Shown: positions 1 through 64,000 of the stretch, piece after piece
How positions within the stretch are numbered: the stretch's first letter is position 1
Layout of the letters: each line of letters begins with the position of its first letter
NCBI GenBank assembly: GCA_964558645.1
Contig: CAZLEV010000007.1
Span: 104,254-168,253, forward strand
DNA length: 64,000 nt
Reading direction: 5' to 3'
Source of the DNA: an uncultured archaeon
GTDB lineage: Archaea; Asgardarchaeota; Thorarchaeia; Thorarchaeales; Thorarchaeaceae
Notes under the pieces: generated by a model
Told to the model about the DNA's origin: nothing
The model's input: only the letters and a program-made list of their open reading frames with translations
The model's database searches: none
Made by a program: the position numbers and the translations under genes

Positions 1-261
1 CTCAGGTTCTTCCAGGCTGGAATGCTCTATCTTGTAATGACCGAGTATCTTGGTGTTGCAGCAAGTCTATTCCTCACCGTCATGAGTAGTATAGGTGTCA
101 TCGATTTCGTGCAGGCTCTCAATGCCGTTCTCCTTCAGATTCCGTACATGAGTATCTACTTCGGCTACTTCAACAACTACATGTTCACAGGATATGGAGC
201 GGTCTTCGGTCTTCTACTGATGGTGTTTGTTGTCTACAAGATAATTGGGCGATATCGATGA
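1..261 (+). CDS. C-terminal part of a membrane protein that begins before the window
   Basis: Frame is open from base 1 to the TGA at 259-261; hydrophobic helices end in a basic tail. Confidence 0.6.
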   Translation, partial: LRFFQAGMLYLVMTEYLGVAASLFLTVMSSIGVIDFVQALNAVLLQIPYMSIYFGYFNNYMFTGYGAVFGLLLMVFVVYKIIGRYR

Positions 262-331
262 TCAGCTGATGATGGATTGAGAACCTTTCAGAGGTTCTCC
301 TACATCATCTCAGTCGGACTTGTTCGGGATA

Positions 332-1225
332 TCAATCTCGCCATTCTCTAATGCTATCTTGAATCTGCAGCGAACCGAGATTCTTGAACACTTCACCTTT
401 CTCTAGGTTTCTGTAGACGGGGAATCTTCCCTTGATTGGTGAATCCCTCAGAGTCTTCCATACAGGGGTGTTACCTGACGTACCATGTTGTCGAAGCCAC
501 GAAACTCTCTCCAAATCTATTGCCTCAACCATGGTTTCTTCATGCTGTCCTGCCTGCCGAAGCACTCTGCCTTCAGGATCTGCTAGAATCGACTGTCCAC
601 CACCCTGCTGGCCTATTGTGTTGATGCCGAACATGTAGATTTGGTTGAAGATTGCATGGGCCCTTGTCATGATGAGTTCAGTGTCACGGTCCGGCAGGAA
701 AACTGCAGTGGGCTGAAGAACAATCTCAGCTCCCATCCATGCGAGGGTTCTAATCATCTCTGGTATCCATATGTCGTAACAGATAGCCAGACCTATCTTC
801 CCTAGATTCTCGAAGTCAAAGACCACAAACTCATTGCCTGAGTCATAGTCTTCCCGAGGCAACCAGGGGAAGATCTTGCGGTACTTGGTCACAATCTCTC
901 CCTCTCTGTTGAAAACCAGCGCAGTATTATAGACTTCTTGCCCATCTCGTTCTAGCAGTGTCCCAGGTATGAGCCAAGTTTCGAGAGTCTTCGCGAACTC
1001 AGAGAGCTCGTCGGTTAGCTCGTTTGGAATCTCCTGTGCATTTGCTCCCCATTCCTCTTCTGGTGAATGTTCTGCCAAGTAGTACTCACCAGTGAAGATG
1101 ATGTCAACCCAGGGAAAATCACGCTTCATTTCTCTGGAAACTGACATAAACTTCTCCAGGTTTGCTCTTGCATCAACCGGATTTCTTGCGAGTTGTAGGC
1201 CAGCGACCCCTATATATCTAGACAT
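332..1225 (-). CDS. Carbon-nitrogen hydrolase (nitrilase/amidase family)
   Basis: E-K-C triad motifs FTGEY, YRKIF and ICYD; likely start is ATG 1225. Confidence 0.9.
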   Translation of the reverse strand: MSRYIGVAGLQLARNPVDARANLEKFMSVSREMKRDFPWVDIIFTGEYYLAEHSPEEEWGANAQEIPNELTDELSEFAKTLETWLIPGTLLERDGQEVYNTALVFNREGEIVTKYRKIFPWLPREDYDSGNEFVVFDFENLGKIGLAICYDIWIPEMIRTLAWMGAEIVLQPTAVFLPDRDTELIMTRAHAIFNQIYMFGINTIGQQGGGQSILADPEGRVLRQAGQHEETMVEAIDLERVSWLRQHGTSGNTPVWKTLRDSPIKGRFPVYRNLEKGEVFKNLGSLQIQDSIREWRD

Positions 1226-1388
1226 TTGAATCAACCTTTAGAAACATTGTACGTGCCTTGTTTGCCTAGTCTTATCGGGTGTCTTCACATAAACATGTGG
1301 CTATCTACAACCTTATCTGTGGCCACGAACTCAACCCCTGTGAAACTCGTGTGTAGAGCCTACACACATAATTACCACCTGAGGTATC

Positions 1389-2849
1389 ATGTTGGATCAA
1401 AGCGTTATCTCTCATTTGAAGCAACTAGTCGGAAGTGAAGACATCGTATACGAACGAGTTGACCTGTTTGCATACGCCCGAGATTTGACTCCCTATTTGG
1501 CACTTCCAGATGTAGTAGTATTCCCCAGAACAAAACAATCTGTTTCTGCGATAGTCAGACTTGCTTCGGATAATCGCATTCCCCTCACTCCCCGGGGTGG
1601 GGGCGCATCTTTTCAAGGATCGTCGCTTCCGATCAAAGGCGGCATTCTACTCGATCTCAGCAGAATGAATGAGATTCTGGAGATCAGTGAAGAAGACATG
1701 GTTGCAGTAGTGCAACCAGGTGTCAGATACGAAACCTTCGACAAGGCACTCTCTGAACGCGGGCTGTCATGGCCGCATGATGTGGGAAGTCATGATGCAG
1801 CAAGCATCGGCGGCATTCTTGCCTCAGATTCGAATGGACATCATGCCTACAAGCATGGTCGTGTCAGTTCTTGGATTCAAGCTATGGAGATTGTGCTTGC
1901 AGATGGCTCTGTTCTGAATCTTGGTACAAGGGCACCGCGTTATAATATGGGGTATAACCTTGCTGCCCTCTTTTCCGGCTCACAGGGCACACTCGGTATC
2001 ATCACTGAGGCAATCCTAAGGCTGGTACCTCGCCCGAAATATGACGCCACAATCGGAGCATTCTTCGATGACCTAGACGATCTTATGGCGGCGTCTCATG
2101 CTATCACATTGTCAGGTGTTGACGCAGGAACGCTTGAGGCAACAGACGGGTATACAGTCAGAACCATCAGTGACGTGATGGACTTCGGCTTCCCTGAGTG
2201 TGAAGGTAACTTTGTTGGTGACATCCAGGCTTTCGACAAGGACGACCTCGAGAGACGACTGAACATCATGGCAGACATTTTGCGCGAACATGGTGGCAAA
2301 GAGGTCATCTTCGCGTACGATGATGCAACTATTCGGAAGCTTTGGGCCCCTCGGATGGAGATCGATGTAGCCATCATGAAGACCGACCCAGGGTACCGAG
2401 AGATCGGGTTCGCAGCAGCTGACCCTTGCGTGCCTCTATCTAAGCAAGCCGAAGCTATACGGGAGATCGGTAGGATAATCAGGTCACACGGACTTATCGC
2501 GGCTGTTTTCTGTCACACAGGAATTGGAATCATCCATCCTGCAGCCCTCATGGACCCCAAGAGTGAGGATCATTGGAAGGCTCTCAAACTGGCCGAGAAG
2601 GAAGTCATTGAGTATGTCTTCAGCATCGGAGGTGTCTTGAGTGCAGAGCATGGCCTTGGGTACGTCAAGAACCCCTATGTTAAGCGGGCTGTTGGTGAGA
2701 AAAAGCTCGAGATTGACCGGAAAATCAAGAAGTTACTCGACCCCGATGGGGTCTTCAATCCGCGCAAGATGGCGCTTGACACGGAGGAACGAGACGTTGA
2801 GGCTAAGCCGATTCATTCGGCATATGTGACAGATAAGGAGGCTTGGTAG
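1389..2849 (+). CDS. FAD-linked oxidase, GlcD/D-lactate dehydrogenase-like
   Basis: PRGGG, SQGTLGIITE, AEHGLG and DPxxxFNPxK motifs. Confidence 0.9.
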   Translation: MLDQSVISHLKQLVGSEDIVYERVDLFAYARDLTPYLALPDVVVFPRTKQSVSAIVRLASDNRIPLTPRGGGASFQGSSLPIKGGILLDLSRMNEILEISEEDMVAVVQPGVRYETFDKALSERGLSWPHDVGSHDAASIGGILASDSNGHHAYKHGRVSSWIQAMEIVLADGSVLNLGTRAPRYNMGYNLAALFSGSQGTLGIITEAILRLVPRPKYDATIGAFFDDLDDLMAASHAITLSGVDAGTLEATDGYTVRTISDVMDFGFPECEGNFVGDIQAFDKDDLERRLNIMADILREHGGKEVIFAYDDATIRKLWAPRMEIDVAIMKTDPGYREIGFAAADPCVPLSKQAEAIREIGRIIRSHGLIAAVFCHTGIGIIHPAALMDPKSEDHWKALKLAEKEVIEYVFSIGGVLSAEHGLGYVKNPYVKRAVGEKKLEIDRKIKKLLDPDGVFNPRKMALDTEERDVEAKPIHSAYVTDKEAW

Positions 2850-2853
2850 TCAG

Positions 2854-3246
2854 ATGTCACTTGAAGACCATAGGCACATCATCATGGAATGCGTGAGTTG
2901 CGGTCTCTGTCAAAGCAATTGTCCCATCTACAAGCAGTCCTATCTCGAGTCCAACAGCGCGAAGGGGAAGATGTCCATTCTGTACGCGTTGCTTGAGGGG
3001 TGGCTGGATTGGGATGAGGTTGCAGAGAGGATGTACGAGTGTACCACTTGCAAGAACTGTCAGGCAACGTGTCTCTCCGGATTGGATATCCCTGCAGTCG
3101 TCGAGGCCGCTAGAGCCGAGTTAGTGAAGCGGGGTTACGGAAACGAAATCTCAGCAAAACTGGCAGAGAACCTGAAAGAGACCCACAATCCCTTCGGTGA
3201 GGATCCGAAAGTGCGAAACAAATTCAAAGAACTGGCGGAGGCGTAA
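2854..3246 (+). CDS. 4Fe-4S dicluster protein (GlcF N-terminal half)
   Basis: CVSCGLCQSNCP and CTTCKNCQATC. Confidence 0.85.
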   Translation: MSLEDHRHIIMECVSCGLCQSNCPIYKQSYLESNSAKGKMSILYALLEGWLDWDEVAERMYECTTCKNCQATCLSGLDIPAVVEAARAELVKRGYGNEISAKLAENLKETHNPFGEDPKVRNKFKELAEA

Positions 3247-3249
3247 CAG

Positions 3250-3972
3250 TTGATAGTGTATTTTCTTGGTTGTATGGCAACGTACCGGCTACCATCTATA
3301 GCAGAGGCAACAATCAAGATTCTGAAACATGCAGGTGTTGACTTCAAGACGCTTGGTGAGGACGAGTGGTGTTGCGGCAGTGTCACTCTTCGCACCGGTT
3401 TCAATGAAGAGGCCGAGTATCTTGCTCGCCACAATGTTGAGGCTATCAAGGACGCAGGAGCCGATCGAGTTGTCACTGCCTGCGCCGGTTGCTTCCGAAC
3501 CCTGTCTGTCGACTACCCGAAGATTCTCGGTGAGGAACTGCCTTTTGAGGTGGTCCACTTCCCGACGCTTCTCAAGGAGCTCATCGAAGAAGGGGAGATC
3601 CAATTCCCGGAGGACGAGCAGATTGCAGTTACCTATCACGATCCGTGTCACATCGGCCGCCACATGGGAATCTATGACGATCCACGTGAGGCTCTTGAGG
3701 CAATACCGAATGTAGAACTACGCGAGATGTTCAAGAATCACGAGAACGCCTCGTGCTGCGGTGCTGGTGGGGGCGTTCGCTCGACAAATCGTGACCTAGC
3801 GCGAGGGGCAGCTGATACCCGTATCGAAGAGGCTGAGGAAACGGGCGCATCGGTGTTGACCACTGCTTGCCCGTTTTGTACATTCAATCTGAGAGAGTCG
3901 ACTGAGCGCTCTGAGTCTGAGGTCGAGATGCTTGACTTCCCTGAGTTTGTCGCGAAGATACTGAAGCTTTGA
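3250..3972 (+). CDS. CCG-domain Fe-S oxidoreductase (GlcF/HdrD C-terminal half)
   Basis: WCCG, TACAGC, YHDPCH, CCGAGGG and ACPFC. Confidence 0.85.
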   Translation: MIVYFLGCMATYRLPSIAEATIKILKHAGVDFKTLGEDEWCCGSVTLRTGFNEEAEYLARHNVEAIKDAGADRVVTACAGCFRTLSVDYPKILGEELPFEVVHFPTLLKELIEEGEIQFPEDEQIAVTYHDPCHIGRHMGIYDDPREALEAIPNVELREMFKNHENASCCGAGGGVRSTNRDLARGAADTRIEEAEETGASVLTTACPFCTFNLRESTERSESEVEMLDFPEFVAKILKL

Positions 3973-4181
3973 GCAGAATCATGTCCGTCTGCGCGCAACG
4001 GACCCATTCCCTTGCATGCAGTTCGGACTCTTCACAATCTTTCCATAACGTAATCGACCTTAGTCCCCTTTTGCCAGTCCGAGTGTGGCTTATGTCGAGA
4101 AGGCTCTCCCGGGTCACATTCAAATGATTCTTATGGTTGACCTAACTCGACTATTCGTGTTTCTAGAGGCGAGATTCTGCG

Positions 4182-4808
4182 ATGGAGTTAATTGATGCGC
4201 CTATGCCAATTTCAAAGCGCGTGGCCGTACTAGCAGTCTTTTCAGCGATAGCCATCGCCTTGGAAGTCTTTCCAATACCTGGCATCACTGATCTCAAGTT
4301 AGTTCCCGCTGTTCCTAGTTTCACAATTGATTGGACAGGGATACCGATTACATTCATCTTTCTTGTTCTTGGATTCAACTACTCACTGGTGGCAGTGGCG
4401 ACAATGGCTCTTGCAATCGGATACCGAAATCCGATTGGAGCTGTATTCAAGGCCATGTCAGAATTTCTAACGGTCTTGGGAATGCTTGCAGGACTACTCA
4501 TGTATCGGTGCCTTGCTGAAAAACACACGAACAGAAGAAAGCGGGAGATAAAAGCACTTCTCATGTTGCTTGGGGGTGTCTTCTTCAGAATGATGGGAAT
4601 GTATGTTGCCAACATACTCCTGCTACCTCTGCTTCTGGGCTTGCCAGAAAGTGCAGCTATTTCAGCATCTGAAATACTAATTCCTTGGAACGGACTCCAA
4701 GCTGTCATTAACATACTGGGCGGTTTGATGCTTCTAAGGCTAGTTCCACGAGAGGTTCTTCTAGAAGCAGGACTCGATACAGATTCAACAAACATACATC
4801 GGGAATAG
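4182..4808 (+). CDS. ECF transporter S-component-like membrane protein
   Basis: About 5-6 TM helices; AVFSAIAIAL N-terminal helix and IPWNGLQ near the C-terminus. Confidence 0.65.
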   Translation: MELIDAPMPISKRVAVLAVFSAIAIALEVFPIPGITDLKLVPAVPSFTIDWTGIPITFIFLVLGFNYSLVAVATMALAIGYRNPIGAVFKAMSEFLTVLGMLAGLLMYRCLAEKHTNRRKREIKALLMLLGGVFFRMMGMYVANILLLPLLLGLPESAAISASEILIPWNGLQAVINILGGLMLLRLVPREVLLEAGLDTDSTNIHRE

Positions 4809-4869
4809 AACGCTCTCTTGAAATGAAACCTTGGCTCTTCCCCCTGCACACTATGCTCGCCTATGTGGC

Positions 4870-6039
4870 TCACATCTCTGTTTCGATGAAGCCTTCCACA
4901 AACCTAGAACTGGCCTTCGGCGCCTGTTTCATATCCTTGGCGTACATAGCATGTCTCATCAGTCTGTCAAGAGCGACAGTATAGGCATCAAGCGCGCTCC
5001 ATCCCTCAGATGAACTGTGATACTGACCGTTCACTGTTCTCAGGTTCATCCGACATTGAACGAGCGTTCTTTTGCCAGCTACAGATCCTTGGGTCTTCAT
5101 ATACACGAAGAGGATGCCCTTTCCCAGAGTCGTATCGAATTTCTTTCTGAACGACGTGAAGTTCTGCATCATTATCTCTCTATCTCGGCCCGATATCTCA
5201 ACCGAGGGCTTGATAGAGAACTGAATCGTGAGACGTCTCGATTCGATTGCTTCTCGCGCTAGGGGTTCGAGGAAGTCTAGTTTTGTGACTATCCCGGTCA
5301 TACGGTCTTCCTTTGTCACGACGAGGCACGATACTTGTTCCCTCTTCATTTTGGATACGCAATCCTTCAGAGTGTTCCGTTCGGTCACTGTGACAACGGG
5401 CGAGCTCATGACTCCTCGGATCTCAATACCCATCACCCCGTATCTCTCTCCAATGCGTTCTCCTTTTGTTGTCCGACTTCTGATCTTGTAGACGAGGTCT
5501 ATGATGTCCTGAATGCTTACCATGCCGATAGTCCTTCCGTCCTCGACAACAGGTGCGTGAGATATGCCATGCTCTCTGAAAAGATTCAGTACAGACGCGG
5601 CTGTATCCTCGGGCTCCACGACTTCCGGCTTTCTTGACATAATCTCCTCAACCGGTAAATCCCCCAATGAACCTGATAAGACGCTCTCGAGTATCTGATC
5701 GCGCGTTACGATTCCTCTGAATCTCTGTCCCGCATATACTGGAAGCTGTGCTGCACCGCTCTCAATCATCAGTCTAGCTGCCTCACTGAGAGTATCGCGC
5801 ATCTGAACCTGAGGAGGTTTCTGTATCAACTTCCTGATTGACACATTCGCAGGGTTCAGTCTTGATCTCCTCAGTCTTCTCAACGAGATCATACCAACGT
5901 ATTCGCCTTTCCTGTCTCTGACAGAGAGGGCTTCAACTCCAAGTTCCTTGAGTCTTGCAAGACATGAGGTAAGACTATCAGTGTCAGTGACCGACTCGGT
6001 GATTTCGCTGTAAATATTCTGAACATGAAGGTCATCCAT
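4870..6039 (-). CDS. Four-CBS-domain protein with C-terminal HPF/RaiA-like domain (candidate ribosome hibernation factor)
   Basis: Four CBS repeats; C-terminal ~110 aa ending SEGWSALDAYTVALDRL resembles the HPF fold. Confidence 0.75.
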   Translation of the reverse strand: MDDLHVQNIYSEITESVTDTDSLTSCLARLKELGVEALSVRDRKGEYVGMISLRRLRRSRLNPANVSIRKLIQKPPQVQMRDTLSEAARLMIESGAAQLPVYAGQRFRGIVTRDQILESVLSGSLGDLPVEEIMSRKPEVVEPEDTAASVLNLFREHGISHAPVVEDGRTIGMVSIQDIIDLVYKIRSRTTKGERIGERYGVMGIEIRGVMSSPVVTVTERNTLKDCVSKMKREQVSCLVVTKEDRMTGIVTKLDFLEPLAREAIESRRLTIQFSIKPSVEISGRDREIMMQNFTSFRKKFDTTLGKGILFVYMKTQGSVAGKRTLVQCRMNLRTVNGQYHSSSEGWSALDAYTVALDRLMRHAMYAKDMKQAPKASSRFVEGFIETEM

Positions 6040-6183
6040 TTACTCTACCCCGTATCTAAGTAAAATATTGTGACTATTGATATATCTGTTTGGAAGGGGC
6101 AGCGAAAAGAAGTGAGCCTACTCTCCGATACGGCTTCTTCTTGTCCTTGTCCCGAAGTCGTCTAGAACTGCAGGAGAAGATGC

Positions 6184-7029
6184 TCACTCAAGTTCTACGC
6201 GGGCCACAACGGGTAAATGGTCACTCGCCATAGCTGTGGACACAACCACACATGTTAGCACGGTAATGTCAGGGCTTACCCAGATGTAGTCTATCCTTTC
6301 GAACGGACCTGTGCTGGGCCATGTATAACCTTCGGGAGAATCGAGTGGATTTCCTGCGGCGGTCCATGTATCATTGAGATGTTTCGAGATGTCTTGGTAG
6401 ATTGTGTCGTCTGGGCTCTCAACTCCCGGTTCGGGCTGGCCTGTTGGGAGGGTATTGAAATCACCCATTAGGACCTTAGGGCCGGAGGTAGCATTCACTG
6501 CACTCATCACTTCTTGTGCTTGAGTTGTCCTATCATAGTAGGAGAGTCCAAGGTGCACTACGAACACATTTAGATCGAGCGAGCCAATCCTGACAACGGT
6601 TTCAAGCATGACACGCGGCAATTCCTCATGTGTCAGAAGATGGTACTTGGCACTGATGATGGGGTGTTTAGAGAGAAGCGCCACTCCAATTATCTGCTCG
6701 TTCGAAGGAGGACCGAAGTAGCTGTGCATTCCAAGTTGCGTCGAGAGCCAGAGCACTGAGTCTATGTTCATAGAGCTAACCCTTCCTGAATCAGACTCCT
6801 GTAGACCTACTATGTCTGCCTCAGAATTCAGAATTGTATCACGGACATACTCAAGGTTCACTGAGCCATCCGGGGTGTAACCTTGGTAGATGTTGTAGGT
6901 CATGACAGTAATAGTCTCAGATGCTGGGGCTTCAGGAGTTGGAGCCAAAGAGAGAACAAGGCCTGAGGCTGTTCCTATCAAGAAGACAATTGCAAGGGTT
7001 GTTACTGTTTTGTGAATAGACGAATCCAC
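6184..7029 (-). CDS. EEP-family phosphodiesterase with N-terminal TM (Cwh43/PGAP2IP C-domain-like)
   Basis: TYNI, GLQE, MGDFN, RIDY and SDHLP motifs; GGAGGTG SD before the GTG start. Confidence 0.85.
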   Translation of the reverse strand: MDSSIHKTVTTLAIVFLIGTASGLVLSLAPTPEAPASETITVMTYNIYQGYTPDGSVNLEYVRDTILNSEADIVGLQESDSGRVSSMNIDSVLWLSTQLGMHSYFGPPSNEQIIGVALLSKHPIISAKYHLLTHEELPRVMLETVVRIGSLDLNVFVVHLGLSYYDRTTQAQEVMSAVNATSGPKVLMGDFNTLPTGQPEPGVESPDDTIYQDISKHLNDTWTAAGNPLDSPEGYTWPSTGPFERIDYIWVSPDITVLTCVVVSTAMASDHLPVVARVELE

Positions 7030-8234
7030 TAGTTAAGCACCTCCTTGTTGCCGAGTGCTAGAGCGAGGGGTACTGTTGCAGCGAGTGCAAACGATGAAAT
7101 AATCAGATAAGGGGTAATGCCCTCAAGGGCTGGGAGTATCTGTCCTGCAACAAGGGCGAGAACATAGAGCAGTGTAAGGAGCAGGAGGATCAGCATTCCG
7201 GAGAAATGGAATAGTGCATGGTCTGTGAGAGTCGCGTTGCGAGAGCCAAGCAAGCCCCAGAGCAGTCGTAGATTGAGCATGAACACGAAGGTGGTTATGC
7301 CCGCCAAGACACCGGCTAAAGGCGAGTGCAGATATGCAAAGTCAAGGGCTGCTAGAAGGGCCAAGAGATTTAGTGCTGCAAGAGTGGGCTTGCGACTCAA
7401 TTGCTGAACTAATCTTGTGTTGAGAACTGCCAGAGCGTAGGTGATGAGGCCGAGAATAACTGAGAGTCCAGCAATCTCATAGGAACTGGTGGTCCATCGA
7501 GCTATTACATTGGGATACGCTAAGAAGGTGAGAAATGCAAACATCACTCCTCCAAACCCCAGACCAGCCGCGAACACTGCACCTCTTGATATTGAGGAAG
7601 GCTCGCTTACCTGTGAAGAAGCCACGGCTGACGGAAGCAGATGACTCAGATAGGCAAACGACCCAGCGAGAACACACAAGAGTGGGGCTATCACAATTCC
7701 GAGTGGACCAGTGGACAAGTCCCAGGTGATGCCAAGGGTTCTTAGCATGAGATCACCTGCAATAGCCAGCGAGAAGGCTGCACTGAAGAGGTTGGGAACT
7801 GACAAAGCAGGACTCGGTTCGGCTTTGAACTGGGATTCCGTGGCAACTGGAAGATACATGCCGTAGAACAAGACAGTCAGTCCCGCAGTAATCATGTAGA
7901 GCATAGCAGTTGTCTGAACAAAAGGCATGATGAATCGAAACAGGATGACTCCTATCACACTAGACACTCTCAGAGACTCAGCTTGAGCATTCCGAAATGG
8001 TATAACCACGGCAGGTGATAGCAGTAAGAAAATAAGCGCAACAGAAGGTCCCAACGACATTGCACCAAGGTTCTGGAAGTATATCTGACCAATGAACTCT
8101 CTGACGCTCTGGAGAAAGAATAGAGTCATCATGAGGGGCAGTAGTAGATGATTCATGAGTAAGCTCAACTCATCTCTTGAGAAGGCGTCTGTCACCCTCT
8201 TGGCTAGAGCTTGGGTAGATGTTCTTTCGGTCAT
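7029..8234 (-). CDS. Polytopic membrane protein coupled to the EEP gene
   Basis: About 11-12 TM helices; its TAG overlaps the downstream GTG by 1 nt. Confidence 0.75.
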   Translation of the reverse strand: MTERTSTQALAKRVTDAFSRDELSLLMNHLLLPLMMTLFFLQSVREFIGQIYFQNLGAMSLGPSVALIFLLLSPAVVIPFRNAQAESLRVSSVIGVILFRFIMPFVQTTAMLYMITAGLTVLFYGMYLPVATESQFKAEPSPALSVPNLFSAAFSLAIAGDLMLRTLGITWDLSTGPLGIVIAPLLCVLAGSFAYLSHLLPSAVASSQVSEPSSISRGAVFAAGLGFGGVMFAFLTFLAYPNVIARWTTSSYEIAGLSVILGLITYALAVLNTRLVQQLSRKPTLAALNLLALLAALDFAYLHSPLAGVLAGITTFVFMLNLRLLWGLLGSRNATLTDHALFHFSGMLILLLLTLLYVLALVAGQILPALEGITPYLIISSFALAATVPLALALGNKEVLN

Positions 8235-8661
8235 CGTTCATCACCTTGGCATACAGGCCATGAGTCTGGTGTTAAACCGGGACAAAAGCGTTTTCATGCT
8301 CATGGCCCTGTTTCTCTATTGAATGAAACGCCTTACATCAGCTTCTTTTGGTGTACTCCAAGATAAATGAATTCTGACTATTTTGACTCAGGTCTTTCTA
8401 CCAATTCATAGATTAAGTTCACTATCGACTCGACCACCGAGTCGTCTTTGGTCACAATGCCGACTTCCCAAGTTGAGCCGCCTGCTGAACTGCTGTTGAG
8501 GTCCATCGAAGAGGTGCTGGCTTAGCCCTATGAAACGGATTTCCTAGTAGTGCGTTCTAGGAGCAGATCAGGACATAAAAGCGGGCAAATGAGATGTATT
8601 TCACGAGTAAGATGCAAAGCTGAGATTCTTCTTGCCTATTCTTCTGCTTTCATGAACTCGT

Positions 8662-9186
8662 TCACGCTGTAAGCCTCTTTCGCCTCAGAGCAATTATGAC
8701 TATAACAGTAATACCTCCAAGGATACCTACCGCAAGCAGATAATCCATGCTGGTCAGATTGAAAAAGGGTGCGGGTTCTGCGCTCGTAACTGTGACCCAG
8801 ACAGTATCAAATGACATATTGCCAGCCATATCTCGAACGACTACTGTGATATTATGGATGCCAACTCCCAGACCATCCAATTCGAAGACAATCTCGATTG
8901 GACTTGTATCCCATGCACCATAATCGGAGATTGTTCCATTGTTGAAAATCACATATCCATAGGGATTATCGTCAGAGCATACCCAGATGATGGTTCTACC
9001 AGTTGTTCCCTCTGTCATCGTCACATTCTCTGGAGATGAGATGGTAGGTGGTGTAATGTCACCATGTGCATTTCCGTATGCTGTAACTGGCTCTGCAGCA
9101 AAGCCAAGAAACAGCACGATGCCCATGAAAACAATCGATGCCACCTTTCGTTTTCTCAAGAAGAAAGAGTGTGAAATCAGCATCAT
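8662..9186 (-). CDS. Small surface protein: signal peptide, Ig-like domain, C-terminal TM
   Basis: DITPPTI…DGLGVGIHNITVVVRDMAGN module shared with neighbouring proteins. Confidence 0.75.
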   Translation of the reverse strand: MMLISHSFFLRKRKVASIVFMGIVLFLGFAAEPVTAYGNAHGDITPPTISSPENVTMTEGTTGRTIIWVCSDDNPYGYVIFNNGTISDYGAWDTSPIEIVFELDGLGVGIHNITVVVRDMAGNMSFDTVWVTVTSAEPAPFFNLTSMDYLLAVGILGGITVIVIIALRRKRLTA

Positions 9187-9456
9187 TTATCACCACGCTT
9201 TAATCAAAGAGTTGTCGAAAGTACATTCAAAACGGAGATAAGAATCTTTCCTAAGCTAGGACTCTGTGTGAAAAGTTGAAACGAGTAATTGCCCGTGCAT
9301 GTCATGTGGTGCCATCCTCCAAGATTCTTCTTCAAGTATTTCCCTGAAATCACACTGCCGTTGGAGCAGGCCTTCAGTAGCTGTTGGGATGTCAAGACCA
9401 TGCCGTCTTTGAAGAGATTCGCTTTGGAGTGATTGTCTTTAGTAATTCTTATGTAA

Positions 9457-12003
9457 TTGCTTGCCCTAGATACAGATACTGGGATTGCGACGATGACAAA
9501 GCTGACGAGTTCCTCGATATTCGTCCTACTGCTATTCATCGGCTTCGGTTTCTCCAGCATTGGTATTAGCATCTCTTTTACTGGGGCTATCCCTGTTGGT
9601 CAAAGGCAGTACGTGATTCCTGCCGGCGCCTACATCCCCCATTCACCTATCACCATCACCAACAACACCGACTTTTTCAGACAGGGCTGGCCCGGAAATG
9701 GTACTGAAGATGACCCGTATGTCATAGAGAGTTTCAACATCACAGCTAGTTCCACAGGCATTAAAGTAAGCAACACAGATGTCTATTTTGAGGTTCGAAA
9801 CTGTCTGATTTCTGCTCCAAGTCAATCGAGCAGTGATGGAATTGTCCTTGAGAATGTGACCCATGGGACTGTAAAGGGGTGTGTTGTTGAATTATATAGT
9901 GCAGGAGTGCACCTTTGGTCATCTTTCTCATGCAGGCTGGCAAACAACACGGTTTCGAATAATGAATTGGGGTTTAGTGTTTCTTCTTCTTCCAGCATCT
10001 CCCTCATGGATAATACAGCCACAAGTAATGGCATATATGGGGTCTATATCTATGGCTCCGATTCTTGTACCTTGGTCCACAACACAGCCCGAAAGAACAG
10101 ATATGGTTTCTATCTCCTCAGGTGCAATTCCTCCACCCTGACGAACAATACTGCAACTAGGAATGAATACGGGTTTTATATCCGCTCAGCGTCATGTACC
10201 ATGATGGACAACACAGCCACTGACAACACCTATGGATTCTACCTCTCTGCCCATCATGAGTTTTTTGGTTCCATCGGTTCCTACACCTTGACTCACAACA
10301 CAGCCACCGATAATGACTATGGATTTTCACTCTTCTCAATGTCCTCAAAGTCACCATGCATCCTGATTCACAACATAGCCACTAGAAATGCCTATGGCAT
10401 CCACCTTGCATATTCTTCTGACTGTATCCTAACAAATAATACACTCAATAACAATGGATTGGTATTTGATGGGTATCTTCTGGCTCACTGGTTACACAAC
10501 ATGTCAGATAACACAGTCAATGACAGACCCCTTGGTTACTTCAAGTCGGTCAACGACACGGTCATCGATGGTGACCAGTACGGGCAGGTGATCCTTGCTA
10601 ACTGCTCCCGCATCGTGGTGAAAAATGGAACTTTCATTGCTGCCTCGATTGGCATCCAGCTTGCGTTCAGCACAAACTGTACCTTGACTCACAACACAGC
10701 CATGAACAATGCCGTGAGCGGTATTCATCTCTCAGAATCGCTCAGTTGCATCATGAAGAATAATACACTCAATAACAATGGATTGGTATTTGATGGGTAT
10801 CTTCTGGCTCACTGGTTACACAACATGTCAGATAACACAGTCAATGACAGACCCCTTGGTTACTTCAAGTCGGTCAACGACACGGTCATCGATGGTGACC
10901 AGTACGGGCAGGTGATCCTTGCTAACTGCTCCCGCATCGTGGTGAAAAATGGAACTTTCATTGCTGCCTCGATTGGCATCCAGCTTGCGTTCAGCACAAA
11001 CTGTACCTTGACTCACAACACAGCCACTGGGAATGGAGAATCGGGATTCTTTCTTGCCAGCTCTGATTCTTGTATCCTGACTCACAACACGGCTATCGGT
11101 AATAGACACAGTGGATTCCGTTTCAGTGGGTCCGATTCTTGCATCCTGACTCACAACACAGCCACTGGGAATGGAGAATCGGGATTCTTTCTTGCCAGCT
11201 CTGATTCTTGTATCCTGACTCACAACACGGCTATCGGTAATAGACACAGTGGATTCCGTTTCAGTGGGTCCGATTCTTGCATCCTGACTCACAACATGGC
11301 CACCGAAAATGATCATGGTTTCTATCTTAGCTCTAGTTTCTGCATCCTGACGAACAACACTGCTGCATTGAATGGATTTGGCATTTGTCTACCCCATCCC
11401 TCCTTTGGAAATCTCTTATTGTTCAACAGGCTCTTCTACAACAGCCAGAGCAATGGTCATGATGATGGCGGGCAGAACAGCTGGGACAATGGAATACATG
11501 GTAATTACTGGGGCGATTACGGTGGAGAGGGTACATACCTTGTACCTGGCTTTGCTGGAAGTGTCGATCATCATCCCTATGTCCTTGAAGCCTGTCCCCC
11601 CACCATCTTAATCTATGGGCCTGCAATCCTTCAGTATGAGGAGGGGGCTACCGGACATTTGATTACATGGGGACTGGAGCACCCTCATCCCGGTGACTAT
11701 GTCATCTACCGGAATGGCTCAGTGGTGAGGGCGGGAGTCTGGAACTGCAGTTCGGAGAACATTACCATCTCCGTGGACGGGCTGACGGTGGGGCTCTACA
11801 ACTACACGCTGGTGGTGAGGGACATTGTGGACAACCGTGCGGCAGCCGCAGTCTTTGTGCGAGTGGTGCAGAAAGGGTCGTCACCGGAGGAGCCCGAAGA
11901 CAGGGGAGATGTATTCTCACTGCTCGTAATGGTGTCAGCTGCGGCCATAATGGGAGAGGTTGCAATTGCCATCGTGATTGTCAGGGACAGAAGGGAGCAC
12001 TGA
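9457..12003 (+). CDS. NosD/CASH parallel beta-helix surface glycoprotein
   Basis: GWPGNGT..DPY, repeated xLTHNTA rungs, GNYW, Ig-like domain and C-terminal TM; start may be ATG 9493. Confidence 0.85.
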   Translation: MLALDTDTGIATMTKLTSSSIFVLLLFIGFGFSSIGISISFTGAIPVGQRQYVIPAGAYIPHSPITITNNTDFFRQGWPGNGTEDDPYVIESFNITASSTGIKVSNTDVYFEVRNCLISAPSQSSSDGIVLENVTHGTVKGCVVELYSAGVHLWSSFSCRLANNTVSNNELGFSVSSSSSISLMDNTATSNGIYGVYIYGSDSCTLVHNTARKNRYGFYLLRCNSSTLTNNTATRNEYGFYIRSASCTMMDNTATDNTYGFYLSAHHEFFGSIGSYTLTHNTATDNDYGFSLFSMSSKSPCILIHNIATRNAYGIHLAYSSDCILTNNTLNNNGLVFDGYLLAHWLHNMSDNTVNDRPLGYFKSVNDTVIDGDQYGQVILANCSRIVVKNGTFIAASIGIQLAFSTNCTLTHNTAMNNAVSGIHLSESLSCIMKNNTLNNNGLVFDGYLLAHWLHNMSDNTVNDRPLGYFKSVNDTVIDGDQYGQVILANCSRIVVKNGTFIAASIGIQLAFSTNCTLTHNTATGNGESGFFLASSDSCILTHNTAIGNRHSGFRFSGSDSCILTHNTATGNGESGFFLASSDSCILTHNTAIGNRHSGFRFSGSDSCILTHNMATENDHGFYLSSSFCILTNNTAALNGFGICLPHPSFGNLLLFNRLFYNSQSNGHDDGGQNSWDNGIHGNYWGDYGGEGTYLVPGFAGSVDHHPYVLEACPPTILIYGPAILQYEEGATGHLITWGLEHPHPGDYVIYRNGSVVRAGVWNCSSENITISVDGLTVGLYNYTLVVRDIVDNRAAAAVFVRVVQKGSSPEEPEDRGDVFSLLVMVSAAAIMGEVAIAIVIVRDRREH
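10435..11026 (+). repeat. 268-bp direct repeat, copies 10435-10702 and 10759-11026 (324-nt period)
   Basis: Copies are identical on manual comparison and in frame. Confidence 0.9.
11009..11296 (+). repeat. 138-bp tandem repeat, two copies plus a partial third
   Basis: Units start at 11009, 11147 and 11285; each encodes 46 aa. Confidence 0.9.
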
Positions 12004-12887
12004 GGACAAGGGCCATTTTTCTGAGGTATAGAAAGGCTGCGAGATGTAGTATGGTTCCCCCATTCCAAGCTCACCCGAGGAGCAAGGTGAGAGTAGGATT
12101 TAGAGGGCTTTCAGTGCCCGCAATGACATCCATTATAGTCTACTCTAGGAACAAAGCAAAATGTGTTTGGGCCATGCCAGCGTTCGATTCAATAGGAGGT
12201 GATACTACATCATCCTCCAATGATTTAGCCTGAGCTAGTCCGTTCCTACAGGGTGTTTCAGGAACATAGACTGCAAAGAGGCTTATGTGGAGTTCGTTCG
12301 TGCCATCAATCTTCATCTTCTCCTTGTCTTAATTAGCAAGGCACTTGCTCTTACCCGACTTGCTCTTTTCCTAGTTTTCAGGTTTTCCAGAGTTCCAAAG
12401 GACTAATTTGGGAAACTACTTGGGAAGGAGAAGTAGTCGATGTGGGACTGATACCCAAAGACCAGCTCATCGATTATTTCGGTTCTAATGAGAAAGCATC
12501 CTCTGAAATGGCAAAATATCCGCATTACGAAGAAACGCTTCTCCACCATCTGGTTGAAAGCAGTCATCTTTCGCAACCACGAGCTATTTCTCCCAGCCTC
12601 AAAACGCAAGTTGATTATTCTCAGGGTCCTTCGCCTGTTTGGGACATAGACAACTACTACAATCTTGGAGATTATGCTACGAAAATATCTGAAATTTGCT
12701 CTGCACCTAATCTCAAAGTAACTCTGCATCTGTCATTGTCTTCTGGAGTTACAACTGCCACTAGTGTCAATGGAGGTGCTTTGTCGTATGGAGAAGGAAC
12801 AGCTTATTCCACTACAAGTACGAAGATATTCTCAGTCGAGAATGGTGCAGTTCTGATGTGCTGTCGTGTTGACATTGTACTGGCGCT

Positions 12888-15800
12888 CTAAGCAGACGTT
12901 CGTTGTTTCATCACGAAGAACACTGCGAGAACAGCGGCAAATCCGATTGCGCCGATTACCGCAACCAGTATCAACGGGTCTAATTCGGATGGTTCTGTAG
13001 GAGTGGTAGTGGTTGTCGTAGTAGATGTTGTTTCTGTCGTGGTGGGCGTAGTGTCAGCAGGAGTCACTGTCACGAATACAGTATCGCTTGCGCTATTGCC
13101 GCTTGAGTCAACTACAACAACGGTATAATTGTAGACACCGGCCTCAAGACCGTCCACAAGTATTGATATGTTGTTCCCATACACTGAACTGGACAGAAGA
13201 AAGCTTCCATTTCGGTAGATAGAGTGATTGAGGGGACTTAGATCAAATACATGCCAGACGATAGAATAGCCGGTGCTGCCATACTGATACTCGATATCAT
13301 CCGGATGATCTACAGTGGGTGGTGTTGTGTCTACTACCGTGACAATTACTGTACTACTGGTAGAGTTTCCTCTTATGTCGAACACAACGAGGGTATAGTT
13401 ATGCACTCCGAGATGTAGCCCATCGATGCCTATGATGATGTCTGAACCGTTCCAATTATCGCCAGTAAAGTACATATCGTTCCGATACAGCTCGTAAGAT
13501 TGCGGGTAAGGATGTCTGGGGCTCCAAACGATCGAATGACCCGTCGTACCTAGTTCGTATTCTATGTCTTCAGGATGGTTAATGGTTGGAGCGTATCCTG
13601 CAAAGAACATTGGGTGCCAGTCTCTGCTTCCGCTTGATCCTCCAATGAGATACTCCCCAACTCCCTCGTAATCGTCCCAGTAGTTGCCATGTGTGCCATT
13701 ATCCCAGCTGTTGACTCCGCTGTCGTCCACAGCATTCGCTATGTTGTATGCAAGAAAGTTAAGATACACCAGACCGCCATCGCAATAGGAGAGATGAATA
13801 CCTCTTTCGTTGCCGGTGGCTGAGTTGCCAGTTAAGACGAAATCACTGGAAGATGTGATATAATACCCGCTTTCTGAGTCGGTTGCAGTATTGTTTGCAA
13901 CCAAGCATTCGGTTGAGTGGGCCAGCATGTATCCGTTACCTGTAATCGCTTGAGCAGTATTCTTTGTCAGAGAACAATCGGCACACTCAGTCAAATAGAA
14001 TCCTTGATCTGAGCCCATGACCACGTTATCGATGAGGTTACAGGTTTCACAGTGGTCGAGATACATTGCGACTCTCCCGCCACTGACCGTATTCCCGATC
14101 AGAGTGCAGTTGTAGCAGTATCCAAGTTGAATGCCATCTACATCGACATATGAGCCATCTGACACGATGACATTGGAACAATTCGCAAGTATGACCTGTG
14201 CGAACTCACTGCCATCTACTGCAAGGTTGGAACTGCTTCTGAAATACCCCAACGGTTTCCCATTGACCATATTGTCAGTCAATTCATGCAACCAGTGAGA
14301 TACATGCCATCCTCGAAGACGAAAACCAATGCCAACAACCTCATTCTGGATAAGCACACAATTAGCTGAGTTCTCGAGATAGACATCATGATCTGAGTTG
14401 TTGCTAGCGGTGTTGTTTGTCAGGGTGTTGTCATCCGCGTAGAGCAGGTAGAGCCCGTAGTCTGCGTTATTACTGGCCGAGTTTCTGTCGAATATGCAAC
14501 TCTCAGACCTGTCTGCATGGAATCCACTTCCTGTGTTGAATTCGGCGGTATTGAAGACTAGACTGCAATTCGTAGATTCTCGCAAGTAGAATCCATGATT
14601 CATGTTGTTGCTGGCGGAGTTATAGCTCATGTCGCAATAATGAGAATCGTTGGAGAAGTACCCACTACCTGTATTGAGATTGGCAGTATTGTAGTTGAGC
14701 GTGCAATTCAGGGATCCCTTCAGATGGTATCCATGTTCGACGTTGTTGTCCGCCACGTTGTGCGTTAGATTGCAGGCGGCTGTATTGAGGAGGTAGAATC
14801 CGTGTTCTCCGTTGTTGCCCGCGGAGTTATAGTTCAGGATACAATCATCTGAACCATCAAGGTAGAATCCACTCCACATGTTGAGATTGGCGACGTTGTA
14901 GCTCAGTGTAAAGCCCTCGGAATTCCTCAGGTAGAATCCGCTTCTGTTGTTATTGTCAGCTACATTGTATGTCACGTTGCAGTCCCGCGAATCCCGCAGA
15001 TAGAACCCATCCCCTGAGTCAGTGACTGTGTTGTTGTTCAAAGTGCAGTCGCTAGACGTGTACAAGTAGTATCCTGAGTAGCAGCCGATGGCTGTGTTGT
15101 TGGTCAGATTAGAGCTTCCAGACCTTCGCAGATAGAGACCCGTACCTGTGTTGATAAGGGTGTTGTTTTCCAGGACGCAGTGAGTAGAATCTTCTATGTA
15201 GAAACCCGCATACTCAACATCAGTGGCTGTGTTGTTGACGAGAATGGAATTGGGCGACTTGTATAGATAGTACGTTTGGCGTGAACCGGTCGCGGTGTTA
15301 TTGATGATTGTACAGGTCGGGCTGAATCCCAGCTGGATACCCATCGCACTCGTGAATACACCATTTGCCACTGTGATTTTGGAGCAGTTAGCTAGAATCA
15401 CCTGGCCGAAATCACTAGCATCAACAACTTGGTCTGAAGCGTTGCGAACGTACTTCAGAGGTCTTCCATTAACAGTGTTATCCGTGATGTTATGAGCCAG
15501 CCAGTGACTGAGTGAATCTCCCCTGATTCGAAGACCACCTCCCTCTAGAGTGTTGTTGGCCAGTGTGCAGTTGCTCGAATTCAGCAACTGAATTCCATCA
15601 CCTACGGCATTCTCAGCTGTGTTGTTGCTCAACAGGCAATCTGTGAGGCTTTGGAGATAATAACCCGTGTACGAGCCATATGCAGTATTGTTTCTCACTG
15701 TGAGGTTTGATGACAGACTCATGACAAATCCATATGATGGATTGTCGATTGCTATGTTGTGCTCCAAGGTGCAATCATTGGACCAGTGCAAACTGACTCC

Positions 15801-16496
15801 ATGTTGAGAACTATTCCTAGCTGTGTTATAGTTCAGGACGGAGTCGGAGATTTGATGCATTTGGAAGCCATATCCACCATGGTCAGTGGCATTATTTCGG
15901 GTCAGAGTAGCATTTGGCGAATTATCCAAGTAGAATCCGGATTCGGAGTTTCCTACAGCTTCATTCTCAGCCAGAGTGCAGTGCTCAGACTGTGCAAGCG
16001 TGAAGCCGTAGCGCGTGTTAGAATGCGCTGTGTTGTTGAACAGAGTACAGTTATTTGAACTATCAAGAACAATCCCATCTCGGTGCGAGCTGATGATGGT
16101 GTTCCGGATTGTGCCATTGCCTACGTTATAGAAGACAATCCCGTGGGTCTCTACGGGATCCGCAGCGGAGATCAGACAATCACTGATTTCGAAGTAGACA
16201 TCCGTATTGCTGATGCTGATACATGTTGAGTTGTGGGTAATATTCAGTCCTGCAATGACATACGGGTTTCCCAGACTGCCATTTCCGGGCCACGACTGAC
16301 TTTCGAAGTCAGCATTGCTGGTGATGACGATTGGGTCATGTTCAGTGTACGCTACATTGAAACTCTGGTTGGGCTCTAACGATGGCACTGGGGAAGTTTC
16401 AGATTCGTTGTATCCGATGGGAGCGGCGAGCAGTATTAGTCCCACGACGAAAAGAACAAGTATTCTCATATCGGGTGGTTTCCTCCTGTCATGCAA
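12888..16496 (-). CDS. Large NosD beta-helix surface protein with two Ig-like domains, Thr-rich linker and TM
   Basis: WPGNGS..NPY, many NNTA rungs, GNYWDDY, poly-Thr and hydrophobic C-terminus. Confidence 0.9.
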   Translation of the reverse strand: MHDRRKPPDMRILVLFVVGLILLAAPIGYNESETSPVPSLEPNQSFNVAYTEHDPIVITSNADFESQSWPGNGSLGNPYVIAGLNITHNSTCISISNTDVYFEISDCLISAADPVETHGIVFYNVGNGTIRNTIISSHRDGIVLDSSNNCTLFNNTAHSNTRYGFTLAQSEHCTLAENEAVGNSESGFYLDNSPNATLTRNNATDHGGYGFQMHQISDSVLNYNTARNSSQHGVSLHWSNDCTLEHNIAIDNPSYGFVMSLSSNLTVRNNTAYGSYTGYYLQSLTDCLLSNNTAENAVGDGIQLLNSSNCTLANNTLEGGGLRIRGDSLSHWLAHNITDNTVNGRPLKYVRNASDQVVDASDFGQVILANCSKITVANGVFTSAMGIQLGFSPTCTIINNTATGSRQTYYLYKSPNSILVNNTATDVEYAGFYIEDSTHCVLENNTLINTGTGLYLRRSGSSNLTNNTAIGCYSGYYLYTSSDCTLNNNTVTDSGDGFYLRDSRDCNVTYNVADNNNRSGFYLRNSEGFTLSYNVANLNMWSGFYLDGSDDCILNYNSAGNNGEHGFYLLNTAACNLTHNVADNNVEHGYHLKGSLNCTLNYNTANLNTGSGYFSNDSHYCDMSYNSASNNMNHGFYLRESTNCSLVFNTAEFNTGSGFHADRSESCIFDRNSASNNADYGLYLLYADDNTLTNNTASNNSDHDVYLENSANCVLIQNEVVGIGFRLRGWHVSHWLHELTDNMVNGKPLGYFRSSSNLAVDGSEFAQVILANCSNVIVSDGSYVDVDGIQLGYCYNCTLIGNTVSGGRVAMYLDHCETCNLIDNVVMGSDQGFYLTECADCSLTKNTAQAITGNGYMLAHSTECLVANNTATDSESGYYITSSSDFVLTGNSATGNERGIHLSYCDGGLVYLNFLAYNIANAVDDSGVNSWDNGTHGNYWDDYEGVGEYLIGGSSGSRDWHPMFFAGYAPTINHPEDIEYELGTTGHSIVWSPRHPYPQSYELYRNDMYFTGDNWNGSDIIIGIDGLHLGVHNYTLVVFDIRGNSTSSTVIVTVVDTTPPTVDHPDDIEYQYGSTGYSIVWHVFDLSPLNHSIYRNGSFLLSSSVYGNNISILVDGLEAGVYNYTVVVVDSSGNSASDTVFVTVTPADTTPTTTETTSTTTTTTTPTEPSELDPLILVAVIGAIGFAAVLAVFFVMKQRTSA

Positions 16497-16888
16497 GACG
16501 GCCGCAAATGATTAACAACATCTTGATATAAACGTTCACTAATCTTATTTCTGCGAACTTGAAAACACAAAACCTTCAGAAACGCAGAAACGCCTTGTTT
16601 CAGACGTTTCCGCTCAGACCTTCATAGAGTATCACTAGCAGAATTGTAGATAACTTATTGACCGGGTCGCACACCTTAGTGCCGAAACCTCTGGCATCTG
16701 CTGAGGTGGTGTCTGTTGCCATGATTATCACAATGCCTTCAGTCCGGGCGAATGACTATCTGCTAATTCCATACCTCGTCACAAAGGGGCTCTCATCATC
16801 TACCTATTGGGCAGATTTATCAAGGTGAGAGACTAAACATCCTTCAGGGATGTGTCGAGTCTGAATCGTAAGCGACCCACTAGATTCT

Positions 16889-18139
16889 TTGACAGTGACA
16901 CAGGTGAAACAGGGTTTGGAGGATTCCAGAATAGACGCTAATTCTCAGGAGAACGCTGACCGCGTGTCATACGAGGCAGTTTCCGTCCGCGAAGTCCTTG
17001 CCAAGATGAAGACTTACTCAGAGCTCATGCTGGATCTTGCCTATTCATCCATCCTCTTCTCAAGTCCAGAATTGACCAAGTGGGTGATGGAGCTGGAGGA
17101 GGAAGTAGACTATCTGGGTTATCAACTTCTCATGTCCCTATCTCTCTCAATAAGAGACAAGGACGATGCTGAACTCGCCGTGGGTCTTTTTCGAGTGGCC
17201 GGTTCAACAAACAAGGTGTCTGACGCTGCCGCAGATATCGCGAAACTGGCCAGGAAGAAGGGCGAGGTTCACCCCCTTATCGAGGATATGTTCAAGTACG
17301 TGGAAGAGCGCCTCATGCAGGTCGAGGTCACTGAAGGGTCAACTCTGATTGACTCCACTGTGGGTGATTTGTGGGACAAACATGACATCAATGTTGATAC
17401 TATTGCAGTCCGCAGAAACAGGAATTGGACTGTGAATCCGGAGCGTGAATGGTCGTTCAATGAAGGTGATGTTGCATTTGTGAGAGGGTCACCAAGAGAG
17501 GTGGCCAAAGTACATAGTATCGCATCAGGTACAGAGCCTGAGGTACCTGAAGAAGATGCACTTGAGCCTGAAGACAATCTAGAACGCCTCCTTCTTGATA
17601 TGAAAGAAACTTCAGAATTCATGGTTTCCCTTGCCTTCGCAGCTGTAAAGTATCAAGATTCTGAACTGGCAAAAGAGGTCGGCGAACTGGAGGAACGAGT
17701 AGATAGTCAATGCGATTCTGCTGTGAGGGAGATACTCTCGCTTAGTGATGAGAGTGTCAATCGCCGCCTAGATCTGATACGTCTGGTCATAGCTGCTGAG
17801 CAGATAGCTGATGCTGCCTGGGAGATAGCAGCTGTTCAGCTTAGCGGCCTGAAGACCCATCCGGTCATAGCCTCCATTGCTGATGAGGCCGAGGAGATTG
17901 TGAGTAGGGTAATCATTCATCCTGACTCTCCCCTTGCCGGTCATACGCTCAGAGAGTTGGCGCTCGACGATAACTACGGCATCTATGTACTGACAGTTCG
18001 GCGTGAGGGTCATTGGTTCCATCGGCCGTCAGCTGACTTCACGCTTCGAGAGAATGATGTGCTTGTCTTCGATGGATACAGGGAAGGTCTTGATGATATG
18101 AGATCTCTGGCAGACCCTAGTTGTGAAACGCAGAGCTAA
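16889..18139 (+). CDS. Duplicated PhoU-like + TrkA-C (RCK_C) protein
   Basis: Two repeats of MKxxSExMxxLA helical domain, each followed by a TrkA-C domain. Confidence 0.8.
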   Translation: MTVTQVKQGLEDSRIDANSQENADRVSYEAVSVREVLAKMKTYSELMLDLAYSSILFSSPELTKWVMELEEEVDYLGYQLLMSLSLSIRDKDDAELAVGLFRVAGSTNKVSDAAADIAKLARKKGEVHPLIEDMFKYVEERLMQVEVTEGSTLIDSTVGDLWDKHDINVDTIAVRRNRNWTVNPEREWSFNEGDVAFVRGSPREVAKVHSIASGTEPEVPEEDALEPEDNLERLLLDMKETSEFMVSLAFAAVKYQDSELAKEVGELEERVDSQCDSAVREILSLSDESVNRRLDLIRLVIAAEQIADAAWEIAAVQLSGLKTHPVIASIADEAEEIVSRVIIHPDSPLAGHTLRELALDDNYGIYVLTVRREGHWFHRPSADFTLRENDVLVFDGYREGLDDMRSLADPSCETQS

Positions 18140-18239
18140 GCATGCTCCGGGATCATCTTGACCGATGCTATATGCATCTTGCCTCTTACCAAATACAAAC
18201 TAACTTGAGAAAAGGACGGAGGGTCCGGCAATCAGTGCT

Positions 18240-19451
18240 TCAGACGATCAGCAGGATTGAGAGTAATAGGAATACAGAAGTGAGTCCGTCCGCTATCGCT
18301 GATCCTATAGGAATTACGAAGTTGTCGGGGTCTAGTCCTCTGTTGTAGGTTACCATCGTCAAGAAAATTGAGATGAAGACCATTGTTGCAACGGCCGGTA
18401 TGTTGGTTAAGACCAAACGTCCAATGAAGATGATGAAAATGCCTTGATCTAATACACCAAACAGAAGAGCAGCTGCAAGTCCGTAAGTGAGGAACATGGT
18501 GAGAGATGCAGCCCAAGCTGAGGCAATCTCCTCGAGCTGCTGTCTGAAGGATCGTAGATTGGCTTGAATCGTCCCGAGGCTGAGCTTCGTGGTTGACGTC
18601 GATCCGATTATGGATCCTACATCACCGACAGTGCATATGATTGCAGGATAGACGGCATAGATGTGTGGAACGCTAGCCACAGCTTGGCTGATGCGGTCCA
18701 AGGCTGAGCCGGCAATGTTCACAAAGAAACCTATGACGAAAAGGACGCTCAGAAACTCTTTCATTGCTCTTCGGAGCACCTTCTCATTACGATTGGTCCA
18801 GGTCATCTTCAGGATTATGCTGCTGAATATGACAACGATAACTAACAGTACGGTCATCACTTCAGGTGCATTGGACAAAGCGACGATAATCAAGTAGATG
18901 ATAGTGACAAGAACATCGGCAACTGTGGAGATTACAGGGTATGTGACTATATCAGGATCAAGGCCTTTTCGCATCGCGACGAACGAAACAAGCACGGTAA
19001 CCGGGGAGATGGCCGCAAATGCCAATGCCATCGTTGCTATCATGACAATAAGCATCATCATGACGTCAGCAGCTGTCAGTCCAATAAACACAAGACCGAA
19101 GATGCATGCGTATGCCCACATCACGATGGATGCTATCAATGAGAGGGATGCCATGGTACTTGTAAGGACATGGAAATGCTCTGTATTGTCTGTCAGAGTT
19201 GGCCTTATTGTTCCAATGTGCAAGGCAGTAGAAAGCCTACCACTGAACATGCCACCGATAGCACCTTTGACACTCAGAACGGATGGGTACAGGAGCAATC
19301 CCCAGCTGACAGCACCGATGACCGACTCAGAGGTTGCAAGAAAGAAGCCAGCTGCTATTCCTCCGAGGTTGAAGGCAAGCGAAATAACAGACCGACCGTA
19401 AAGCTGCGCTGGTTTCTTCAGGTTGTGCAGATTCAGCTTCACCGTCATCAC
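18240..19451 (-). CDS. mgtE: MgtE/SLC41 divalent cation transporter (tandem membrane domains)
   Basis: GAIGGMFSGRLST, GLDPDIV…TVAD and GLDPDNF…AIAD. Confidence 0.85.
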   Translation of the reverse strand: MMTVKLNLHNLKKPAQLYGRSVISLAFNLGGIAAGFFLATSESVIGAVSWGLLLYPSVLSVKGAIGGMFSGRLSTALHIGTIRPTLTDNTEHFHVLTSTMASLSLIASIVMWAYACIFGLVFIGLTAADVMMMLIVMIATMALAFAAISPVTVLVSFVAMRKGLDPDIVTYPVISTVADVLVTIIYLIIVALSNAPEVMTVLLVIVVIFSSIILKMTWTNRNEKVLRRAMKEFLSVLFVIGFFVNIAGSALDRISQAVASVPHIYAVYPAIICTVGDVGSIIGSTSTTKLSLGTIQANLRSFRQQLEEIASAWAASLTMFLTYGLAAALLFGVLDQGIFIIFIGRLVLTNIPAVATMVFISIFLTMVTYNRGLDPDNFVIPIGSAIADGLTSVFLLLSILLIV

Positions 19452-19929
19452 CGTCCTCCATGGATATTCGCCTCTTGCCTTGTTCTACATGTTCAGCTCT
19501 TACTTTCACTCGAAGTGACATATTGTCAGCAGACCACATCACCATATACTACGTCAATGTGAAGTTACGTGGGCTTTCCATTCAAGATATTGAATAATAC
19601 CCGAATATTGACACGCGACCTTTGTGGTCCGCTGCAGATGCTGATAAGAGATTTTTGATGTGTATGATAAGTCTTTTCTCTTCAGCTGGATAGCACAGAA
19701 ATGATCTCCACCTATCTCCATACTTGGCAGCACTGGAGCCCTTTGTCTTCTAACTAGGATGACTCTGAGTTCGCCAAGTCATTGCCTAATCTGATACTCA
19801 ATACAGTTCGATTGTTTCGCTCAGTCATTACGAACTCGTCTTGAGTTCAGTGGGGCTATCAGCATCGATAGACTATTAGGCCACTCTCAATTCCTGAAAT
19901 GTGTGTAAATACAGGGCTTGTGTCATTCT

Positions 19930-20673
19930 ATGGCTAAGAAGAAGTTTGCAAGAGACCTTGATACCCTAATTGACAGAATAAGACCGAGCATCTCGGCAGA
20001 CCATCTTGATAATCTGTACGAGGTTCGTGATCGTCTTGTCGAACTGAGTCGCAGGGGCTTGGCAAAGGTCAACCACAGTGTGATGCAGGTTCTATGTGCT
20101 AAGCATCTCATTGAGGAGGGCTACGAAGTTAGAGTGGAGTATTCTCTTAACGGTGGGAGCTTGACAGCTGACCTATTCGCTGTCAGAGAGAGGATGCTCG
20201 GCCTCGGCGAAGACCCAAGAGATGCTATCCTAAGCGAAATGCATGGCGTTTCGGAAAACGAGGAAACTCTTGTCCTGGAAGTGGAAACTGGATTCGTGCC
20301 GCCAAAAGCGGCTCTCAGTCCTGGGAGTTACCGCTCGACAAGAATTGCTGCCAAGATTGCACGCTATGCCGGGTTCAGTCATCGGTTTAGTCTGGCAACT
20401 CCTCACTATCACGTCTTACAGATACCTGATGTCATGTTGCAGCCTGTCGGTCACCGAGATGAATCTCAGCTTCTCAAGCTCAAGGATCTCTGTGATTCGC
20501 AGTACTTCTCCCCACCCGTGTTGTATGATGCGCTTGCGACGTCTGAGATACATAGCGTCTTTGTTGTCAACGTTGACGAAACCAAGACACGGGAAGTTGA
20601 CCCCCAGCAGTACAGATACACTGTCATGCAGGCTGAGGGCATCATCCAGATGGAAACCGCAACTGGTCTCTGA
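19930..20673 (+). CDS. Archaeal hypothetical protein, possibly PD-(D/E)xK fold
   Basis: GYEVRVEY…ADLFA…LEVETG pattern. Confidence 0.65.
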   Translation: MAKKKFARDLDTLIDRIRPSISADHLDNLYEVRDRLVELSRRGLAKVNHSVMQVLCAKHLIEEGYEVRVEYSLNGGSLTADLFAVRERMLGLGEDPRDAILSEMHGVSENEETLVLEVETGFVPPKAALSPGSYRSTRIAAKIARYAGFSHRFSLATPHYHVLQIPDVMLQPVGHRDESQLLKLKDLCDSQYFSPPVLYDALATSEIHSVFVVNVDETKTREVDPQQYRYTVMQAEGIIQMETATGL

Positions 20674-20736
20674 CATGCAAATGGAATGATTCCTCTGGTA
20701 TTGTATGAAATGGTGAGATGGAGTAGAGATATAGCT

Positions 20737-21027
20737 CTAGCCGCCGCCAGCAAAGATTGGAAGAAGGTCGATCTGGTCGCCATCGTTCAGAACCGTGTCC
20801 AGTCCTTGCATCCGGAGAATAGGGACATCGTTAATGTTCACCATAACATCCCCGCTTATCTTCTCTCCTTCGGGATCGTAAATGTACGTCTTGAAGACCT
20901 CGCTGTGCTTCTCAATGAGACGGTAGAAGAGGTCTCTCACTCTGGCTCCGTTGGCGAGTTCGACAGAATCACTAGTCGTTGCCATCTTTGATGCAAGCAA
21001 TCCAAAATAGTTGATGACAATGCTCAT
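20737..21027 (-). CDS. MoaD/ThiS/SAMP ubiquitin-like sulfur carrier
   Basis: Beta-grasp size; LNDGDQIDLLPIFAGGG C-terminal di-Gly. Confidence 0.9.
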   Translation of the reverse strand: MSIVINYFGLLASKMATTSDSVELANGARVRDLFYRLIEKHSEVFKTYIYDPEGEKISGDVMVNINDVPILRMQGLDTVLNDGDQIDLLPIFAGGG

Positions 21028-21091
21028 CGAATCACCCAGGTACTAGGTGTGTTAATCCAAATTGTTTTTCAACATTTCGACTGTAGCATCA

Positions 21092-22186
21092 TCATCGGGG
21101 GGGTTCTATCTTATCTGTTCCTCTCATGACAAGGTCTGCAATCACGACTGCAGCAAGACATTCGACAACTGGCACCGCTCTCGGAACTATGCAGGGATCA
21201 TGCCGACCTTTTATACGAATCTCTGTGTTCTGTCCAGTTTCAAGATTCACTGTGCTTTGCGGCCCTGCGATGGAAGGTGTAGGCTTGAAAGCCAACCTGA
21301 ATACAATTGGCTGACCATTTGAAATTCCACCGAGGATTCCACCAGCGTCGTTCTTGAGTAATATCACTTTCCCGTTCTGGATTGCAAGAGGATCGTTGTT
21401 TTGGGAACCTTGACTGGCTGCACTGGAGAAACCCGCCCCGAACTCGATACCCTTTGCTCCGGGAATAGCAAACATCGCTTGGCTCACTACGCTCTCTATG
21501 GATCCGAAGAGAGGCTCACCCACGCCGACTGGAACACCCAGGATTCGGCATTCGATAATGCCGCCGATCGAATCTCCTTGACGCTTCACCCTCGCAATCT
21601 CCTTGGCCATTTCAAACGAGATTTTGTGGTCGGCACACCTGACCGCATTAGCATATGTTTGGGATCTGATTTCTTGATTAGTAGCCGGTGTATGGATTTT
21701 CACGTTACCAACTTGGACGACATGTGCAATCACCTCGATTCCAGCCCCTGCAAGCAGCTGCTTCGCAACGCTTCCGGCAGCAACCAGTGCAGCCGTCATT
21801 CTTCCTGAGAATACGCCGCTACCACGGTAGTCATTCTTTCCGTTGTATTTAATTCGGGCAGTATAATCGGCGGTACCTGGCCGAGGGGTGTCCTTAAGAT
21901 TGTCATAATGTGACGAGTTCGCGTCTGTATTGGGAATCGTCATGACCAAGGGGGCCTCCGTCGTCATCCCGTCAAACAGGCCGCTCAATACTGATATGGA
22001 GTCCATTTCTCTTCTTGCAGAGGTCAGCTTTCCTTGGCCTGGCCTTCGATGGTCTAAATCACTTTGGATGGCTTCCAAGTCAATGCCAAATCCCGGTGGA
22101 CACCCTTCTATGATGACACCAACGCAATTTCCATGCGACTCTCCGAAGACATGTATCTTGAACTTCTGGCCGAATGTGAATGTCAT
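21092..22186 (-). CDS. aroC: Chorismate synthase
   Basis: FGESHG, RPGTAD, FKPTPSI and GRHDPC. Confidence 0.95.
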   Translation of the reverse strand: MTFTFGQKFKIHVFGESHGNCVGVIIEGCPPGFGIDLEAIQSDLDHRRPGQGKLTSARREMDSISVLSGLFDGMTTEAPLVMTIPNTDANSSHYDNLKDTPRPGTADYTARIKYNGKNDYRGSGVFSGRMTAALVAAGSVAKQLLAGAGIEVIAHVVQVGNVKIHTPATNQEIRSQTYANAVRCADHKISFEMAKEIARVKRQGDSIGGIIECRILGVPVGVGEPLFGSIESVVSQAMFAIPGAKGIEFGAGFSSAASQGSQNNDPLAIQNGKVILLKNDAGGILGGISNGQPIVFRLAFKPTPSIAGPQSTVNLETGQNTEIRIKGRHDPCIVPRAVPVVECLAAVVIADLVMRGTDKIEPPR

Positions 22187-23487
22187 ATCTTTCCTCCTGA
22201 CAGTGTGTAGTTATTTGCGAGCTCAATTCTCCCTCCAAGAGTCTGAATGTCTCGGATGAAGTTGGGATAGCTCTTGCTTATGCATTCTACACCTTCTACC
22301 ACGGTGTTTCCGTCAGCAATCATACCTGCAAGAATGCAAGTCATCGCTATGCGATGATCGTTGTGGGAGTCAAGCGTGGCCCCCTTAAGCGTCGTGGGTC
22401 CTCTAATCTCAAGACCATCATCATTGATACTGATGTTAGCTCCCATTTTCCGGAGTTCAATGGAGATAGAAGCCAAGCGATTGCTTTCCTTGTAACGCAG
22501 CCTTGCCGCATTGTAGATTCGAGTTGTCCCATGCGCTTGAGTTGCAGCCAGGGTCAACACAGGGACAATATCTGGTGTTTGGCTCACGTCGATTGCGAGA
22601 GCCCGTAATTCTGAAAGACCAGTGGAGATGCTACGTCCTGTGTTTCTTACTGAAGCACCCATTTCATTGAGAATGTTGATGATATGGGCATCGCCCTGTT
22701 TCGAATCGCGTTTCAATCCAGTTACTCTGACATTCCCCCCTAGTGCTCCAGCGACCATCAAGAACGCTGCAGATGAATAATCACCTTCGACGTCAAACTC
22801 GTCTGAGTGGTACTCCTGGTTTCCAGGCATATGGATGTATTTCCAATTATCTGCTGCTTCGGAATAGACTCCAAAATGTGCCATCGTTTCAAGTGTAAGT
22901 TCGACGTAGGGCTTGGACGCCAACTCTGTTGTGATTTCTAGTGTTGTGTCTCCGACAGCCTTAGAGCATGCAAAGAGGAGGCCTGAGATGTACTGAGACG
23001 AAACATCCCCACGAATCCTGACAGAGCCTCCTCTCAGAAGTCCTCCGTGGACTTCTACGGGGGGCCGCCCGTTCGAGTTGATTGACTTCGCGTTTACGCC
23101 CAGTTGACGCAGACCGGAAACGAGATGTTTGATGGGTCTTCTGGACAGAGTCTTATCTCCTGTCAACACACATCTTCCATCTGCTAAGGCAGAAAGTGCA
23201 GTGAAGATCCTAAGAGTGGTGCCGGATGCCCGGCAATGCATTTCCGAGGCAGGAGCACGTAGTCTATTCGGCCCAGTTATCTCCGTGGTGATGCCCCTGC
23301 GAATATCTGCGCCCATCATGCTCGCGTTCTGTAGTGTGACTTCGGTATCGTCGCACAACAGAGGGTTGTTGATTCGTGTCGTTTCTGGAGAGAGAAGTCC
23401 GCATACAATAGCTCGATGTGTATGACTCTTTGACGGCGGAGTGCAGACAGTTCCGTCAACTTCAGAATTCCAGACATTTGCCCTCAG
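22183..23487 (-). CDS. aroA: EPSP synthase; probable CTG start at 23487
   Basis: PPSKSHTHRA lies in frame upstream of the tracked start; SSQYISG, RYKESNR, DHRIAM and KSYPNF motifs. Confidence 0.9.
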   Translation of the reverse strand: MRANVWNSEVDGTVCTPPSKSHTHRAIVCGLLSPETTRINNPLLCDDTEVTLQNASMMGADIRRGITTEITGPNRLRAPASEMHCRASGTTLRIFTALSALADGRCVLTGDKTLSRRPIKHLVSGLRQLGVNAKSINSNGRPPVEVHGGLLRGGSVRIRGDVSSQYISGLLFACSKAVGDTTLEITTELASKPYVELTLETMAHFGVYSEAADNWKYIHMPGNQEYHSDEFDVEGDYSSAAFLMVAGALGGNVRVTGLKRDSKQGDAHIINILNEMGASVRNTGRSISTGLSELRALAIDVSQTPDIVPVLTLAATQAHGTTRIYNAARLRYKESNRLASISIELRKMGANISINDDGLEIRGPTTLKGATLDSHNDHRIAMTCILAGMIADGNTVVEGVECISKSYPNFIRDIQTLGGRIELANNYTLSGGKI

Positions 23488-24005
23488 AGTCCAAGCCTCC
23501 TTCGAATATGATCTACAGTTTCACTCACACCCATTGTGTCCGTACAGACTTCTATGTCCTTGATGGCATCGTACAACCTACTTCTCTTTGCGAGAAGCTG
23601 TTTCACCTGCTCTATGCGTTTAGTTTCGTCCTCAGGCAAGAGCGGGCGGAGCTCAGAGGACCTAGCCCTTGCAGCGATTGTGGCAACAGACGCCCTCAAA
23701 AGAACAACCTGTGTGCGCTTGCTTATGATTTCGGAACTAGAAGGATATAGGAGTGCCCCACCACCAAAACTGATGACAGCGGAGTTGATTTGGCACACAT
23801 CCCTTACAACTCTCGCCTCAATCTCTCGAAAAGCCATTTCGCCAGATTCCGAAAAGATCTCACTAATGGATTTGCCTTCTTGGTGTTCGATTATCTGATC
23901 AGTATCACGAAATTCTCTCCCCAAGCTTGCGGCTAGTGCCTTGCCTATAGTGGTCTTCCCAGTAGCCATGAATCCAATCAGTCCGATGTTCGTCATACAA
24001 TCCAC
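23484..24005 (-). CDS. aroK: Shikimate kinase (bacterial AroK type)
   Basis: GFMATGKTT, GEMAFREIE, GGG and RPLL. Confidence 0.93.
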   Translation of the reverse strand: MDCMTNIGLIGFMATGKTTIGKALAASLGREFRDTDQIIEHQEGKSISEIFSESGEMAFREIEARVVRDVCQINSAVISFGGGALLYPSSSEIISKRTQVVLLRASVATIAARARSSELRPLLPEDETKRIEQVKQLLAKRSRLYDAIKDIEVCTDTMGVSETVDHIRRRLGL

Positions 24006-24856
24006 TAACTGTTTCCCCCTTTCAGGGCTTTGAGCACTGCCTTCTTCATAACATTGATTGGTGCCTTCTTACCGGTCCAAATCTCGAAAGAAGCGGCTCC
24101 TTGTTGCACAAGCATAGTCAACCCATTGATGGTCTTACATCCAGATTCCTGTGCCTTTCTAAGAAGCTGAGTGCGCAGAGGGTTGTAAATTAGATCCATG
24201 ACAATGTCAACTCTCGAAAGCACCTCTGCAGGAATCGGGGTATTGTCACTAGAATGCCCTGTCATTCCAACAGGAGTACAGTTTACCAGAAGACTTGATT
24301 CCGCAAGTTTGTTCTCAATTCTTTCTAGATTATGGCACTTCACTTCAGTTCTACTTCGCATTCGAACCAGATTTGCCAGACTCCTGGCCTTTGGTAGTGA
24401 CCTATTGAAGATGGTCAGCTCCTTCAACCCGGACCTGGCTAACGAAAATGAAACAGCTCTTGCAGCTCCACCGGCACCAATCAGTGTTGCCTTCTTGGTT
24501 TGAAGACTCACATCCGCCTCTTCAATCGCTCTCTCAAAGCCCCTCACATCTGTATTGCATCCCACAACTGTCCCTTTCTCTCGATAGAGCGTGTTTACAG
24601 AACCCACAGCAAATCCGATATTCGAAACAACCGGGACATGTTCTATGATTCTCGATTTGTACGGTATTGTGATGTTTGCTCCTTGTAGTTGGCCGGTAAG
24701 AATCGACTGGACTAGATCGGGCAGCCGAGCACCTTCCAAGACACAAGCTCGATACTCAAACTCGTTAGATAATCCCAGTGCAGAAAAAGCTGCATTATGC
24801 ATTACCGGACTCATTGAATGCTCCAGCGGATATCCCACAACAACGAATCTTTTCAC
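24005..24856 (-). CDS. aroE: Shikimate dehydrogenase
   Basis: HSMSPVMHN, NITIPYK, NTD, GAGGAA and DLIYNP. Confidence 0.95.
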   Translation of the reverse strand: MKRFVVVGYPLEHSMSPVMHNAAFSALGLSNEFEYRACVLEGARLPDLVQSILTGQLQGANITIPYKSRIIEHVPVVSNIGFAVGSVNTLYREKGTVVGCNTDVRGFERAIEEADVSLQTKKATLIGAGGAARAVSFSLARSGLKELTIFNRSLPKARSLANLVRMRSRTEVKCHNLERIENKLAESSLLVNCTPVGMTGHSSDNTPIPAEVLSRVDIVMDLIYNPLRTQLLRKAQESGCKTINGLTMLVQQGAASFEIWTGKKAPINVMKKAVLKALKGGNS

Positions 24857-25542
24857 AGGAGCACCTTCACAATTTTTCTCATCTGTGACAGGCTCATCTG
24901 GCCTGGAGCTGCTCGCCTTTGATTGTCCATAGAAACATACATGAATGGGGCACCCATGAGCAACGCATAGAGCCTACTGAGTCGCCCGAGGCGCCCCATT
25001 GCGAATGCAATCAGCGAATGTCGATTGTTGTGTTCAGCATCGTAGAGATGCATGATTCTTCGACAGTCATCGATTGAACTAGGGGTAGTCACTATCTTAA
25101 TAATGTCCGGATTTTGGATCAGCATACGGTCCCGCATCGAGGCAAGTTCACAATACTCAGGAGTGAAACTTTGATAGTGTTTTGATGCAATCAAGCGGCG
25201 ATTGAGAGATTTAGCTCTCTTTTTGACGCGTTCAAACAACTCTGCCTCAGTTTCCACCTCGACATCCACATATGAAGCGCCGGCATCTATGCCCTCAAGT
25301 AAGTGCCCAATCCGATCCTGCTCGCTACCTTTGTAATGGCCGCCATTCCCTAAAGATCTGCAAGTGGCAATAATCGGGGCACTGGATGCACCGTATATCT
25401 CATCTAAGTCTTCAATCTTGCACATAAAGTCCATTCGATGTTCGATCAGCTCTGCGTCACATGCTCTTACAAACTCGATGCACCTAGGTGCGTTTTCTGC
25501 CGTCATTGATACACAAAGTTTCATCGTCATCTCCCTATTCAC
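24853..25542 (-). CDS. aroD: Type I 3-dehydroquinate dehydratase
   Basis: EHRMD, IATCR, KIV, AMGRLGRLSR and APGQ. Confidence 0.92.
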   Translation of the reverse strand: MNREMTMKLCVSMTAENAPRCIEFVRACDAELIEHRMDFMCKIEDLDEIYGASSAPIIATCRSLGNGGHYKGSEQDRIGHLLEGIDAGASYVDVEVETEAELFERVKKRAKSLNRRLIASKHYQSFTPEYCELASMRDRMLIQNPDIIKIVTTPSSIDDCRRIMHLYDAEHNNRHSLIAFAMGRLGRLSRLYALLMGAPFMYVSMDNQRRAAPGQMSLSQMRKIVKVLL

Positions 25543-26627
25543 TCCTCAGTGTGGATATCGCCGCCAGAAACAGTGGTTCCTAGTGCAACTAGCTGAGTTC
25601 TTCTTTCTGCAGGAAGTCTGAAGCGTTGAGGCATCATCTCGCGTCGAGCAATGTCTGTCATGAATTCTCGAAACATGACAGGAGTGAGTGACTGGGGTCC
25701 ATCAACCAAAGCCTCCGTCGGATTCGGGTGAACTTCTATCATGACTCCATCAGCTCCAACAGCAAAACCCGCTCTAGCAAGAGGAATTACCAGGTTTCGC
25801 TTTCCAGCCGCATGACTGGGGTCAACAATCACCGGTAGGTGTGTCAGACTCCTCAATTCGGGAATAGCACACAAATCCAGTGTGAACCTGCTATACTGAT
25901 TGTACGTCCTCATTCCTCGTTCGCACAGTATTACCTGATTATTTCCTTCTGCCATCACATATTCTGCTGCAGAAAGGAGTTCAGTCAGCGTAGCCCACAT
26001 ACCTCGCTTCAATAAAACGGGTTTACGCGACCGACCTGCACGCTTGAGTAGAGAGTAGTTCTGCATATTTCTGGCTCCAATTTGAATGATGTCTACTGCT
26101 GCCTCTACAGCGGGAAAGCTCTCTGTATCTACGGCCTCAGAAACTACGGGAAGACCAGTTCGCCGTCGAGCCTCAGCCAGCAGGCTCAAGCCATGGTTGC
26201 CCAGACCCTGGAAAGAATAGGGCGAGGTCCGTGGTTTGAAGGCACCTCCTCGCAGGATGTCGCCTCCGCATTCTTTTACCAACTGAGCCGCTTCTATCAT
26301 CTGATCCATGGATTCAACACTGCACGGTCCTGCAATGACCACAGGTCGTTTACCCCCAATCTCACATCCACCTACTTCTACTACAGTTCTTTCAGGATGC
26401 ACTTCAATGTCTGCTAATCTATATGGTTTAGTTACACGAATGACTCTCATTACACCGGGCATTCCCGTGAAAGAGGAAACGTCTTGTACTCTCACATCTC
26501 CTGTGACGTTTATCACGGTTCGACTAATCCCGGGATTGACATGGCTCTTATAGCCCAGTTTCTCGATTCTTTCCAGGACTTCCGTCATTTGTTCGTGTGT
26601 TGCATTTGCGTACAGTATTACCAGCAT
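25539..26627 (-). CDS. aroF: DAHP synthase type I-beta with N-terminal regulatory domain
   Basis: IAGPCSVE, FKPRTSPYSFQG, QIGARNMQN and DPSH. Confidence 0.95.
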   Translation of the reverse strand: MLVILYANATHEQMTEVLERIEKLGYKSHVNPGISRTVINVTGDVRVQDVSSFTGMPGVMRVIRVTKPYRLADIEVHPERTVVEVGGCEIGGKRPVVIAGPCSVESMDQMIEAAQLVKECGGDILRGGAFKPRTSPYSFQGLGNHGLSLLAEARRRTGLPVVSEAVDTESFPAVEAAVDIIQIGARNMQNYSLLKRAGRSRKPVLLKRGMWATLTELLSAAEYVMAEGNNQVILCERGMRTYNQYSRFTLDLCAIPELRSLTHLPVIVDPSHAAGKRNLVIPLARAGFAVGADGVMIEVHPNPTEALVDGPQSLTPVMFREFMTDIARREMMPQRFRLPAERRTQLVALGTTVSGGDIHTEE

Positions 26628-26629
26628 TG

Positions 26630-27709
26630 TTATTCCATCCTTCTATTCGGTATCAAAGATCCCCCATCAACCATCATCATCTTGGTCCGTCCTATGTCAA
26701 CGAGTACGGGAACCCTGAGCTTATCTCGCCTGATTTTCTTGTCTTGTCGAATGGCTAACTCCATCTCGTCTGCATCGAAGGTAGGGGGTATCTCGGTAGG
26801 CAGCTCAAACATCGATAGAGTAGTAATCAGCAGTTCAAGTGAATCAGTATCAAACAGGCCCAATCTGGCCGCGAAGCGGGCTTCTTCCGCAATTCCAATT
26901 GCCACAGCGAATCCGTGCGGGAGTCTGTATCCTGCACAGACTTCTATTGCATGACCGACTGTGTGTCCATAGTTGAGAACCTCTCTCTCGCCTTTCTCCT
27001 CTCTTTCGTCCTCTTCAACAATCTGCGCCTTAGTCCTCAGGCACTTCTCAACAACCAATGCGAGTACTTCAGGTGTTCTCGAAAGGATATCCTGCCTATT
27101 TCCACGGATAAGCTCGAATAGATCCTTATCCAATGATACCCCATATTTGATGACTTCCGCAAGACCACTTCTGAATTCGCAAGTAGGCAGAGTCCCGAGA
27201 ACACAAACGTCGGCAATGACAGCGTGCGGTTGGTAGAATGTCCCTACAAGGTTCTTACCATGGGGTAGGTTTACTGCGGTCTTGCCTCCTATGGCGGAGT
27301 CTACTTGGGATAGTAGCGTTGTTGGAATCTGTACCAAACGCATTCCACGTTTGAATGTTGATGCCACAAAACCCGCCAGATCTCCAATGACGCCTCCCCC
27401 AAGTGCGACAACAACATCTGACCGTGCCGCAGTGTTCTTGGCGAAGAAATCGTAAATTTCCCGTGCTATCTCAAGGGATTTCATAGCCTCTCCCTGTTTG
27501 ACTGCCTTGGTGAATGACTTGAGTCCTACCTCCTTCATACCTCTTGAGAGTGGCTCGAGAAGTAACTCTGCTACGGTATCGTCAGTCAAGATAAAGGCTC
27601 TATCCCCTAAGTCAGCAATGAACTCACTGGCATTCTCTACTAGGTCCTGGCCGACAATGACCGGGTAGCTCCTACTTGTCGCTGTTACATCAAAAGTAGT
27701 ATATTTCAT
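26630..27709 (-). CDS. aroB: 3-dehydroquinate synthase
   Basis: GGGVIGD, PTTLLSQVDSAIGGKT and LNYGHTVGH. Confidence 0.95.
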   Translation of the reverse strand: MKYTTFDVTATSRSYPVIVGQDLVENASEFIADLGDRAFILTDDTVAELLLEPLSRGMKEVGLKSFTKAVKQGEAMKSLEIAREIYDFFAKNTAARSDVVVALGGGVIGDLAGFVASTFKRGMRLVQIPTTLLSQVDSAIGGKTAVNLPHGKNLVGTFYQPHAVIADVCVLGTLPTCEFRSGLAEVIKYGVSLDKDLFELIRGNRQDILSRTPEVLALVVEKCLRTKAQIVEEDEREEKGEREVLNYGHTVGHAIEVCAGYRLPHGFAVAIGIAEEARFAARLGLFDTDSLELLITTLSMFELPTEIPPTFDADEMELAIRQDKKIRRDKLRVPVLVDIGRTKMMMVDGGSLIPNRRME

Positions 27710-28590
27710 GGGACCACCTCAGATGTTATCTGATCTTCTAACATGCACAGGACGCGATACATGTCGCTATAGCTTTGAGTCAAATCTACAGTCCTTCCGA
27801 ACTCTGCTTTGATCCCCCTACAAAACTCTCCAAAACCTTCCCCTTCCCCATTGAGGTCTCTTAGACCTGACGCTGTATGGTCGTGGAACTTCTTCAGAAT
27901 TTCAAATGCGTGGCTGTTTCGTTTATGTAGGCCCTCATGCAAAGCGCAAGCATTGAACATCACTCCTCCGGTGAGCATCAGCTGCATCCTGAAGGTCGTC
28001 CCTCCTAGTTTCTGTAGAGTGGTTATGTTTTCGTTTCGGAGGACTGACGCAATAATCAGATTAACAAAGTAAGGTAGAGAGATCGTGAGGGCCATGATTC
28101 TATCATGTTCTTCTGAATCAACAACAATAATCTCAAAATCCGGGAACAGACGCCTAGCAGTATCTAATTCCTTGTTCTTGTTGATAAGGGGTATGAGGGC
28201 CATCCGCTTCTTCAGAATCTCCGCTCCCTCTCCAAACAATGGATGTACACTCAGTAATCTGACACCATGCTGCTTCAGACTGCGTAGTGTTGCTGGTATT
28301 CCCGCCTTGATTGAGGAGATCTCACAGAGAACTGCCTCTTTCTTCATTCTCGGTATGACTTCTCTAATGACTGCGCCAGTGCTCTCCATCGGAACCGAGA
28401 TTATGGCCACATCAGCGTTGGATACGGCAGTGGTGTTGTCGTTCACGACTCGTATGCCAAGTTCTTTCTCTAAATGCTTGATACTTGGTGCCAACGGGTC
28501 TGATACGATTATATTGCTCTTGTATGAGGAGAAGTAGTTGACAAGCAGCTTCCCCATTCTTCCAGCACCTCCTACTATTGCCACATTCAT
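27706..28590 (-). CDS. tyrA: Prephenate dehydrogenase
   Basis: MNVAIVGGAGRMG Rossmann start at an ATGA overlap; SSIK, HPLFG and EHDRIMA. Confidence 0.9.
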   Translation of the reverse strand: MNVAIVGGAGRMGKLLVNYFSSYKSNIIVSDPLAPSIKHLEKELGIRVVNDNTTAVSNADVAIISVPMESTGAVIREVIPRMKKEAVLCEISSIKAGIPATLRSLKQHGVRLLSVHPLFGEGAEILKKRMALIPLINKNKELDTARRLFPDFEIIVVDSEEHDRIMALTISLPYFVNLIIASVLRNENITTLQKLGGTTFRMQLMLTGGVMFNACALHEGLHKRNSHAFEILKKFHDHTASGLRDLNGEGEGFGEFCRGIKAEFGRTVDLTQSYSDMYRVLCMLEDQITSEVVP

Positions 28591-29984
28591 TGCAGAACAC
28601 CCTCCATGGCCTTTACAGCCCTGACGATGACGTCTTCTGGTTGACAAACTGATACTCTGAAGCAGTCTGAGTAGCCTGGACCATACGTTGAGCCGGGAGT
28701 GACACACACACCAGTTTCCGCGAGGAGGCGCTCTGCAAACTGAACGCCGTCCATATCACTCCGAGCTATCCTTGGGAAGACGTAGAAGCCTCCTTGTGGT
28801 GGAGCGAAGGACACCGGTAGCCGAGCCAGATGAGCAGATAGAAGGTTCAGCCTCCTGGTCACGGTCTTCACATGATGGCGTAACTCGTCATCGCAGTCAA
28901 GTGCAGCAATGCCTGCATGTTGAATGAATTCTGGGGTGCTGGTGAGGCACAGATTCTGCAGTTTCGTCATCTCATCGATTGTGTCCTTGTCAGACACAGC
29001 ATAGCCCAGTCGAAAACCAGTCATTCCATAGCTCTTGGAGAAAGAATTCACGTAGATGTGTTTGCTGTTCGTGAATTGAAGTATGCTTGTCGGACGTATG
29101 AGTGAGAAATCCGAGTACACTTCATCACTAAGAATAGAAATATCCCGTGATTCAGCAAGCTCCACAATCTGACTGAATGAGTGCCGTCCAATAACCTGAC
29201 CTGTAGGATTAGCAGGAGAGTTCAGAATAATCATAGTTGTGGTGCTGTTTATGGCATCCTCTAACTCACCCAAGTTGGGAATCCAATTATTGTCGATTTG
29301 AGTGGAAACGTGGACAGGTGTTGCACCCGTTGCCTTTACAACATCATCATAGGCTGGGTACGAAGGATCAAATATAATCACTTCATCTCCTGGACTACTA
29401 TTTGTGGTAACACCCAAGAAGAGTGCGAATCTTCCGCCTGTGGTGATGAGGACCTCATCTGCTGAGATTCTTGTGTTATGCTGCTCGCCGAGATGGTCGG
29501 CGACCTTTTTTCGAAGAGCGTAGATACCCGCCGATGCTGTGTATCGAGTTAGGCCCTGTGAAACAGCTTCCATCATTGCCTTCCTGACTGCATCTGGTGG
29601 ACCAAAGTCAGGCTCCCCGATTTCAAGATGGGTGATAGGTCGTCCAGTCTTCTCTAAGGCCTTGGCCTTCTGCCATATGTCGTATGCTGTCAAAGGTGCT
29701 GAAGGCCGTATGATTTGGCGCTGAACGTTCTTTGATTCCGCAATCAGGAAATTCAGCAGTCTCAGAGCGAATCCTTTGTCATGATTGTCAGAATCACATT
29801 GATTGACCACCGATATCCTGAGATCACGCTCAACTTCCTTATTCAGCACAGGATTTCCGAGCCGTGACTTTGCGTGAGCCACCTCCAAAGCAAGACAAGT
29901 ACGTTTTCCTGCTAGAGAAACGATCTCCAACGTCAGTTTCTTGATTAGATTCCTTGTTCCTCGTAGCTTCGCGTTTTCATCCAA
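28587..29984 (-). CDS. Chorismate mutase (AroQ)-class I aromatic aminotransferase fusion
   Basis: N-terminal LRG…KR…VAHAK…PV…E mutase helices, then IGEPDF, NSPANPTG and SFSKSYGMTGFRLG; TTG 29984 follows a GGAGGTG SD. Confidence 0.85.
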   Translation of the reverse strand: MDENAKLRGTRNLIKKLTLEIVSLAGKRTCLALEVAHAKSRLGNPVLNKEVERDLRISVVNQCDSDNHDKGFALRLLNFLIAESKNVQRQIIRPSAPLTAYDIWQKAKALEKTGRPITHLEIGEPDFGPPDAVRKAMMEAVSQGLTRYTASAGIYALRKKVADHLGEQHNTRISADEVLITTGGRFALFLGVTTNSSPGDEVIIFDPSYPAYDDVVKATGATPVHVSTQIDNNWIPNLGELEDAINSTTTMIILNSPANPTGQVIGRHSFSQIVELAESRDISILSDEVYSDFSLIRPTSILQFTNSKHIYVNSFSKSYGMTGFRLGYAVSDKDTIDEMTKLQNLCLTSTPEFIQHAGIAALDCDDELRHHVKTVTRRLNLLSAHLARLPVSFAPPQGGFYVFPRIARSDMDGVQFAERLLAETGVCVTPGSTYGPGYSDCFRVSVCQPEDVIVRAVKAMEGVLQ

Positions 29985-30114
29985 TATCAGACCACACCTC
30001 CAGAAAAGCAAAGCCATACTCTCCGATAAATGACCAATAAACTTGTGACCACGCTGGGTATTTCGATAGAATCGGCATTTGGACTTCTGACTTCTATAAA
30101 CATAAGACACCACC

Positions 30115-30199
30115 AAAACGAAAAGGCTCGACACAGAGGTCGATATCGTCAGTAGCGTCTCGACTTACAGATAATAACTATAATAGCCACTATACTGAC
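30115..30199 (-). promoter_or_regulatory. Putative attenuator RNA with alternative pairings and a U-tract
   Basis: GUCAGUA/UACUGAC (1:2), GUCGA/UCGAC (2:3) and UCGAC/GUCGA (3:4), followed by UUUUCGUUUU. Confidence 0.6.
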
Positions 30200-30245
30200 A
30201 GGATTTCCCTGTCGTACGGATGTTTGCGGCTATTCCTCTGTTCAT
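30165..30245 (-). CDS. Tyr-rich leader peptide MNRGIAANIRTTGKSCQYSGYYSYYL
   Basis: ATG…TAA over 27 codons; five TAT codons among the last nine sense codons; directly upstream of the Tyr operon. Confidence 0.75.
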   Translation of the reverse strand: MNRGIAANIRTTGKSCQYSGYYSYYL

Positions 30246-30279
30246 CGAAACGTTCACTGAGCCCGTTCACGACCGTTAC

Positions 30280-30297
30280 CCCTAATATACTTTGTCG
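30280..30297 (-). promoter_or_regulatory. Candidate BRE/TATA for the leader-aro transcript
   Basis: CGACAAAGTATATTA lies about 40 nt upstream of the leader ATG. Confidence 0.4.
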
Positions 30298-30519
30298 GTA
30301 GAATTTCACTTTCGATACGTTCATTTTGTCATATTGATGGACGAAGCGCACGGACTATGCACACGGGTTCCAAGAGCGTCGAGAGCTACTTGACCACGAC
30401 TGCTTTTCGTTGATGCCGTTTCCAGAGTTACTAAGTTTGGGCATCTACTCCTTCATGGTAGTATTTGGATAAATTCTATATTGCACCAATGCATAGATGC
30501 ACAGCAGGTCGCTGTGAAC

Positions 30520-31275
30520 ATGGAATCAGAAACGCCGCTGTCTGAATCTGAATTGACGAGATACGATCGACAAATCATGGTTGATGATTGGGGACGGAAA
30601 GGGCAAGGGAGATTGAAGGACTCGACAGTTCTCATAGCAGGCGCGGGCGGCCTAGGGTGTCCTGCTGCTCTATACTTGACCGCCGCAGGTATCGGGAAGA
30701 TTGTGCTCGTAGATAAAGATGAGTTTGAGCTAAGCAATCTCAATCGGCAGGTTCTTGCTTGGGAGCAGGATATCGGCCAGCCCAAGGCCGCATCTGTGGC
30801 CGAGAAACTTCGGGCATTGAACTCACATGTTGAGGTCGATGCAAGGATTGCGGAGATTACCGAAGAGAATGTGAGTGGTATACTCAACGGTTCAACTGTG
30901 GTGGTTGATGCCATGGACAACTGGGCTACTCGGTTCCTTTTGAATCAGGAGTGTGTCAAGCAACGAATCCCATTTGTGCATGCGGGCATCCATGGCCTCT
31001 ATGGACAGGTAACGACCATAATCCCTGGAAAGGGACCCTGTCTTCGATGCATTTTGTCAGAGGATCCAAAAGAAGTAGCAACGTTCCCTGTAATTGGTGC
31101 AACACCTGGACTGTTTGCTATGCTGCAGGTAATGGAAGTTCTAAAGATCATTGTTGGGTTTGGCGAAACATTGGTTGGAAAGATGCTGCTATTCGATGGC
31201 GAACGAATGGATTGCATGTCCACAGAGGTGAGTCATAGAAAAGACTGTCCAGTCTGTTCACACCTCTGGGCGTGA
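30520..31275 (+). CDS. MoeB/ThiF/UbaA E1-like adenylyltransferase
   Basis: RYDRQ, GAGGLG, SNLNRQ, CLRC and CPVC. Confidence 0.92.
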   Translation: MESETPLSESELTRYDRQIMVDDWGRKGQGRLKDSTVLIAGAGGLGCPAALYLTAAGIGKIVLVDKDEFELSNLNRQVLAWEQDIGQPKAASVAEKLRALNSHVEVDARIAEITEENVSGILNGSTVVVDAMDNWATRFLLNQECVKQRIPFVHAGIHGLYGQVTTIIPGKGPCLRCILSEDPKEVATFPVIGATPGLFAMLQVMEVLKIIVGFGETLVGKMLLFDGERMDCMSTEVSHRKDCPVCSHLWA

Positions 31276-31446
31276 TACCAACCGTGGTCTTGCTGCTGCA
31301 ACACGTATCAACAAAGCCATCATCAATGATTCAGGATTTGGCATCTTTGGATGGTATGAAATTAGTTAGTTTCGATTCAGGCGAAGAAAAAGAGTAGTGG
31401 GGCAGGGAGAAGAATCTACTCCGAAGCCCCAACTGACTGCGATAGT

Positions 31447-32781
31447 CTATATCTCTGGTGCTACCTTCTTGAAGACTTCGAGGTGGGTCTCGATGTCCTC
31501 CTTTGTGTGCTGAACCGATATCAGCCATTCCTCATCAGCGCCACAGGCCATGGCAATGACTCCCTCATTGAGCATGGTCATCCAGTAGTCCATTGTTCGC
31601 TCTTTGTCCACCTTCATCCAAGACCTATAATCTGTGACTGGTTCAGTGGTGAAGAGAATGCCTCCAACAGCATTGATGCCTTGGACAATCGCATCCATCT
31701 TGTGGTCGTTGATGATGTCCTCGTATCCCTTCATGAGCTCGTTACCCAGCTCCGCAACATGCTTGTATGCAGAGTCTGTCAATATCTCTGTCAGAGTGAT
31801 CTTGGCTGCCTTGATTGACATAGGGTTGGCCGAGAATGTTCCAAAAAGACCCTCGTGACCAATTCCATCCATTATTTCTGCCTTCCCACCACAGGCTCCG
31901 ATAGGCATACCCCCGCCAATCGCTTTCGCCAATGAGACCATGTCCGGCTCAACTCCGAAGAATTCGGTTGCACCGCCGCGTGCAAGCTTAACGCCGGTCT
32001 TGACCTCATCAAAAATCAGGACGATGTTATGTTCATTGGTTATCTTCCTGAGCTCTTTGAGGTAGTCCTTCTGAGGAGGTATAACACCTGCGTTCATCAT
32101 TGTGGGTTCGACGATGAGTGCTGCAACTTCGCCCAAGTTCTCTTCAAGCAGTTCATTCAAAGTTTCAGTATCATTGAACGGAGTAATGATAGTGTCTTTG
32201 ATGGTTCCATCTGTGATTCCCTGACCGTAGGGTACCTTCGCAGGACGTCGGCGCGGTCCATACTCGCCTTTGCCGGGTCTCTTACTGATGTGAAGCGAAT
32301 CCATCACTCCATGGTATGCTCCCTCGATTTTCACAATCTTGTCCTTGCCAGTGTATCTTCTGGCGAGTCGAATTGCGTAGAGGGTTGCCTCAGAACCTGA
32401 ATTTACAAATCTGAGCTTCTCGATGGGTGTAAACCTCGAGGCTAGTTCCTTTGCTGTATCGACTATGTCTTCATGGGGAAAGCCGTACATAGTTCCGTAC
32501 TTGAGCTGCTCTTCTAGGCCTTCAATGATCTTTGGGTGTCTGTGTCCAACCATCAGGACGCCCCAACACAGGTTGAAGTCTAGATACTCGTTATCATCAA
32601 GGTCCCAGACTCTTCCGCCTTCGCCTTTCTTGACCGCCATGGGATACGGTGCAAAATCTGGTGCAGAACCACCGATGCCACCGGGCAGGAGTTTGATCGA
32701 TTCGTCAAAGAGCGCCTTGGACTTGCCTGTCTTCTCTCTGTATCGATTCTTCGTTTCTTCAAAGTGTTCCTTCTTTGCCAA
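31447..32781 (-). CDS. Class III PLP aminotransferase, glutamate-1-semialdehyde aminomutase-like
   Basis: NSGSEAT, YHG, FDEVKTG, AKAIGGGMP and GTFSANP. Confidence 0.85.
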   Translation of the reverse strand: MAKKEHFEETKNRYREKTGKSKALFDESIKLLPGGIGGSAPDFAPYPMAVKKGEGGRVWDLDDNEYLDFNLCWGVLMVGHRHPKIIEGLEEQLKYGTMYGFPHEDIVDTAKELASRFTPIEKLRFVNSGSEATLYAIRLARRYTGKDKIVKIEGAYHGVMDSLHISKRPGKGEYGPRRRPAKVPYGQGITDGTIKDTIITPFNDTETLNELLEENLGEVAALIVEPTMMNAGVIPPQKDYLKELRKITNEHNIVLIFDEVKTGVKLARGGATEFFGVEPDMVSLAKAIGGGMPIGACGGKAEIMDGIGHEGLFGTFSANPMSIKAAKITLTEILTDSAYKHVAELGNELMKGYEDIINDHKMDAIVQGINAVGGILFTTEPVTDYRSWMKVDKERTMDYWMTMLNEGVIAMACGADEEWLISVQHTKEDIETHLEVFKKVAPEI

Positions 32782-33087
32782 CTTAAATCGCCTACTTCAT
32801 TCCCTCTCTTGGAAGTGAATGAGAATGTGTCATGTACTTCTAAACAGGACCTGCTTCTTTATATTCGTTATGAAGCCACAAAAACAAGGTTGAATCTGGA
32901 TGGATTTCAAAGAAGGTCTGCAAGATGGAATGCATTGCAAAAGATGGTACCTTGGTTTGCATCTAGCCGCCTCGACCGCAAGTTGCTTATTGCACCGTGA
33001 CTATCTTAGATATGCTAGGAATGCAGGTCGGCTGAGTGGCTTCGACAACGGCCTTCCTCTTCCAAGAGATAGAATGACAGACAGGTC

Positions 33088-34353
33088 TTGACCATGAGAC
33101 GACACCTTGAGAATCTGCCCACGTCTGGAATTGGATTGCTTCTTGCAATTGCCGAAGACAATGAAACAATCAGTCTTGGTATGGGAGAACCCAGCTTTGA
33201 TACGCCGCGCCACATCATCGAGGCGGCTCATGAGGCGCTCAGGGCTGGCAAGACACACTACTCACCTGACTACGGAATTATGGACCTCCGAGAGGCGATT
33301 GCAGAGAAGATTCGTGTTGACTCAGGAGTTGACCTCAGTCCAGAACATGAAGTCATCGTATCAGCAGGAACGTCACCGGCAGTGTTTAACGCTATGATGT
33401 CTCTTGTTGACAGTGGGGAGGAGGTGGTTATTCCGACTCCCTCCTATTTCGCATACGACTACATCACCAGAATAATCGGCGCGAAGCCAGTCTTTGTACC
33501 ATCATATGAAAAGAACGGATTCATTCCTACTCCTGATGACTTGGTTGAGTGCATCAGTCCAGAATCAAAGATGCTGGTGATCTGCTCGCCAAGCAACCCG
33601 ACAGGTGCCGTCTGGACGATGGAGAGCCTTAGAGCGGCAGCAGACTTAGCTGAAGACCATGACCTAGTCGTTCTCTCTGACGAACTCTACCAGCGAATCG
33701 TTTTTGATGACGTGAAGGCACAGAGCATCGCTGGCGTAGGCAGTATGGCAGAAAGGACCCTTGTCCTCAACGGTCTTAGCAAGAGTCATGCTATGACCGG
33801 CTTCAGGGTTGGGTGGATTGCCGGCCCCAGAAACCTACTTGAAGGCTTCAAGAAGCTACACGAGTACAACGCAATCTGCGCACCCATCGTCTCACAGCAC
33901 GCTGCTCTGGCAGCACTAACTGGTCCAGACGACCGGGTCCAAGAGATGGTCGCTGAGTACGCTCGTCGCAGGAAGCTCCTCGTCGACCGCTTGAACAATG
34001 AGGTTCCACTTGTCAGTGTGCAACCTCCCAAGGGGAGCTTCTTCATGTTTCCCAATGTCCGAGATCTTGTCGAAGCGCATCACGATGACATGGTTGAATA
34101 CCTGCGAGGGGCCGAGGGTGAGCGTTACTTGAAAGGTCTACCCTCGTCTCTGTTCAGACCCGAGGACCTAGAGCAGTCGGACTCGCTTGCGGTTATGCTG
34201 TACCTATATGCTAAGGGACGCGTGGTTACGGCATCAGGTACGCTCTTTGGCAAATCTGGCGAGGGATTCCTGCGTCTATCTTTTGCGCAGAATGCCGAGG
34301 TCATCAATGAGGGATTGGACAGGATAATTCGTTCTCTGCAACAGTGGGAGTAA
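33088..34353 (+). CDS. Class I/II PLP aminotransferase
   Basis: GEPSF, SPSNPTG, SDELY and GLSKSHAMTGFRVG. Confidence 0.9.
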   Translation: MTMRRHLENLPTSGIGLLLAIAEDNETISLGMGEPSFDTPRHIIEAAHEALRAGKTHYSPDYGIMDLREAIAEKIRVDSGVDLSPEHEVIVSAGTSPAVFNAMMSLVDSGEEVVIPTPSYFAYDYITRIIGAKPVFVPSYEKNGFIPTPDDLVECISPESKMLVICSPSNPTGAVWTMESLRAAADLAEDHDLVVLSDELYQRIVFDDVKAQSIAGVGSMAERTLVLNGLSKSHAMTGFRVGWIAGPRNLLEGFKKLHEYNAICAPIVSQHAALAALTGPDDRVQEMVAEYARRRKLLVDRLNNEVPLVSVQPPKGSFFMFPNVRDLVEAHHDDMVEYLRGAEGERYLKGLPSSLFRPEDLEQSDSLAVMLYLYAKGRVVTASGTLFGKSGEGFLRLSFAQNAEVINEGLDRIIRSLQQWE

Positions 34354-34433
34354 GCGACCCATTAGACAGAATCCTGAGCCCTGAAATGAACTGAGGCCTT
34401 GGAAAGACGTTAGCAGTTGCTCTTGTTCTTTGC

Positions 34434-37400
34434 CTAGCTCCGTTTTCTCATGATGAAGAGGATGGTTACCACCACAACGGCACCTATAGCTCCAACAATC
34501 AACGTGACAAGCAACAAATCAGAGTGAGGTGTTCCGGTCCCGGTCGTTGTTGTCCCACTAGTTGTAGTGCTGGTGATCGTTGTGCTTGTAGTCGTTGATG
34601 TGGTTGTGGTAGTTGTTGTTGTCAATTCTAGCACTGTTAGTGTAAAGGCTGCAGATGCGGCATTTCCACTTTCATCACTGACGGTCACATTTAATCCATA
34701 CTCACCGGGTGATAACACAGAAGTGTTTGTCAGTAGACCTTCGGAAGAGACTGCGAAATGGACTGTGTCATTGACGCTCCACGTAAGAGGGGATAGGTCA
34801 GTGGCTTGCAGCTGGTATGCGAATGCATCCGTTTCATTAATCTCCTGATTTGTCGGTGTCGTTGTCCAAGTTGGAGGGGTGCTATCCACAACGGATATCA
34901 CGATTGTTGCCTGAATGGTATTGCGGATGTAGTCAGAAGATCTAACCGTCAATTCGTAGTCATCGACAGTAAGTGGGATTACATTCGTGATGATACCACT
35001 GGGACTGACTGTGAAATTGGTCTGATCGTTTATCCACCAATCTCTTACTCCGACTGCTGAAGATGCCTTCAGCTGGATTGAGAATACATCACCCAGCTCT
35101 GAGGTTTGGTCCCAGGGTGTTTCGACCCACTTGAGAATGGGCTTCTGAACGAAGTAGGCAGATCCTGTGAGTGAGCCGGATGGAGCGTGATACCCTCCCA
35201 TTGCTAACCCTCCTGCTCCAACTTCTATGATGGTATTGAAATACTCGATATCTTCTGGGGTTCCCGCGCTTTCATTTGCAAGAAAATTTCCATCTAAGTC
35301 GACCCACAGGAAGTAGCCATCTCTATTGCCACCTGAGAAGCTGTAGCTCTCACCCGCAGCTGCCAATGTGCCGTCGTGAATCTGAACAATGGCTGCACAG
35401 TGGTCATTGAGGCTGCCACCATACGTGTAGTTCCATATGACGAAGCCTGTTCCATTTGTCCTCACCACAAATGCATCTCTATGAGTTTCTCCGACAGGAG
35501 TAATGTCGCCGGTCAAGGCAAAGCCGCCGTCAGACAGCTGAGCAACTCCTCGCGCAACGCTGACATCCACTCCATGGTACGAACGATTCCAGAGCTGAGC
35601 CCCATCCTCATCAATTCTCACGAGCCAAGCATCATTATTACAGGATGCACTGCCATTCGTATAACCTGCCAGCGCATAGCCTCCAGAAGCACATGATACG
35701 ATATCAAAGCCCTCGTCAGTGGCTGACTGGTATCCATATGTCTTGTTCCAGAGATGGTTTCCACCGGAATCAGTACGGATGAGCCAGGAGTCGGTCTTTC
35801 CTGACGACGCCTCATGGGTTGAACCGAGAACGAGAAAACCTCCATCATCGGTTTCCACCACGGAACGCCCTATGTCCGCCCCTGAGGCCACGAAGGTCTT
35901 GTTCCACAGGTGTTGTCCATATTGGTTGATTCTCAGTAGCCATACATCATCATCGGGTTGAACAAGAGTTGTAGCGTAACCCACCGCTGCGTATCCCCCG
36001 GTTGAACAACCAATCAGGTCCATCAGAGCATATCCATCGGGGTAGAGCTCCGCCCACTGTTGATCTCCTGAGGAGTTGTACTTGGCGAACCAAGGTGCAA
36101 CACTACCTTTTATGACTGGTTCGCTCCTACATCCAAAAACGAAACCCCCGTCAGGGTCCTCGACTATCCCCATTATTCTGGTGCGTTGGCCACTACTGAA
36201 CTTGAAGCTAGAATAGACCCAGTAGACCGAGATGGTCACTTCAGCTTGAATCCAGTGCCCATGAGCATCCTCAACTTCAATCTCAAGTCCATGCTGACCA
36301 ATTGGAAGCGATGTGGCATTCCGCAGGATGCCATTGGAATCCAGAGAAAAGTCTTCAGTGTTATTGACAGACCAGCTTAGAGGGCCATCAGTGGATGATG
36401 CGTTAATATCATAGTAGAGTCCTTGTCCCAGTTCCAGCTCTCTGTCTGTCGGCGCGGGATTCCACATGGGCTCAGAGAGCCTGTAGATGACAGTGTCCTG
36501 GTCCCCTACAGAAGGATTCACATACCCTGAGAGAGCATATCCACCATCACTTACCTCGATGACCTTGTCCGGCCTATCGTCACCGGGGAGATTTGTCTTT
36601 TCTGACCACCATACCTCACCCTCCGAGTCTGTGCGTACCAGCCAGATATCTTCTCCCGTTCCTGGAGCGTACCCCGCCAACATATAACCGCCGCCAGAAG
36701 CGGAGGCAATTGAGATGGCCATCTCGTTCCCTGCACCGCCGTAGGTCTTATTCCATATCAGGTTCCCGGCACTGTTGTATTTGAGAAGATACATGTCGTA
36801 CCCTCCCCCTCCCCAGCTAGCTGTGGTGCCGCACAAGGCATATCCCCCATCGGTGGAGTCTGTCAGACCGAAGCAGTATTCTATCTCGGGTCCGCCATGA
36901 GTCGAGTTCCATACATGATTCCCGCCTTCATCAATCTTCAAGAGATAGAAGTAGTTGCTTGTGGCATTCTGCATTGAAGCCGCAACCACATACCCATTTG
37001 CCCCGCCGAGGTCAAGCACATCACGGCCACCTAAGCTTTCGCCTTCGTCTATCTCTGCGTCCCAGGTCTGTACTCCGTTCAGATCAGTCTTGACAACATA
37101 GAGGGGGCCACCCATCGTGCCACTACCGACCAAGATGAATCCACCATCATCTGTTTCCGCGAGGGCTCTTGCTTCATAGTTCGATCTACCTGTATAATTC
37201 CTCATCCAATCTACATTTCCATCAGTATCAAATCTGACCAAATAGAAGTAGTTCCATGATCCGATTCTGACGTAACCACAGGTAGCATATCCCCCGCTGC
37301 TGACTTCTATCACGTCCCATGCCCTCTCTAGGCTTCCATTGTCAACCGTGGTATTCCAGAGCTCCGTGCCATTTGCATCAACCCGAAGCAAATAGAGGTC

Positions 37401-37688
37401 ATTGGCAGTCTGACCTGCAATCACGAATCCTCCGTCAGTGGTTTCAGCGATAGAATATCCCCGATCGTTAGCATTGTTGCCTGCAACATCATATATGAAG
37501 TTCCATATTGGATCGTTGGCCGATGCTTCAAAGCGATTCACGATATCCGGTTTCCCATCTGCGTTAGGTGTTATCTCAGATCTAACGCGATAGAATCCGA
37601 CTGAGATGATGGCACAAAGCAATACAGCTAGCAGAATGCGACTCCTTCTGGCGTGCAATGATTTCAACCAACCATTTTGGTCGGACAA
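34434..37688 (-). CDS. Surface protein: two beta-propeller repeat blocks, cadherin/Ig-like domains, Thr linker, TM
   Basis: Repeats of DGGYxxxG…WxxxxDxxGxxxWNKTYG; poly-Thr and C-terminal TM. Confidence 0.85.
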   Translation of the reverse strand: MSDQNGWLKSLHARRSRILLAVLLCAIISVGFYRVRSEITPNADGKPDIVNRFEASANDPIWNFIYDVAGNNANDRGYSIAETTDGGFVIAGQTANDLYLLRVDANGTELWNTTVDNGSLERAWDVIEVSSGGYATCGYVRIGSWNYFYLVRFDTDGNVDWMRNYTGRSNYEARALAETDDGGFILVGSGTMGGPLYVVKTDLNGVQTWDAEIDEGESLGGRDVLDLGGANGYVVAASMQNATSNYFYLLKIDEGGNHVWNSTHGGPEIEYCFGLTDSTDGGYALCGTTASWGGGGYDMYLLKYNSAGNLIWNKTYGGAGNEMAISIASASGGGYMLAGYAPGTGEDIWLVRTDSEGEVWWSEKTNLPGDDRPDKVIEVSDGGYALSGYVNPSVGDQDTVIYRLSEPMWNPAPTDRELELGQGLYYDINASSTDGPLSWSVNNTEDFSLDSNGILRNATSLPIGQHGLEIEVEDAHGHWIQAEVTISVYWVYSSFKFSSGQRTRIMGIVEDPDGGFVFGCRSEPVIKGSVAPWFAKYNSSGDQQWAELYPDGYALMDLIGCSTGGYAAVGYATTLVQPDDDVWLLRINQYGQHLWNKTFVASGADIGRSVVETDDGGFLVLGSTHEASSGKTDSWLIRTDSGGNHLWNKTYGYQSATDEGFDIVSCASGGYALAGYTNGSASCNNDAWLVRIDEDGAQLWNRSYHGVDVSVARGVAQLSDGGFALTGDITPVGETHRDAFVVRTNGTGFVIWNYTYGGSLNDHCAAIVQIHDGTLAAAGESYSFSGGNRDGYFLWVDLDGNFLANESAGTPEDIEYFNTIIEVGAGGLAMGGYHAPSGSLTGSAYFVQKPILKWVETPWDQTSELGDVFSIQLKASSAVGVRDWWINDQTNFTVSPSGIITNVIPLTVDDYELTVRSSDYIRNTIQATIVISVVDSTPPTWTTTPTNQEINETDAFAYQLQATDLSPLTWSVNDTVHFAVSSEGLLTNTSVLSPGEYGLNVTVSDESGNAASAAFTLTVLELTTTTTTTTSTTTSTTITSTTTSGTTTTGTGTPHSDLLLVTLIVGAIGAVVVVTILFIMRKRS

Positions 37689-37800
37689 ACCTCGTAAAAA
37701 GTTGTTCTATCTTGTGATGAACCGCTTGAACCTTAACCAAAAGCCAGTGAGTTCTTCTGTAGAAACTCGCGCAGTTATCCTGCATAGGTGCTGCTGGTGC

Positions 37801-38697
37801 CTAGGCTGCTACCAGGACGAGGACTACGCCCATGACACTCATGGCCGTAGCTGCATAGACACGCCGACTCACTCGTTCGTCAAGGGCGAGCATTGCCATC
37901 GGAGTGGCTGAGAGGGGTGCTGTTGCTACCAAGATTGACGTAACTGTTGCTCCAATAAACTTGATTGAGAACATTGCTAAGAACAGGCTCACTCCTATCC
38001 CGAGGACTCCTGTCAGCAGGAACCCAGCAGCATGCGTTCTACTCAGAGCCTTCACCTCTCTCGTCGTCCTAGGTAAGAGGGGAAGCATAATGATTGAAGC
38101 TGCGAGCACACGAACCAGATTTCCATCTACAGGATCCACGTCCATCAGACCAACTTGGATACTCACGTCGCCTATGGCCCAGAAGAGAACGGTAAGACCT
38201 GCAGCAAGCATTCCTAGTCTCTGGTTTCCGGACCCGTTTGAGTTAAGGGTTGGAACGGTGTTGGGTTCTTCGCGTCCAATGATTCCTACTCCAAGAACCA
38301 CTAGAACTGCACCAACGACGCGAGATATGAAGAAAGGCTCTTCTAAGAACAGATAGGCAATAACATACACAGCGAGTGGATAACTCATTACGAGAGGAAA
38401 GGCCCGACTCACTCCGAGATGTCTTTGACTCAGGAAATAGAGCGAGTCTCCAATGACAATTCCGATAATCATGGAGAAGGAAAGGACCAGCGCTGACCCT
38501 ATTGGTATCGCAAAACCGGACTGCCCAACGGGAAGCAGGAGCGCAAAGAGAGCCACTGGTAGACTGACCCAGATTCGTGATGCGGAGATGGTGGCTATTC
38601 CCACTCGAGTCCCATATCTCTTGTAAACGACGTTGGTCAGACCGAAGAGAAATGACGCGGCAACGGCGCACGCAACACCAATCCAGTACTCGCTCAT
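37801..38697 (-). CDS. DMT/EamA transporter
   Basis: About 10 TM helices; GDSLYF…GVSRA and two EamA halves. Confidence 0.85.
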   Translation of the reverse strand: MSEYWIGVACAVAASFLFGLTNVVYKRYGTRVGIATISASRIWVSLPVALFALLLPVGQSGFAIPIGSALVLSFSMIIGIVIGDSLYFLSQRHLGVSRAFPLVMSYPLAVYVIAYLFLEEPFFISRVVGAVLVVLGVGIIGREEPNTVPTLNSNGSGNQRLGMLAAGLTVLFWAIGDVSIQVGLMDVDPVDGNLVRVLAASIIMLPLLPRTTREVKALSRTHAAGFLLTGVLGIGVSLFLAMFSIKFIGATVTSILVATAPLSATPMAMLALDERVSRRVYAATAMSVMGVVLVLVAA

Positions 38698-38708
38698 TTT
38701 TTCTCTCT

Positions 38709-39731
38709 CTAGGGTGAGGTATTCTTCGCCACATCAACCAAGGCTTGTACGTTATCCTCGGGTGTTTCTAATGGTATGTCACAACCAGTACTGAGAATAT
38801 GTCCCCCTTCAACACTCTGCGCTTTCTTGATGCAGTCTGTGGCATGTTTCTTCACAGTTTCAGGCGTTCCTGTCAACATAATCGATGTGTCAACGTTTCC
38901 GATAAGTGTCGCCTTGCCTCTTGTGATGGACTTTGCCTCCCTCATGTCTACCACAGCATCAATACTCAATGCATCAGCTCCGGTTGCGAGCATGCTGCCC
39001 AGTATCCTCGCTGTGTCCCCACAGATGTGAAGCGTGGACAGCGATCCCATCGTCTTGATCTGTCGATTGAGCTTGATGAGCGACGGTACCGCGAAGGTGT
39101 CGAAGAACCTTGGAGAGATGATGCTTGTACTGGCAGTCGGCTCAAGTATGATGATATTGTGTGCACCTGCTTCAGCAAGAGCCTCCACATAGGGTATGAT
39201 AAGATTCCTGCATGATTCGGTAATAGACATCGCCCTATCCGGTTCCTCGATAGTCAGCTCCAAGAGTGAATCCACGCCCATAAGATGACCGGCAAGTGTG
39301 AATGGGCCGATAACATAGCTGCTAACTAGATGAGAGTTTCCCACGGCTTGTACGAGTCTTCTGGTTGTGTCCACAAAGACGCGCAGCCGAGACGTTTCGA
39401 TGTCAGGCATTCTCAACTTGTCGATCCCTCGTCCATCATGGTATGGATGGGTCTTCACATACGGAAAGCCATCTTCTTGAAAGACAGTTTTTGCGCCCAA
39501 GACTTCGGCCTCTACTGTGAGATCCATGCAGGTGATGACTCCGTCATACCCGAACCTTCTGAGTGCAGTAAGCTGCGCACTGGTCTGTTTCGCTGAATCG
39601 TGAACCAATTCGTTGAGACCGCTGTTGACTAGTTTGGCGGAGTAGAGACCCAGCAGAGGAAGTACAGGAGTTCTATCTGGACTCTGGTGTTTCAGTGCCT
39701 GGCTTACGATATCAATGGGCGACTTACTCAT
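38709..39731 (-). CDS. UroD/MtaA-family methylcobamide:thiol methyltransferase
   Basis: DLTVEAEVLG, GPFTLA, LHICG, IGNV and STGCDIP. Confidence 0.85.
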   Translation of the reverse strand: MSKSPIDIVSQALKHQSPDRTPVLPLLGLYSAKLVNSGLNELVHDSAKQTSAQLTALRRFGYDGVITCMDLTVEAEVLGAKTVFQEDGFPYVKTHPYHDGRGIDKLRMPDIETSRLRVFVDTTRRLVQAVGNSHLVSSYVIGPFTLAGHLMGVDSLLELTIEEPDRAMSITESCRNLIIPYVEALAEAGAHNIIILEPTASTSIISPRFFDTFAVPSLIKLNRQIKTMGSLSTLHICGDTARILGSMLATGADALSIDAVVDMREAKSITRGKATLIGNVDTSIMLTGTPETVKKHATDCIKKAQSVEGGHILSTGCDIPLETPEDNVQALVDVAKNTSP

Positions 39732-39869
39732 CGGCTTCTCCTCACGGTTCAGAGGCTCGTACTCTAGATGCTTGGATGAGTAACACAAAAATGTTCTTAT
39801 ATCCTACATGTTTCCGAACAACTACACGCCAAATTAGAATTCTTACAAGGCGCCTAAAAGTGAAGCGAA

Positions 39870-40511
39870 ATGTCAGAGAATGACGTCCTGCGAAAGCTCA
39901 TCGATTCCATTGTAGAAGGTGATAGGAAGTCCTCACCTGAATATACGGAAGAGCTGCTGGATCGAAACATGTCAGCATATGACATTGTGACCAAGGGCTG
40001 CTCTGTAGCGATGAAAGAGGTTGGAGACCTCTACCAGCAGGGTGAGTATTTTGTGCCCGAGATTCTGATGGCTGCAAAGGCTTTTGAAGCAGCGATGAGC
40101 ATTCTCGAGCCGTTGCTGAAGCAGCTCGATTCTAAGGCCAGTGGGACAGTAGTGATTGGTGTTTGTGAAGGTGACATCCACTCCATCGGCAAGAACCTCG
40201 TTGCAACCATGCTTGGGGCTGCCGGGTTCTCAATAATCGATTTAGGAAGTGATGTACCTGTCGAGAAATTCATTGAGGCTGCGATTGAGCATGATGCTGA
40301 TATCATCGCGGTGTCAGCTCTCATGACAACATCGATGCTAAAGATGAAAGAGATTGTTTCGGCACTGGAGAGCAGCAAGATTCGATCCAAGATTATGGTT
40401 GGCGGTGCGCCGGTGAGTCAGGACTACGCTGATAAGATAGGTGCTGACGGATATGGGAAAGATGCGATGGCCGCGGTGAGAAAGGCAATCGACCTGGTTG
40501 AAACCTCATAG
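39870..40511 (+). CDS. Methyltransferase corrinoid protein (MtaC/MtbC-like)
   Basis: EYFVPE, GDIHSIGKN, SALMTT and VGGAP. Confidence 0.92.
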   Translation: MSENDVLRKLIDSIVEGDRKSSPEYTEELLDRNMSAYDIVTKGCSVAMKEVGDLYQQGEYFVPEILMAAKAFEAAMSILEPLLKQLDSKASGTVVIGVCEGDIHSIGKNLVATMLGAAGFSIIDLGSDVPVEKFIEAAIEHDADIIAVSALMTTSMLKMKEIVSALESSKIRSKIMVGGAPVSQDYADKIGADGYGKDAMAAVRKAIDLVETS

Positions 40512-40704
40512 GAAGTGCCATCGAGTGTGCATTCAGAACCCCTGTGTCATGTTGGACCTATTTCGGAAATCTAGATTTGTTCGAGCCACTCGTCCTAGAG
40601 TCTAGAGCGGTAACAGCTTGGTAGTGGCCACTTGGAGGAGGAACTGCCCAGCAATCATCAGGCTCTTATGGATGTGGGGTCAAAAACATACGAGTTGAAA
40701 GCCA

Positions 40705-41736
40705 ATGGTTCTTCCCAGAAATCTTGTAGACACAGCACTGAACGGAGAGCTCCCTGAGCGCATACCTGTTTCTGTCGTGTCGACAGCGTGGGTGTATAAT
40801 CATTATGGACAGACCCTGCGCGAGGTTGACCACGATGCTGAGAAAATGGCCCGGGCTTGGTTGGCCTTTGACAAGGATTTCGATGCAGATACAGTCTGTC
40901 CCATGTTTAGCCCAATGATCATTCCTGAGTATTATGGTTCCAAGCTCAAGTTCCCGGAGGGAGGATTTCCCATTGTGACTAAACCGGCAATCGAAGGACC
41001 CTCTGACTTGGACAAATTGGATGGGTTCGCCCCTGACGAGGATCCACGCATTGGGGCTGCTATCGACTGTGTATCCAAGGTTGTAGATGAGGTAGGAGCG
41101 AAGAAGTTCATATGGCTGGTGTGCATAGGTCCCATCTCCAATGTTTCGCGACTCATAGACACACAGCTCATCATGGAATCTCTCATAGAGGATCCTGATT
41201 TCGTTCACGCGTTGTTCCAGCGGAGCGTTGACATCTGGAAGGCAGCGTTAGAACCGTTCTTGAATCTGGGAGTTGACGCCATTGACTTTTCTGATCCCGT
41301 GGCCTCACCTGACTTGGTTTCACCCAGAATGTACCGCAGATTCTTCCAGGACTATGATCGCCAAGTGGCCACGTGGATTCAGAAGAATAGCGTTCATGCC
41401 ATCTACCATGTATGTGGCGATGTGTACCGAATCATCAAGGACATGAAAGACACAGGCGCCCATGGTCTTAGTATCGATGCCCCCCTCGACTTGGCGGCCG
41501 CACGTGAGATTCTGCCTGATACAACATTCATTGGAAATGTGGACCCAGCCAATATCATCATGAATGGGACTGAGGAAGAGGTTCTTGAGGCAAGTAGGGC
41601 GGCCATGAGTGATGGTGGCACCACAGGCCCGATGATTCTGGCTCCGGGTTGTGATGTACCTCCGCCAAGCCCTGCGCCGAACATTCATGCGATGATCAGA
41701 GCAGCTAAGGAACATGATTTACCCCTCTCACCATAG
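40705..41736 (+). CDS. Second UroD/MtaA-family methyltransferase
   Basis: YHVCG, IGNVDP and LAPGCDVP. Confidence 0.85.
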   Translation: MVLPRNLVDTALNGELPERIPVSVVSTAWVYNHYGQTLREVDHDAEKMARAWLAFDKDFDADTVCPMFSPMIIPEYYGSKLKFPEGGFPIVTKPAIEGPSDLDKLDGFAPDEDPRIGAAIDCVSKVVDEVGAKKFIWLVCIGPISNVSRLIDTQLIMESLIEDPDFVHALFQRSVDIWKAALEPFLNLGVDAIDFSDPVASPDLVSPRMYRRFFQDYDRQVATWIQKNSVHAIYHVCGDVYRIIKDMKDTGAHGLSIDAPLDLAAAREILPDTTFIGNVDPANIIMNGTEEEVLEASRAAMSDGGTTGPMILAPGCDVPPPSPAPNIHAMIRAAKEHDLPLSP

Positions 41737-41795
41737 TGGGCGAAAGAATCTCATAAGACAATTACTCTACGATTGAGACTTGTTGGCACTGACAA

Positions 41796-44531
41796 CTATC
41801 TCCATCTGCTTATCCGCTCGGTTCTGGGCCTGAAACCTGCCGATAATGAATAGTTCCTTGCTCGGAGGAGTGCGATTCTTCCCTCGCGGTTTCTGGTGTA
41901 AATCAGTTGCATATCTCCCACATGTTTCTTCCAATTATCGGCGAATCGCTCGGCGAATCGTCGGTTCATGGCGAGCACTGATGGTACGCTGTGATAGTCC
42001 CGTCTGACTATCGATTTACCAAGCTTAGTCTTCCTCAATAGCAGATACCTTGGCGATTGGATGGGGCCCAGCAGTTCTCTGAGGGCCTCAAGATACAGGC
42101 TTTGCTCTCTACTTGTTCCTCCCTTGACATGACAGAAGACACTACCGCGGGACCCCTCTTCTGTGACCACTTTGAGTTCGTCTGGGTGTGTCATAATGAG
42201 GCCAACCTCACATAGTGTAGTCAGCATCGCCTTGCCAACCTGCTTCAGACTTGACTTTACAGGTCCGTGAAGAACAAAGAGCCGCAAGGCCCTGTAGAGC
42301 TTCGGCAAGAACTTGATCGCAAACAGCAGCAGACCCAGCTGCATGAGGTATGAGATCCAAACTATACCTAGGTCCGGAACCGGAAAGAAGAAGGAGGTGG
42401 CTTGGCGGACCAAAAACAGGGCTAGCAATATCATAATCTCATATCCTAGTGCCTCAATCGTGTTCGTAAACACGAAGCCTCGTGGCATGTGTGTCTTCTT
42501 GGCCAACACATCTTCTACGAGTCGAACACCCTCCTCTCCTCTTCTCAAAGCTTCGTCCCATTTGCCTTTCAGTTGTTCGCTGGAAGTAGCTAGATGGACC
42601 ATCTCACGATTGATAGAGGCAATGGTCTCTTGCGTATACGGCGGTGTCGGAAGATTCATTCTGTTGATCCCATTCTCAATAACTGGTTCGGTCGCCGAAA
42701 CCCCGAGAAATGCCTTGAATCGCCTTTCCATGATGTCGTAGTCATGACCCAGCTTCTTCGAGTCGGTTTCCACGCATACTAAGTGCCAGATGTTAGCGAC
42801 CTTTGATTCATTCTTCTTGTGTATCCTGATGGCGCGACCTCTCATTTGGTTTGAGAGCATATATGAGCCAACGAAGCTTGCAAGCACAAGTGAGTTGATA
42901 CAGGGAGCGTCCCATCCTTCACCAAGGAGGGACTTGGTTCCCACCAGTGTATTGATTCCTCCTCGCATGAAGAGACCTGTGATGAGTTGTACTGTCTTCT
43001 GCTGTGTTTCCAATGTTGAACGGAGAATCGAGTAATCCGGGTCAGGTAGAGTTTCGAACCGTAGAGATTGAGGGTCAATCCCGATCTGAATCGCACAGGA
43101 CTTGAGGAGTTCACGCGATTGCGACGGAATGACGACCAGCGATCCTGTCAATATCGCAAGTTTGCACCCCCGAATGCCTCGCTTCCTAAGCGTTTCAAAG
43201 ATGGGTGCAGCTCCCATTCTATCGAGGTCAATGTCTTGGCTAGGCTCTCTTTGGAGATATGCCTCCCTGATATAGTCTGTCAGAATGACCATCCTGAGAT
43301 CGCTTTGCATTGACTTATACTCGATCTCGACAATGGCTTGGATCGCAAAGAGTTTTGATATGCTTCTACGGAGAATACCTTGTAGCTTCCTAGGGGTTCT
43401 AAACTCGATGTTTCTGCGATGCAGAGCTCCCATTCGTGAGAGTGCGTGTCGCGTGTCAAGAAGTAGTGGGTCGAGATCCTTTTTCGTGATTCCTGTCGGA
43501 AACAAGAGGCCCTCAAGCAGAGTTTTCAACCATTCTTCTGTGAACTTGGGCAGGGCATGATATGAACCTACTACGAGCTCTCGGGTTGATCGGGGGATTT
43601 CAATGCCTTTGAACTCCAAATAGATTAACATACTTGAGAAGAGTTCAGCTTCTTCGAGTATCTCCTCTAGATGGTCTTCAGGTGCTGCTATCCAACGATG
43701 ATTCTTCACAAGAACAAGGTACCTGTCATCATCCTTGAATGACCCTATGAACTCCTGGGTCCTTCTTCGGAAGTCATTGATTCTGTTGGATTCAACAAAT
43801 GATGGGGAGGTGAAGATGACCAGGTCCTGGTGAGGACAGAGGTCTCCGGCCTTGACCAGCTCGGGTACAGACACCTCTGCGTCTATGGGACCGCACATGT
43901 CGACATAGCGACTCCATTCGGATATTGAAACATCGTAAGGGGGAGTCGCAGTAAGCGAAACCCTGGTCGTTGCAGGAAACTTCTGTAGGAGTTCATGCAG
44001 ACAACGCCACCAGTTAACTCTGAGATGATGTGCCTCGTCAAGGACAATCGTTCCGAGGCTCACCCTCCTCAGGGCTTCAATGACCTGTTCCTCTCCTGAC
44101 AGCTCAACTAGCGCGTCCCCTTCATTCGCTTCGTGAGTTTCATTTTGCATTCCACTGAATGCAGCGTACAATGCTTGGTAGGTGCCAACTGTCAAGAATC
44201 TCGGGTTTCTAACGTTCTTTGAGATCCAGCTTGGAATGGTTTTCTCTTCCAAGAAGAAATCACAGAGTCTCTCTAGCCATTGGTCACGTATTGCTCTTGT
44301 CGGTGCAAGAATGATAGTAGGTCTGTTAAGGCGATGGGTTACTTCCAGCCCAAGAAGAGTCTTTCCTGAGCCGGGTGCTGCAACAACATGCAGTCTATTG
44401 TCGTCAAGGTGTTCCTCAAGTGTTTGCAGCACCCGCGCCTGATACGTTCTCCACTGTCCTCTGAAACGGACATCGGTGGGAAATTGTCTGGCTCTGGGTT
44501 GCACTTGACTACTCCCTCCTCTCGGGGGCAT
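41796..44531 (-). CDS. SF2 (ResIII-like DEAH) helicase with two C-terminal TM helices
   Basis: APGSGKT, DEAHH, TAT, EGWD and QMRGR; hydrophobic hairpin at about aa 695-745. Confidence 0.85.
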   Translation of the reverse strand: MPPRGGSSQVQPRARQFPTDVRFRGQWRTYQARVLQTLEEHLDDNRLHVVAAPGSGKTLLGLEVTHRLNRPTIILAPTRAIRDQWLERLCDFFLEEKTIPSWISKNVRNPRFLTVGTYQALYAAFSGMQNETHEANEGDALVELSGEEQVIEALRRVSLGTIVLDEAHHLRVNWWRCLHELLQKFPATTRVSLTATPPYDVSISEWSRYVDMCGPIDAEVSVPELVKAGDLCPHQDLVIFTSPSFVESNRINDFRRRTQEFIGSFKDDDRYLVLVKNHRWIAAPEDHLEEILEEAELFSSMLIYLEFKGIEIPRSTRELVVGSYHALPKFTEEWLKTLLEGLLFPTGITKKDLDPLLLDTRHALSRMGALHRRNIEFRTPRKLQGILRRSISKLFAIQAIVEIEYKSMQSDLRMVILTDYIREAYLQREPSQDIDLDRMGAAPIFETLRKRGIRGCKLAILTGSLVVIPSQSRELLKSCAIQIGIDPQSLRFETLPDPDYSILRSTLETQQKTVQLITGLFMRGGINTLVGTKSLLGEGWDAPCINSLVLASFVGSYMLSNQMRGRAIRIHKKNESKVANIWHLVCVETDSKKLGHDYDIMERRFKAFLGVSATEPVIENGINRMNLPTPPYTQETIASINREMVHLATSSEQLKGKWDEALRRGEEGVRLVEDVLAKKTHMPRGFVFTNTIEALGYEIMILLALFLVRQATSFFFPVPDLGIVWISYLMQLGLLLFAIKFLPKLYRALRLFVLHGPVKSSLKQVGKAMLTTLCEVGLIMTHPDELKVVTEEGSRGSVFCHVKGGTSREQSLYLEALRELLGPIQSPRYLLLRKTKLGKSIVRRDYHSVPSVLAMNRRFAERFADNWKKHVGDMQLIYTRNREGRIALLRARNYSLSAGFRPRTERISRWR

Positions 44532-44651
44532 GGCCTTTGGACTGCTTGAGATTCTTCTTCAGTAGTGATGAGTATAAGCCAGTCATATATGGGTTTGTGG
44601 CATCTTTCTAGCAGTGTCAACTCTGGTCCTATAGGCACTCTTGAGAAGGAA

Positions 44652-45008
44652 CTACGGCCAATCATCGCGCCGCATCCAATACCCATAGATGACAAGCCCC
44701 CAGCCAATAGCAGCCACGACACCAAAGGGGAGAAGCTGGGAGACTATCCTTGGATCTATCCCTGTTAGCTGTAGTGCAATCAGTGTTAGTGTGATGAAAA
44801 CGAAAGTGACACAGAAGGAGCATCCAATATGCCATTTATAGTCACCTGCAGCTTTGCAGGAAAACGAGCAATAGTGATTGAGTGGTCCGCTATAGAGACA
44901 CCGGCTTAGATCATCTGTGGGTCTGCCGCACCACGCGCACCGCTGGGTTGTATCACCATACTCACCCTGGCGAGGTCTATCCTCATACCCCATTACCTTC
45001 GTCACCAT
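44652..45008 (-). CDS. Small Zn-finger membrane protein
   Basis: CAWC…YCSFSC followed by two TM helices. Confidence 0.6.
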   Translation of the reverse strand: MVTKVMGYEDRPRQGEYGDTTQRCAWCGRPTDDLSRCLYSGPLNHYCSFSCKAAGDYKWHIGCSFCVTFVFITLTLIALQLTGIDPRIVSQLLPFGVVAAIGWGLVIYGYWMRRDDWP

Positions 45009-45065
45009 GTAAGAGATACGAAGTTTCGCTACATATGACTTTCGAAGTCAATGCCGATGGCTGTC

Positions 45066-48000
45066 TCAGTAGAGAAGGCCAGGCACGAATGTTAAGGCCG
45101 AGAATCCGGCCAGACAGGCAATCAAGGCAAGGAGAGTCACGAGCCTGGCATAGACCAACTGAGGATTCTCACTCTCATGGTCGCGGATATAGAGGCTGAC
45201 AAAAAGCAGCAGCGCAGACGATGCAAGAAGAAGCCCTTGAACGAGCTCCCCGAACACGAAGGTGAACCCAAAACCGGTAAGGGCAAAGAAGAGTGGTGCG
45301 TTGAAAAGATGAAGGTGCTTGCTCTTGGCAACAGGGAGCAGTAGCCACGACATTACAAAGGCGGACAGGTAGATGCAAGGCAATGGAAGGAACGCCAAGC
45401 TCGCTGCAGCATATGTGATTAGTGTTGATGTGCCAGCTATACCGACTTGTAGAGACTTCAGCATGGACTCATCTGTCAGGCCTACTCTCGTAGAGGCGAT
45501 GAATAGACTGAAACATACGATCAGAGATAGCCCAATCGATATCGACATCAGGTTTGTGCTCATTGCCGAATTGTAGAACAACGAAGCGATGAAGACTGCA
45601 ACTGAGATCGGTACCGTGAAGAACAGTCGACGAAGTACACTCTCATCTTTCTCAAGGTGATTAGCAAGGACTGTGAGTGACATGAAGCCCATTGCCAGAG
45701 TGGCTGAGATTGCAGGGATGACAAGTCCTCTGTCAATGAGAAAGGCGGCTGCGGTTGCGGTTACTCCTGAGACTAGTATTCCGACACTCGACATACCGAA
45801 TGATGATTGAACACCTCGTCTGATTGCTGCGATGGAGATGAGAAGCAGTCCGAACAGCCCCAAGGGAATGCTATAGCTTGGCAAGGAGTAAAGCGGCGTT
45901 CCAGGTTTCATTCCTACTAGCTCACTGAAGAATGGATATGATAGTGTCCCGATGACCATGGTAACTAGGCCGGAGAATAACAGCCAGAGGACATAGCCGA
46001 AACGGTCAAACAAATACCTGAGAAATGCGTTCAGTCTTCTCAGGGCATCTAGCATTATCGCACCAAGATTAGCAAGCAGTTTCATGAGGGCTCGTATCTG
46101 CTCAGTTATGAAGGGTACCTCAATCAACAGGGTCACTAGCATCGCCATCAAGAGCGATTCGACAAGCGGTATATGTACCAAGGCCGAGAAACCGATGAAC
46201 GTTGCTATTCCAGAAGATACTCCTCCGAGTATGTGACTCGGGTGTATGACTCGGCCAAAATGAAATGCCCTGCTCAGTGCGCTCATGACAAGGAGTGCTG
46301 TTGCCATAGATGTGGAGAGAGCAAACAGAGCAGCAGCGAACTCTGTACCTGAACCAGGAAACAGAACCAAGGCGGGTCCTGTAAACGCGGTCGTTGTGAT
46401 TCCCACAAGACTCAGTCCCAAGGCTGAGGTTTCATGTCTGTCTTCAACAACCCTTGCTCCCGAGTAGTATAGGAATCCGAAGGCAAACGAGGCACATGTT
46501 GTCGACAAGAGAAGTTTGTGATTGGTATCAAGTAGCAAGCCTGGCAGCAGGTTGAAGAGGGTTACAAACACAAAGAGACCTGTAATGGGTGGAGTGAAAA
46601 ACACTAATCCCGTCTTGTGTTTGACTGCGAATTCCTTTGCTCTGCTTAACGCCCACAATGTCGCAGGCGCGCTAGCTGGAAGTGCAACAACATACCAAAC
46701 AATGAGGGTTGCTACCATTCTGACCATCTCATTGTTGAAGGCGCCACCCAGAGACCATGAAACATATGCAAGACTAGAGGCAAAGAAGACATCAGCCATT
46801 AGAGGGTACCTTTCGTTTCTTCGAGGATGAAGAAGTAGGAAAGGTGTGATTGCACACGAGAATGCGACTGCACTCACTCCTAGCCGCAGATGAACGTCAG
46901 AAAAAACAATGGTATACTCCCATGCTACGAGTACGCATCCAAGAATTGACGGGCTCCAACTGATATGAGCTAACCGGTCTAGGTTGCTATTCCTTGACTC
47001 TCCATAGAATATCGCAGGTGTCAAGAAGGCTCCATACAGTGACAGAATCCACCCCAACGTCAATAATGGTTGGGACGGAAAGCCGAACTGGAAGAGCGTC
47101 CAGCTGGAGAGGTACGCCCCCAGAATGACCGCATTCAGCCCAGACACTGCTTCCCATACGAACTCAAATCTGGTCCATTTCATGCTGTCTGTCGCTGGGA
47201 TAAGCAATGTAGAGAGTAGGAGAAGTGCAGCCCCTGTACTGATTGCTGCAGCACTGAACATGAAGATGAAGTAAGCGTGCCAGATCCATGCAACCTCGAG
47301 CAGAAGGATGACTGCAGATATGGGAGTCAGTGAATGGCGGTTCGAATAGCCCGATCTGAACCATCGAAGCAATGAGATACTAGCGAGTCCCGAAGCGATT
47401 GATAGAGGGATGACCTCAGTCACCGGGTACAAGAGCGTCCAAAGCGTCATCGAGTAGAATACAATCAGGAAGATAACGATACCTTGGTGAACTGATTGGA
47501 AAGACTCAGATTGAGAATGGACGGCGGCGATCGCGAAGACGGGCAGAAGAGCGAGATGAAGTGCTACGATGGAATTCGTGAAGGGCAAACACAACGAATA
47601 GACAACCGCCAAGCTGGCCAGTCCAACAAGATCCTGAAGGATGACATGCAGCTTCTTTGAGGTTGAGCTCACAGATATTCTCAGAGTCACAAGCGAGGCG
47701 AGGAGAGCCAATTCAGTTGCGATGACAAGTCCAAGAAGCGGAGTGCACTGTAACGCAACGAGTAGACCAATCCATGTCCCCCTGAGGGCGGCAAAGAGTG
47801 TGTTCACCCTCGCCTTTTGGCCGCTGATTCTCGGAGTTCGTCCGAGAAGCTCTATGATCGTACCTGCGGCCAACAACAGGGCGCCATTAGAGACTAATGA
47901 TACTAGTAGGTATACGAAGTAGCCTGTCGAGATCGAGAACAGAGCCCAGCTTATGGGATGATAGATATCTTCCGGGATACATAGAAGGAGGGATTCTAGC

Positions 48001-51000
48001 ATAACGAAGAACATGGCTGCAGTCAGAAGATCAGTAAAGGGAAGGAGGACATGAAGCGAAACGAGGCCAAGCACGCCGCTCGTGGCAACTGGATAGAGAA
48101 CCTTCAAGAAAGTCTTCTTTTCAACAACCAGGCCAAGAACCATTGCGGTCCATGATATTGCTACAAGCGCTTTGAGTACCAAATCGAAGGTAACAAGTTG
48201 GAGAGAGAGGACCATCAGTAAGATTAGTCCAAGCACCAGGGGATGGCGGCTATCACGAATCTCTGGGATAAGAGATGATAGTGGGGTAATCACTAGACAT
48301 AGAATTGTGGATGCGACTAGGATGCTCACCGTTGGTTCCATCGGCTGCAGTAGAAGAACAACGAAAAGGGAGGTGACAGTGGAAAGGCTGACGAGCATCG
48401 CTGTTCGGACGCTGACGTTGAACTGCTGAACTTTGAGAACTGCAGCAGATGCGCATAGGAGGGTGAACAGCACAGTGAAGAGGACTCTCGCTAAATCAGG
48501 CTGAATCATTGTGTTGAAGAACCAAGAAGCATTTGCCAGAATCACCAGTGAAGCAGACAGCCCAACTATCGCTGCTGCAATAACCGTGTAAGTTAGAACG
48601 AGAACAAGAAGCGCTTCTCCAATCTTCTGAGCAAGTCTACCTACGTGTCTAAGAGCTCGCACATAGTATGACGATGCTACAGGTATCAGTGTTAACGCTA
48701 TTCCAGCTACGAGATACGTCAACGGCAGTCCGAAAGCAGACCAGAACAGCACACATGCCGCTACTATACTGATAGCGTATCCGATACTAGCTGAAACCTT
48801 GAGCCTTTCAGACCTAGACGACATCAGCATGTAGAGGGCAACAATAACCCCTGTCCATGCATAAGCCAAGTCTTGCTCATAGATTCTCGATAGCCACCAA
48901 TAAACAAGTGATGAACCGGAAAGGAGTGTCGCACCCCACAGGACAAGCGGAATAAACGGATGAAGTGTGTCTGGAAGCTCCTCTCGTAGTGCTGCAAGAA
49001 TCGCGGTGGCTGTCGTCACGGCCAGGAACAGCGAATGAATCTGAGGAACGAATGTCAGAGCCAGATGGTATGCGAGTGCTCCTGTGAAAAGGGCAAGCCC
49101 CGCAATCACAAATGTGACAAGGGTGCGATGTTCCATTCCGCGATACTTCACAACTGGCGAATATGACAAGAAGAAGAGAAAAGCTGCAATAACAAGAATG
49201 TATGTGAGCTCAAGCCTCAATCCACTGTAAAGGTAAGCATAACTCCCGTAGGCTATGAAGAAGACAGCCAGAGATGCCTAGGAAACCAGGATGAAGCGAA
49301 TGAGAAACTCTCCAAAGGCAATCATGGCACGATAGACGGCGACACCTATACGGATGAGCGCGGCTGCCATGGCGTCTTTGGCCCGAGTCAAACCGCGCGT
49401 GTATTCCTCACGAAGTACCCCGACGGGAAGAATGATGATGGCCGTGGCTGGTAGGAGATATTCTGTTGGCAGATAAAGCGGCTCAACAAGGTGTAGGTAC
49501 CAAACTGCTCCGACCAATCCGGGAAGATAGAACAGACCCGAAACCTTCCTACTGATTTCTAGCTTCTGTAGTGCAGCTGATCCAAGCATCCAAATCATTG
49601 GAATAGTAACCCTCTGGATTGGTCCTGTATCCAACAATGCGGTGAGGATCCAGTGAGTAAGAACTGCATTTGCTGATAGGAAAAGAATCCAGGTCACTGC
49701 TGCAAATTTCATCCTGCTTCTCATGCGTTTCAATGCCCCGATTCCTATCATTCCAAAACCCGAAGCAATCGTGATCGAGAGTGGAATCAAGGCTAGTTCA
49801 TAATACGGAAGTCCGCTCATTAGAGGAACGACTAGTGACAGGACTGCGGCAGTGAGAAGCAAGTCAATAGCCACGCCGGTTTGCACTGGGTGATTCCGGA
49901 TCCAGTGCTTCACCATTCTGAATCTGTGAACTATCTTGAACCATAGACTCCTCCATATTCTGCGGACTTCTCGAAATATACCTGTCACGCCTGTGACAAT
50001 GACAGCTCCAGCCAGAGCTAGGGACTTTTCAATCGGCCAGAACGAGAACTGAGTCCACATGAATGAGGAAGTAGTACCAGCCAGTACTGTGAGAAGACCC
50101 AGGATTTTTACGGTTTGTTCCTCGCGACGACGAGTCATATAGCGAGCGAGCCGCAGAAAGACTGTTGCTGGAATAATGACTAGAAATGAAACAATGGCAG
50201 CCAAGGGGAAGAAAAGAAGTGGTACCCAACTTGATTCCGCAAACGAACTGAGAGCGGCTAGTGACACCAGTTGGGTAGGAACGCCACAGGCGACTAGAAT
50301 CAGACCAAGGGACGAAAGTGCATGAGCAGTATTTGGGTCGATGATCCACGGCGTCGGGGGGAGTGTTTGCACTGGGGCCTCTGATACTGTTTCGTCATCC
50401 GTGTATTCGTCGAGCCCCATCAGAGATTCGATGCGTTGCCTCTCGGTGACGTATTGGGTGTCCCCGACAGTGCGCCTAAGGATATTGGTCTGAATGTATC
50501 TAAGCATCTGGCTCGAGAGCAATAGGCTAACTCCGAGCACAATGAGATGAGCCGAAATCTCTACAAAGAGGTCAACAACCAGCATGTCCGAATACAGGAG
50601 AGGGGCGAAACCCTGTGACATTGCTGCAGAGAACACAACCGTTTCAACAATGGCAAGAATCGGTCGTTTCTGGTAGATATGCAGCCCGATAAGGTAGGGG
50701 ACAGAAGCCAACAGTGCTATGAGCAAAGTCAGCTGAAGACTCGAACCTAACTGTATCATATACAGGGCACCTATCAAGGGGCCTGTGACAATGGCCAACA
50801 GAATCAGAGTCCAGATGACAACTGTTGCTCTCTGCTCTTCAAGCAGCTTCTTGGATGAGGCATCAAGAGCAAGAACAAGCGCTATAATGATGTTTACGTG
50901 GACACATCCCATTGTCATGAACGACTGGTCCCAGAATATCGAAAGAGAATAAGCTCCCAGGACCGCTCCAGACAAGACCAAGACATACCCGAACAGATTA

Positions 51001-51215
51001 CGCCCTGTCTTCGTTCCGATTGCACCTGCTAAGCAAAGGGCGAAGGCGAGTGAGAATGTCTGACGAACAGCAATCTCTGAGATGAACGGTTCTGTTATGA
51101 AGAAGACCGCGAGTAGCACCGCAGCGGGGATGATGATTAGTAGAACAAGTAGTTTTGCTGCTGTCTGGATGACGTCGGCAACTTTGGCGGCTTTATAGGT
51201 GCTGTCGTTCACCAT
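45066..51215 (-). CDS. Giant polytopic membrane protein (2049 codons) interrupted by one in-frame TAG at 49280-49278
   Basis: ORFs 49278-51215 and 45066-49220 share a frame; …FILVS*ASLAVFFIAYG… continues a TM helix. Confidence 0.7.
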
Positions 51216-51477
51216 TTACCCTCTGTGTGCTGCTGGTCGACAGCCCTTCTCGATGGTTGGGCGCTAGCGTATATTACTGAAACTATGCTAATAAGCAAGC
51301 CTTGGATGTATGATGGTCTATGCGTGGGCTGTCACAGCTGGATGCAATCTTGAGAATAAAAGCAAATTGCTATTCTTGAGTCTGTCCTCAGAAATCTTTT
51401 ATCCACAAGTTCCATGTAGAAAGCTAGCCACGCACGCTTCTTTCGTTTCCGTGTTGAATGGCTGATTCTGTTGAGGG

Positions 51478-52005
51478 ATGGAATTGCCCGAAAGACTCCA
51501 ATGCCGATATTGCGGAAGACAGAATGACCCAGATGCCACCGATTGCCAGTTCTGTGGAGGTGCCCTATCAGATGCCGACCGCGAGGTGTATTGCGATTGG
51601 TGCGGTGTCCCGCTTGGCAGAGGGCGAGAACCGGCTGGGAAGTGCGTTGCATGTGGCGTCGAGGTCTTCTTATGTGATAAGCATTTGAGAAAGGCCGTGA
51701 AGGACGAGGTCTACTGCAAAGATCACCAGTCTGAGTGTTTCATCGCTACGGCGGTTATTGGGAGTCCGCTTGACCCCAGGATTGACCTTCTTCGTCAGTT
51801 TCGGGATCAACGGATGTTGACGAATCGTTTGGGCACTATGCTTGCTCATGCGTACTACGAGCTCTCGCCACCCATCGCAGGGTGGGCTCGTTGGAGTCCT
51901 CTTCTGAAGAGGGTTTTGCGGCGCTTCCTCGTGATTCCTTGGCTTGCACTGGCCCGTGCAGTCCTTTGCTCTTCAGATGGCCAGACGAGTGCAAGTAGTC
52001 CGTAG
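51478..52005 (+). CDS. Zinc-ribbon protein with CFI-box-CTERM domain
   Basis: Multiple CxxC pairs, then CFIATA…LRQFRD…YYELSPPIA. Confidence 0.8.
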   Translation: MELPERLQCRYCGRQNDPDATDCQFCGGALSDADREVYCDWCGVPLGRGREPAGKCVACGVEVFLCDKHLRKAVKDEVYCKDHQSECFIATAVIGSPLDPRIDLLRQFRDQRMLTNRLGTMLAHAYYELSPPIAGWARWSPLLKRVLRRFLVIPWLALARAVLCSSDGQTSASSP

Positions 52006-52436
52006 CTGACTACTTCATGCCTTAGAAACAACACTCCTAGGCATAGTCGTCCTGATCTATTTGGACAGATAACAACGACTGTCCGGATACGAGAACCAAT
52101 TCCTCCAGAATCCCAGTGAGCATGAACCACGTATTGATGGGAAACACGAGTTCCGAGACGTTGAACGGTTCTATGTACTGTATCGTGATTGTTACAGTGG
52201 TGCTTGTTGTTTCAAGTGTCCTTGCTGTAGCTGCGTAGAAACTGTAGTGTTTGTGGAACTAGCGGCTAACGTCGAGGCAATGAAGCCGCTGAAAGAGATC
52301 TTCTTTCTATGTAACAACCGTGAACTTGGAATAGGAACTCTTTTCTATCGCATTGCATATCTAAGTCGATTGGAAGAGCATGCAGAACTGCTGTTTCAAG
52401 AACCCCTGATAGAATCCAAGACATGGAGGAACCTGT

Positions 52437-55190
52437 TTGACAATCGAGAAGGCTTCTGGCCCTAGCTCACAGACTGAACGAGAGGACGAAAAGACCCTGG
52501 CTGCACTCGTCATAGGTGGCGGCGTGGCAGGAATGCAGGCAGCACTTGATATCGCGGATCAAGGCTTCAAGACCTATTTGCTCGAGAAGTCCCCGTCCAT
52601 TGGGGGGCGAATGGCGGCAATTGACAAGACATTCCCGACGCTGGACTGCTCCGCATGCATTCTCACACCGCGTCTGAGTGACGTATCTCGTCATCCAAGA
52701 ATCGAGCTCCTCACGTATTCTGAGGTTCAGTCGATTCATGGTGAAGTGGGAGATTTTACAGTGCGAGTTAGGAGAAAAGCGAGGTATGTTGACGAAGACG
52801 CGTGTTCAGGATGCGGTGATTGCGTGTCGGTGTGTCCAGTAGAGCTCCCTAACGAGTTCGATGAATCTCTTGGATTCAGGAAAGCCATCTACACTCCATT
52901 TCCTCAAGCGACACCTAATGTCTACACCATCGACAAGAAAGGTGAGCCTGCATGCAGAGACACCTGTCCAGCCCGTGTCAATGCGCAAGGATTCATCACT
53001 ATGATGAAGAAGGGGGACTATGCTAGAGCTCTTGAGATTGTCAGAGACTCCATCCCGTTTCCTGGCGTCCTTGGCAGAGTCTGCATATCGTTCTGCGAGG
53101 GTGAGTGTGAGCGTGGTTATCTCGATGAGAGCATGAAAATACGGAACCTGCATAGGTTCCTTGCGGACTGGGAGCGATCACTGGATGTGGTGGAGCCAGT
53201 TGTGCCCAACATCGACAAAGAGGAGCAGGTTGCTGTTATCGGCTCTGGACCTGCGGGTATTAGCTGTGCATATCAGTTGGCGCGCAGGGGCTATCCAGTT
53301 ACCGTCTTTGAGAAGGAGCCGCTGCTTGGTGGTCTGCTAAGATATGCGATTCCAGAGTATCGACTGCCTCGCGACATACTCGATGAGGAGATACAGAGAG
53401 TCGTCGACCATGGTGTCAAGATGAGACCCAACACCCCAGTCGAGTCCATTGAAGACCTCAAGAAACGAGGATTCAAGGCCGTGTTCATCGCTAGTGGAAC
53501 TTGGGAATGCAATGAGATGGGGGTGAGAGGCGAGGACTCAGAGGGCGTTCTTCATTCCATGGAGTTTCTCAGAAAGGTAAACACTGGAGAACAGGTTGAC
53601 CTTGGAAGAAGGGTTGTGGTCATCGGAGGAGGAGATGCTGCAATAGACTCAGCCAGAGTTGCTGTTCGTCTGGGCGCTGAAGAGGTCACACTTGTCTATA
53701 GGCGGTCAGGTATAGAGATTCCTGCCATTCCAAGCGAGGTGGAAGATGCTAAAGAGGAAGGAGTCAAGTTCATGCTTCTGACCAATCCTACTGAATTCCT
53801 GTCATCAGATGGCAAACTGACTGGAATCAGATGCGTTAAGATGCGTCTTGGAGAACCTGACTACTCAGGCCGGAGAAGACCGATCCCAATTCAGAACTCT
53901 GACTTCACAATGGCAGTAGACACGGCCATCGTGGCAGTGGGCCAAAAGGCAGATATCCACGGTGTTCAGACCAATTGCGACTGCACGAAATGGGGCACTG
54001 TTACTGTCGATGAAGTCACGTTGCAGACCAGCGAACCTGGGGTATTTGCTGGAGGAGATATTGTCACAGGACCCCTCACAGCTGTGAAGGCTGTTGGTCA
54101 GGGGCGAGAGGCAGCCGAGTCTATCGATCGCTATCTAAGAGGAGTATCCCTTGAAGAGGGGAGAGCTGAACCTCTGCATCGGGTACAGTCCTATGAGGTC
54201 GATACAACTCACAAAGAACAGTCAAAGGGTGCTGTGATGCCGAAGCAGGGGTTAGCGTCGCGACGTAATAACTTCGCTGAGGTGGAACTAGGCTTCACTG
54301 AGGAAGTGGCCCGTCTTGAATCTGAACGCTGTCTTGGATGTGCCAATTGTTGCGAGTGCAAGCTCTGCGTGGATGCCTGCACGCGTGAGGCAATTGATCA
54401 CTCGATGAACGATGAGATACTTGACCTTGATGTCGGTGCCATTGTCTTGGCAACCGGTTACAGACTCTTCGATGTGTCACGATATCCGCAGTACGGCTAC
54501 GGCAAGTACCCCAATGTCATTCACGCCATGGAATACGAGCGTCTCATCAACGCGGCTGGACCCACCAAAGGGCATCTTGTTCGCCTTAGCGACGGCAAGA
54601 TTCCAGAGAATATTGGGTTCATTCAGTGTGTCGGGGCTCGTGATGTGAGTAAAGGTGTACCATACTGCTCACGTGTGTGCTGCATGTACGGGATTAAGAA
54701 TGCCGTGATGGCGAAAGAGCATCAACCAGAGTGCGAGGTCACCATGTACTATGCCGATATCCGGGCCTTCGGGAAGGGATTTGAGGAGTTCTACGAGATG
54801 GCTCGTACACGTTTCGGTGTGGACTTCGTCCGTGGTCGCGTGTCAGAAGTTAATGAGAACGAGGAGAACGGGAATCTGATTGTAAGAGTGGAGGATACTG
54901 AAAAAGAGGTTCTCCATAATGTCGAGCACGATTTGATTGTCCTGAGTCCGGGCATTCAACCGCCAGAGGGAATGAGCGATATGGTTGTGGAGCTGGGTAT
55001 GGATCTGGCAATTGATGGGTACATAGATGTGGCTGATCGGGTCATTACCCCAGTGGACACGAAGCTTGCTGGTGTGTTTGTGTGCGGATGTGCAGATGGG
55101 CCTAAGGACATTCCTGACTCAGTATCTGCCGGTAGTGCGGCAGCGATGAGAGCAACTATCATCCTTAACAAATATCAAGAGAAGAGTTAA
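52437..55190 (+). CDS. hdrA: HdrA-like flavoprotein with GltD/NfnB-type NAD(P)H module inserted in the ferredoxin domain (HdrL-like)
   Basis: GGGVAG, DKTFPTLDC, GSGPAG, GGGDAAID…YRRS, CSRVCC and GPKDIPDS. Confidence 0.85.
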   Translation: MTIEKASGPSSQTEREDEKTLAALVIGGGVAGMQAALDIADQGFKTYLLEKSPSIGGRMAAIDKTFPTLDCSACILTPRLSDVSRHPRIELLTYSEVQSIHGEVGDFTVRVRRKARYVDEDACSGCGDCVSVCPVELPNEFDESLGFRKAIYTPFPQATPNVYTIDKKGEPACRDTCPARVNAQGFITMMKKGDYARALEIVRDSIPFPGVLGRVCISFCEGECERGYLDESMKIRNLHRFLADWERSLDVVEPVVPNIDKEEQVAVIGSGPAGISCAYQLARRGYPVTVFEKEPLLGGLLRYAIPEYRLPRDILDEEIQRVVDHGVKMRPNTPVESIEDLKKRGFKAVFIASGTWECNEMGVRGEDSEGVLHSMEFLRKVNTGEQVDLGRRVVVIGGGDAAIDSARVAVRLGAEEVTLVYRRSGIEIPAIPSEVEDAKEEGVKFMLLTNPTEFLSSDGKLTGIRCVKMRLGEPDYSGRRRPIPIQNSDFTMAVDTAIVAVGQKADIHGVQTNCDCTKWGTVTVDEVTLQTSEPGVFAGGDIVTGPLTAVKAVGQGREAAESIDRYLRGVSLEEGRAEPLHRVQSYEVDTTHKEQSKGAVMPKQGLASRRNNFAEVELGFTEEVARLESERCLGCANCCECKLCVDACTREAIDHSMNDEILDLDVGAIVLATGYRLFDVSRYPQYGYGKYPNVIHAMEYERLINAAGPTKGHLVRLSDGKIPENIGFIQCVGARDVSKGVPYCSRVCCMYGIKNAVMAKEHQPECEVTMYYADIRAFGKGFEEFYEMARTRFGVDFVRGRVSEVNENEENGNLIVRVEDTEKEVLHNVEHDLIVLSPGIQPPEGMSDMVVELGMDLAIDGYIDVADRVITPVDTKLAGVFVCGCADGPKDIPDSVSAGSAAAMRATIILNKYQEKS

Positions 55191-55469
55191 AGGGGGGTTC
55201 CAGACCGCCATGTTGCTAGGTACCCTTCTGGAAGAAAGTAGCGAGGAATGTAAATTGTGTGCCCATGGGAATGCTCTGGATTGCCTTCTGGAGAGGTCTT
55301 CAAGGTTTCAGAGGCATGGAACGGCAGTCGAATGCTGTTCTCATGGTTGCGTACCCGCACGGAAGAACAAACATTTTGACACAACCATATACTTTTTTGT
55401 TGAAGTTTGTAACCAGCAGATTGAACCAATGGCAAAGAGCCTAGAATACCGGAAGGACGTGTAAACGGA

Positions 55470-55991
55470 ATGGTTGAAACAAAAGGTGAGCTGAAGCAAC
55501 CGTCTTTGCATCATCCGAGTTCAGATTTCTCGGAGGAGCTATCCAACGAACCCGGCGGGGAGGATATCACCAAGTGTATCCAGTGCGGTATGTGTACTGC
55601 AAGCTGTCTTGTAGCCAAGTACACAGACCGATATAGACCCCGAAGACTGATTCAGAAGATACTCCTGGGAAAACGCGAAGAAGTGTTGGACAGCGACCTA
55701 CCATGGTTGTGCATGACCTGCCGGCTATGTGAGGAACGATGTCAGGAAGGCGTGAGCCTGCCCGAGATCTTTAGCGCAGTGAGAAAGATAGCAGCAAGAG
55801 AAGGAAAGATTCCCAATGTATTCAAGAATACTGCAGGTATCGTTCTGAAGGACGGCTGGATGCTGAAGGAAGCATACAGTGACTTTGTTGAAGATGACCG
55901 TGATGACCTGGGCCTTGACACAGAGCTGAACTGGAATTGCGACTTCGTTCAGAGAGTGAAGGAGAAGTACTTCAAGGAGGATGTAGAGTAA
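55470..55991 (+). CDS. hdrC: Heterodisulfide reductase subunit C
   Basis: CIQCGMCTASC and WLCMTCRLCEERC. Confidence 0.9.
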   Translation: MVETKGELKQPSLHHPSSDFSEELSNEPGGEDITKCIQCGMCTASCLVAKYTDRYRPRRLIQKILLGKREEVLDSDLPWLCMTCRLCEERCQEGVSLPEIFSAVRKIAAREGKIPNVFKNTAGIVLKDGWMLKEAYSDFVEDDRDDLGLDTELNWNCDFVQRVKEKYFKEDVE

Positions 55992-56869
55992 TGAGAGAGT
56001 TCATGCTTTACACTGGCTGCACGACTCCAGTGCGGCTACCAGCATACGAAGCATCAGTGAGAGCTGTTCTTGAGAAGTTTGGCATTGAACTCACTACTAT
56101 GAAGGATGCAAATTGCTGTGGAGCTCAGTACGTTGAGTCTCTAAGCAGGCCAGCTTTTGCAGCACTTAGTGGTCGCATTCTTGCACTTGCAGAGCGAGAG
56201 GGTCTGGATATACTGGCGGTCTGTGGTGCTTGCTCAGGATCACTGAAGACAGTAAAACATGAGCTTGACTCGGACCGATATCTTCGTGCAGAAGTGAATG
56301 ACCTCCTGAAGGAGGAGGGTCTGGAGTACACCGGTAACATACGTGTCAAACATCTCCTGCAGATCTTCCAGGAGGATGTTGGTTACAATGCCATTGAAGA
56401 GGCCATCGTTCGACCCTACAATGGAATCAGGCTAGCGGCTCACTATGGGTGCCACGTAACAAGGCCGTATGAGATTGTTCAGGTTGACGACCCAGAGAAC
56501 CCTACAATCATCGATCGGATTATCAGAATAGCTGGTGGCACACCCGTAGACTATGTTGGAAAGACAAGGTGCTGCGGTGGGCCGATGCTTGCGGTTGACG
56601 AGTCTGTTGCGAATAATATCGGAATGGAGAAAATCAACAACCTTAGGGATGCTGGCGTGCAGGGTTTGGTCACGGCCTGTGTGTTCTGTGATATTCAGCT
56701 TACCCAAGTTCAGTTTGGCGAAGGAATGGAGCCGCAGAATAGAGTTCCCGTTCTCACGCTTCCCCAGTTTCTTGGACCTGCCATTGGGATTGACGTAGAC
56801 AGTCTTGGAACGTATCTCAACAAGATACCTCCAGATGATATCTTCGCATCGATGGCGGAGGCTAGATGA
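55991..56869 (+). CDS. hdrB: Heterodisulfide reductase subunit B
   Basis: YTGC, NCCG, HYGCH, RCCGG and ACVFC; ATG overlaps the hdrC TAA. Confidence 0.9.
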   Translation: MREFMLYTGCTTPVRLPAYEASVRAVLEKFGIELTTMKDANCCGAQYVESLSRPAFAALSGRILALAEREGLDILAVCGACSGSLKTVKHELDSDRYLRAEVNDLLKEEGLEYTGNIRVKHLLQIFQEDVGYNAIEEAIVRPYNGIRLAAHYGCHVTRPYEIVQVDDPENPTIIDRIIRIAGGTPVDYVGKTRCCGGPMLAVDESVANNIGMEKINNLRDAGVQGLVTACVFCDIQLTQVQFGEGMEPQNRVPVLTLPQFLGPAIGIDVDSLGTYLNKIPPDDIFASMAEAR

Positions 56870-58167
56870 TGTCAGACAAGAAACCCAATAACAGCGCATT
56901 AGTAGTCGGAGGTGGAGTTGCCGGAATGCAGGCAGCTCTGGATATCGCAAATCAAGGATACAAAGTCTATCTCATTGAGAAGTCACCTACCATCGGCGGT
57001 CGAATGGCTCAATTGGACAAGACATTTCCCACTCTTGATTGTTCAGCATGTATACTCACACCAAGACTGAGTGAGGTCTCGCGTCATCCCAATATCGAGC
57101 TGATTACGAACGCGGATCTGGAGGCCGTATCAGGGAAGATTGGGGATTTTAGAGTCACTGTAATCAAGCGCTCACGCTACGTAGATGAAGAGAAATGTGC
57201 TGGTTGTGGAGATTGTACGGCGGTATGTCCAGTTGAAGTCCCGAATGAGTTTGACCGCGGGCTCGGAATAAGAAAGGCAATCTATACCCCCTTTCCACAG
57301 GCTACGCCAAATGTGTACACGATAGATATGGAAAGCTGCATTCGATGCAAGCGGTGCATAAACGAGTGTGAAAGAGATGCTATCGATCTGGAAATGCAGG
57401 ACGAAAGACTAGATTTCAAAGTAGGCGCAATCGTGTTAGCAACAGGTTATGAAATGTTTGACGTCAGCCGCTATCCTCGTCTGGGTTATGCTAGGATTCC
57501 AGATGTTATTGAGGCCATGGAATATGAACGGCTGATAAACGCTGCAGGTCCAACGCATGGGCATCTCATCCGACTCAGCGATGGCAAGATTCCAAAATCC
57601 ATAGGGTTTGTCCAGTGCGTCGGAGCCAGAGATGTCGCAAAAGGGGTGCCTTACTGTTCACGCGTGTGCTGCATGTACGGGATCAAGAACGCCGTGATGG
57701 CCAAGGAACACCTTCCAGATGCTGAAGTAAACATATACTATGCCGACATCCGGGCCTTTGGAAAGGGTTTCGAGGAGTTCTACGAGATGGCCCGTACACG
57801 TTTCGGTGTCAACTTCATTCGGGGTCGGGTTGCAGAGGTCACGAGGACGAAGGAGGGTCGATTGGCAGTAAAGGTTGAGGATACACTTTCAGCGAAGCCT
57901 ATGGATGTTGAGCATGACCTTGTTGTTCTGAGTCCTGGCATCGTTCCTCCTGAGGACCTTCTTACAATGTCGAAGAAACTGGGCGTGTCTGTCCGTGATG
58001 ACGGATATGTCGACGTATCACACCATTACTTCGGTCCGGTCGACACAAAGATGCCCGGTATCTTTGTCTGTGGGTGTGCAGACGGCCCAAAGGACATTCC
58101 TGACTCGGTAACGGCTGGCAGTGCAGCTGCGATGAAAGCCACGATTATATTGGCTCAGGGAGGCTAG
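56866..58167 (+). CDS. hdrA: HdrA core subunit (FAD + inserted ferredoxin, lacking N- and C-terminal domains)
   Basis: DKTFPTLDC, two CxxCxxC motifs, CSRVCCMYGIK and GPKDIPDS. Confidence 0.88.
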   Translation: MMSDKKPNNSALVVGGGVAGMQAALDIANQGYKVYLIEKSPTIGGRMAQLDKTFPTLDCSACILTPRLSEVSRHPNIELITNADLEAVSGKIGDFRVTVIKRSRYVDEEKCAGCGDCTAVCPVEVPNEFDRGLGIRKAIYTPFPQATPNVYTIDMESCIRCKRCINECERDAIDLEMQDERLDFKVGAIVLATGYEMFDVSRYPRLGYARIPDVIEAMEYERLINAAGPTHGHLIRLSDGKIPKSIGFVQCVGARDVAKGVPYCSRVCCMYGIKNAVMAKEHLPDAEVNIYYADIRAFGKGFEEFYEMARTRFGVNFIRGRVAEVTRTKEGRLAVKVEDTLSAKPMDVEHDLVVLSPGIVPPEDLLTMSKKLGVSVRDDGYVDVSHHYFGPVDTKMPGIFVCGCADGPKDIPDSVTAGSAAAMKATIILAQGG

Positions 58168-58172
58168 TCAAT

Positions 58173-59948
58173 TTGACAGAAGCCAGTGAGAAAGTTAAGA
58201 CAAAAGAGAAGACAGAACCACGCATTGGAGTATTTGTCTGCCACTGCGGGCACAATATTGCTGGTGTGGTGGATGTGGAAGAGGTTGCAGAGAAGGCGAA
58301 GAGCCTACCTGGAGTGGTCTTCAGCACTCATGAGATGTTCATGTGTGCCGATGCGGGACAACAGCTCATAAAGGACAAGATAGAAGAGATGAACCTCAAC
58401 CGGGTCGTTGTTGCAAGCTGTTCTCCACGAATGCATGAACCAACCTTCAGACGTGTGGTTGAAGCTGCAGGACTGAATCGTTACCTGTTTGAACAGGTGA
58501 ATCTGAGAGAACACGTATCCTGGTGTCACATGCGACAGCCTGAAGCCGCCACTGAGAAGGCTTGGGACTTGGTTCGAATGTCCGTTGCACGGGCTCGCGA
58601 ACTAGAAAATCTCCCCATCAAGGAGGTTGACGTGACTCCGAGGGCTCTGGTAGTCGGCGGAGGCATCGCTGGGCTACGGGCTGCACTGGATATAGCTGAC
58701 CGTGGCTTCGAAGCCGTCCTTGTGGAGAAGGACGATGAGCTCGGTGGCCATGTAAAGAAATGGACTCATCTGTTTCCTGCTGACGAGTCGGGTGCGCAGG
58801 TCATCTCCCCCCTCATAAGGCATGTCGAGAAACACAAACTCATCGACGTGATGACCAGTAGCAAGGTTGCCGAATTCGACGGATACATCGGGAATTTCAC
58901 GGTGAAGATAAAGAACCTCAAGACAGACAAGATAAAGACGGTCGAGGTGGGCGCAGTGGTAGTTGCCACCGGATTCAAGCCGTTTGAACCAGAAGGGTAC
59001 TATGCCTATGGTCAGTCCGAAGACATAGTCACACTGGCTGAACTCCAGGAACTCCCCCCCAGAGCAGAATTGAGACGTCCTAGTGACGGAAGATTGGTGA
59101 AGAAGCTAGCGTTCGTCGGATGTGTTGGTTCGAGGGAGCCCGGCAAGAAGGGGCACGAGCACTGTTCCAGACATTGTTGTTCTGCAGTAGCGCAGGCATC
59201 TGCAGACTTGAAAGAGAGAGTTGACCAAGTACTCATTCTCTATCAGGATATCCGAACCTATGGTCGAGGTCACGAGGAGCTACATAGACTTGCATTGAGC
59301 AAGCATGTGATCTATTCGAAGTTTCCACGTGAAGAAAAACCAGAGGTCGATGTTGACGATGATGGGAATATCAAAGTCACCTGGAAGGATGTCTTATCAG
59401 GAGACAAACTTGAGTTCGATGCCGATATGCTCGTACTTGCAACTGCTATGATTCCCCCCGAAGATGTAGCAGAGACTGCGAGTCTTTTCAGCCTCACCAG
59501 AAGCGGTGATGGGTTCTTCAATCCGGAGCATATCAAACTGGCTCCACTTACGACTCACACTGCAGGAGTCATGATTGCAGGAGCGGCTCAGGCTGCAAAG
59601 AATGCATCTGAATCAGTCATTGATGCTAGTGGCGCCGCAGCAAAGGCTGTGGGTCTCATGGCCCGGGGAAAGGTGGAGATTGAGTCAACTGTTTCTCATG
59701 TTGTCTCTGATCTCTGCTCTGCATGTCACACATGTATCACCACTTGTCCATACGGTGCAATATCGATGGATGAAGAACACAACCCCCCTGTGGCCTTCGT
59801 AACAGAAGCGAAGTGTCACGGATGCGGTACGTGCGCTGCTGCTTGTCCCAGCAACGCAATCATCATGTACCATTCCACAGATAATCAGATCATGGCGATG
59901 ATCGAAGCGTATCTGTGTCCCAGCGATATCGAAGAAGGAGGTTCGTAG
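58173..59948 (+). CDS. hdrA: HdrA subunit with N-terminal and C-terminal ferredoxin domains but no inserted ferredoxin
   Basis: GVFVCHCGHNI, ASCSPRMHE, CSRHCC, CSACHTC and CHGCGTCAAACP. Confidence 0.88.
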   Translation: MTEASEKVKTKEKTEPRIGVFVCHCGHNIAGVVDVEEVAEKAKSLPGVVFSTHEMFMCADAGQQLIKDKIEEMNLNRVVVASCSPRMHEPTFRRVVEAAGLNRYLFEQVNLREHVSWCHMRQPEAATEKAWDLVRMSVARARELENLPIKEVDVTPRALVVGGGIAGLRAALDIADRGFEAVLVEKDDELGGHVKKWTHLFPADESGAQVISPLIRHVEKHKLIDVMTSSKVAEFDGYIGNFTVKIKNLKTDKIKTVEVGAVVVATGFKPFEPEGYYAYGQSEDIVTLAELQELPPRAELRRPSDGRLVKKLAFVGCVGSREPGKKGHEHCSRHCCSAVAQASADLKERVDQVLILYQDIRTYGRGHEELHRLALSKHVIYSKFPREEKPEVDVDDDGNIKVTWKDVLSGDKLEFDADMLVLATAMIPPEDVAETASLFSLTRSGDGFFNPEHIKLAPLTTHTAGVMIAGAAQAAKNASESVIDASGAAAKAVGLMARGKVEIESTVSHVVSDLCSACHTCITTCPYGAISMDEEHNPPVAFVTEAKCHGCGTCAAACPSNAIIMYHSTDNQIMAMIEAYLCPSDIEEGGS

Positions 59949-60392
59949 TTGACTCAGGCTAAGGCAAAGACCGAATCTGAACACGAGTGGACACCTCGCA
60001 TCGTAGCATACTGCTGCAACTGGTGTTCGTATGCAGGTGCCGACCTGGCTGGTACCAGTAGGATACAGTACCCACCCAACGCAAGAATAGTTCGTGTGAA
60101 CTGTACAGGTCGGATAAGTCCCGAGTTCATTCTGGCGGCTCTTGACATGGGCGCTGATGGCGTTCTGGTATCGGGGTGCCATCCGGGTGATTGTCACTAC
60201 ACAAGCGGCAATCTGAAGCTCAGGGCAAGATGGGCCCTGATGGAGCGAGCCATTGAACAGGCAGGTGTAGACACCCGGAGGATAAGACTACAGTGGGCTA
60301 GTGCATCAGAAGGACAGGTGTTTGCCGATGGGGTGGAGAAGCTGGTGGAACAGGTCAAAGAGGTTGGACCGATTCAGGAGGAATGGAAATGA
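59949..60392 (+). CDS. mvhD: [2Fe-2S] hydrogenase subunit D
   Basis: CCNWCSYAGAD, CTGR and GCHPGDCHY, all encoded by Cys codons. Confidence 0.93.
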   Translation: MTQAKAKTESEHEWTPRIVAYCCNWCSYAGADLAGTSRIQYPPNARIVRVNCTGRISPEFILAALDMGADGVLVSGCHPGDCHYTSGNLKLRARWALMERAIEQAGVDTRRIRLQWASASEGQVFADGVEKLVEQVKEVGPIQEEWK

Positions 60393-60631
60393 GTCTCTTT
60401 CAGAAGTACTTTGATCAGAAACGCGGAGAAATACGGAAACAAAGAAAGGCGATCAGCGAGGCTCTAGAAAGCGGACCAAAGACTATCAGTGCCATTGCCA
60501 AGATTACAGAGTTCCCCACTCAATTGATTCTCTGGAACCTCTTGGCAATGATGCGATGGAATGAGGTTGCGGTTTCTGGCGAGGAAGATGATGAGTTGGT
60601 CTACAAACTCTCGGAGGCATCAGAAGAGTGA
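60389..60631 (+). CDS. Small winged-helix-like protein inside the mvh operon
   Basis: ATGA/GTGA overlaps on both sides; ALESGPKTISAIAKIT HTH-like segment. Confidence 0.7.
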   Translation: MSLFQKYFDQKRGEIRKQRKAISEALESGPKTISAIAKITEFPTQLILWNLLAMMRWNEVAVSGEEDDELVYKLSEASEE

Positions 60632-61551
60632 CAGACAAGGTCTCAGTAGCATTGATGCAAGGTTCCTCTTGCTGGGGCTGCTTTCAGAGCCTTGTTGACA
60701 TCCATCTGCGTCTGGCAGAGGTCTTGCCTCTGCTTGACATCAAGTTTTGGGCTGCGGTTGCAGATTTCAAGCACAAGCACCTCGAGAGTTATCCTGACCA
60801 GTCTATAGATGTTGGTCTGTATGAAGGAGCTGCAAGGACAGAGGAGGACATTCATAATCTCAAGTTGATGCGAGAGAAATGCAAGACGCTGATATCTTTT
60901 GGTTCTTGTTCATGCTTCGGCGGTATACCCGGTCTTGCAAACTTCTCAGACATCGAAGAATGCTATGATGTCAAGTTCAGAAACAACAAGACTGTCCAGA
61001 ATGGCAAAGTACCCCATGAGAACGTTCCTCCCATAGCAGCGGTGATAAAGCCAAACAACCAGTATGTGGATTTTGACGTCTACTTACCCGGTTGTCCTCC
61101 AACTTCCGACTTGATTTATACTGCTCTTACCTCGCTCATCCAAGGCAAAGAGCTGGAATTGGACCCACACACAGTCTGCCACTATTGCGATCGTGACAAA
61201 CAGGAGACTCCAATTCCCCACGTCTTACGTCCCTTTGATGGAAATGCTGATCCAGATAGATGCCTTCTCGAACAGGGATACATCTGCATGGGCTCAGCCA
61301 CGTGGGGCCTCTGTGAGGGCCAGTGTGTGAACAAAGGCGCAACATGTCGCGGATGCTTTGGACCTCCTCCGCCCATCATGCAGGACCAGGGTGCCAACGG
61401 TATAGGAATGCTTGGTTCTTACGCACCGCTCGAACCAGATGAGATCACGAAGACGGTTAAGGATCCTCTTGGATTGTTCTGGAGATTCACTTACGCAACG
61501 AGTCATCTAGGAAGCATCCGTATCAAACGAGAGGAGGCTAAGCAACAATGA
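60628..61551 (+). CDS. mvhG: Group 3c [NiFe] hydrogenase small subunit
   Basis: SCWGC, GSCSCFGG, PGCPP and CLLEQGYICMG. Confidence 0.92.
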   Translation: MTDKVSVALMQGSSCWGCFQSLVDIHLRLAEVLPLLDIKFWAAVADFKHKHLESYPDQSIDVGLYEGAARTEEDIHNLKLMREKCKTLISFGSCSCFGGIPGLANFSDIEECYDVKFRNNKTVQNGKVPHENVPPIAAVIKPNNQYVDFDVYLPGCPPTSDLIYTALTSLIQGKELELDPHTVCHYCDRDKQETPIPHVLRPFDGNADPDRCLLEQGYICMGSATWGLCEGQCVNKGATCRGCFGPPPPIMQDQGANGIGMLGSYAPLEPDEITKTVKDPLGLFWRFTYATSHLGSIRIKREEAKQQ

Positions 61552-62864
61552 CCGATGAGCGAGTTGTCAAGATAGATCCAGTTACGCGTCTTGAAGGACA
61601 TGGGGCACTGACTCTGAAGATGGGAACTGATGGAAAGGTGAAAGACGTTCAGTTCAATGTGCAGAGTACTCGGTTCTTTGAGAAGTTCCTCGAAGGGCGA
61701 CCGATGGAAGAAGCCATCAGGATTGCGCCTAGAATCTGTGGTATCTGTCCCATTCCTCATCACCTCGCTTCCGTCAAGACAGTTGAGGATGCCTGGGATG
61801 TAACGCCACCCCCTGCAGCCATCAAGCTTAGAAGACTCCTGATAGAAGCAAAGCAGCTCTCATCTCACGCAATCCATTTCTATGCACTCGCGGCCCCCGA
61901 CTTCGTGTTTGGCCCATTTGCAGACCCCGCGGTAAGGAATGTCGCAGCTGTTCTGAAACATTTGCCTGATGTAGCAGTTCAGGCAATCAAGCTGATGCAG
62001 TTTGGCCAAGAGTTGTGTAGAACAATCGGAGCCAAGGCCATCCATCCCACGACAGCTATTCCTGGCGGAATGCTCTCCCCACTCAAGGAAGAGGAGCGTG
62101 ATCACTGGCTTGGCGAAGTGCCAGAGATGCTTGAGAACATCAACAAGACAGTCGACTTGGCCAAGACGGTTGTGAATGATTATCTTGATGTGATCACCAA
62201 GGTGGCTGTCACTCCGACATACTACATTGGTCTCACAAACGATGGCGTCTTGGACATATACGACGGCACCGTTCGGGTCATGGCCCCTGACGGTGAGATA
62301 GTCGCAGACTTTGAACCGCAGGATTACACAGACTATTACGGAGAACACATACCTGACCATTCCTATGCAACGCACATCTACTACAAACCCGCCGGATACC
62401 CCGAAGGGATCTGGAGGGCCAATACTCTCGCCCGCTGCAATGTTGCAGATAAGATGGCGACACCCCTGGCTCAGGCGGCTCTGGAGGAGATGCGTGAACT
62501 CGTTGGGCGTCCCTCTCATCATACTTTCGCCTACCATTACGCCCGGGTTGTTGAGATGGTTCAGGCTGCTGAATGGATCAAGACGCTTCTGGAGGACCCT
62601 GATATCGTCAGCACTGACGTAAAACTCGCTGATGTGGAGCCAAAGGCCGGCGAGGGTGTTGGCATCGTTGAGGCACCTCGTGGAACACTGTTACATAATT
62701 ACGAGTGCGATGAGGAGGGAATAATCACCAAGGCGAATCTCATCGTGGCGACAAACAATAATATCGCTGGCATCGAAAAGAGCCTCATGGATGCTGCGAA
62801 ACTGATCTTCGAGAAAGAGGGACACAAGGAACTAGACCTACCTGAACCCATGGTCAAGACATAG
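61548..62864 (+). CDS. mvhA: Group 3c [NiFe(Se)] hydrogenase large subunit lacking the C-terminal L2 motif
   Basis: RLEGH, RICGICP and EAPRG present; no DPCxxC before the stop. Confidence 0.92.
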   Translation: MTDERVVKIDPVTRLEGHGALTLKMGTDGKVKDVQFNVQSTRFFEKFLEGRPMEEAIRIAPRICGICPIPHHLASVKTVEDAWDVTPPPAAIKLRRLLIEAKQLSSHAIHFYALAAPDFVFGPFADPAVRNVAAVLKHLPDVAVQAIKLMQFGQELCRTIGAKAIHPTTAIPGGMLSPLKEEERDHWLGEVPEMLENINKTVDLAKTVVNDYLDVITKVAVTPTYYIGLTNDGVLDIYDGTVRVMAPDGEIVADFEPQDYTDYYGEHIPDHSYATHIYYKPAGYPEGIWRANTLARCNVADKMATPLAQAALEEMRELVGRPSHHTFAYHYARVVEMVQAAEWIKTLLEDPDIVSTDVKLADVEPKAGEGVGIVEAPRGTLLHNYECDEEGIITKANLIVATNNNIAGIEKSLMDAAKLIFEKEGHKELDLPEPMVKT

Positions 62865-62877
62865 GTGAACAATCAAG

Positions 62878-63030
62878 ATGACAGATGAAATAGATGAAGG
62901 CCTGCTCAACCTCCTTGAGATGGTTGTCAGGTGCTATGACTGCTGACTATCCTGCGGCGCTCATTTCGTCGTTGTGGACGATGAGGGTCGCGAGATTGTC
63001 CGAAAGGAGTTAGTGACTGGCGGCGGATGA
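62878..63030 (+). CDS. vhuU: VhuU-like selenopeptide MTDEIDEGLLNLLEMVVRCYDC(U)LSCGAHFVVVDDEGREIVRKELVTGGG
   Basis: AGGTGA SD and ATG 62878; TGA 62944-62946 falls at the Ni-ligand position of the L2 motif missing from MvhA. Confidence 0.9.
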
Positions 63031-63096
63031 AAGTCCGGCGTAAAGATGTGAGCCGGGTTGGACACGCCCCGCAAGGGCGCGTCGGTCGCACTCCTT
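63004..63096 (+). promoter_or_regulatory. SECIS-like structured RNA
   Basis: AUGAA…GGAC core, 8-bp AGUCCGGC/GCCGGGUU stem, AAA in the loop and a long closing helix. Confidence 0.7.
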
Positions 63097-63177
63097 GAAT
63101 CCTTTGTTTTGCTCAAGATGCAAGATGCATAGCAGAGTATATGAGCACAATCTCCATACGAGAGATGAGAAGAGAGA

Positions 63178-63330
63178 ATGACCAGCTCGGTTCCTACCCA
63201 AGTGAAGCTCCGGAGGGACTTCGACCAGATACGAACAGGAATACGAGCAAGGCGATACACAGGGCACGAAACTCTATTGATGGGTCTCAGGCTTTCATCG
63301 CTGGCTCTTCGCATTGCTGGTGAGAGATAG
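63178..63330 (+). CDS. Small basic protein upstream of the nucleotidyltransferase (antitoxin-like)
   Basis: Open 50-aa frame MTSSVPTQ…RIAGER ending 1 nt before the next ATG; too short for the ORF track. Confidence 0.5.
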   Translation: MTSSVPTQVKLRRDFDQIRTGIRARRYTGHETLLMGLRLSSLALRIAGER

Positions 63331-63331
63331 A

Positions 63332-63910
63332 ATGGACGAGTTTCGAAACGCCCTGGAGTTGGTTTCTGGATATCTTGACAGCGAAGGAATCGAATACGTG
63401 ATTGTTGGGGGGGTGGCGGTAATGTTTCATGGTGTTCCTCGAACTACAGTGGATATCGACATTATTCTGGACATTGGCGAAGATGAGATCAAGCCATTTG
63501 TTGAATTCCTGACCTCGCACGGCTTCGTTGCTTCTGTCGAAGATATGGAAGCAGCACTCAGAGAGGGCTCACTTTGCACAGTTTTCTTTAAAGATAGCCT
63601 GCTTAGACTAGATATCCAGGGTGTGAACACTGAGTTCGACAAGTTGACCCTTGAACGCGCAATCCGGGTGGATTTGTTTGGTTCGAACATACGACTGGGT
63701 TCGGTGGAGGACACTCTCATTAACAAGATTCTCTTTCAGGGAGAACAGGACCTGCGAGATGCACTAGGCATCTTCTCACGGAAGACAGGACAACTGGACC
63801 TCGAATACATTGATTCAACATGTAGAATGCTGGATATCCTCCAGGACTGGAAACGTTTCTCGACCGATGCGATAGCGAAAATCGACGCTATGGATGAAGG
63901 CGAAACGTAG
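63332..63910 (+). CDS. Nucleotidyltransferase (DUF6036/AbiEii-like)
   Basis: YVIVGGVA…PRTTVDID and K…QDLRD motifs. Confidence 0.8.
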   Translation: MDEFRNALELVSGYLDSEGIEYVIVGGVAVMFHGVPRTTVDIDIILDIGEDEIKPFVEFLTSHGFVASVEDMEAALREGSLCTVFFKDSLLRLDIQGVNTEFDKLTLERAIRVDLFGSNIRLGSVEDTLINKILFQGEQDLRDALGIFSRKTGQLDLEYIDSTCRMLDILQDWKRFSTDAIAKIDAMDEGET

Positions 63911-64000
63911 AGATTCGTGCCACTTTGGGCAGGCCCCGAAAGAGCGTGCCAGCCGCATTCCGTCTTTCCTTGAAGAATCTAACTCCTCACGAACGACTTC

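Follow-up and report, generated by a model that had tools for sequence, protein, structure and literature searches.

The DNA analyzed here, a stretch of 64,000 nucleotides referred to as the window, carries a tyrosine and shikimate operon on its minus strand. The operon opens with a gene for a chorismate mutase (CM)-aminotransferase fusion and is preceded by a leader containing two short upstream reading frames, uORF1 and uORF2 (Table 1). Pfam searches recovered CM_2 and Aminotran_1_2, PDH, DHQ synthase, DAHP synthase, DHquinase_I, shikimate dehydrogenase, SKI, EPSP synthase, and chorismate synthase, in agreement with the operon content listed in a preliminary description of the same DNA. The fusion enzyme most likely starts at TTG 29984, which has GGAGGUG upstream of it at 30001-29995; an in-frame ATG at 30017 may serve as an alternative start. 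Orthologous fusion genes begin at the uORF2 stop.

The preliminary description had also stated that the operon lacks PheA and Trp genes and makes tyrosine only, and that the host is archaeal. Both statements held. The first extended to the genome level: no match to prephenate dehydratase (PDT) or to the chorismate-binding TrpE family was found in the whole host genome (93% complete), with matches obtained in 14 of 14 control genomes. The host genome encodes TBP, which identifies it as archaeal, and a full-length eukaryote-type actin (PF00022, 438 bits), which places it among the Asgard archaea. The host's class, which may be Thorarchaeia, is represented in our genome set by essentially one family of 86 species genomes. 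Chorismate synthase was detected in just 25 of these 86 genomes, largely those with the leader, and TrpE in five. In most carriers, tyrosine seems to be the only product that the complete shikimate pathway serves, as would suit a sensor made of Tyr codons. A conserved, product-specific leader of this kind would help in annotating metabolism, the pathway being an accessory module in the host's family that apparently yields only tyrosine in most of the genomes that carry it.

Table 1. Positions of the leader elements and operon genes in the window
Feature	Position	Strand	Remarks
BRE/TATA promoter element GACAAAGTATATTAGG	30281..30296	-	AAAGTATA(T/A)TAG conserved in orthologs
P1 5' strand CGUUUCGA (30252-30245) with start-codon extension AGUG (30258-30255)	30245..30258	-	Partner is the post-stop box
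uORF1	30165..30257	-	30-codon frame with GTG start and internal ATG at 30245; essentially leaderless; encodes VNVSMNRGIAANIRTTGKSCQYSGYYSYYL*
Nested helices Px and P2	30185..30231	-	RNAalifold prediction; enclose the first Tyr codon
Post-stop purine-rich box UCGAGACGCUACUGACGA	30146..30163	-	Shared strand of the proposed switch; CGAGA core invariant in 14 aligned leaders
Hairpin P4, UCGAC cucugu GUCGA	30128..30143	-	Hairpin at this place in almost every ortholog
U-rich tract (30124-30115) and SD2 GGUGGUG (30114-30108)	30106..30124	-	Conserved
uORF2	29987..30103	-	38 codons, opened by ATG at 30103; stop TGA 29989-29987, 2 nt before the start of the first enzyme
Chorismate mutase-aminotransferase fusion	28587..29984	-	First operon gene; Pfam CM_2 and Aminotran_1_2
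tyrA, aroB, DAHP synthase (with FXD domain), aroD, aroE, aroK, aroA, aroC	21092..28707	-	Pfam, E values 1e-14 to 1e-127

A tyrosine-rich leader frame conserved across relatives

The preliminary description had drawn attention to a 26-residue minus-strand ORF at 30245-30165, with five TAT codons among its last nine, about 260 nt upstream of the first operon gene. Re-read base for base, this ORF proved correct, and its position agreed. The frame runs from ATG 30245 to TAA 30167-30165 and reads MNRGIAANIRTTGKSCQYSGYYSYYL*, with the C-terminus QYSGYYSYYL; its five Tyr codons, all TAT, lie at 30194-92, 30185-83, 30182-80, 30176-74, and 30173-71. The ORF itself is real, but its start had been placed too far downstream: the start codon shared with the orthologs is an in-frame GTG at 30257, which gives a frame of 30 codons in which the ATG noted before is only codon 5. 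Overall, the host genome uses TAT and TAC at a ratio of 1:1 and has a single tRNA-Tyr(GUA) gene.

By a chance estimate, five Tyr codons in a nine-codon window have a probability of about 2.5e-6. When we ranked the short ORFs in 2203 upstream regions of the host genome, uORF1 came third of all and first for Tyr. With so many trials, this rank proves little by itself; that uORF1 is not a chance frame follows from the retention of the leader in 22 of 22 orthologous operons. On the sequence evidence, uORF1 is a conserved, Tyr-rich, and apparently translated leader ORF heading the Tyr/shikimate operon. A scan of the host genome for sister leaders of other amino acids found none. The top Thr-, Met-, Leu-, and Ile-rich short ORFs were rejected as candidates, as they precede unrelated genes, such as those for RIO kinase, MoxR ATPase, and DFP.

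The checks proposed in the preliminary description included three computational ones, namely, a search for Tyr-run uORFs in orthologous leaders, a search for covarying stems, and folding with the ribosome footprint masked. For the comparative part, we read the DNA upstream of every ortholog of the CM-aminotransferase fusion in the family (n = 22, from seven genera, 40 to 54% identical), which yielded 20 core leaders and two divergent ones (G008 and G009). A homologous short frame with a Tyr-rich ending lies upstream of the fusion gene in all 22 operons, so that the first of these checks came out in favor of a conserved Tyr-rich frame. Endings among the orthologs include YSGYYSYYL, FSGYYSYSYSL, YSGVYYSYYS, YSGSYSYRA, YSGFYYFIL, and FYHSYRDHR. 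The frame is 29 to 32 codons long in the 20 core leaders and 23 and 26 codons long in the two divergent ones, and the last 10 codons hold two to five Tyr codons in all 22 leaders; some orthologs are down to two or three Tyr codons in uORF1. CM-aminotransferase fusions of the ammonia-oxidizing Nitrososphaeria were also considered for comparison and discarded as uninformative, since the gene follows aroC there and has no leader.

Several features of the alignment bear on what is being conserved. Indels in uORF1 between clades measure 3 or 6 nt, and a 1-nt change near the end leads to the use of a different stop codon. G008 and G009 keep the Tyr/Phe-rich frame even though their nucleotides have diverged. 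All 14 aligned leaders have TAT at codons 26 and 28. The stretch UAUAGYUAU is fixed in its nucleotides: TAC never replaces TAT, and Ser is always encoded by AGY, which points to a constraint on the RNA as well. In the unpaired columns of uORF1, conservation is flat by codon position (0.89, 0.96, and 0.91 bits), and this periodicity measure is therefore uninformative as a coding test for a leader peptide. At the peptide level, the C-terminal motif (Y/F)SG.Y.SY is conserved.

A functional small peptide rich in Tyr, for example, the precursor of a modified peptide, could explain that motif, the position of uORF1 before the operon then being incidental. We regard this explanation as highly improbable, because the remainder of the peptide is unconserved and free of third-position bias and because the element is confined to the CM-aminotransferase operon. 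Moreover, the divergently oriented ThiF-like neighbor, which we considered and rejected as a functional partner, is not conserved at other loci.

A covariance model built from 14 leaders and run on the 86 family genomes matched exactly one copy per genome in 23 of them. All but one of the matches either directly precede the CM-aminotransferase ortholog or fall on a contig fragment that breaks off before reaching it. The remaining match, in genome G084, is a decayed copy that no longer has the GGUG, and the gene after it encodes a methyltransferase. No Rfam family matched the 64-kb window at the gathering score, and within the leader at an E value below 10, the only match was a spurious one to an lncRNA (E = 6).

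The sole conserved promoter lies 31 to 33 nt before the uORF1 start. This spacing from the TATA box to the start codon is fixed in 20 of 20 core leaders, and the sequence between the two is not conserved. The fixed distance to an RTG codon, combined with freely varying intervening sequence, indicates that uORF1 is essentially leaderless. Transcription would accordingly begin at the uORF1 start codon or 1 to 3 nt from it.

Covarying helices and the two partners of the post-stop box

Three helices organize the uORF1 region. In P1, the nucleotides directly after the start codon pair with the CGAGA box directly after the uORF1 stop. Px joins AGCCAC to GUGGCU (in the window, AGCCGC at 30231-30226 to GUGGCU at 30190-30185), and the P2 hairpin joins GACAGG (30213-30208) to CCUGUC (30202-30197). 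Across the leaders, 85 to 97% of the cells of Px and P2 are paired, with GC-to-AU covariation in Px and five covarying pairs in P2. P1 contains three pairs changed on both sides in a 22-sequence alignment fitted to the covariance model and two in an independent 14-sequence MAFFT alignment. Taking P1, Px, and P2 together, 88.5% of cells are paired in the MAFFT alignment, compared with 33 to 37% when the partners are slid by one to three columns; changes on both sides affect eight pairs, and all 500 of 500 shuffles scored lower for covariation. The corresponding values for the 22-sequence alignment are 88.8% paired and 10 pairs with changes on both sides, an alignment that leans toward structure because it was fitted to the model. 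Thus, a search of relatives for covarying stems did find covariation, and it lies in P1, Px, and P2.

The post-stop box is complementary to two separate parts of the mRNA, namely, its 5' end, including the uORF1 start codon, and the region of the U-rich tract and SD2. It begins 4 to 6 nt past the uORF1 stop (15 to 19 nt in one clade), where a ribosome stalled at most of the Tyr codons would not cover it. The 5' end (GUGA..CUCUCG) and the SD2 region (UUCU..GGUGA) mimic each other, and both match the CGAGAG-UCAC of the box. Duplexes of the box with SD2 are predicted at -9 to -20 kcal/mol in all clades and covary between clades.

These complementarities were assessed by a clade-level permutation test in which cognate duplexes were compared with noncognate ones over 5040 permutations. 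For the box with the U-tract/SD2 region, the cognate combination beat the noncognate ones in all but 8 of the 5040 permutations (trace, -89.0 kcal/mol), and for the box with the first 22 nt of the mRNA, the count was 66 of 5040, with the GUG or AUG start pairing with the CAC or UCA of the box. Two control strand combinations gave no significance in this test. A control that set the Tyr region against SD2 gave 3150 of 5040, and the Tyr-codon region is not complementary to SD2. Since the two pairings of the box share nucleotides, they are mutually exclusive, at least in part. The preliminary description had likewise envisaged mutually exclusive pairings; such pairings exist, but the segments it named are not the conserved ones.

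Downstream of the box, the sequence TT.TT(T/C)TGGTG shows little or no variation among 20 leaders and is followed 9 to 13 nt later by an ATG in 22 of 22. SD2 is presumably a good Shine-Dalgarno match for the 3' end of archaeal 16S rRNA. The ATG opens uORF2, which in all 22 leaders runs for 25 to 52 codons to within a few nucleotides of the CM-aminotransferase start, often with TTGA, ATGA, or TGATG overlaps. The two other frames across the same span are open in just 2 of 44 cases, and the uORF2 peptide is poorly conserved. An end at the enzyme start in every leader, with the other frames closed, is the signature of translational coupling. Termination-reinitiation coupling has been demonstrated in archaea. 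A local hairpin within uORF2 that might hide SD2 was looked for and rejected, none being conserved among the leaders. A conserved switch in which the box pairs with either the 5' end or SD2 points to control of translation rather than to termination of the classical trp type.

The closed, covarying multihelix domain also suits a structured cis-acting RNA that responds to some signal other than the progress of a ribosome and in which the open frame is secondary. Such an RNA could be a riboswitch for tyrosine or a pathway intermediate, the site of an RNA-binding regulator, or a T-box-like sensor of tRNA-Tyr, with unpaired UAU and with a UGGU complementary to ACCA. The nucleotide-level invariance of UAUAGYUAU, with its fixed TAT and AGY codons, and the lack of codon periodicity in unpaired columns favor this alternative. 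It accounts poorly, however, for a frame that is open in 22 of 22 leaders, whose indels are multiples of three and whose stop moves with the frame, and for an RTG held at a fixed 31 to 33 nt from the TATA box. In addition, the enrichment falls on exactly the codons for the amino acid that the pathway makes, G008 and G009 preserve the Tyr/Phe-rich frame through their nucleotide divergence, and Rfam offered no match even at an E value below 10. We therefore consider a structured RNA of this kind unlikely. The T-box form and a TRAP-like reading of (U/G)AG repeats were rejected specifically, as the spacing was irregular by eye and Rfam gave no support.

Hairpin P4 and ribosome-masked folding

The scheme put forward in the preliminary description was built on short segments, all of which are present where it had placed them: GUCAGUA at 30199-30193, GCUACUGAC at 30156-30148, GUCGA at 30164-30160, UCGAC at 30143-30139, and GUCGA at 30132-30128, followed by UUUUCGUUUU at 30124-30115. 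The last two of the pairing segments form hairpin P4. In the window, a terminator scan matched this hairpin and its T-run (one found, 0.3 expected). The P4 stem differs in sequence from ortholog to ortholog (UUGGC/GCCAA, GACCUG/CAGGUC, UCAGCAC/GUGCUGA, and others) and is very weak in one. The U-run is interrupted (UUGUUCU) in two clades and lies 8 to 10 nt off the stem in two others. Archaeal termination follows different rules.

We looked for the alternative pairings that an attenuator of the bacterial type would need. The proposed antiterminator, GUCGA (30164-60) with UCGAC (30143-39), did not outperform shuffled sequence (z = -0.5) and lacks a counterpart among the relatives. More generally, no conserved alternative partner for the 5' strand of P4 was found in the orthologous leaders, with z about 0 in most. 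The other pairing of the scheme, between the GUCAGUA segment over the first Tyr codons and GCUACUGAC, lacked covariation between clades (507 of 5040 permutations).

The ensembles of 20 leaders were then folded with ribosome masks, both as nascent RNA before SD2 is made and as full-length RNA. In the majority of the 20 leaders, P4 persisted under most of the ribosome masks. The window's leader lost it when the ribosome covered either of the last two Tyr codons or the stop codon. Masking the ribosome footprint, the third check, thus did not single out P4 as selected by the ribosome in most leaders, and across the 20 leaders, we did not find an alternation of terminator and antiterminator chosen by ribosome position.

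These results bear on the classical trp/phe type of transcription attenuation, in which the hairpin at 30143-30128 and its U-run would act as a terminator and stalling on the Tyr codons would favor an antiterminator. A variant of the same idea has uncoupling of ribosome and RNA polymerase expose the U-tract to FttA/aCPSF1. Leader ORF, regulatory codons, and operon do stand in the bacterial order, a hairpin followed by a U-rich tract is found in most orthologs, and the window copy looks like a terminator. Yet the 5' strand of P4 has no alternative partner that is conserved or better than shuffled, the hairpin forms under whichever mask in most leaders, the U-run is broken or set apart from the stem in four clades, and complementarity to the box, together with SD2, accounts for the conservation of the U-tract. 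As the primary mode of control, termination appears improbable; classical or FttA-dependent termination may act as an added layer. Of the Tyr-dependent attenuation proposed in the preliminary description, then, the conserved Tyr-codon sensor is supported and the hairpin scheme is not.

The pairing of the box in folded nascent RNA depended on the ribosome position. The probability that the box is paired with the 5' end was 0.92 without a ribosome, 0.83 to 0.88 with a ribosome on the first two Tyr codons, 0.72 with a ribosome on the last Tyr codon, and 0.30 with a ribosome on the stop codon. In full-length RNA with a ribosome on the 5' end, the box moved to SD2 (P = 0.74). The equilibrium probability that the SD2 core is unpaired was 0.21 without a ribosome, 0.17 with a Tyr stall, 0.28 with a ribosome at the stop, and 0.11 with a ribosome at the 5' end. 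Under ribosome-masked equilibrium folding, we found no consistent opening of SD2 on Tyr stalling, and the SD2 core was mostly paired in every state; taken at face value, these equilibrium values would make a Tyr stall slightly repressive. We dropped equilibrium mask folding as a readout of switch direction, as it produced no clean switch and P4 was insensitive to the masks in most leaders. With no clean switch at equilibrium, the direction proposed below rests on a kinetic, cotranscriptional argument.

Proposed mechanism and relation to known leader systems

We consider it probable that the leader is a tyrosine sensor read by the ribosome, that is, a leader-peptide attenuator that controls the Tyr/shikimate operon with a mainly translational output. 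The particular wiring and direction, in which the post-stop box of an Asgard archaeon alternates between the start codon of the sensor ORF, itself leaderless, and SD2 of the coupled uORF2, are put forward tentatively, as a reading somewhat short of likely. We infer that both uORF1 and uORF2 are translated. The Tyr codons in the last third of uORF1 would then tie ribosome progress to the supply of charged tRNA-Tyr.

When tyrosine is scarce, the pioneer ribosome would stall on the Tyr codons, short of the box. The vacated 5' end could then capture the box (P1) while SD2 is still unmade. SD2 would emerge free, allowing uORF2 and the operon to be translated, and new loading on uORF1 would be blocked, as P1 buries its start codon. 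A single stalled pioneer ribosome would in this way lock the mRNA in the expressing fold. When tyrosine is plentiful, the ribosome would reach the stop and occupy or unzip the box, and the 5' end would stay open for reloading; after release of the ribosome, the box would pair with SD2, and expression would be damped. Translation of uORF2 would be passed on to the first enzyme gene through the stop/start overlap. Besides the equilibrium folding, the proposed switch has two weak points. P1 would have to close around a stalled ribosome, which would be unusual, and a queue of ribosomes reaching back to the 5' end would be expected to reverse the outcome. The orthologs with just two or three Tyr codons, the flat codon-position profile of uORF1, and the lack of a sister leader in the host genome also speak against the sensor reading.

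If this reading is correct, operon control through direct sensing of charged tRNA by the ribosome extends to the prokaryotes most closely related to eukaryotes, and the leader would link the attenuators of bacteria to the uORF control of eukaryotes. It would also provide a defined 200-nt element for testing transcription-translation coupling and leaderless initiation in archaea. The Asgard leader may in that case be one of a wider, undescribed set of aromatic leader peptides before archaeal shikimate operons. Comparative support is unusually complete for this element, whose small size makes it amenable to direct testing.

Leader-peptide attenuation is a textbook bacterial mechanism. Full-text searches of the published literature returned no amino-acid-sensing leader peptide from an archaeon; one paper mentions in passing that uORFs attenuate in archaea. 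As in trpL, pheL-pheA, and hisL, a short ORF rich in the regulated amino acid precedes the biosynthetic operon and overlaps alternative RNA pairings. In subject, the nearest published relative is the aroR leader of C. glutamicum (Phe-Tyr-Phe), which precedes the aroF operon and, according to a review, responds to Phe, not Tyr (PMC11802643). Like aroR, the archaeal leader heads a DAHP-synthase operon; unlike aroR, its codons are Tyr specific. It differs from trpL, pheL, hisL, and aroR alike in that no terminator/antiterminator alternation is conserved, its ORF is leaderless, and the regulated step is apparently initiation at a second upstream ORF.

In logic, the closest published systems come from mycobacteria. 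Their leaderless poly-Cys short ORFs (Ms5788A class; Canestrari et al., bioRxiv 10.1101/834739) are translational attenuators that control translation of the next gene through a duplex hiding its ribosome-binding site. The archaeal leader resembles this class in having a leaderless short ORF as the first cistron of a biosynthetic operon, with codons for the product clustered in it, and in the predicted duplex between the box and SD2. In the mycobacterial class, however, the stalled ribosome itself blocks the sequestering structure, whereas the Tyr region of the archaeal leader is not complementary to SD2. Its sequestering strand instead follows the stop and is competed for by the 5' end of the mRNA, with the start codon of uORF1 included; a coupled uORF2 is interposed, and the host is an archaeon. 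With no terminator/antiterminator pair and with a sequestering strand that the stalled ribosome does not cover, the Asgard leader belongs to neither the aroR nor the poly-Cys family.

A further likeness is to ermC and cat, whose helices sequester a downstream Shine-Dalgarno sequence and are rearranged according to where the ribosome stands on a leader ORF. The signal in ermC and cat is a drug-dependent arrest by the nascent peptide, in contrast to the codon supply proposed for the archaeal leader. They also rely on four consecutive segments downstream of the start and involve no pairing with the 5' end, unlike the archaeal arrangement, in which the 5' end is one of the two partners of the box.

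Distribution of aromatic amino-acid biosynthesis in the family

Among the 86 genomes of the Asgard family around the genome carrying the window (G000), chorismate synthase was detected in 25 and TrpE in five, and a search of the G000 genome for prephenate dehydratase returned no match. The shikimate pathway is an accessory trait of this family, and these distributions led us to conclude that most members are probably auxotrophic for aromatic amino acids. Tyrosine appears to be the sole aromatic amino-acid product in most of the family genomes that do carry the pathway. The assignment of G000 to the Asgard archaea followed from the presence of a full-length, eukaryote-type actin gene.

Locations of features in the window, its genome and related genomes
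Feature	Location	Strand	Remarks
uORF2	window 29987-30103		second upstream frame of the Tyr leader
ThiF/MoeB-like E1 gene	window 30481-31275	+	divergent from the Tyr leader; name from translated sequence
Actin gene, eukaryote-type, full-length	G000 contig C4:182223-183326		PF00022, 438 bits
trpE loci	L173-L176; example region L169:2062-2180		genomes G008, G009, G014, G021
Decayed Tyr leader copy	L172:484-636		G084 contig C148
Divergent Tyr-leader and trp units	G009 contig C28, ~21050-21500 (L007/L174)		

Conservation and decay of the Tyr leader

By-eye reading of uORF2, the upstream frame that stops at the enzyme start, and of its orthologs showed that the first ~35 nt are kept across clades at the nucleotide level (for example, ACUCCAAAUGCC). 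Within this conserved start, a CUCC motif could pair, as judged by eye, with GGAG(G), the enzyme gene's own Shine-Dalgarno sequence, a pairing that, if true, would enforce coupling between uORF2 and that gene. The ThiF/MoeB-like gene that diverges from the leader in the window is not kept beside it in the other genomes.

The relative G084 has a Tyr leader that has decayed: the frame and the purine-rich box are still recognizable, the GGUG core of SD2 (the uORF2 Shine-Dalgarno sequence) is gone, and a gene resembling SAM-methyltransferases lies downstream in place of the operon. This copy is probably a leftover from operon loss.

A short frame upstream of the trp-type operon

The TrpE-bearing genomes of the family carry a trp-type shikimate operon with the order trpE-trpG-aroB-DAHPS-trpD-trpC-trpF-trpB...aroC, preceded by a conserved short frame with a Shine-Dalgarno sequence and an ATG, in which a single Trp codon is conserved (..RRDC(H/V)W..). 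Relative to this ATG, TrpE is read in the +1 frame, which is open from directly past the ATG and includes a conserved stretch, TGGIA(I/F)G. This stretch lies, in G008 and G009, 35 to 50 codons 5' of the first canonical TrpE start, which is located at codon 45 and codon 65 of the frame, respectively. The arrangement may represent a Trp leader that overlaps a TrpE start of non-canonical type, or a +1 frameshift.

In G009, the Tyr leader and its CM-aminotransferase gene lie divergent from the trp short frame and trpE operon, with the start sites of the two units ~115 nt apart.

Follow-up and report, generated by a model that had tools for sequence, protein, structure and literature searches.

A separate, UGA-containing vhuU gene very probably completes the split large subunit of an Hdr-associated [NiFeSe] hydrogenase in a Thorarchaeia genome

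The DNA analyzed in this work (referred to as the window) is a stretch of 64,000 nucleotides from a metagenome-assembled genome (MAG) of the Thorarchaeia, which comprises 3.63 Mb in 37 contigs, with a completeness of 92.8% and a contamination of 6.3%. The 3′ end of the window is also the end of its contig (C7, 168253 bases). The genes hdrC, hdrB, two hdrA, mvhD, vhuG, vhuA and vhuU were all found on the same strand across positions 55470–63030, and vhuU closes the cluster (Table 1). The genes for the large, small and delta hydrogenase subunits adjoin hdrABC-like genes, and by this criterion the cluster corresponds to a group 3c [NiFe] hydrogenase (Mvh/Vhu) together with a heterodisulfide reductase. 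Among the NCBIfam families, mvhD, vhuG, vhuA and vhuU were matched best by VhuD, VhuG, VhuA and VhuU, respectively, with scores under the methanogen-based equivalog cut-offs in all four cases. When the cluster was read with TGA as selenocysteine (Sec, U), no in-frame TGA was detected in hdrB, in the two hdrA genes, in mvhD, in vhuG or in vhuA, and the MvhD motifs (CCNWC and GCHPGDC) use Cys codons throughout. An earlier interpretation made from the letters of this DNA (the sequence-only reading) had proposed that hdrA and mvhD are Cys-only and that VhuU is the sole Sec-dependent part of the complex, and this holds for the operon of the window.

Table 1. Position of the genes and sequence features of the Hdr-Vhu cluster in the window, and of the selenocysteine-decoding components on other contigs (C4, C12 and C13) of the same MAG.
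Feature	Position	Strand	Description and basis
hdrC-like ferredoxin subunit	55470–55991	+	Pfam Fer4_8/Fer4_17; directly upstream of hdrB
hdrB-like, CCG domains	55937–56869	+	PF02754; TIGR03288 (CoB-CoM heterodisulfide reductase subunit B), 227.8 bits, below the cut-off of 345
hdrA-like, FAD domain and inserted ferredoxin only	56866–58167	+	NF040770 (HdrA2), positions 139–563
hdrA, with N-terminal domain, FAD domain and C-terminal ferredoxin	58173–59948	+	NF040770, 560 bits
mvhD/vhuD, all-Cys form	59949–60392	+	PF02662 (FlpD), 4.7e-50; NF045873 (VhuD)
82-aa ORF, no known family	60383–60631	+	Lies between mvhD and vhuG, with an overlap of a few bases on either side; no Pfam or NCBIfam match
vhuG/mvhG, hydrogenase small subunit	60628–61551	+	PF01058; NF045875 (VhuG), 225 bits
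vhuA, with L1 motif RICGIC (Cys64, Cys67) and without C-terminal Ni motif	61548–62864	+	438 aa; NF041785 and PDB match
Shine-Dalgarno-like GGTGA (putative function)	62866–62870	+	7 nt ahead of the vhuU ATG; sequence reading
vhuU	62878–63030	+	Supplies Sec23-x-x-Cys26-x-x-His29 and a 21-aa tail; best NCBIfam family NF041786 (VhuU)
C-Y-D-C stretch	62932–62943	+	Extra Cys19 (TGC) and Cys22 (TGC) around Tyr-Asp; direct reading
UGA selenocysteine codon (residue 23)	62944–62946	+	First Ni-ligand position
Eukaryote-like (Asgard type I) SECIS	63027–63062	+	Alignment, covariation and genome-wide model search
tRNA-Sec	C4:168980–169066		ARAGORN SeC(tca), 59.8 bits, cut-off 47
PSTK/KTI12	C4:167839–168567		118.2 bits, cut-off 22; about 400 nt from tRNA-Sec
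SepSecS	C13:5127–6254		398.9 bits
SelB/EFSec-like	C13:3583–4608		291 bits; just upstream of SepSecS
SelD	C12:110681–111607		404.8 bits

Several further features of this region were observed. The two hdrA genes within 56866–59948 (+) encode complementary partial HdrA proteins, and a third HdrA-type gene lies at 52437–55190 (+), encoding a protein of 917 aa in which an HdrA-like N-terminus is fused to a GltD/NfnB-like NAD(P)H oxidoreductase (Fer4_20, Pyr_redox_2). When the 82-aa ORF located between mvhD and vhuG was used as tblastn query, the copy of the window was the sole match. Directly past the hairpin that follows vhuU, near the contig end, a nucleotidyltransferase of the DUF6036/DUF2204 type (AbiEii-like) is encoded at 63314–63910 (+).

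The large subunit gene vhuA encodes a protein ending in ...LPEPMVKT, with no D-P-C-x-x-C-x-x-H motif. The best PDB match was the split VhuA of a methanogen (9sfi_g, 442 bits), to which residues 7–421 aligned over positions 4–417 of 418, and the NCBIfam model NF041785 was likewise covered from position 4 to 417 of 418, with a score of 499 bits that lies below the cut-off of 800. Therefore, the claim that the large subunit stops before its C-terminal Ni motif was borne out, since VhuA ends where the solved methanogen VhuA ends. On the fused MvhA of 9sw2_F, VhuA covers residues 5–414 and the peptide encoded by vhuU covers residues 423–450 of the same chain. Relatives of VhuA were found in MAGs of Candidatus Thorarchaeota (79–99% identity) and of Promethearchaeota/Lokiarchaeia (about 60%). 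The two Cys of the L1 motif, Cys64 and Cys67, were the only invariant Cys among 84 split VhuA homologues.

The vhuU ORF starts with an ATG 13 nt past the TAG of vhuA and comprises 50 codons followed by a TGA stop. When its internal TGA is read as U, the peptide contains ...E-M-V-V-R-C-Y-D-C-U-L-S-C-G-A-H followed by 21 residues, with Cys19 at 62932–62934, Cys22 at 62941–62943, Cys26 at 62953–62955 and His29 at 62962–62964. The peptide matches 9sfi_M, the 27-aa partner chain of the methanogen VhuA, and the TGA aligns with the X that marks the Sec position in R-A-Y-D-P-X-Y-S-C-A-A-H of that chain; the proposal of an ORF located 13 nt after the large subunit with TGA at the first Ni-ligating Cys was thus exact. 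The tail of 21 aa behind the His, also pointed out in the sequence-only reading, was counted in frame and has the same length in 64 of 76 relatives. NF041786 (VhuU) was by far the best NCBIfam family (E 5.4e-15, 54.9 bits), with a score that does not reach the equivalog cut-off of 70; this shortfall was assumed to reflect divergence from the methanogen VhuU proteins, the presumed base of that model. No Pfam match was obtained for the 50-aa peptide or for its Cys homologue, and longer, fused relatives of the peptide were searched for but not found, which is weak evidence.

Gene callers miss vhuU, and one public record (P0013) holds only a 32-aa fragment ending in ...RCYDC. In this respect vhuU had rightly been described as a hidden selenoprotein, although the arrangement itself is already in print. 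The public fragment reproduces the reading of the gene callers, in which the TGA is a true stop and the ORF is what remains, in decay, of the 3′ end of a formerly fused mvhA, so that the hydrogenase would be inactive or would have another C-terminus. The conservation of the codon across the phylum speaks against this. In 251 Asgard genomes sampled phylum-wide, VhuU-like sequences were detected in 111 genomes, with a total of 137 matches, of which 134 contained exactly one in-frame TGA, at the same codon, and three contained none. This comparison had been suggested as a check in the sequence-only reading. At about 75 loci the small ORF immediately follows a VhuA homologue and has its TGA at the same codon, and among 76 distinct homologous genes the Sec codon was TGA in 74 and a Cys codon in the other two. 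With such conservation, an assembly error at the TGA of the window is unlikely. The conservation of the peptide also persists beyond the TGA. Against 37 distinct 50-codon homologues, 322 codon differences after the TGA fell in the third position versus 184 and 94 in the other two, and this bias indicates that the region behind the TGA is under coding constraint. Taken together with the single-TGA ORF found throughout the phylum, the third-position bias means that vhuU is no chance ORF. The true-stop explanation is also opposed by the same split in the solved methanogen enzyme (PDB 9sfi, chains g and M), by a co-varying SECIS after the gene and by the full Sec machinery of the genome (both described below), and its probability is considered practically negligible.

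The hairpin at the vhuU 3′ end begins with AUGA (63027–63030), which contains the stop codon UGA of vhuU, and continues with a stem formed by 63031–63039 and 63052–63060, a loop at 63040–63051 and a GA at 63061–63062. The nine positions of the stem include one A.G mismatch and two G.U pairs, the loop of 12 nt (GUAAAGAUGUGA) starts with GUAAA, and the element sits about 80 nt downstream of the Sec UGA. No SECIS family of Rfam matched the hairpin, either at the gathering threshold or with E up to 10, so the SECIS was established by alignment and covariation instead. In an alignment of 51 homologous vhuU 3′ ends, ten stem pairs were paired in 85.4% of the cells, and all ten had changed on both sides. 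The covariation reached 0.63, compared with 0.33 in shuffled alignments (none of 500 shuffles reached the observed value) and with 0.21 or less when the partner was shifted by one to three columns. The covariance model derived from this alignment gave exactly two matches in the 3.6-Mb genome, both of them at vhuU 3′ ends and their stop codons, and this vhuU-derived model revealed no further selenoprotein genes in the genome. The type I elements defined by Huang 2024 (PMC11227280) have a core GA_[G/A]A, an upper stem of 7–15 bp with no more than two mismatches and an apical loop of 8–20 nt. The core, the stem and the loop of the vhuU hairpin all lie within these dimensions, and compensatory changes and the tie to selenoprotein genes were observed as well.

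Additionally, the genome was searched for the Sec machinery, as the sequence-only reading had recommended. tRNA-Sec, PSTK, SepSecS, a SelB-like factor and SelD were all found, each over its cut-off (Table 1); all five are located off the contig of the window and are linked to it through the binning of the MAG. A second vhuD-vhuG-vhuA-vhuU operon was detected on contig C4 (141559–144391), about 24 kb from the genes for tRNA-Sec and PSTK, and in this operon mvhD ends 37 nt before mvhG. The VhuU peptides of the two operons are identical, whereas the VhuA proteins are only 71% identical; at the DNA level the identity was 90–94% for vhuU and just 57–78% per 100 nt for vhuA. This contrast would be explained either by a strong constraint on the mini-gene or by gene conversion.

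These results also bear on whether the UGA might be read as Cys or Trp through a near-cognate or suppressor tRNA and not as Sec. Cys-type paralogues with TGY at this place exist (3 of the 137 matches; P0006–P0012 in public protein collections), so a thiolate works at the position. However, the genome keeps tRNA-Sec(UCA), PSTK, SepSecS, an EFSec-like factor and SelD, the SECIS is attached to exactly vhuU and its paralogue, and the operon showed no further read-through of TGA. Such a decoding is regarded as very improbable. The missed NCBIfam cut-offs, the absence of D-P-U from the motif, the lack of an Rfam match and the linkage of the machinery by binning were counted against the vhuU reading. 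With these points considered, it is held with high confidence that 62878–63030 is vhuU, which encodes separately the Sec-containing C-terminal part of the large subunit in a group 3c, Mvh/Vhu-type, Hdr-associated [NiFeSe] hydrogenase, as judged from the comparative sequence evidence.

The hdrA paralogues located elsewhere in the genome contained no internal TGA in real frames. The catalytic position of SelD, which published surveys describe as the commonest Asgard selenoprotein, is occupied in this genome by Cys (G-L-G-C-A-C-K) and not by Sec. SelD forms the C-terminal part of a fusion with a NifS-like cysteine desulfurase domain, encoded in a single frame of 749 aa (C12, about 109490–111740, +). 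Since VhuU is the sole UGA gene of the window operon and SelD is a Cys form, the Sec machinery of this genome serves very few genes, namely both copies of vhuU and at least one further candidate selenoprotein.

A looser scan of the genome with an AUGA-stem-GA pattern gave about 100 matches, nearly all of them noise. It recovered an ORF of 267 aa on contig C5 (87853–88656, +) with one in-frame TGA in the context E-C-M-S-U-G-K-G (CxxU), and its stop codon is formed by the UGA of a SECIS that has an AUGA core, a stem of nine perfect base pairs and the loop GUAAAGCACUGCA. Of the 18 Thorarchaeia-family genomes searched, 15 contained homologues with exactly one TGA, down to 34% identity. This ORF matched no Pfam or NCBIfam family and is absent from the families listed by Huang 2024 (PMC11227280). 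Its AlphaFold2 model (pLDDT 62) resembles the beta-supersandwich domain of GH94 phosphorylases. Another ORF of 96 codons, on contig C9 (46798–47085, −), encodes a membrane helix at its N-terminus and has a single TGA in frame, and its end overlaps a SECIS-like hairpin with AUGA, the stem AGCCAUCAC/GUGGUGGUU and the loop GUAAAGCCCUGCA. Only 3 of 25 relatives yielded a homologue with one TGA, which makes it a weak candidate selenoprotein.

By analogy with the Vhu hydrogenases of Methanococcus and following the published work on Asgard SECIS elements, the EFSec-like factor carrying Sec-tRNA-Sec would decode the UGA at 62944 under the guidance of the SECIS. Translation would then terminate at the UGA within the SECIS core, this terminal codon probably being too near the SECIS for recoding. 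VhuU would join VhuA in such a way that Sec23 and Cys26, together with Cys64 and Cys67, surround the Ni-Fe site. After the insertion of the metal, a HycI-type endopeptidase may cut the 21-aa tail behind His29; a HycI-family protease gene is present in the genome at C20:1099–1446 and is the candidate for this step. The physiological partner of the enzyme would be an Hdr-type electron-bifurcating module.

A Sec-containing VhuU and a split hydrogenase are already known: they were published for Lokiarchaeota in 2016 and catalogued across the Asgard archaea, including Thorarchaeia, in 2024. The lokiarchaeotal VhuU has about 50 aa and one Sec, the AUGA of the lokiSECIS is the stop codon of VhuU.1, and a minimal distance spares the terminal UGA from recoding (Mariotti 2016; PMC4989117). 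The Asgard selenoproteome was described by Huang 2024 (PMC11227280), who reported that the loop starts with G[U/G]AAA in most frhA/vhuU genes of Thorarchaeia. The vhuU of the window resembles these Asgard genes (Loki VhuU.1 and the Thorarchaeia FrhA/MvhA/VhuU class) in its size of about 50 aa, its single Sec and its place downstream of vhuA. Its hairpin shares with the Asgard type I eSECIS the AUGA...GA core, the 9-bp stem, the A-rich loop of 11–12 nt and the use of AUGA as stop, as well as the loop start GUAAA known from Thorarchaeia. It differs from the Loki system in that hdrA, vhuD and SelD are all Cys forms here, whereas the hdrA/vhuD pairs of Loki have several Sec. The gene is therefore regarded as a member of the published Asgard VhuU class, with nothing substantive that sets it apart.

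With the VhuU/VhuA pair of the Methanococcales (NF041786/NF041785; 9sfi chains M and g), the thorarchaeal proteins share the place of the split, the Sec-x-x-Cys-x-x-His motif, the neighboring VhuG and VhuD and the association with Hdr. They differ in the motif (R-C-Y-D-C-U here versus R-A-Y-D-P-U) and in the SECIS, which is of the eukaryote-like kink-turn type here and of the GAA_A type in the methanogens. Moreover, the host is not a methanogen, and in Asgard the split extends to small subunits of the Cys type. The periplasmic [NiFeSe] hydrogenases of Desulfovibrio and Desulfomicrobium (2wpn, 1cc1) likewise have Sec for the first Cys of the C-terminal Ni motif, but they belong to group 1, with a fused large subunit, a bacterial SECIS located within the coding sequence and D-P-U, and VhuA matched them over the N-terminal ~180 residues only (about 100 bits). 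The C-terminal G-C-U-G of thioredoxin reductase shares a vicinal Cys-Sec with VhuU; its fold and role are unrelated, so the likeness is a functional analogy only.

The two Cys that flank Tyr-Asp next to the Sec remain the point of interest. The solved homologues, which for the comparison with D-P-U comprise one methanogen VhuU chain (9sfi_M) and several fused proteins (MvhA/FrhA), read R-A-Y-D-P-C/U, and the VhuU of the window has Cys for this Ala and Cys for this Pro. A census of 76 distinct small-subunit genes from seven Asgard families gave RCYDCU in 61 genes, RCFDCU in five, RAYDCU in four, RSYDCU in one, RCYDPU in two, RSYDNU in one and Cys-type motifs (RCYDCC, RAYDCC) in two, the variant forms belonging to other Asgard families. 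Cys was found at the −1 position in 73 of the 76 genes and at the first position in 69. The C-Y-D-C-U stretch had been called unusual, and it is genuinely so when compared with the D-P-U of the methanogen chain; within Asgard, however, RC[YF]DCU is the norm (66/76), with D-P-U in just two genes. The possibility, raised in the same reading, that the extra Cys positions are TGA in relatives was also checked, and their codons were TGC or TGT and never TGA in the 76 genes.

Both extra Cys vary independently of each other, and RSYDNU has neither of them and yet keeps the Sec codon and the SECIS intact. This independent variation makes an indispensable role unlikely. Cys-type split small subunits with RCYDCC also occur in public protein collections (the records P0006–P0012 mentioned above), and the retention of D-C-C in these paralogues means that the extra Cys do not depend on Sec. 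In the Cys-type subunits with RCYDCC or RAYDCC (L123:1807–1965, from contig C63 of the Thorarchaeia genome G014, and contig C227 of genome G083, from another Asgard family), Phe replaces the His of C-x-x-H (L-S-C-S-A-F). This His is the usual endopeptidase site, and its replacement in two families suggests a distinct paralogue whose C-terminal processing may be different or absent. A Cys of VhuA that co-occurs with D-C-U as a putative disulfide or selenenylsulfide partner was also looked for, and among the 84 split VhuA proteins only Cys64 and Cys67 of L1 were invariant.

A functional role of the extra Cys was weighed in this context. Cys22 and Sec23 might form a selenenylsulfide reversibly, in which Cys19 may or may not act as the resolving thiol (C-x-x-C-U), or Cys22 might act as an extra chalcogen near the Ni. 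The frequency of both Cys across the seven families, their retention in the RCYDCC paralogues and the presence of Ala and Pro in their place in methanogen VhuU and in fused MvhA/FrhA are in favor of such a role. The vicinal Cys-Sec of thioredoxin reductase forms a selenenylsulfide, and oxidized [NiFeSe] hydrogenases show Se-S species; both facts were counted on the same side. Against it, the motifs R[AS]YDCU, RCYDPU and RSYDNU, with intact Sec codon and SECIS, indicate that neither Cys is indispensable and that they do not form an obligate pair, and VhuA has no conserved partner Cys beyond the L1 ligands. A functional role in this sense is considered unlikely. Still less probable is a functional innovation of the active site by the Cys-Sec dyad or by C-x-x-C-U-x-x-C as a whole, for example a reversible selenenylsulfide switch in which the selenolate that ligates Ni would be parked under oxidative stress or in the course of maturation.

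Most likely, Cys19 and Cys22 represent the form of the motif that is typical of the Asgard lineage and are tolerated second-sphere substitutions, which may have a protective redox role. As far as the compared sequences indicate, neither Cys is a further Sec site and the two are not bound to occur together, and the vicinal Cys-Sec pair may have a redox or protective role. In the literature searched, which included Mariotti 2016 and Huang 2024, no mention of the extra Cys was found. What is new here is that the extra Cys vary independently across the Asgard families, that they are never Sec codons and that VhuA has no conserved partner for them.

The enzyme encoded by this Hdr-Vhu cluster is very probably complete and selenium-dependent, and a metabolic reconstruction in which vhuA is taken for a truncated gene would wrongly call the hydrogenase broken. 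The remaining scientific interest lies in the phylum-wide presence of Cys for a near-universal Pro and for the preceding Ala, beside a Ni-ligating Sec. If the extra Cys were functional, the Asgard [NiFeSe] hydrogenases would carry their own redox switch or protection against oxygen, and if the selenenylsulfide switch were true, the Asgard Vhu would be a chemically distinct [NiFeSe] hydrogenase. A function of these Cys would also bear on how Asgard archaea tune or protect their hydrogenase, and the H2 metabolism of these organisms is central to syntrophy models of eukaryogenesis.
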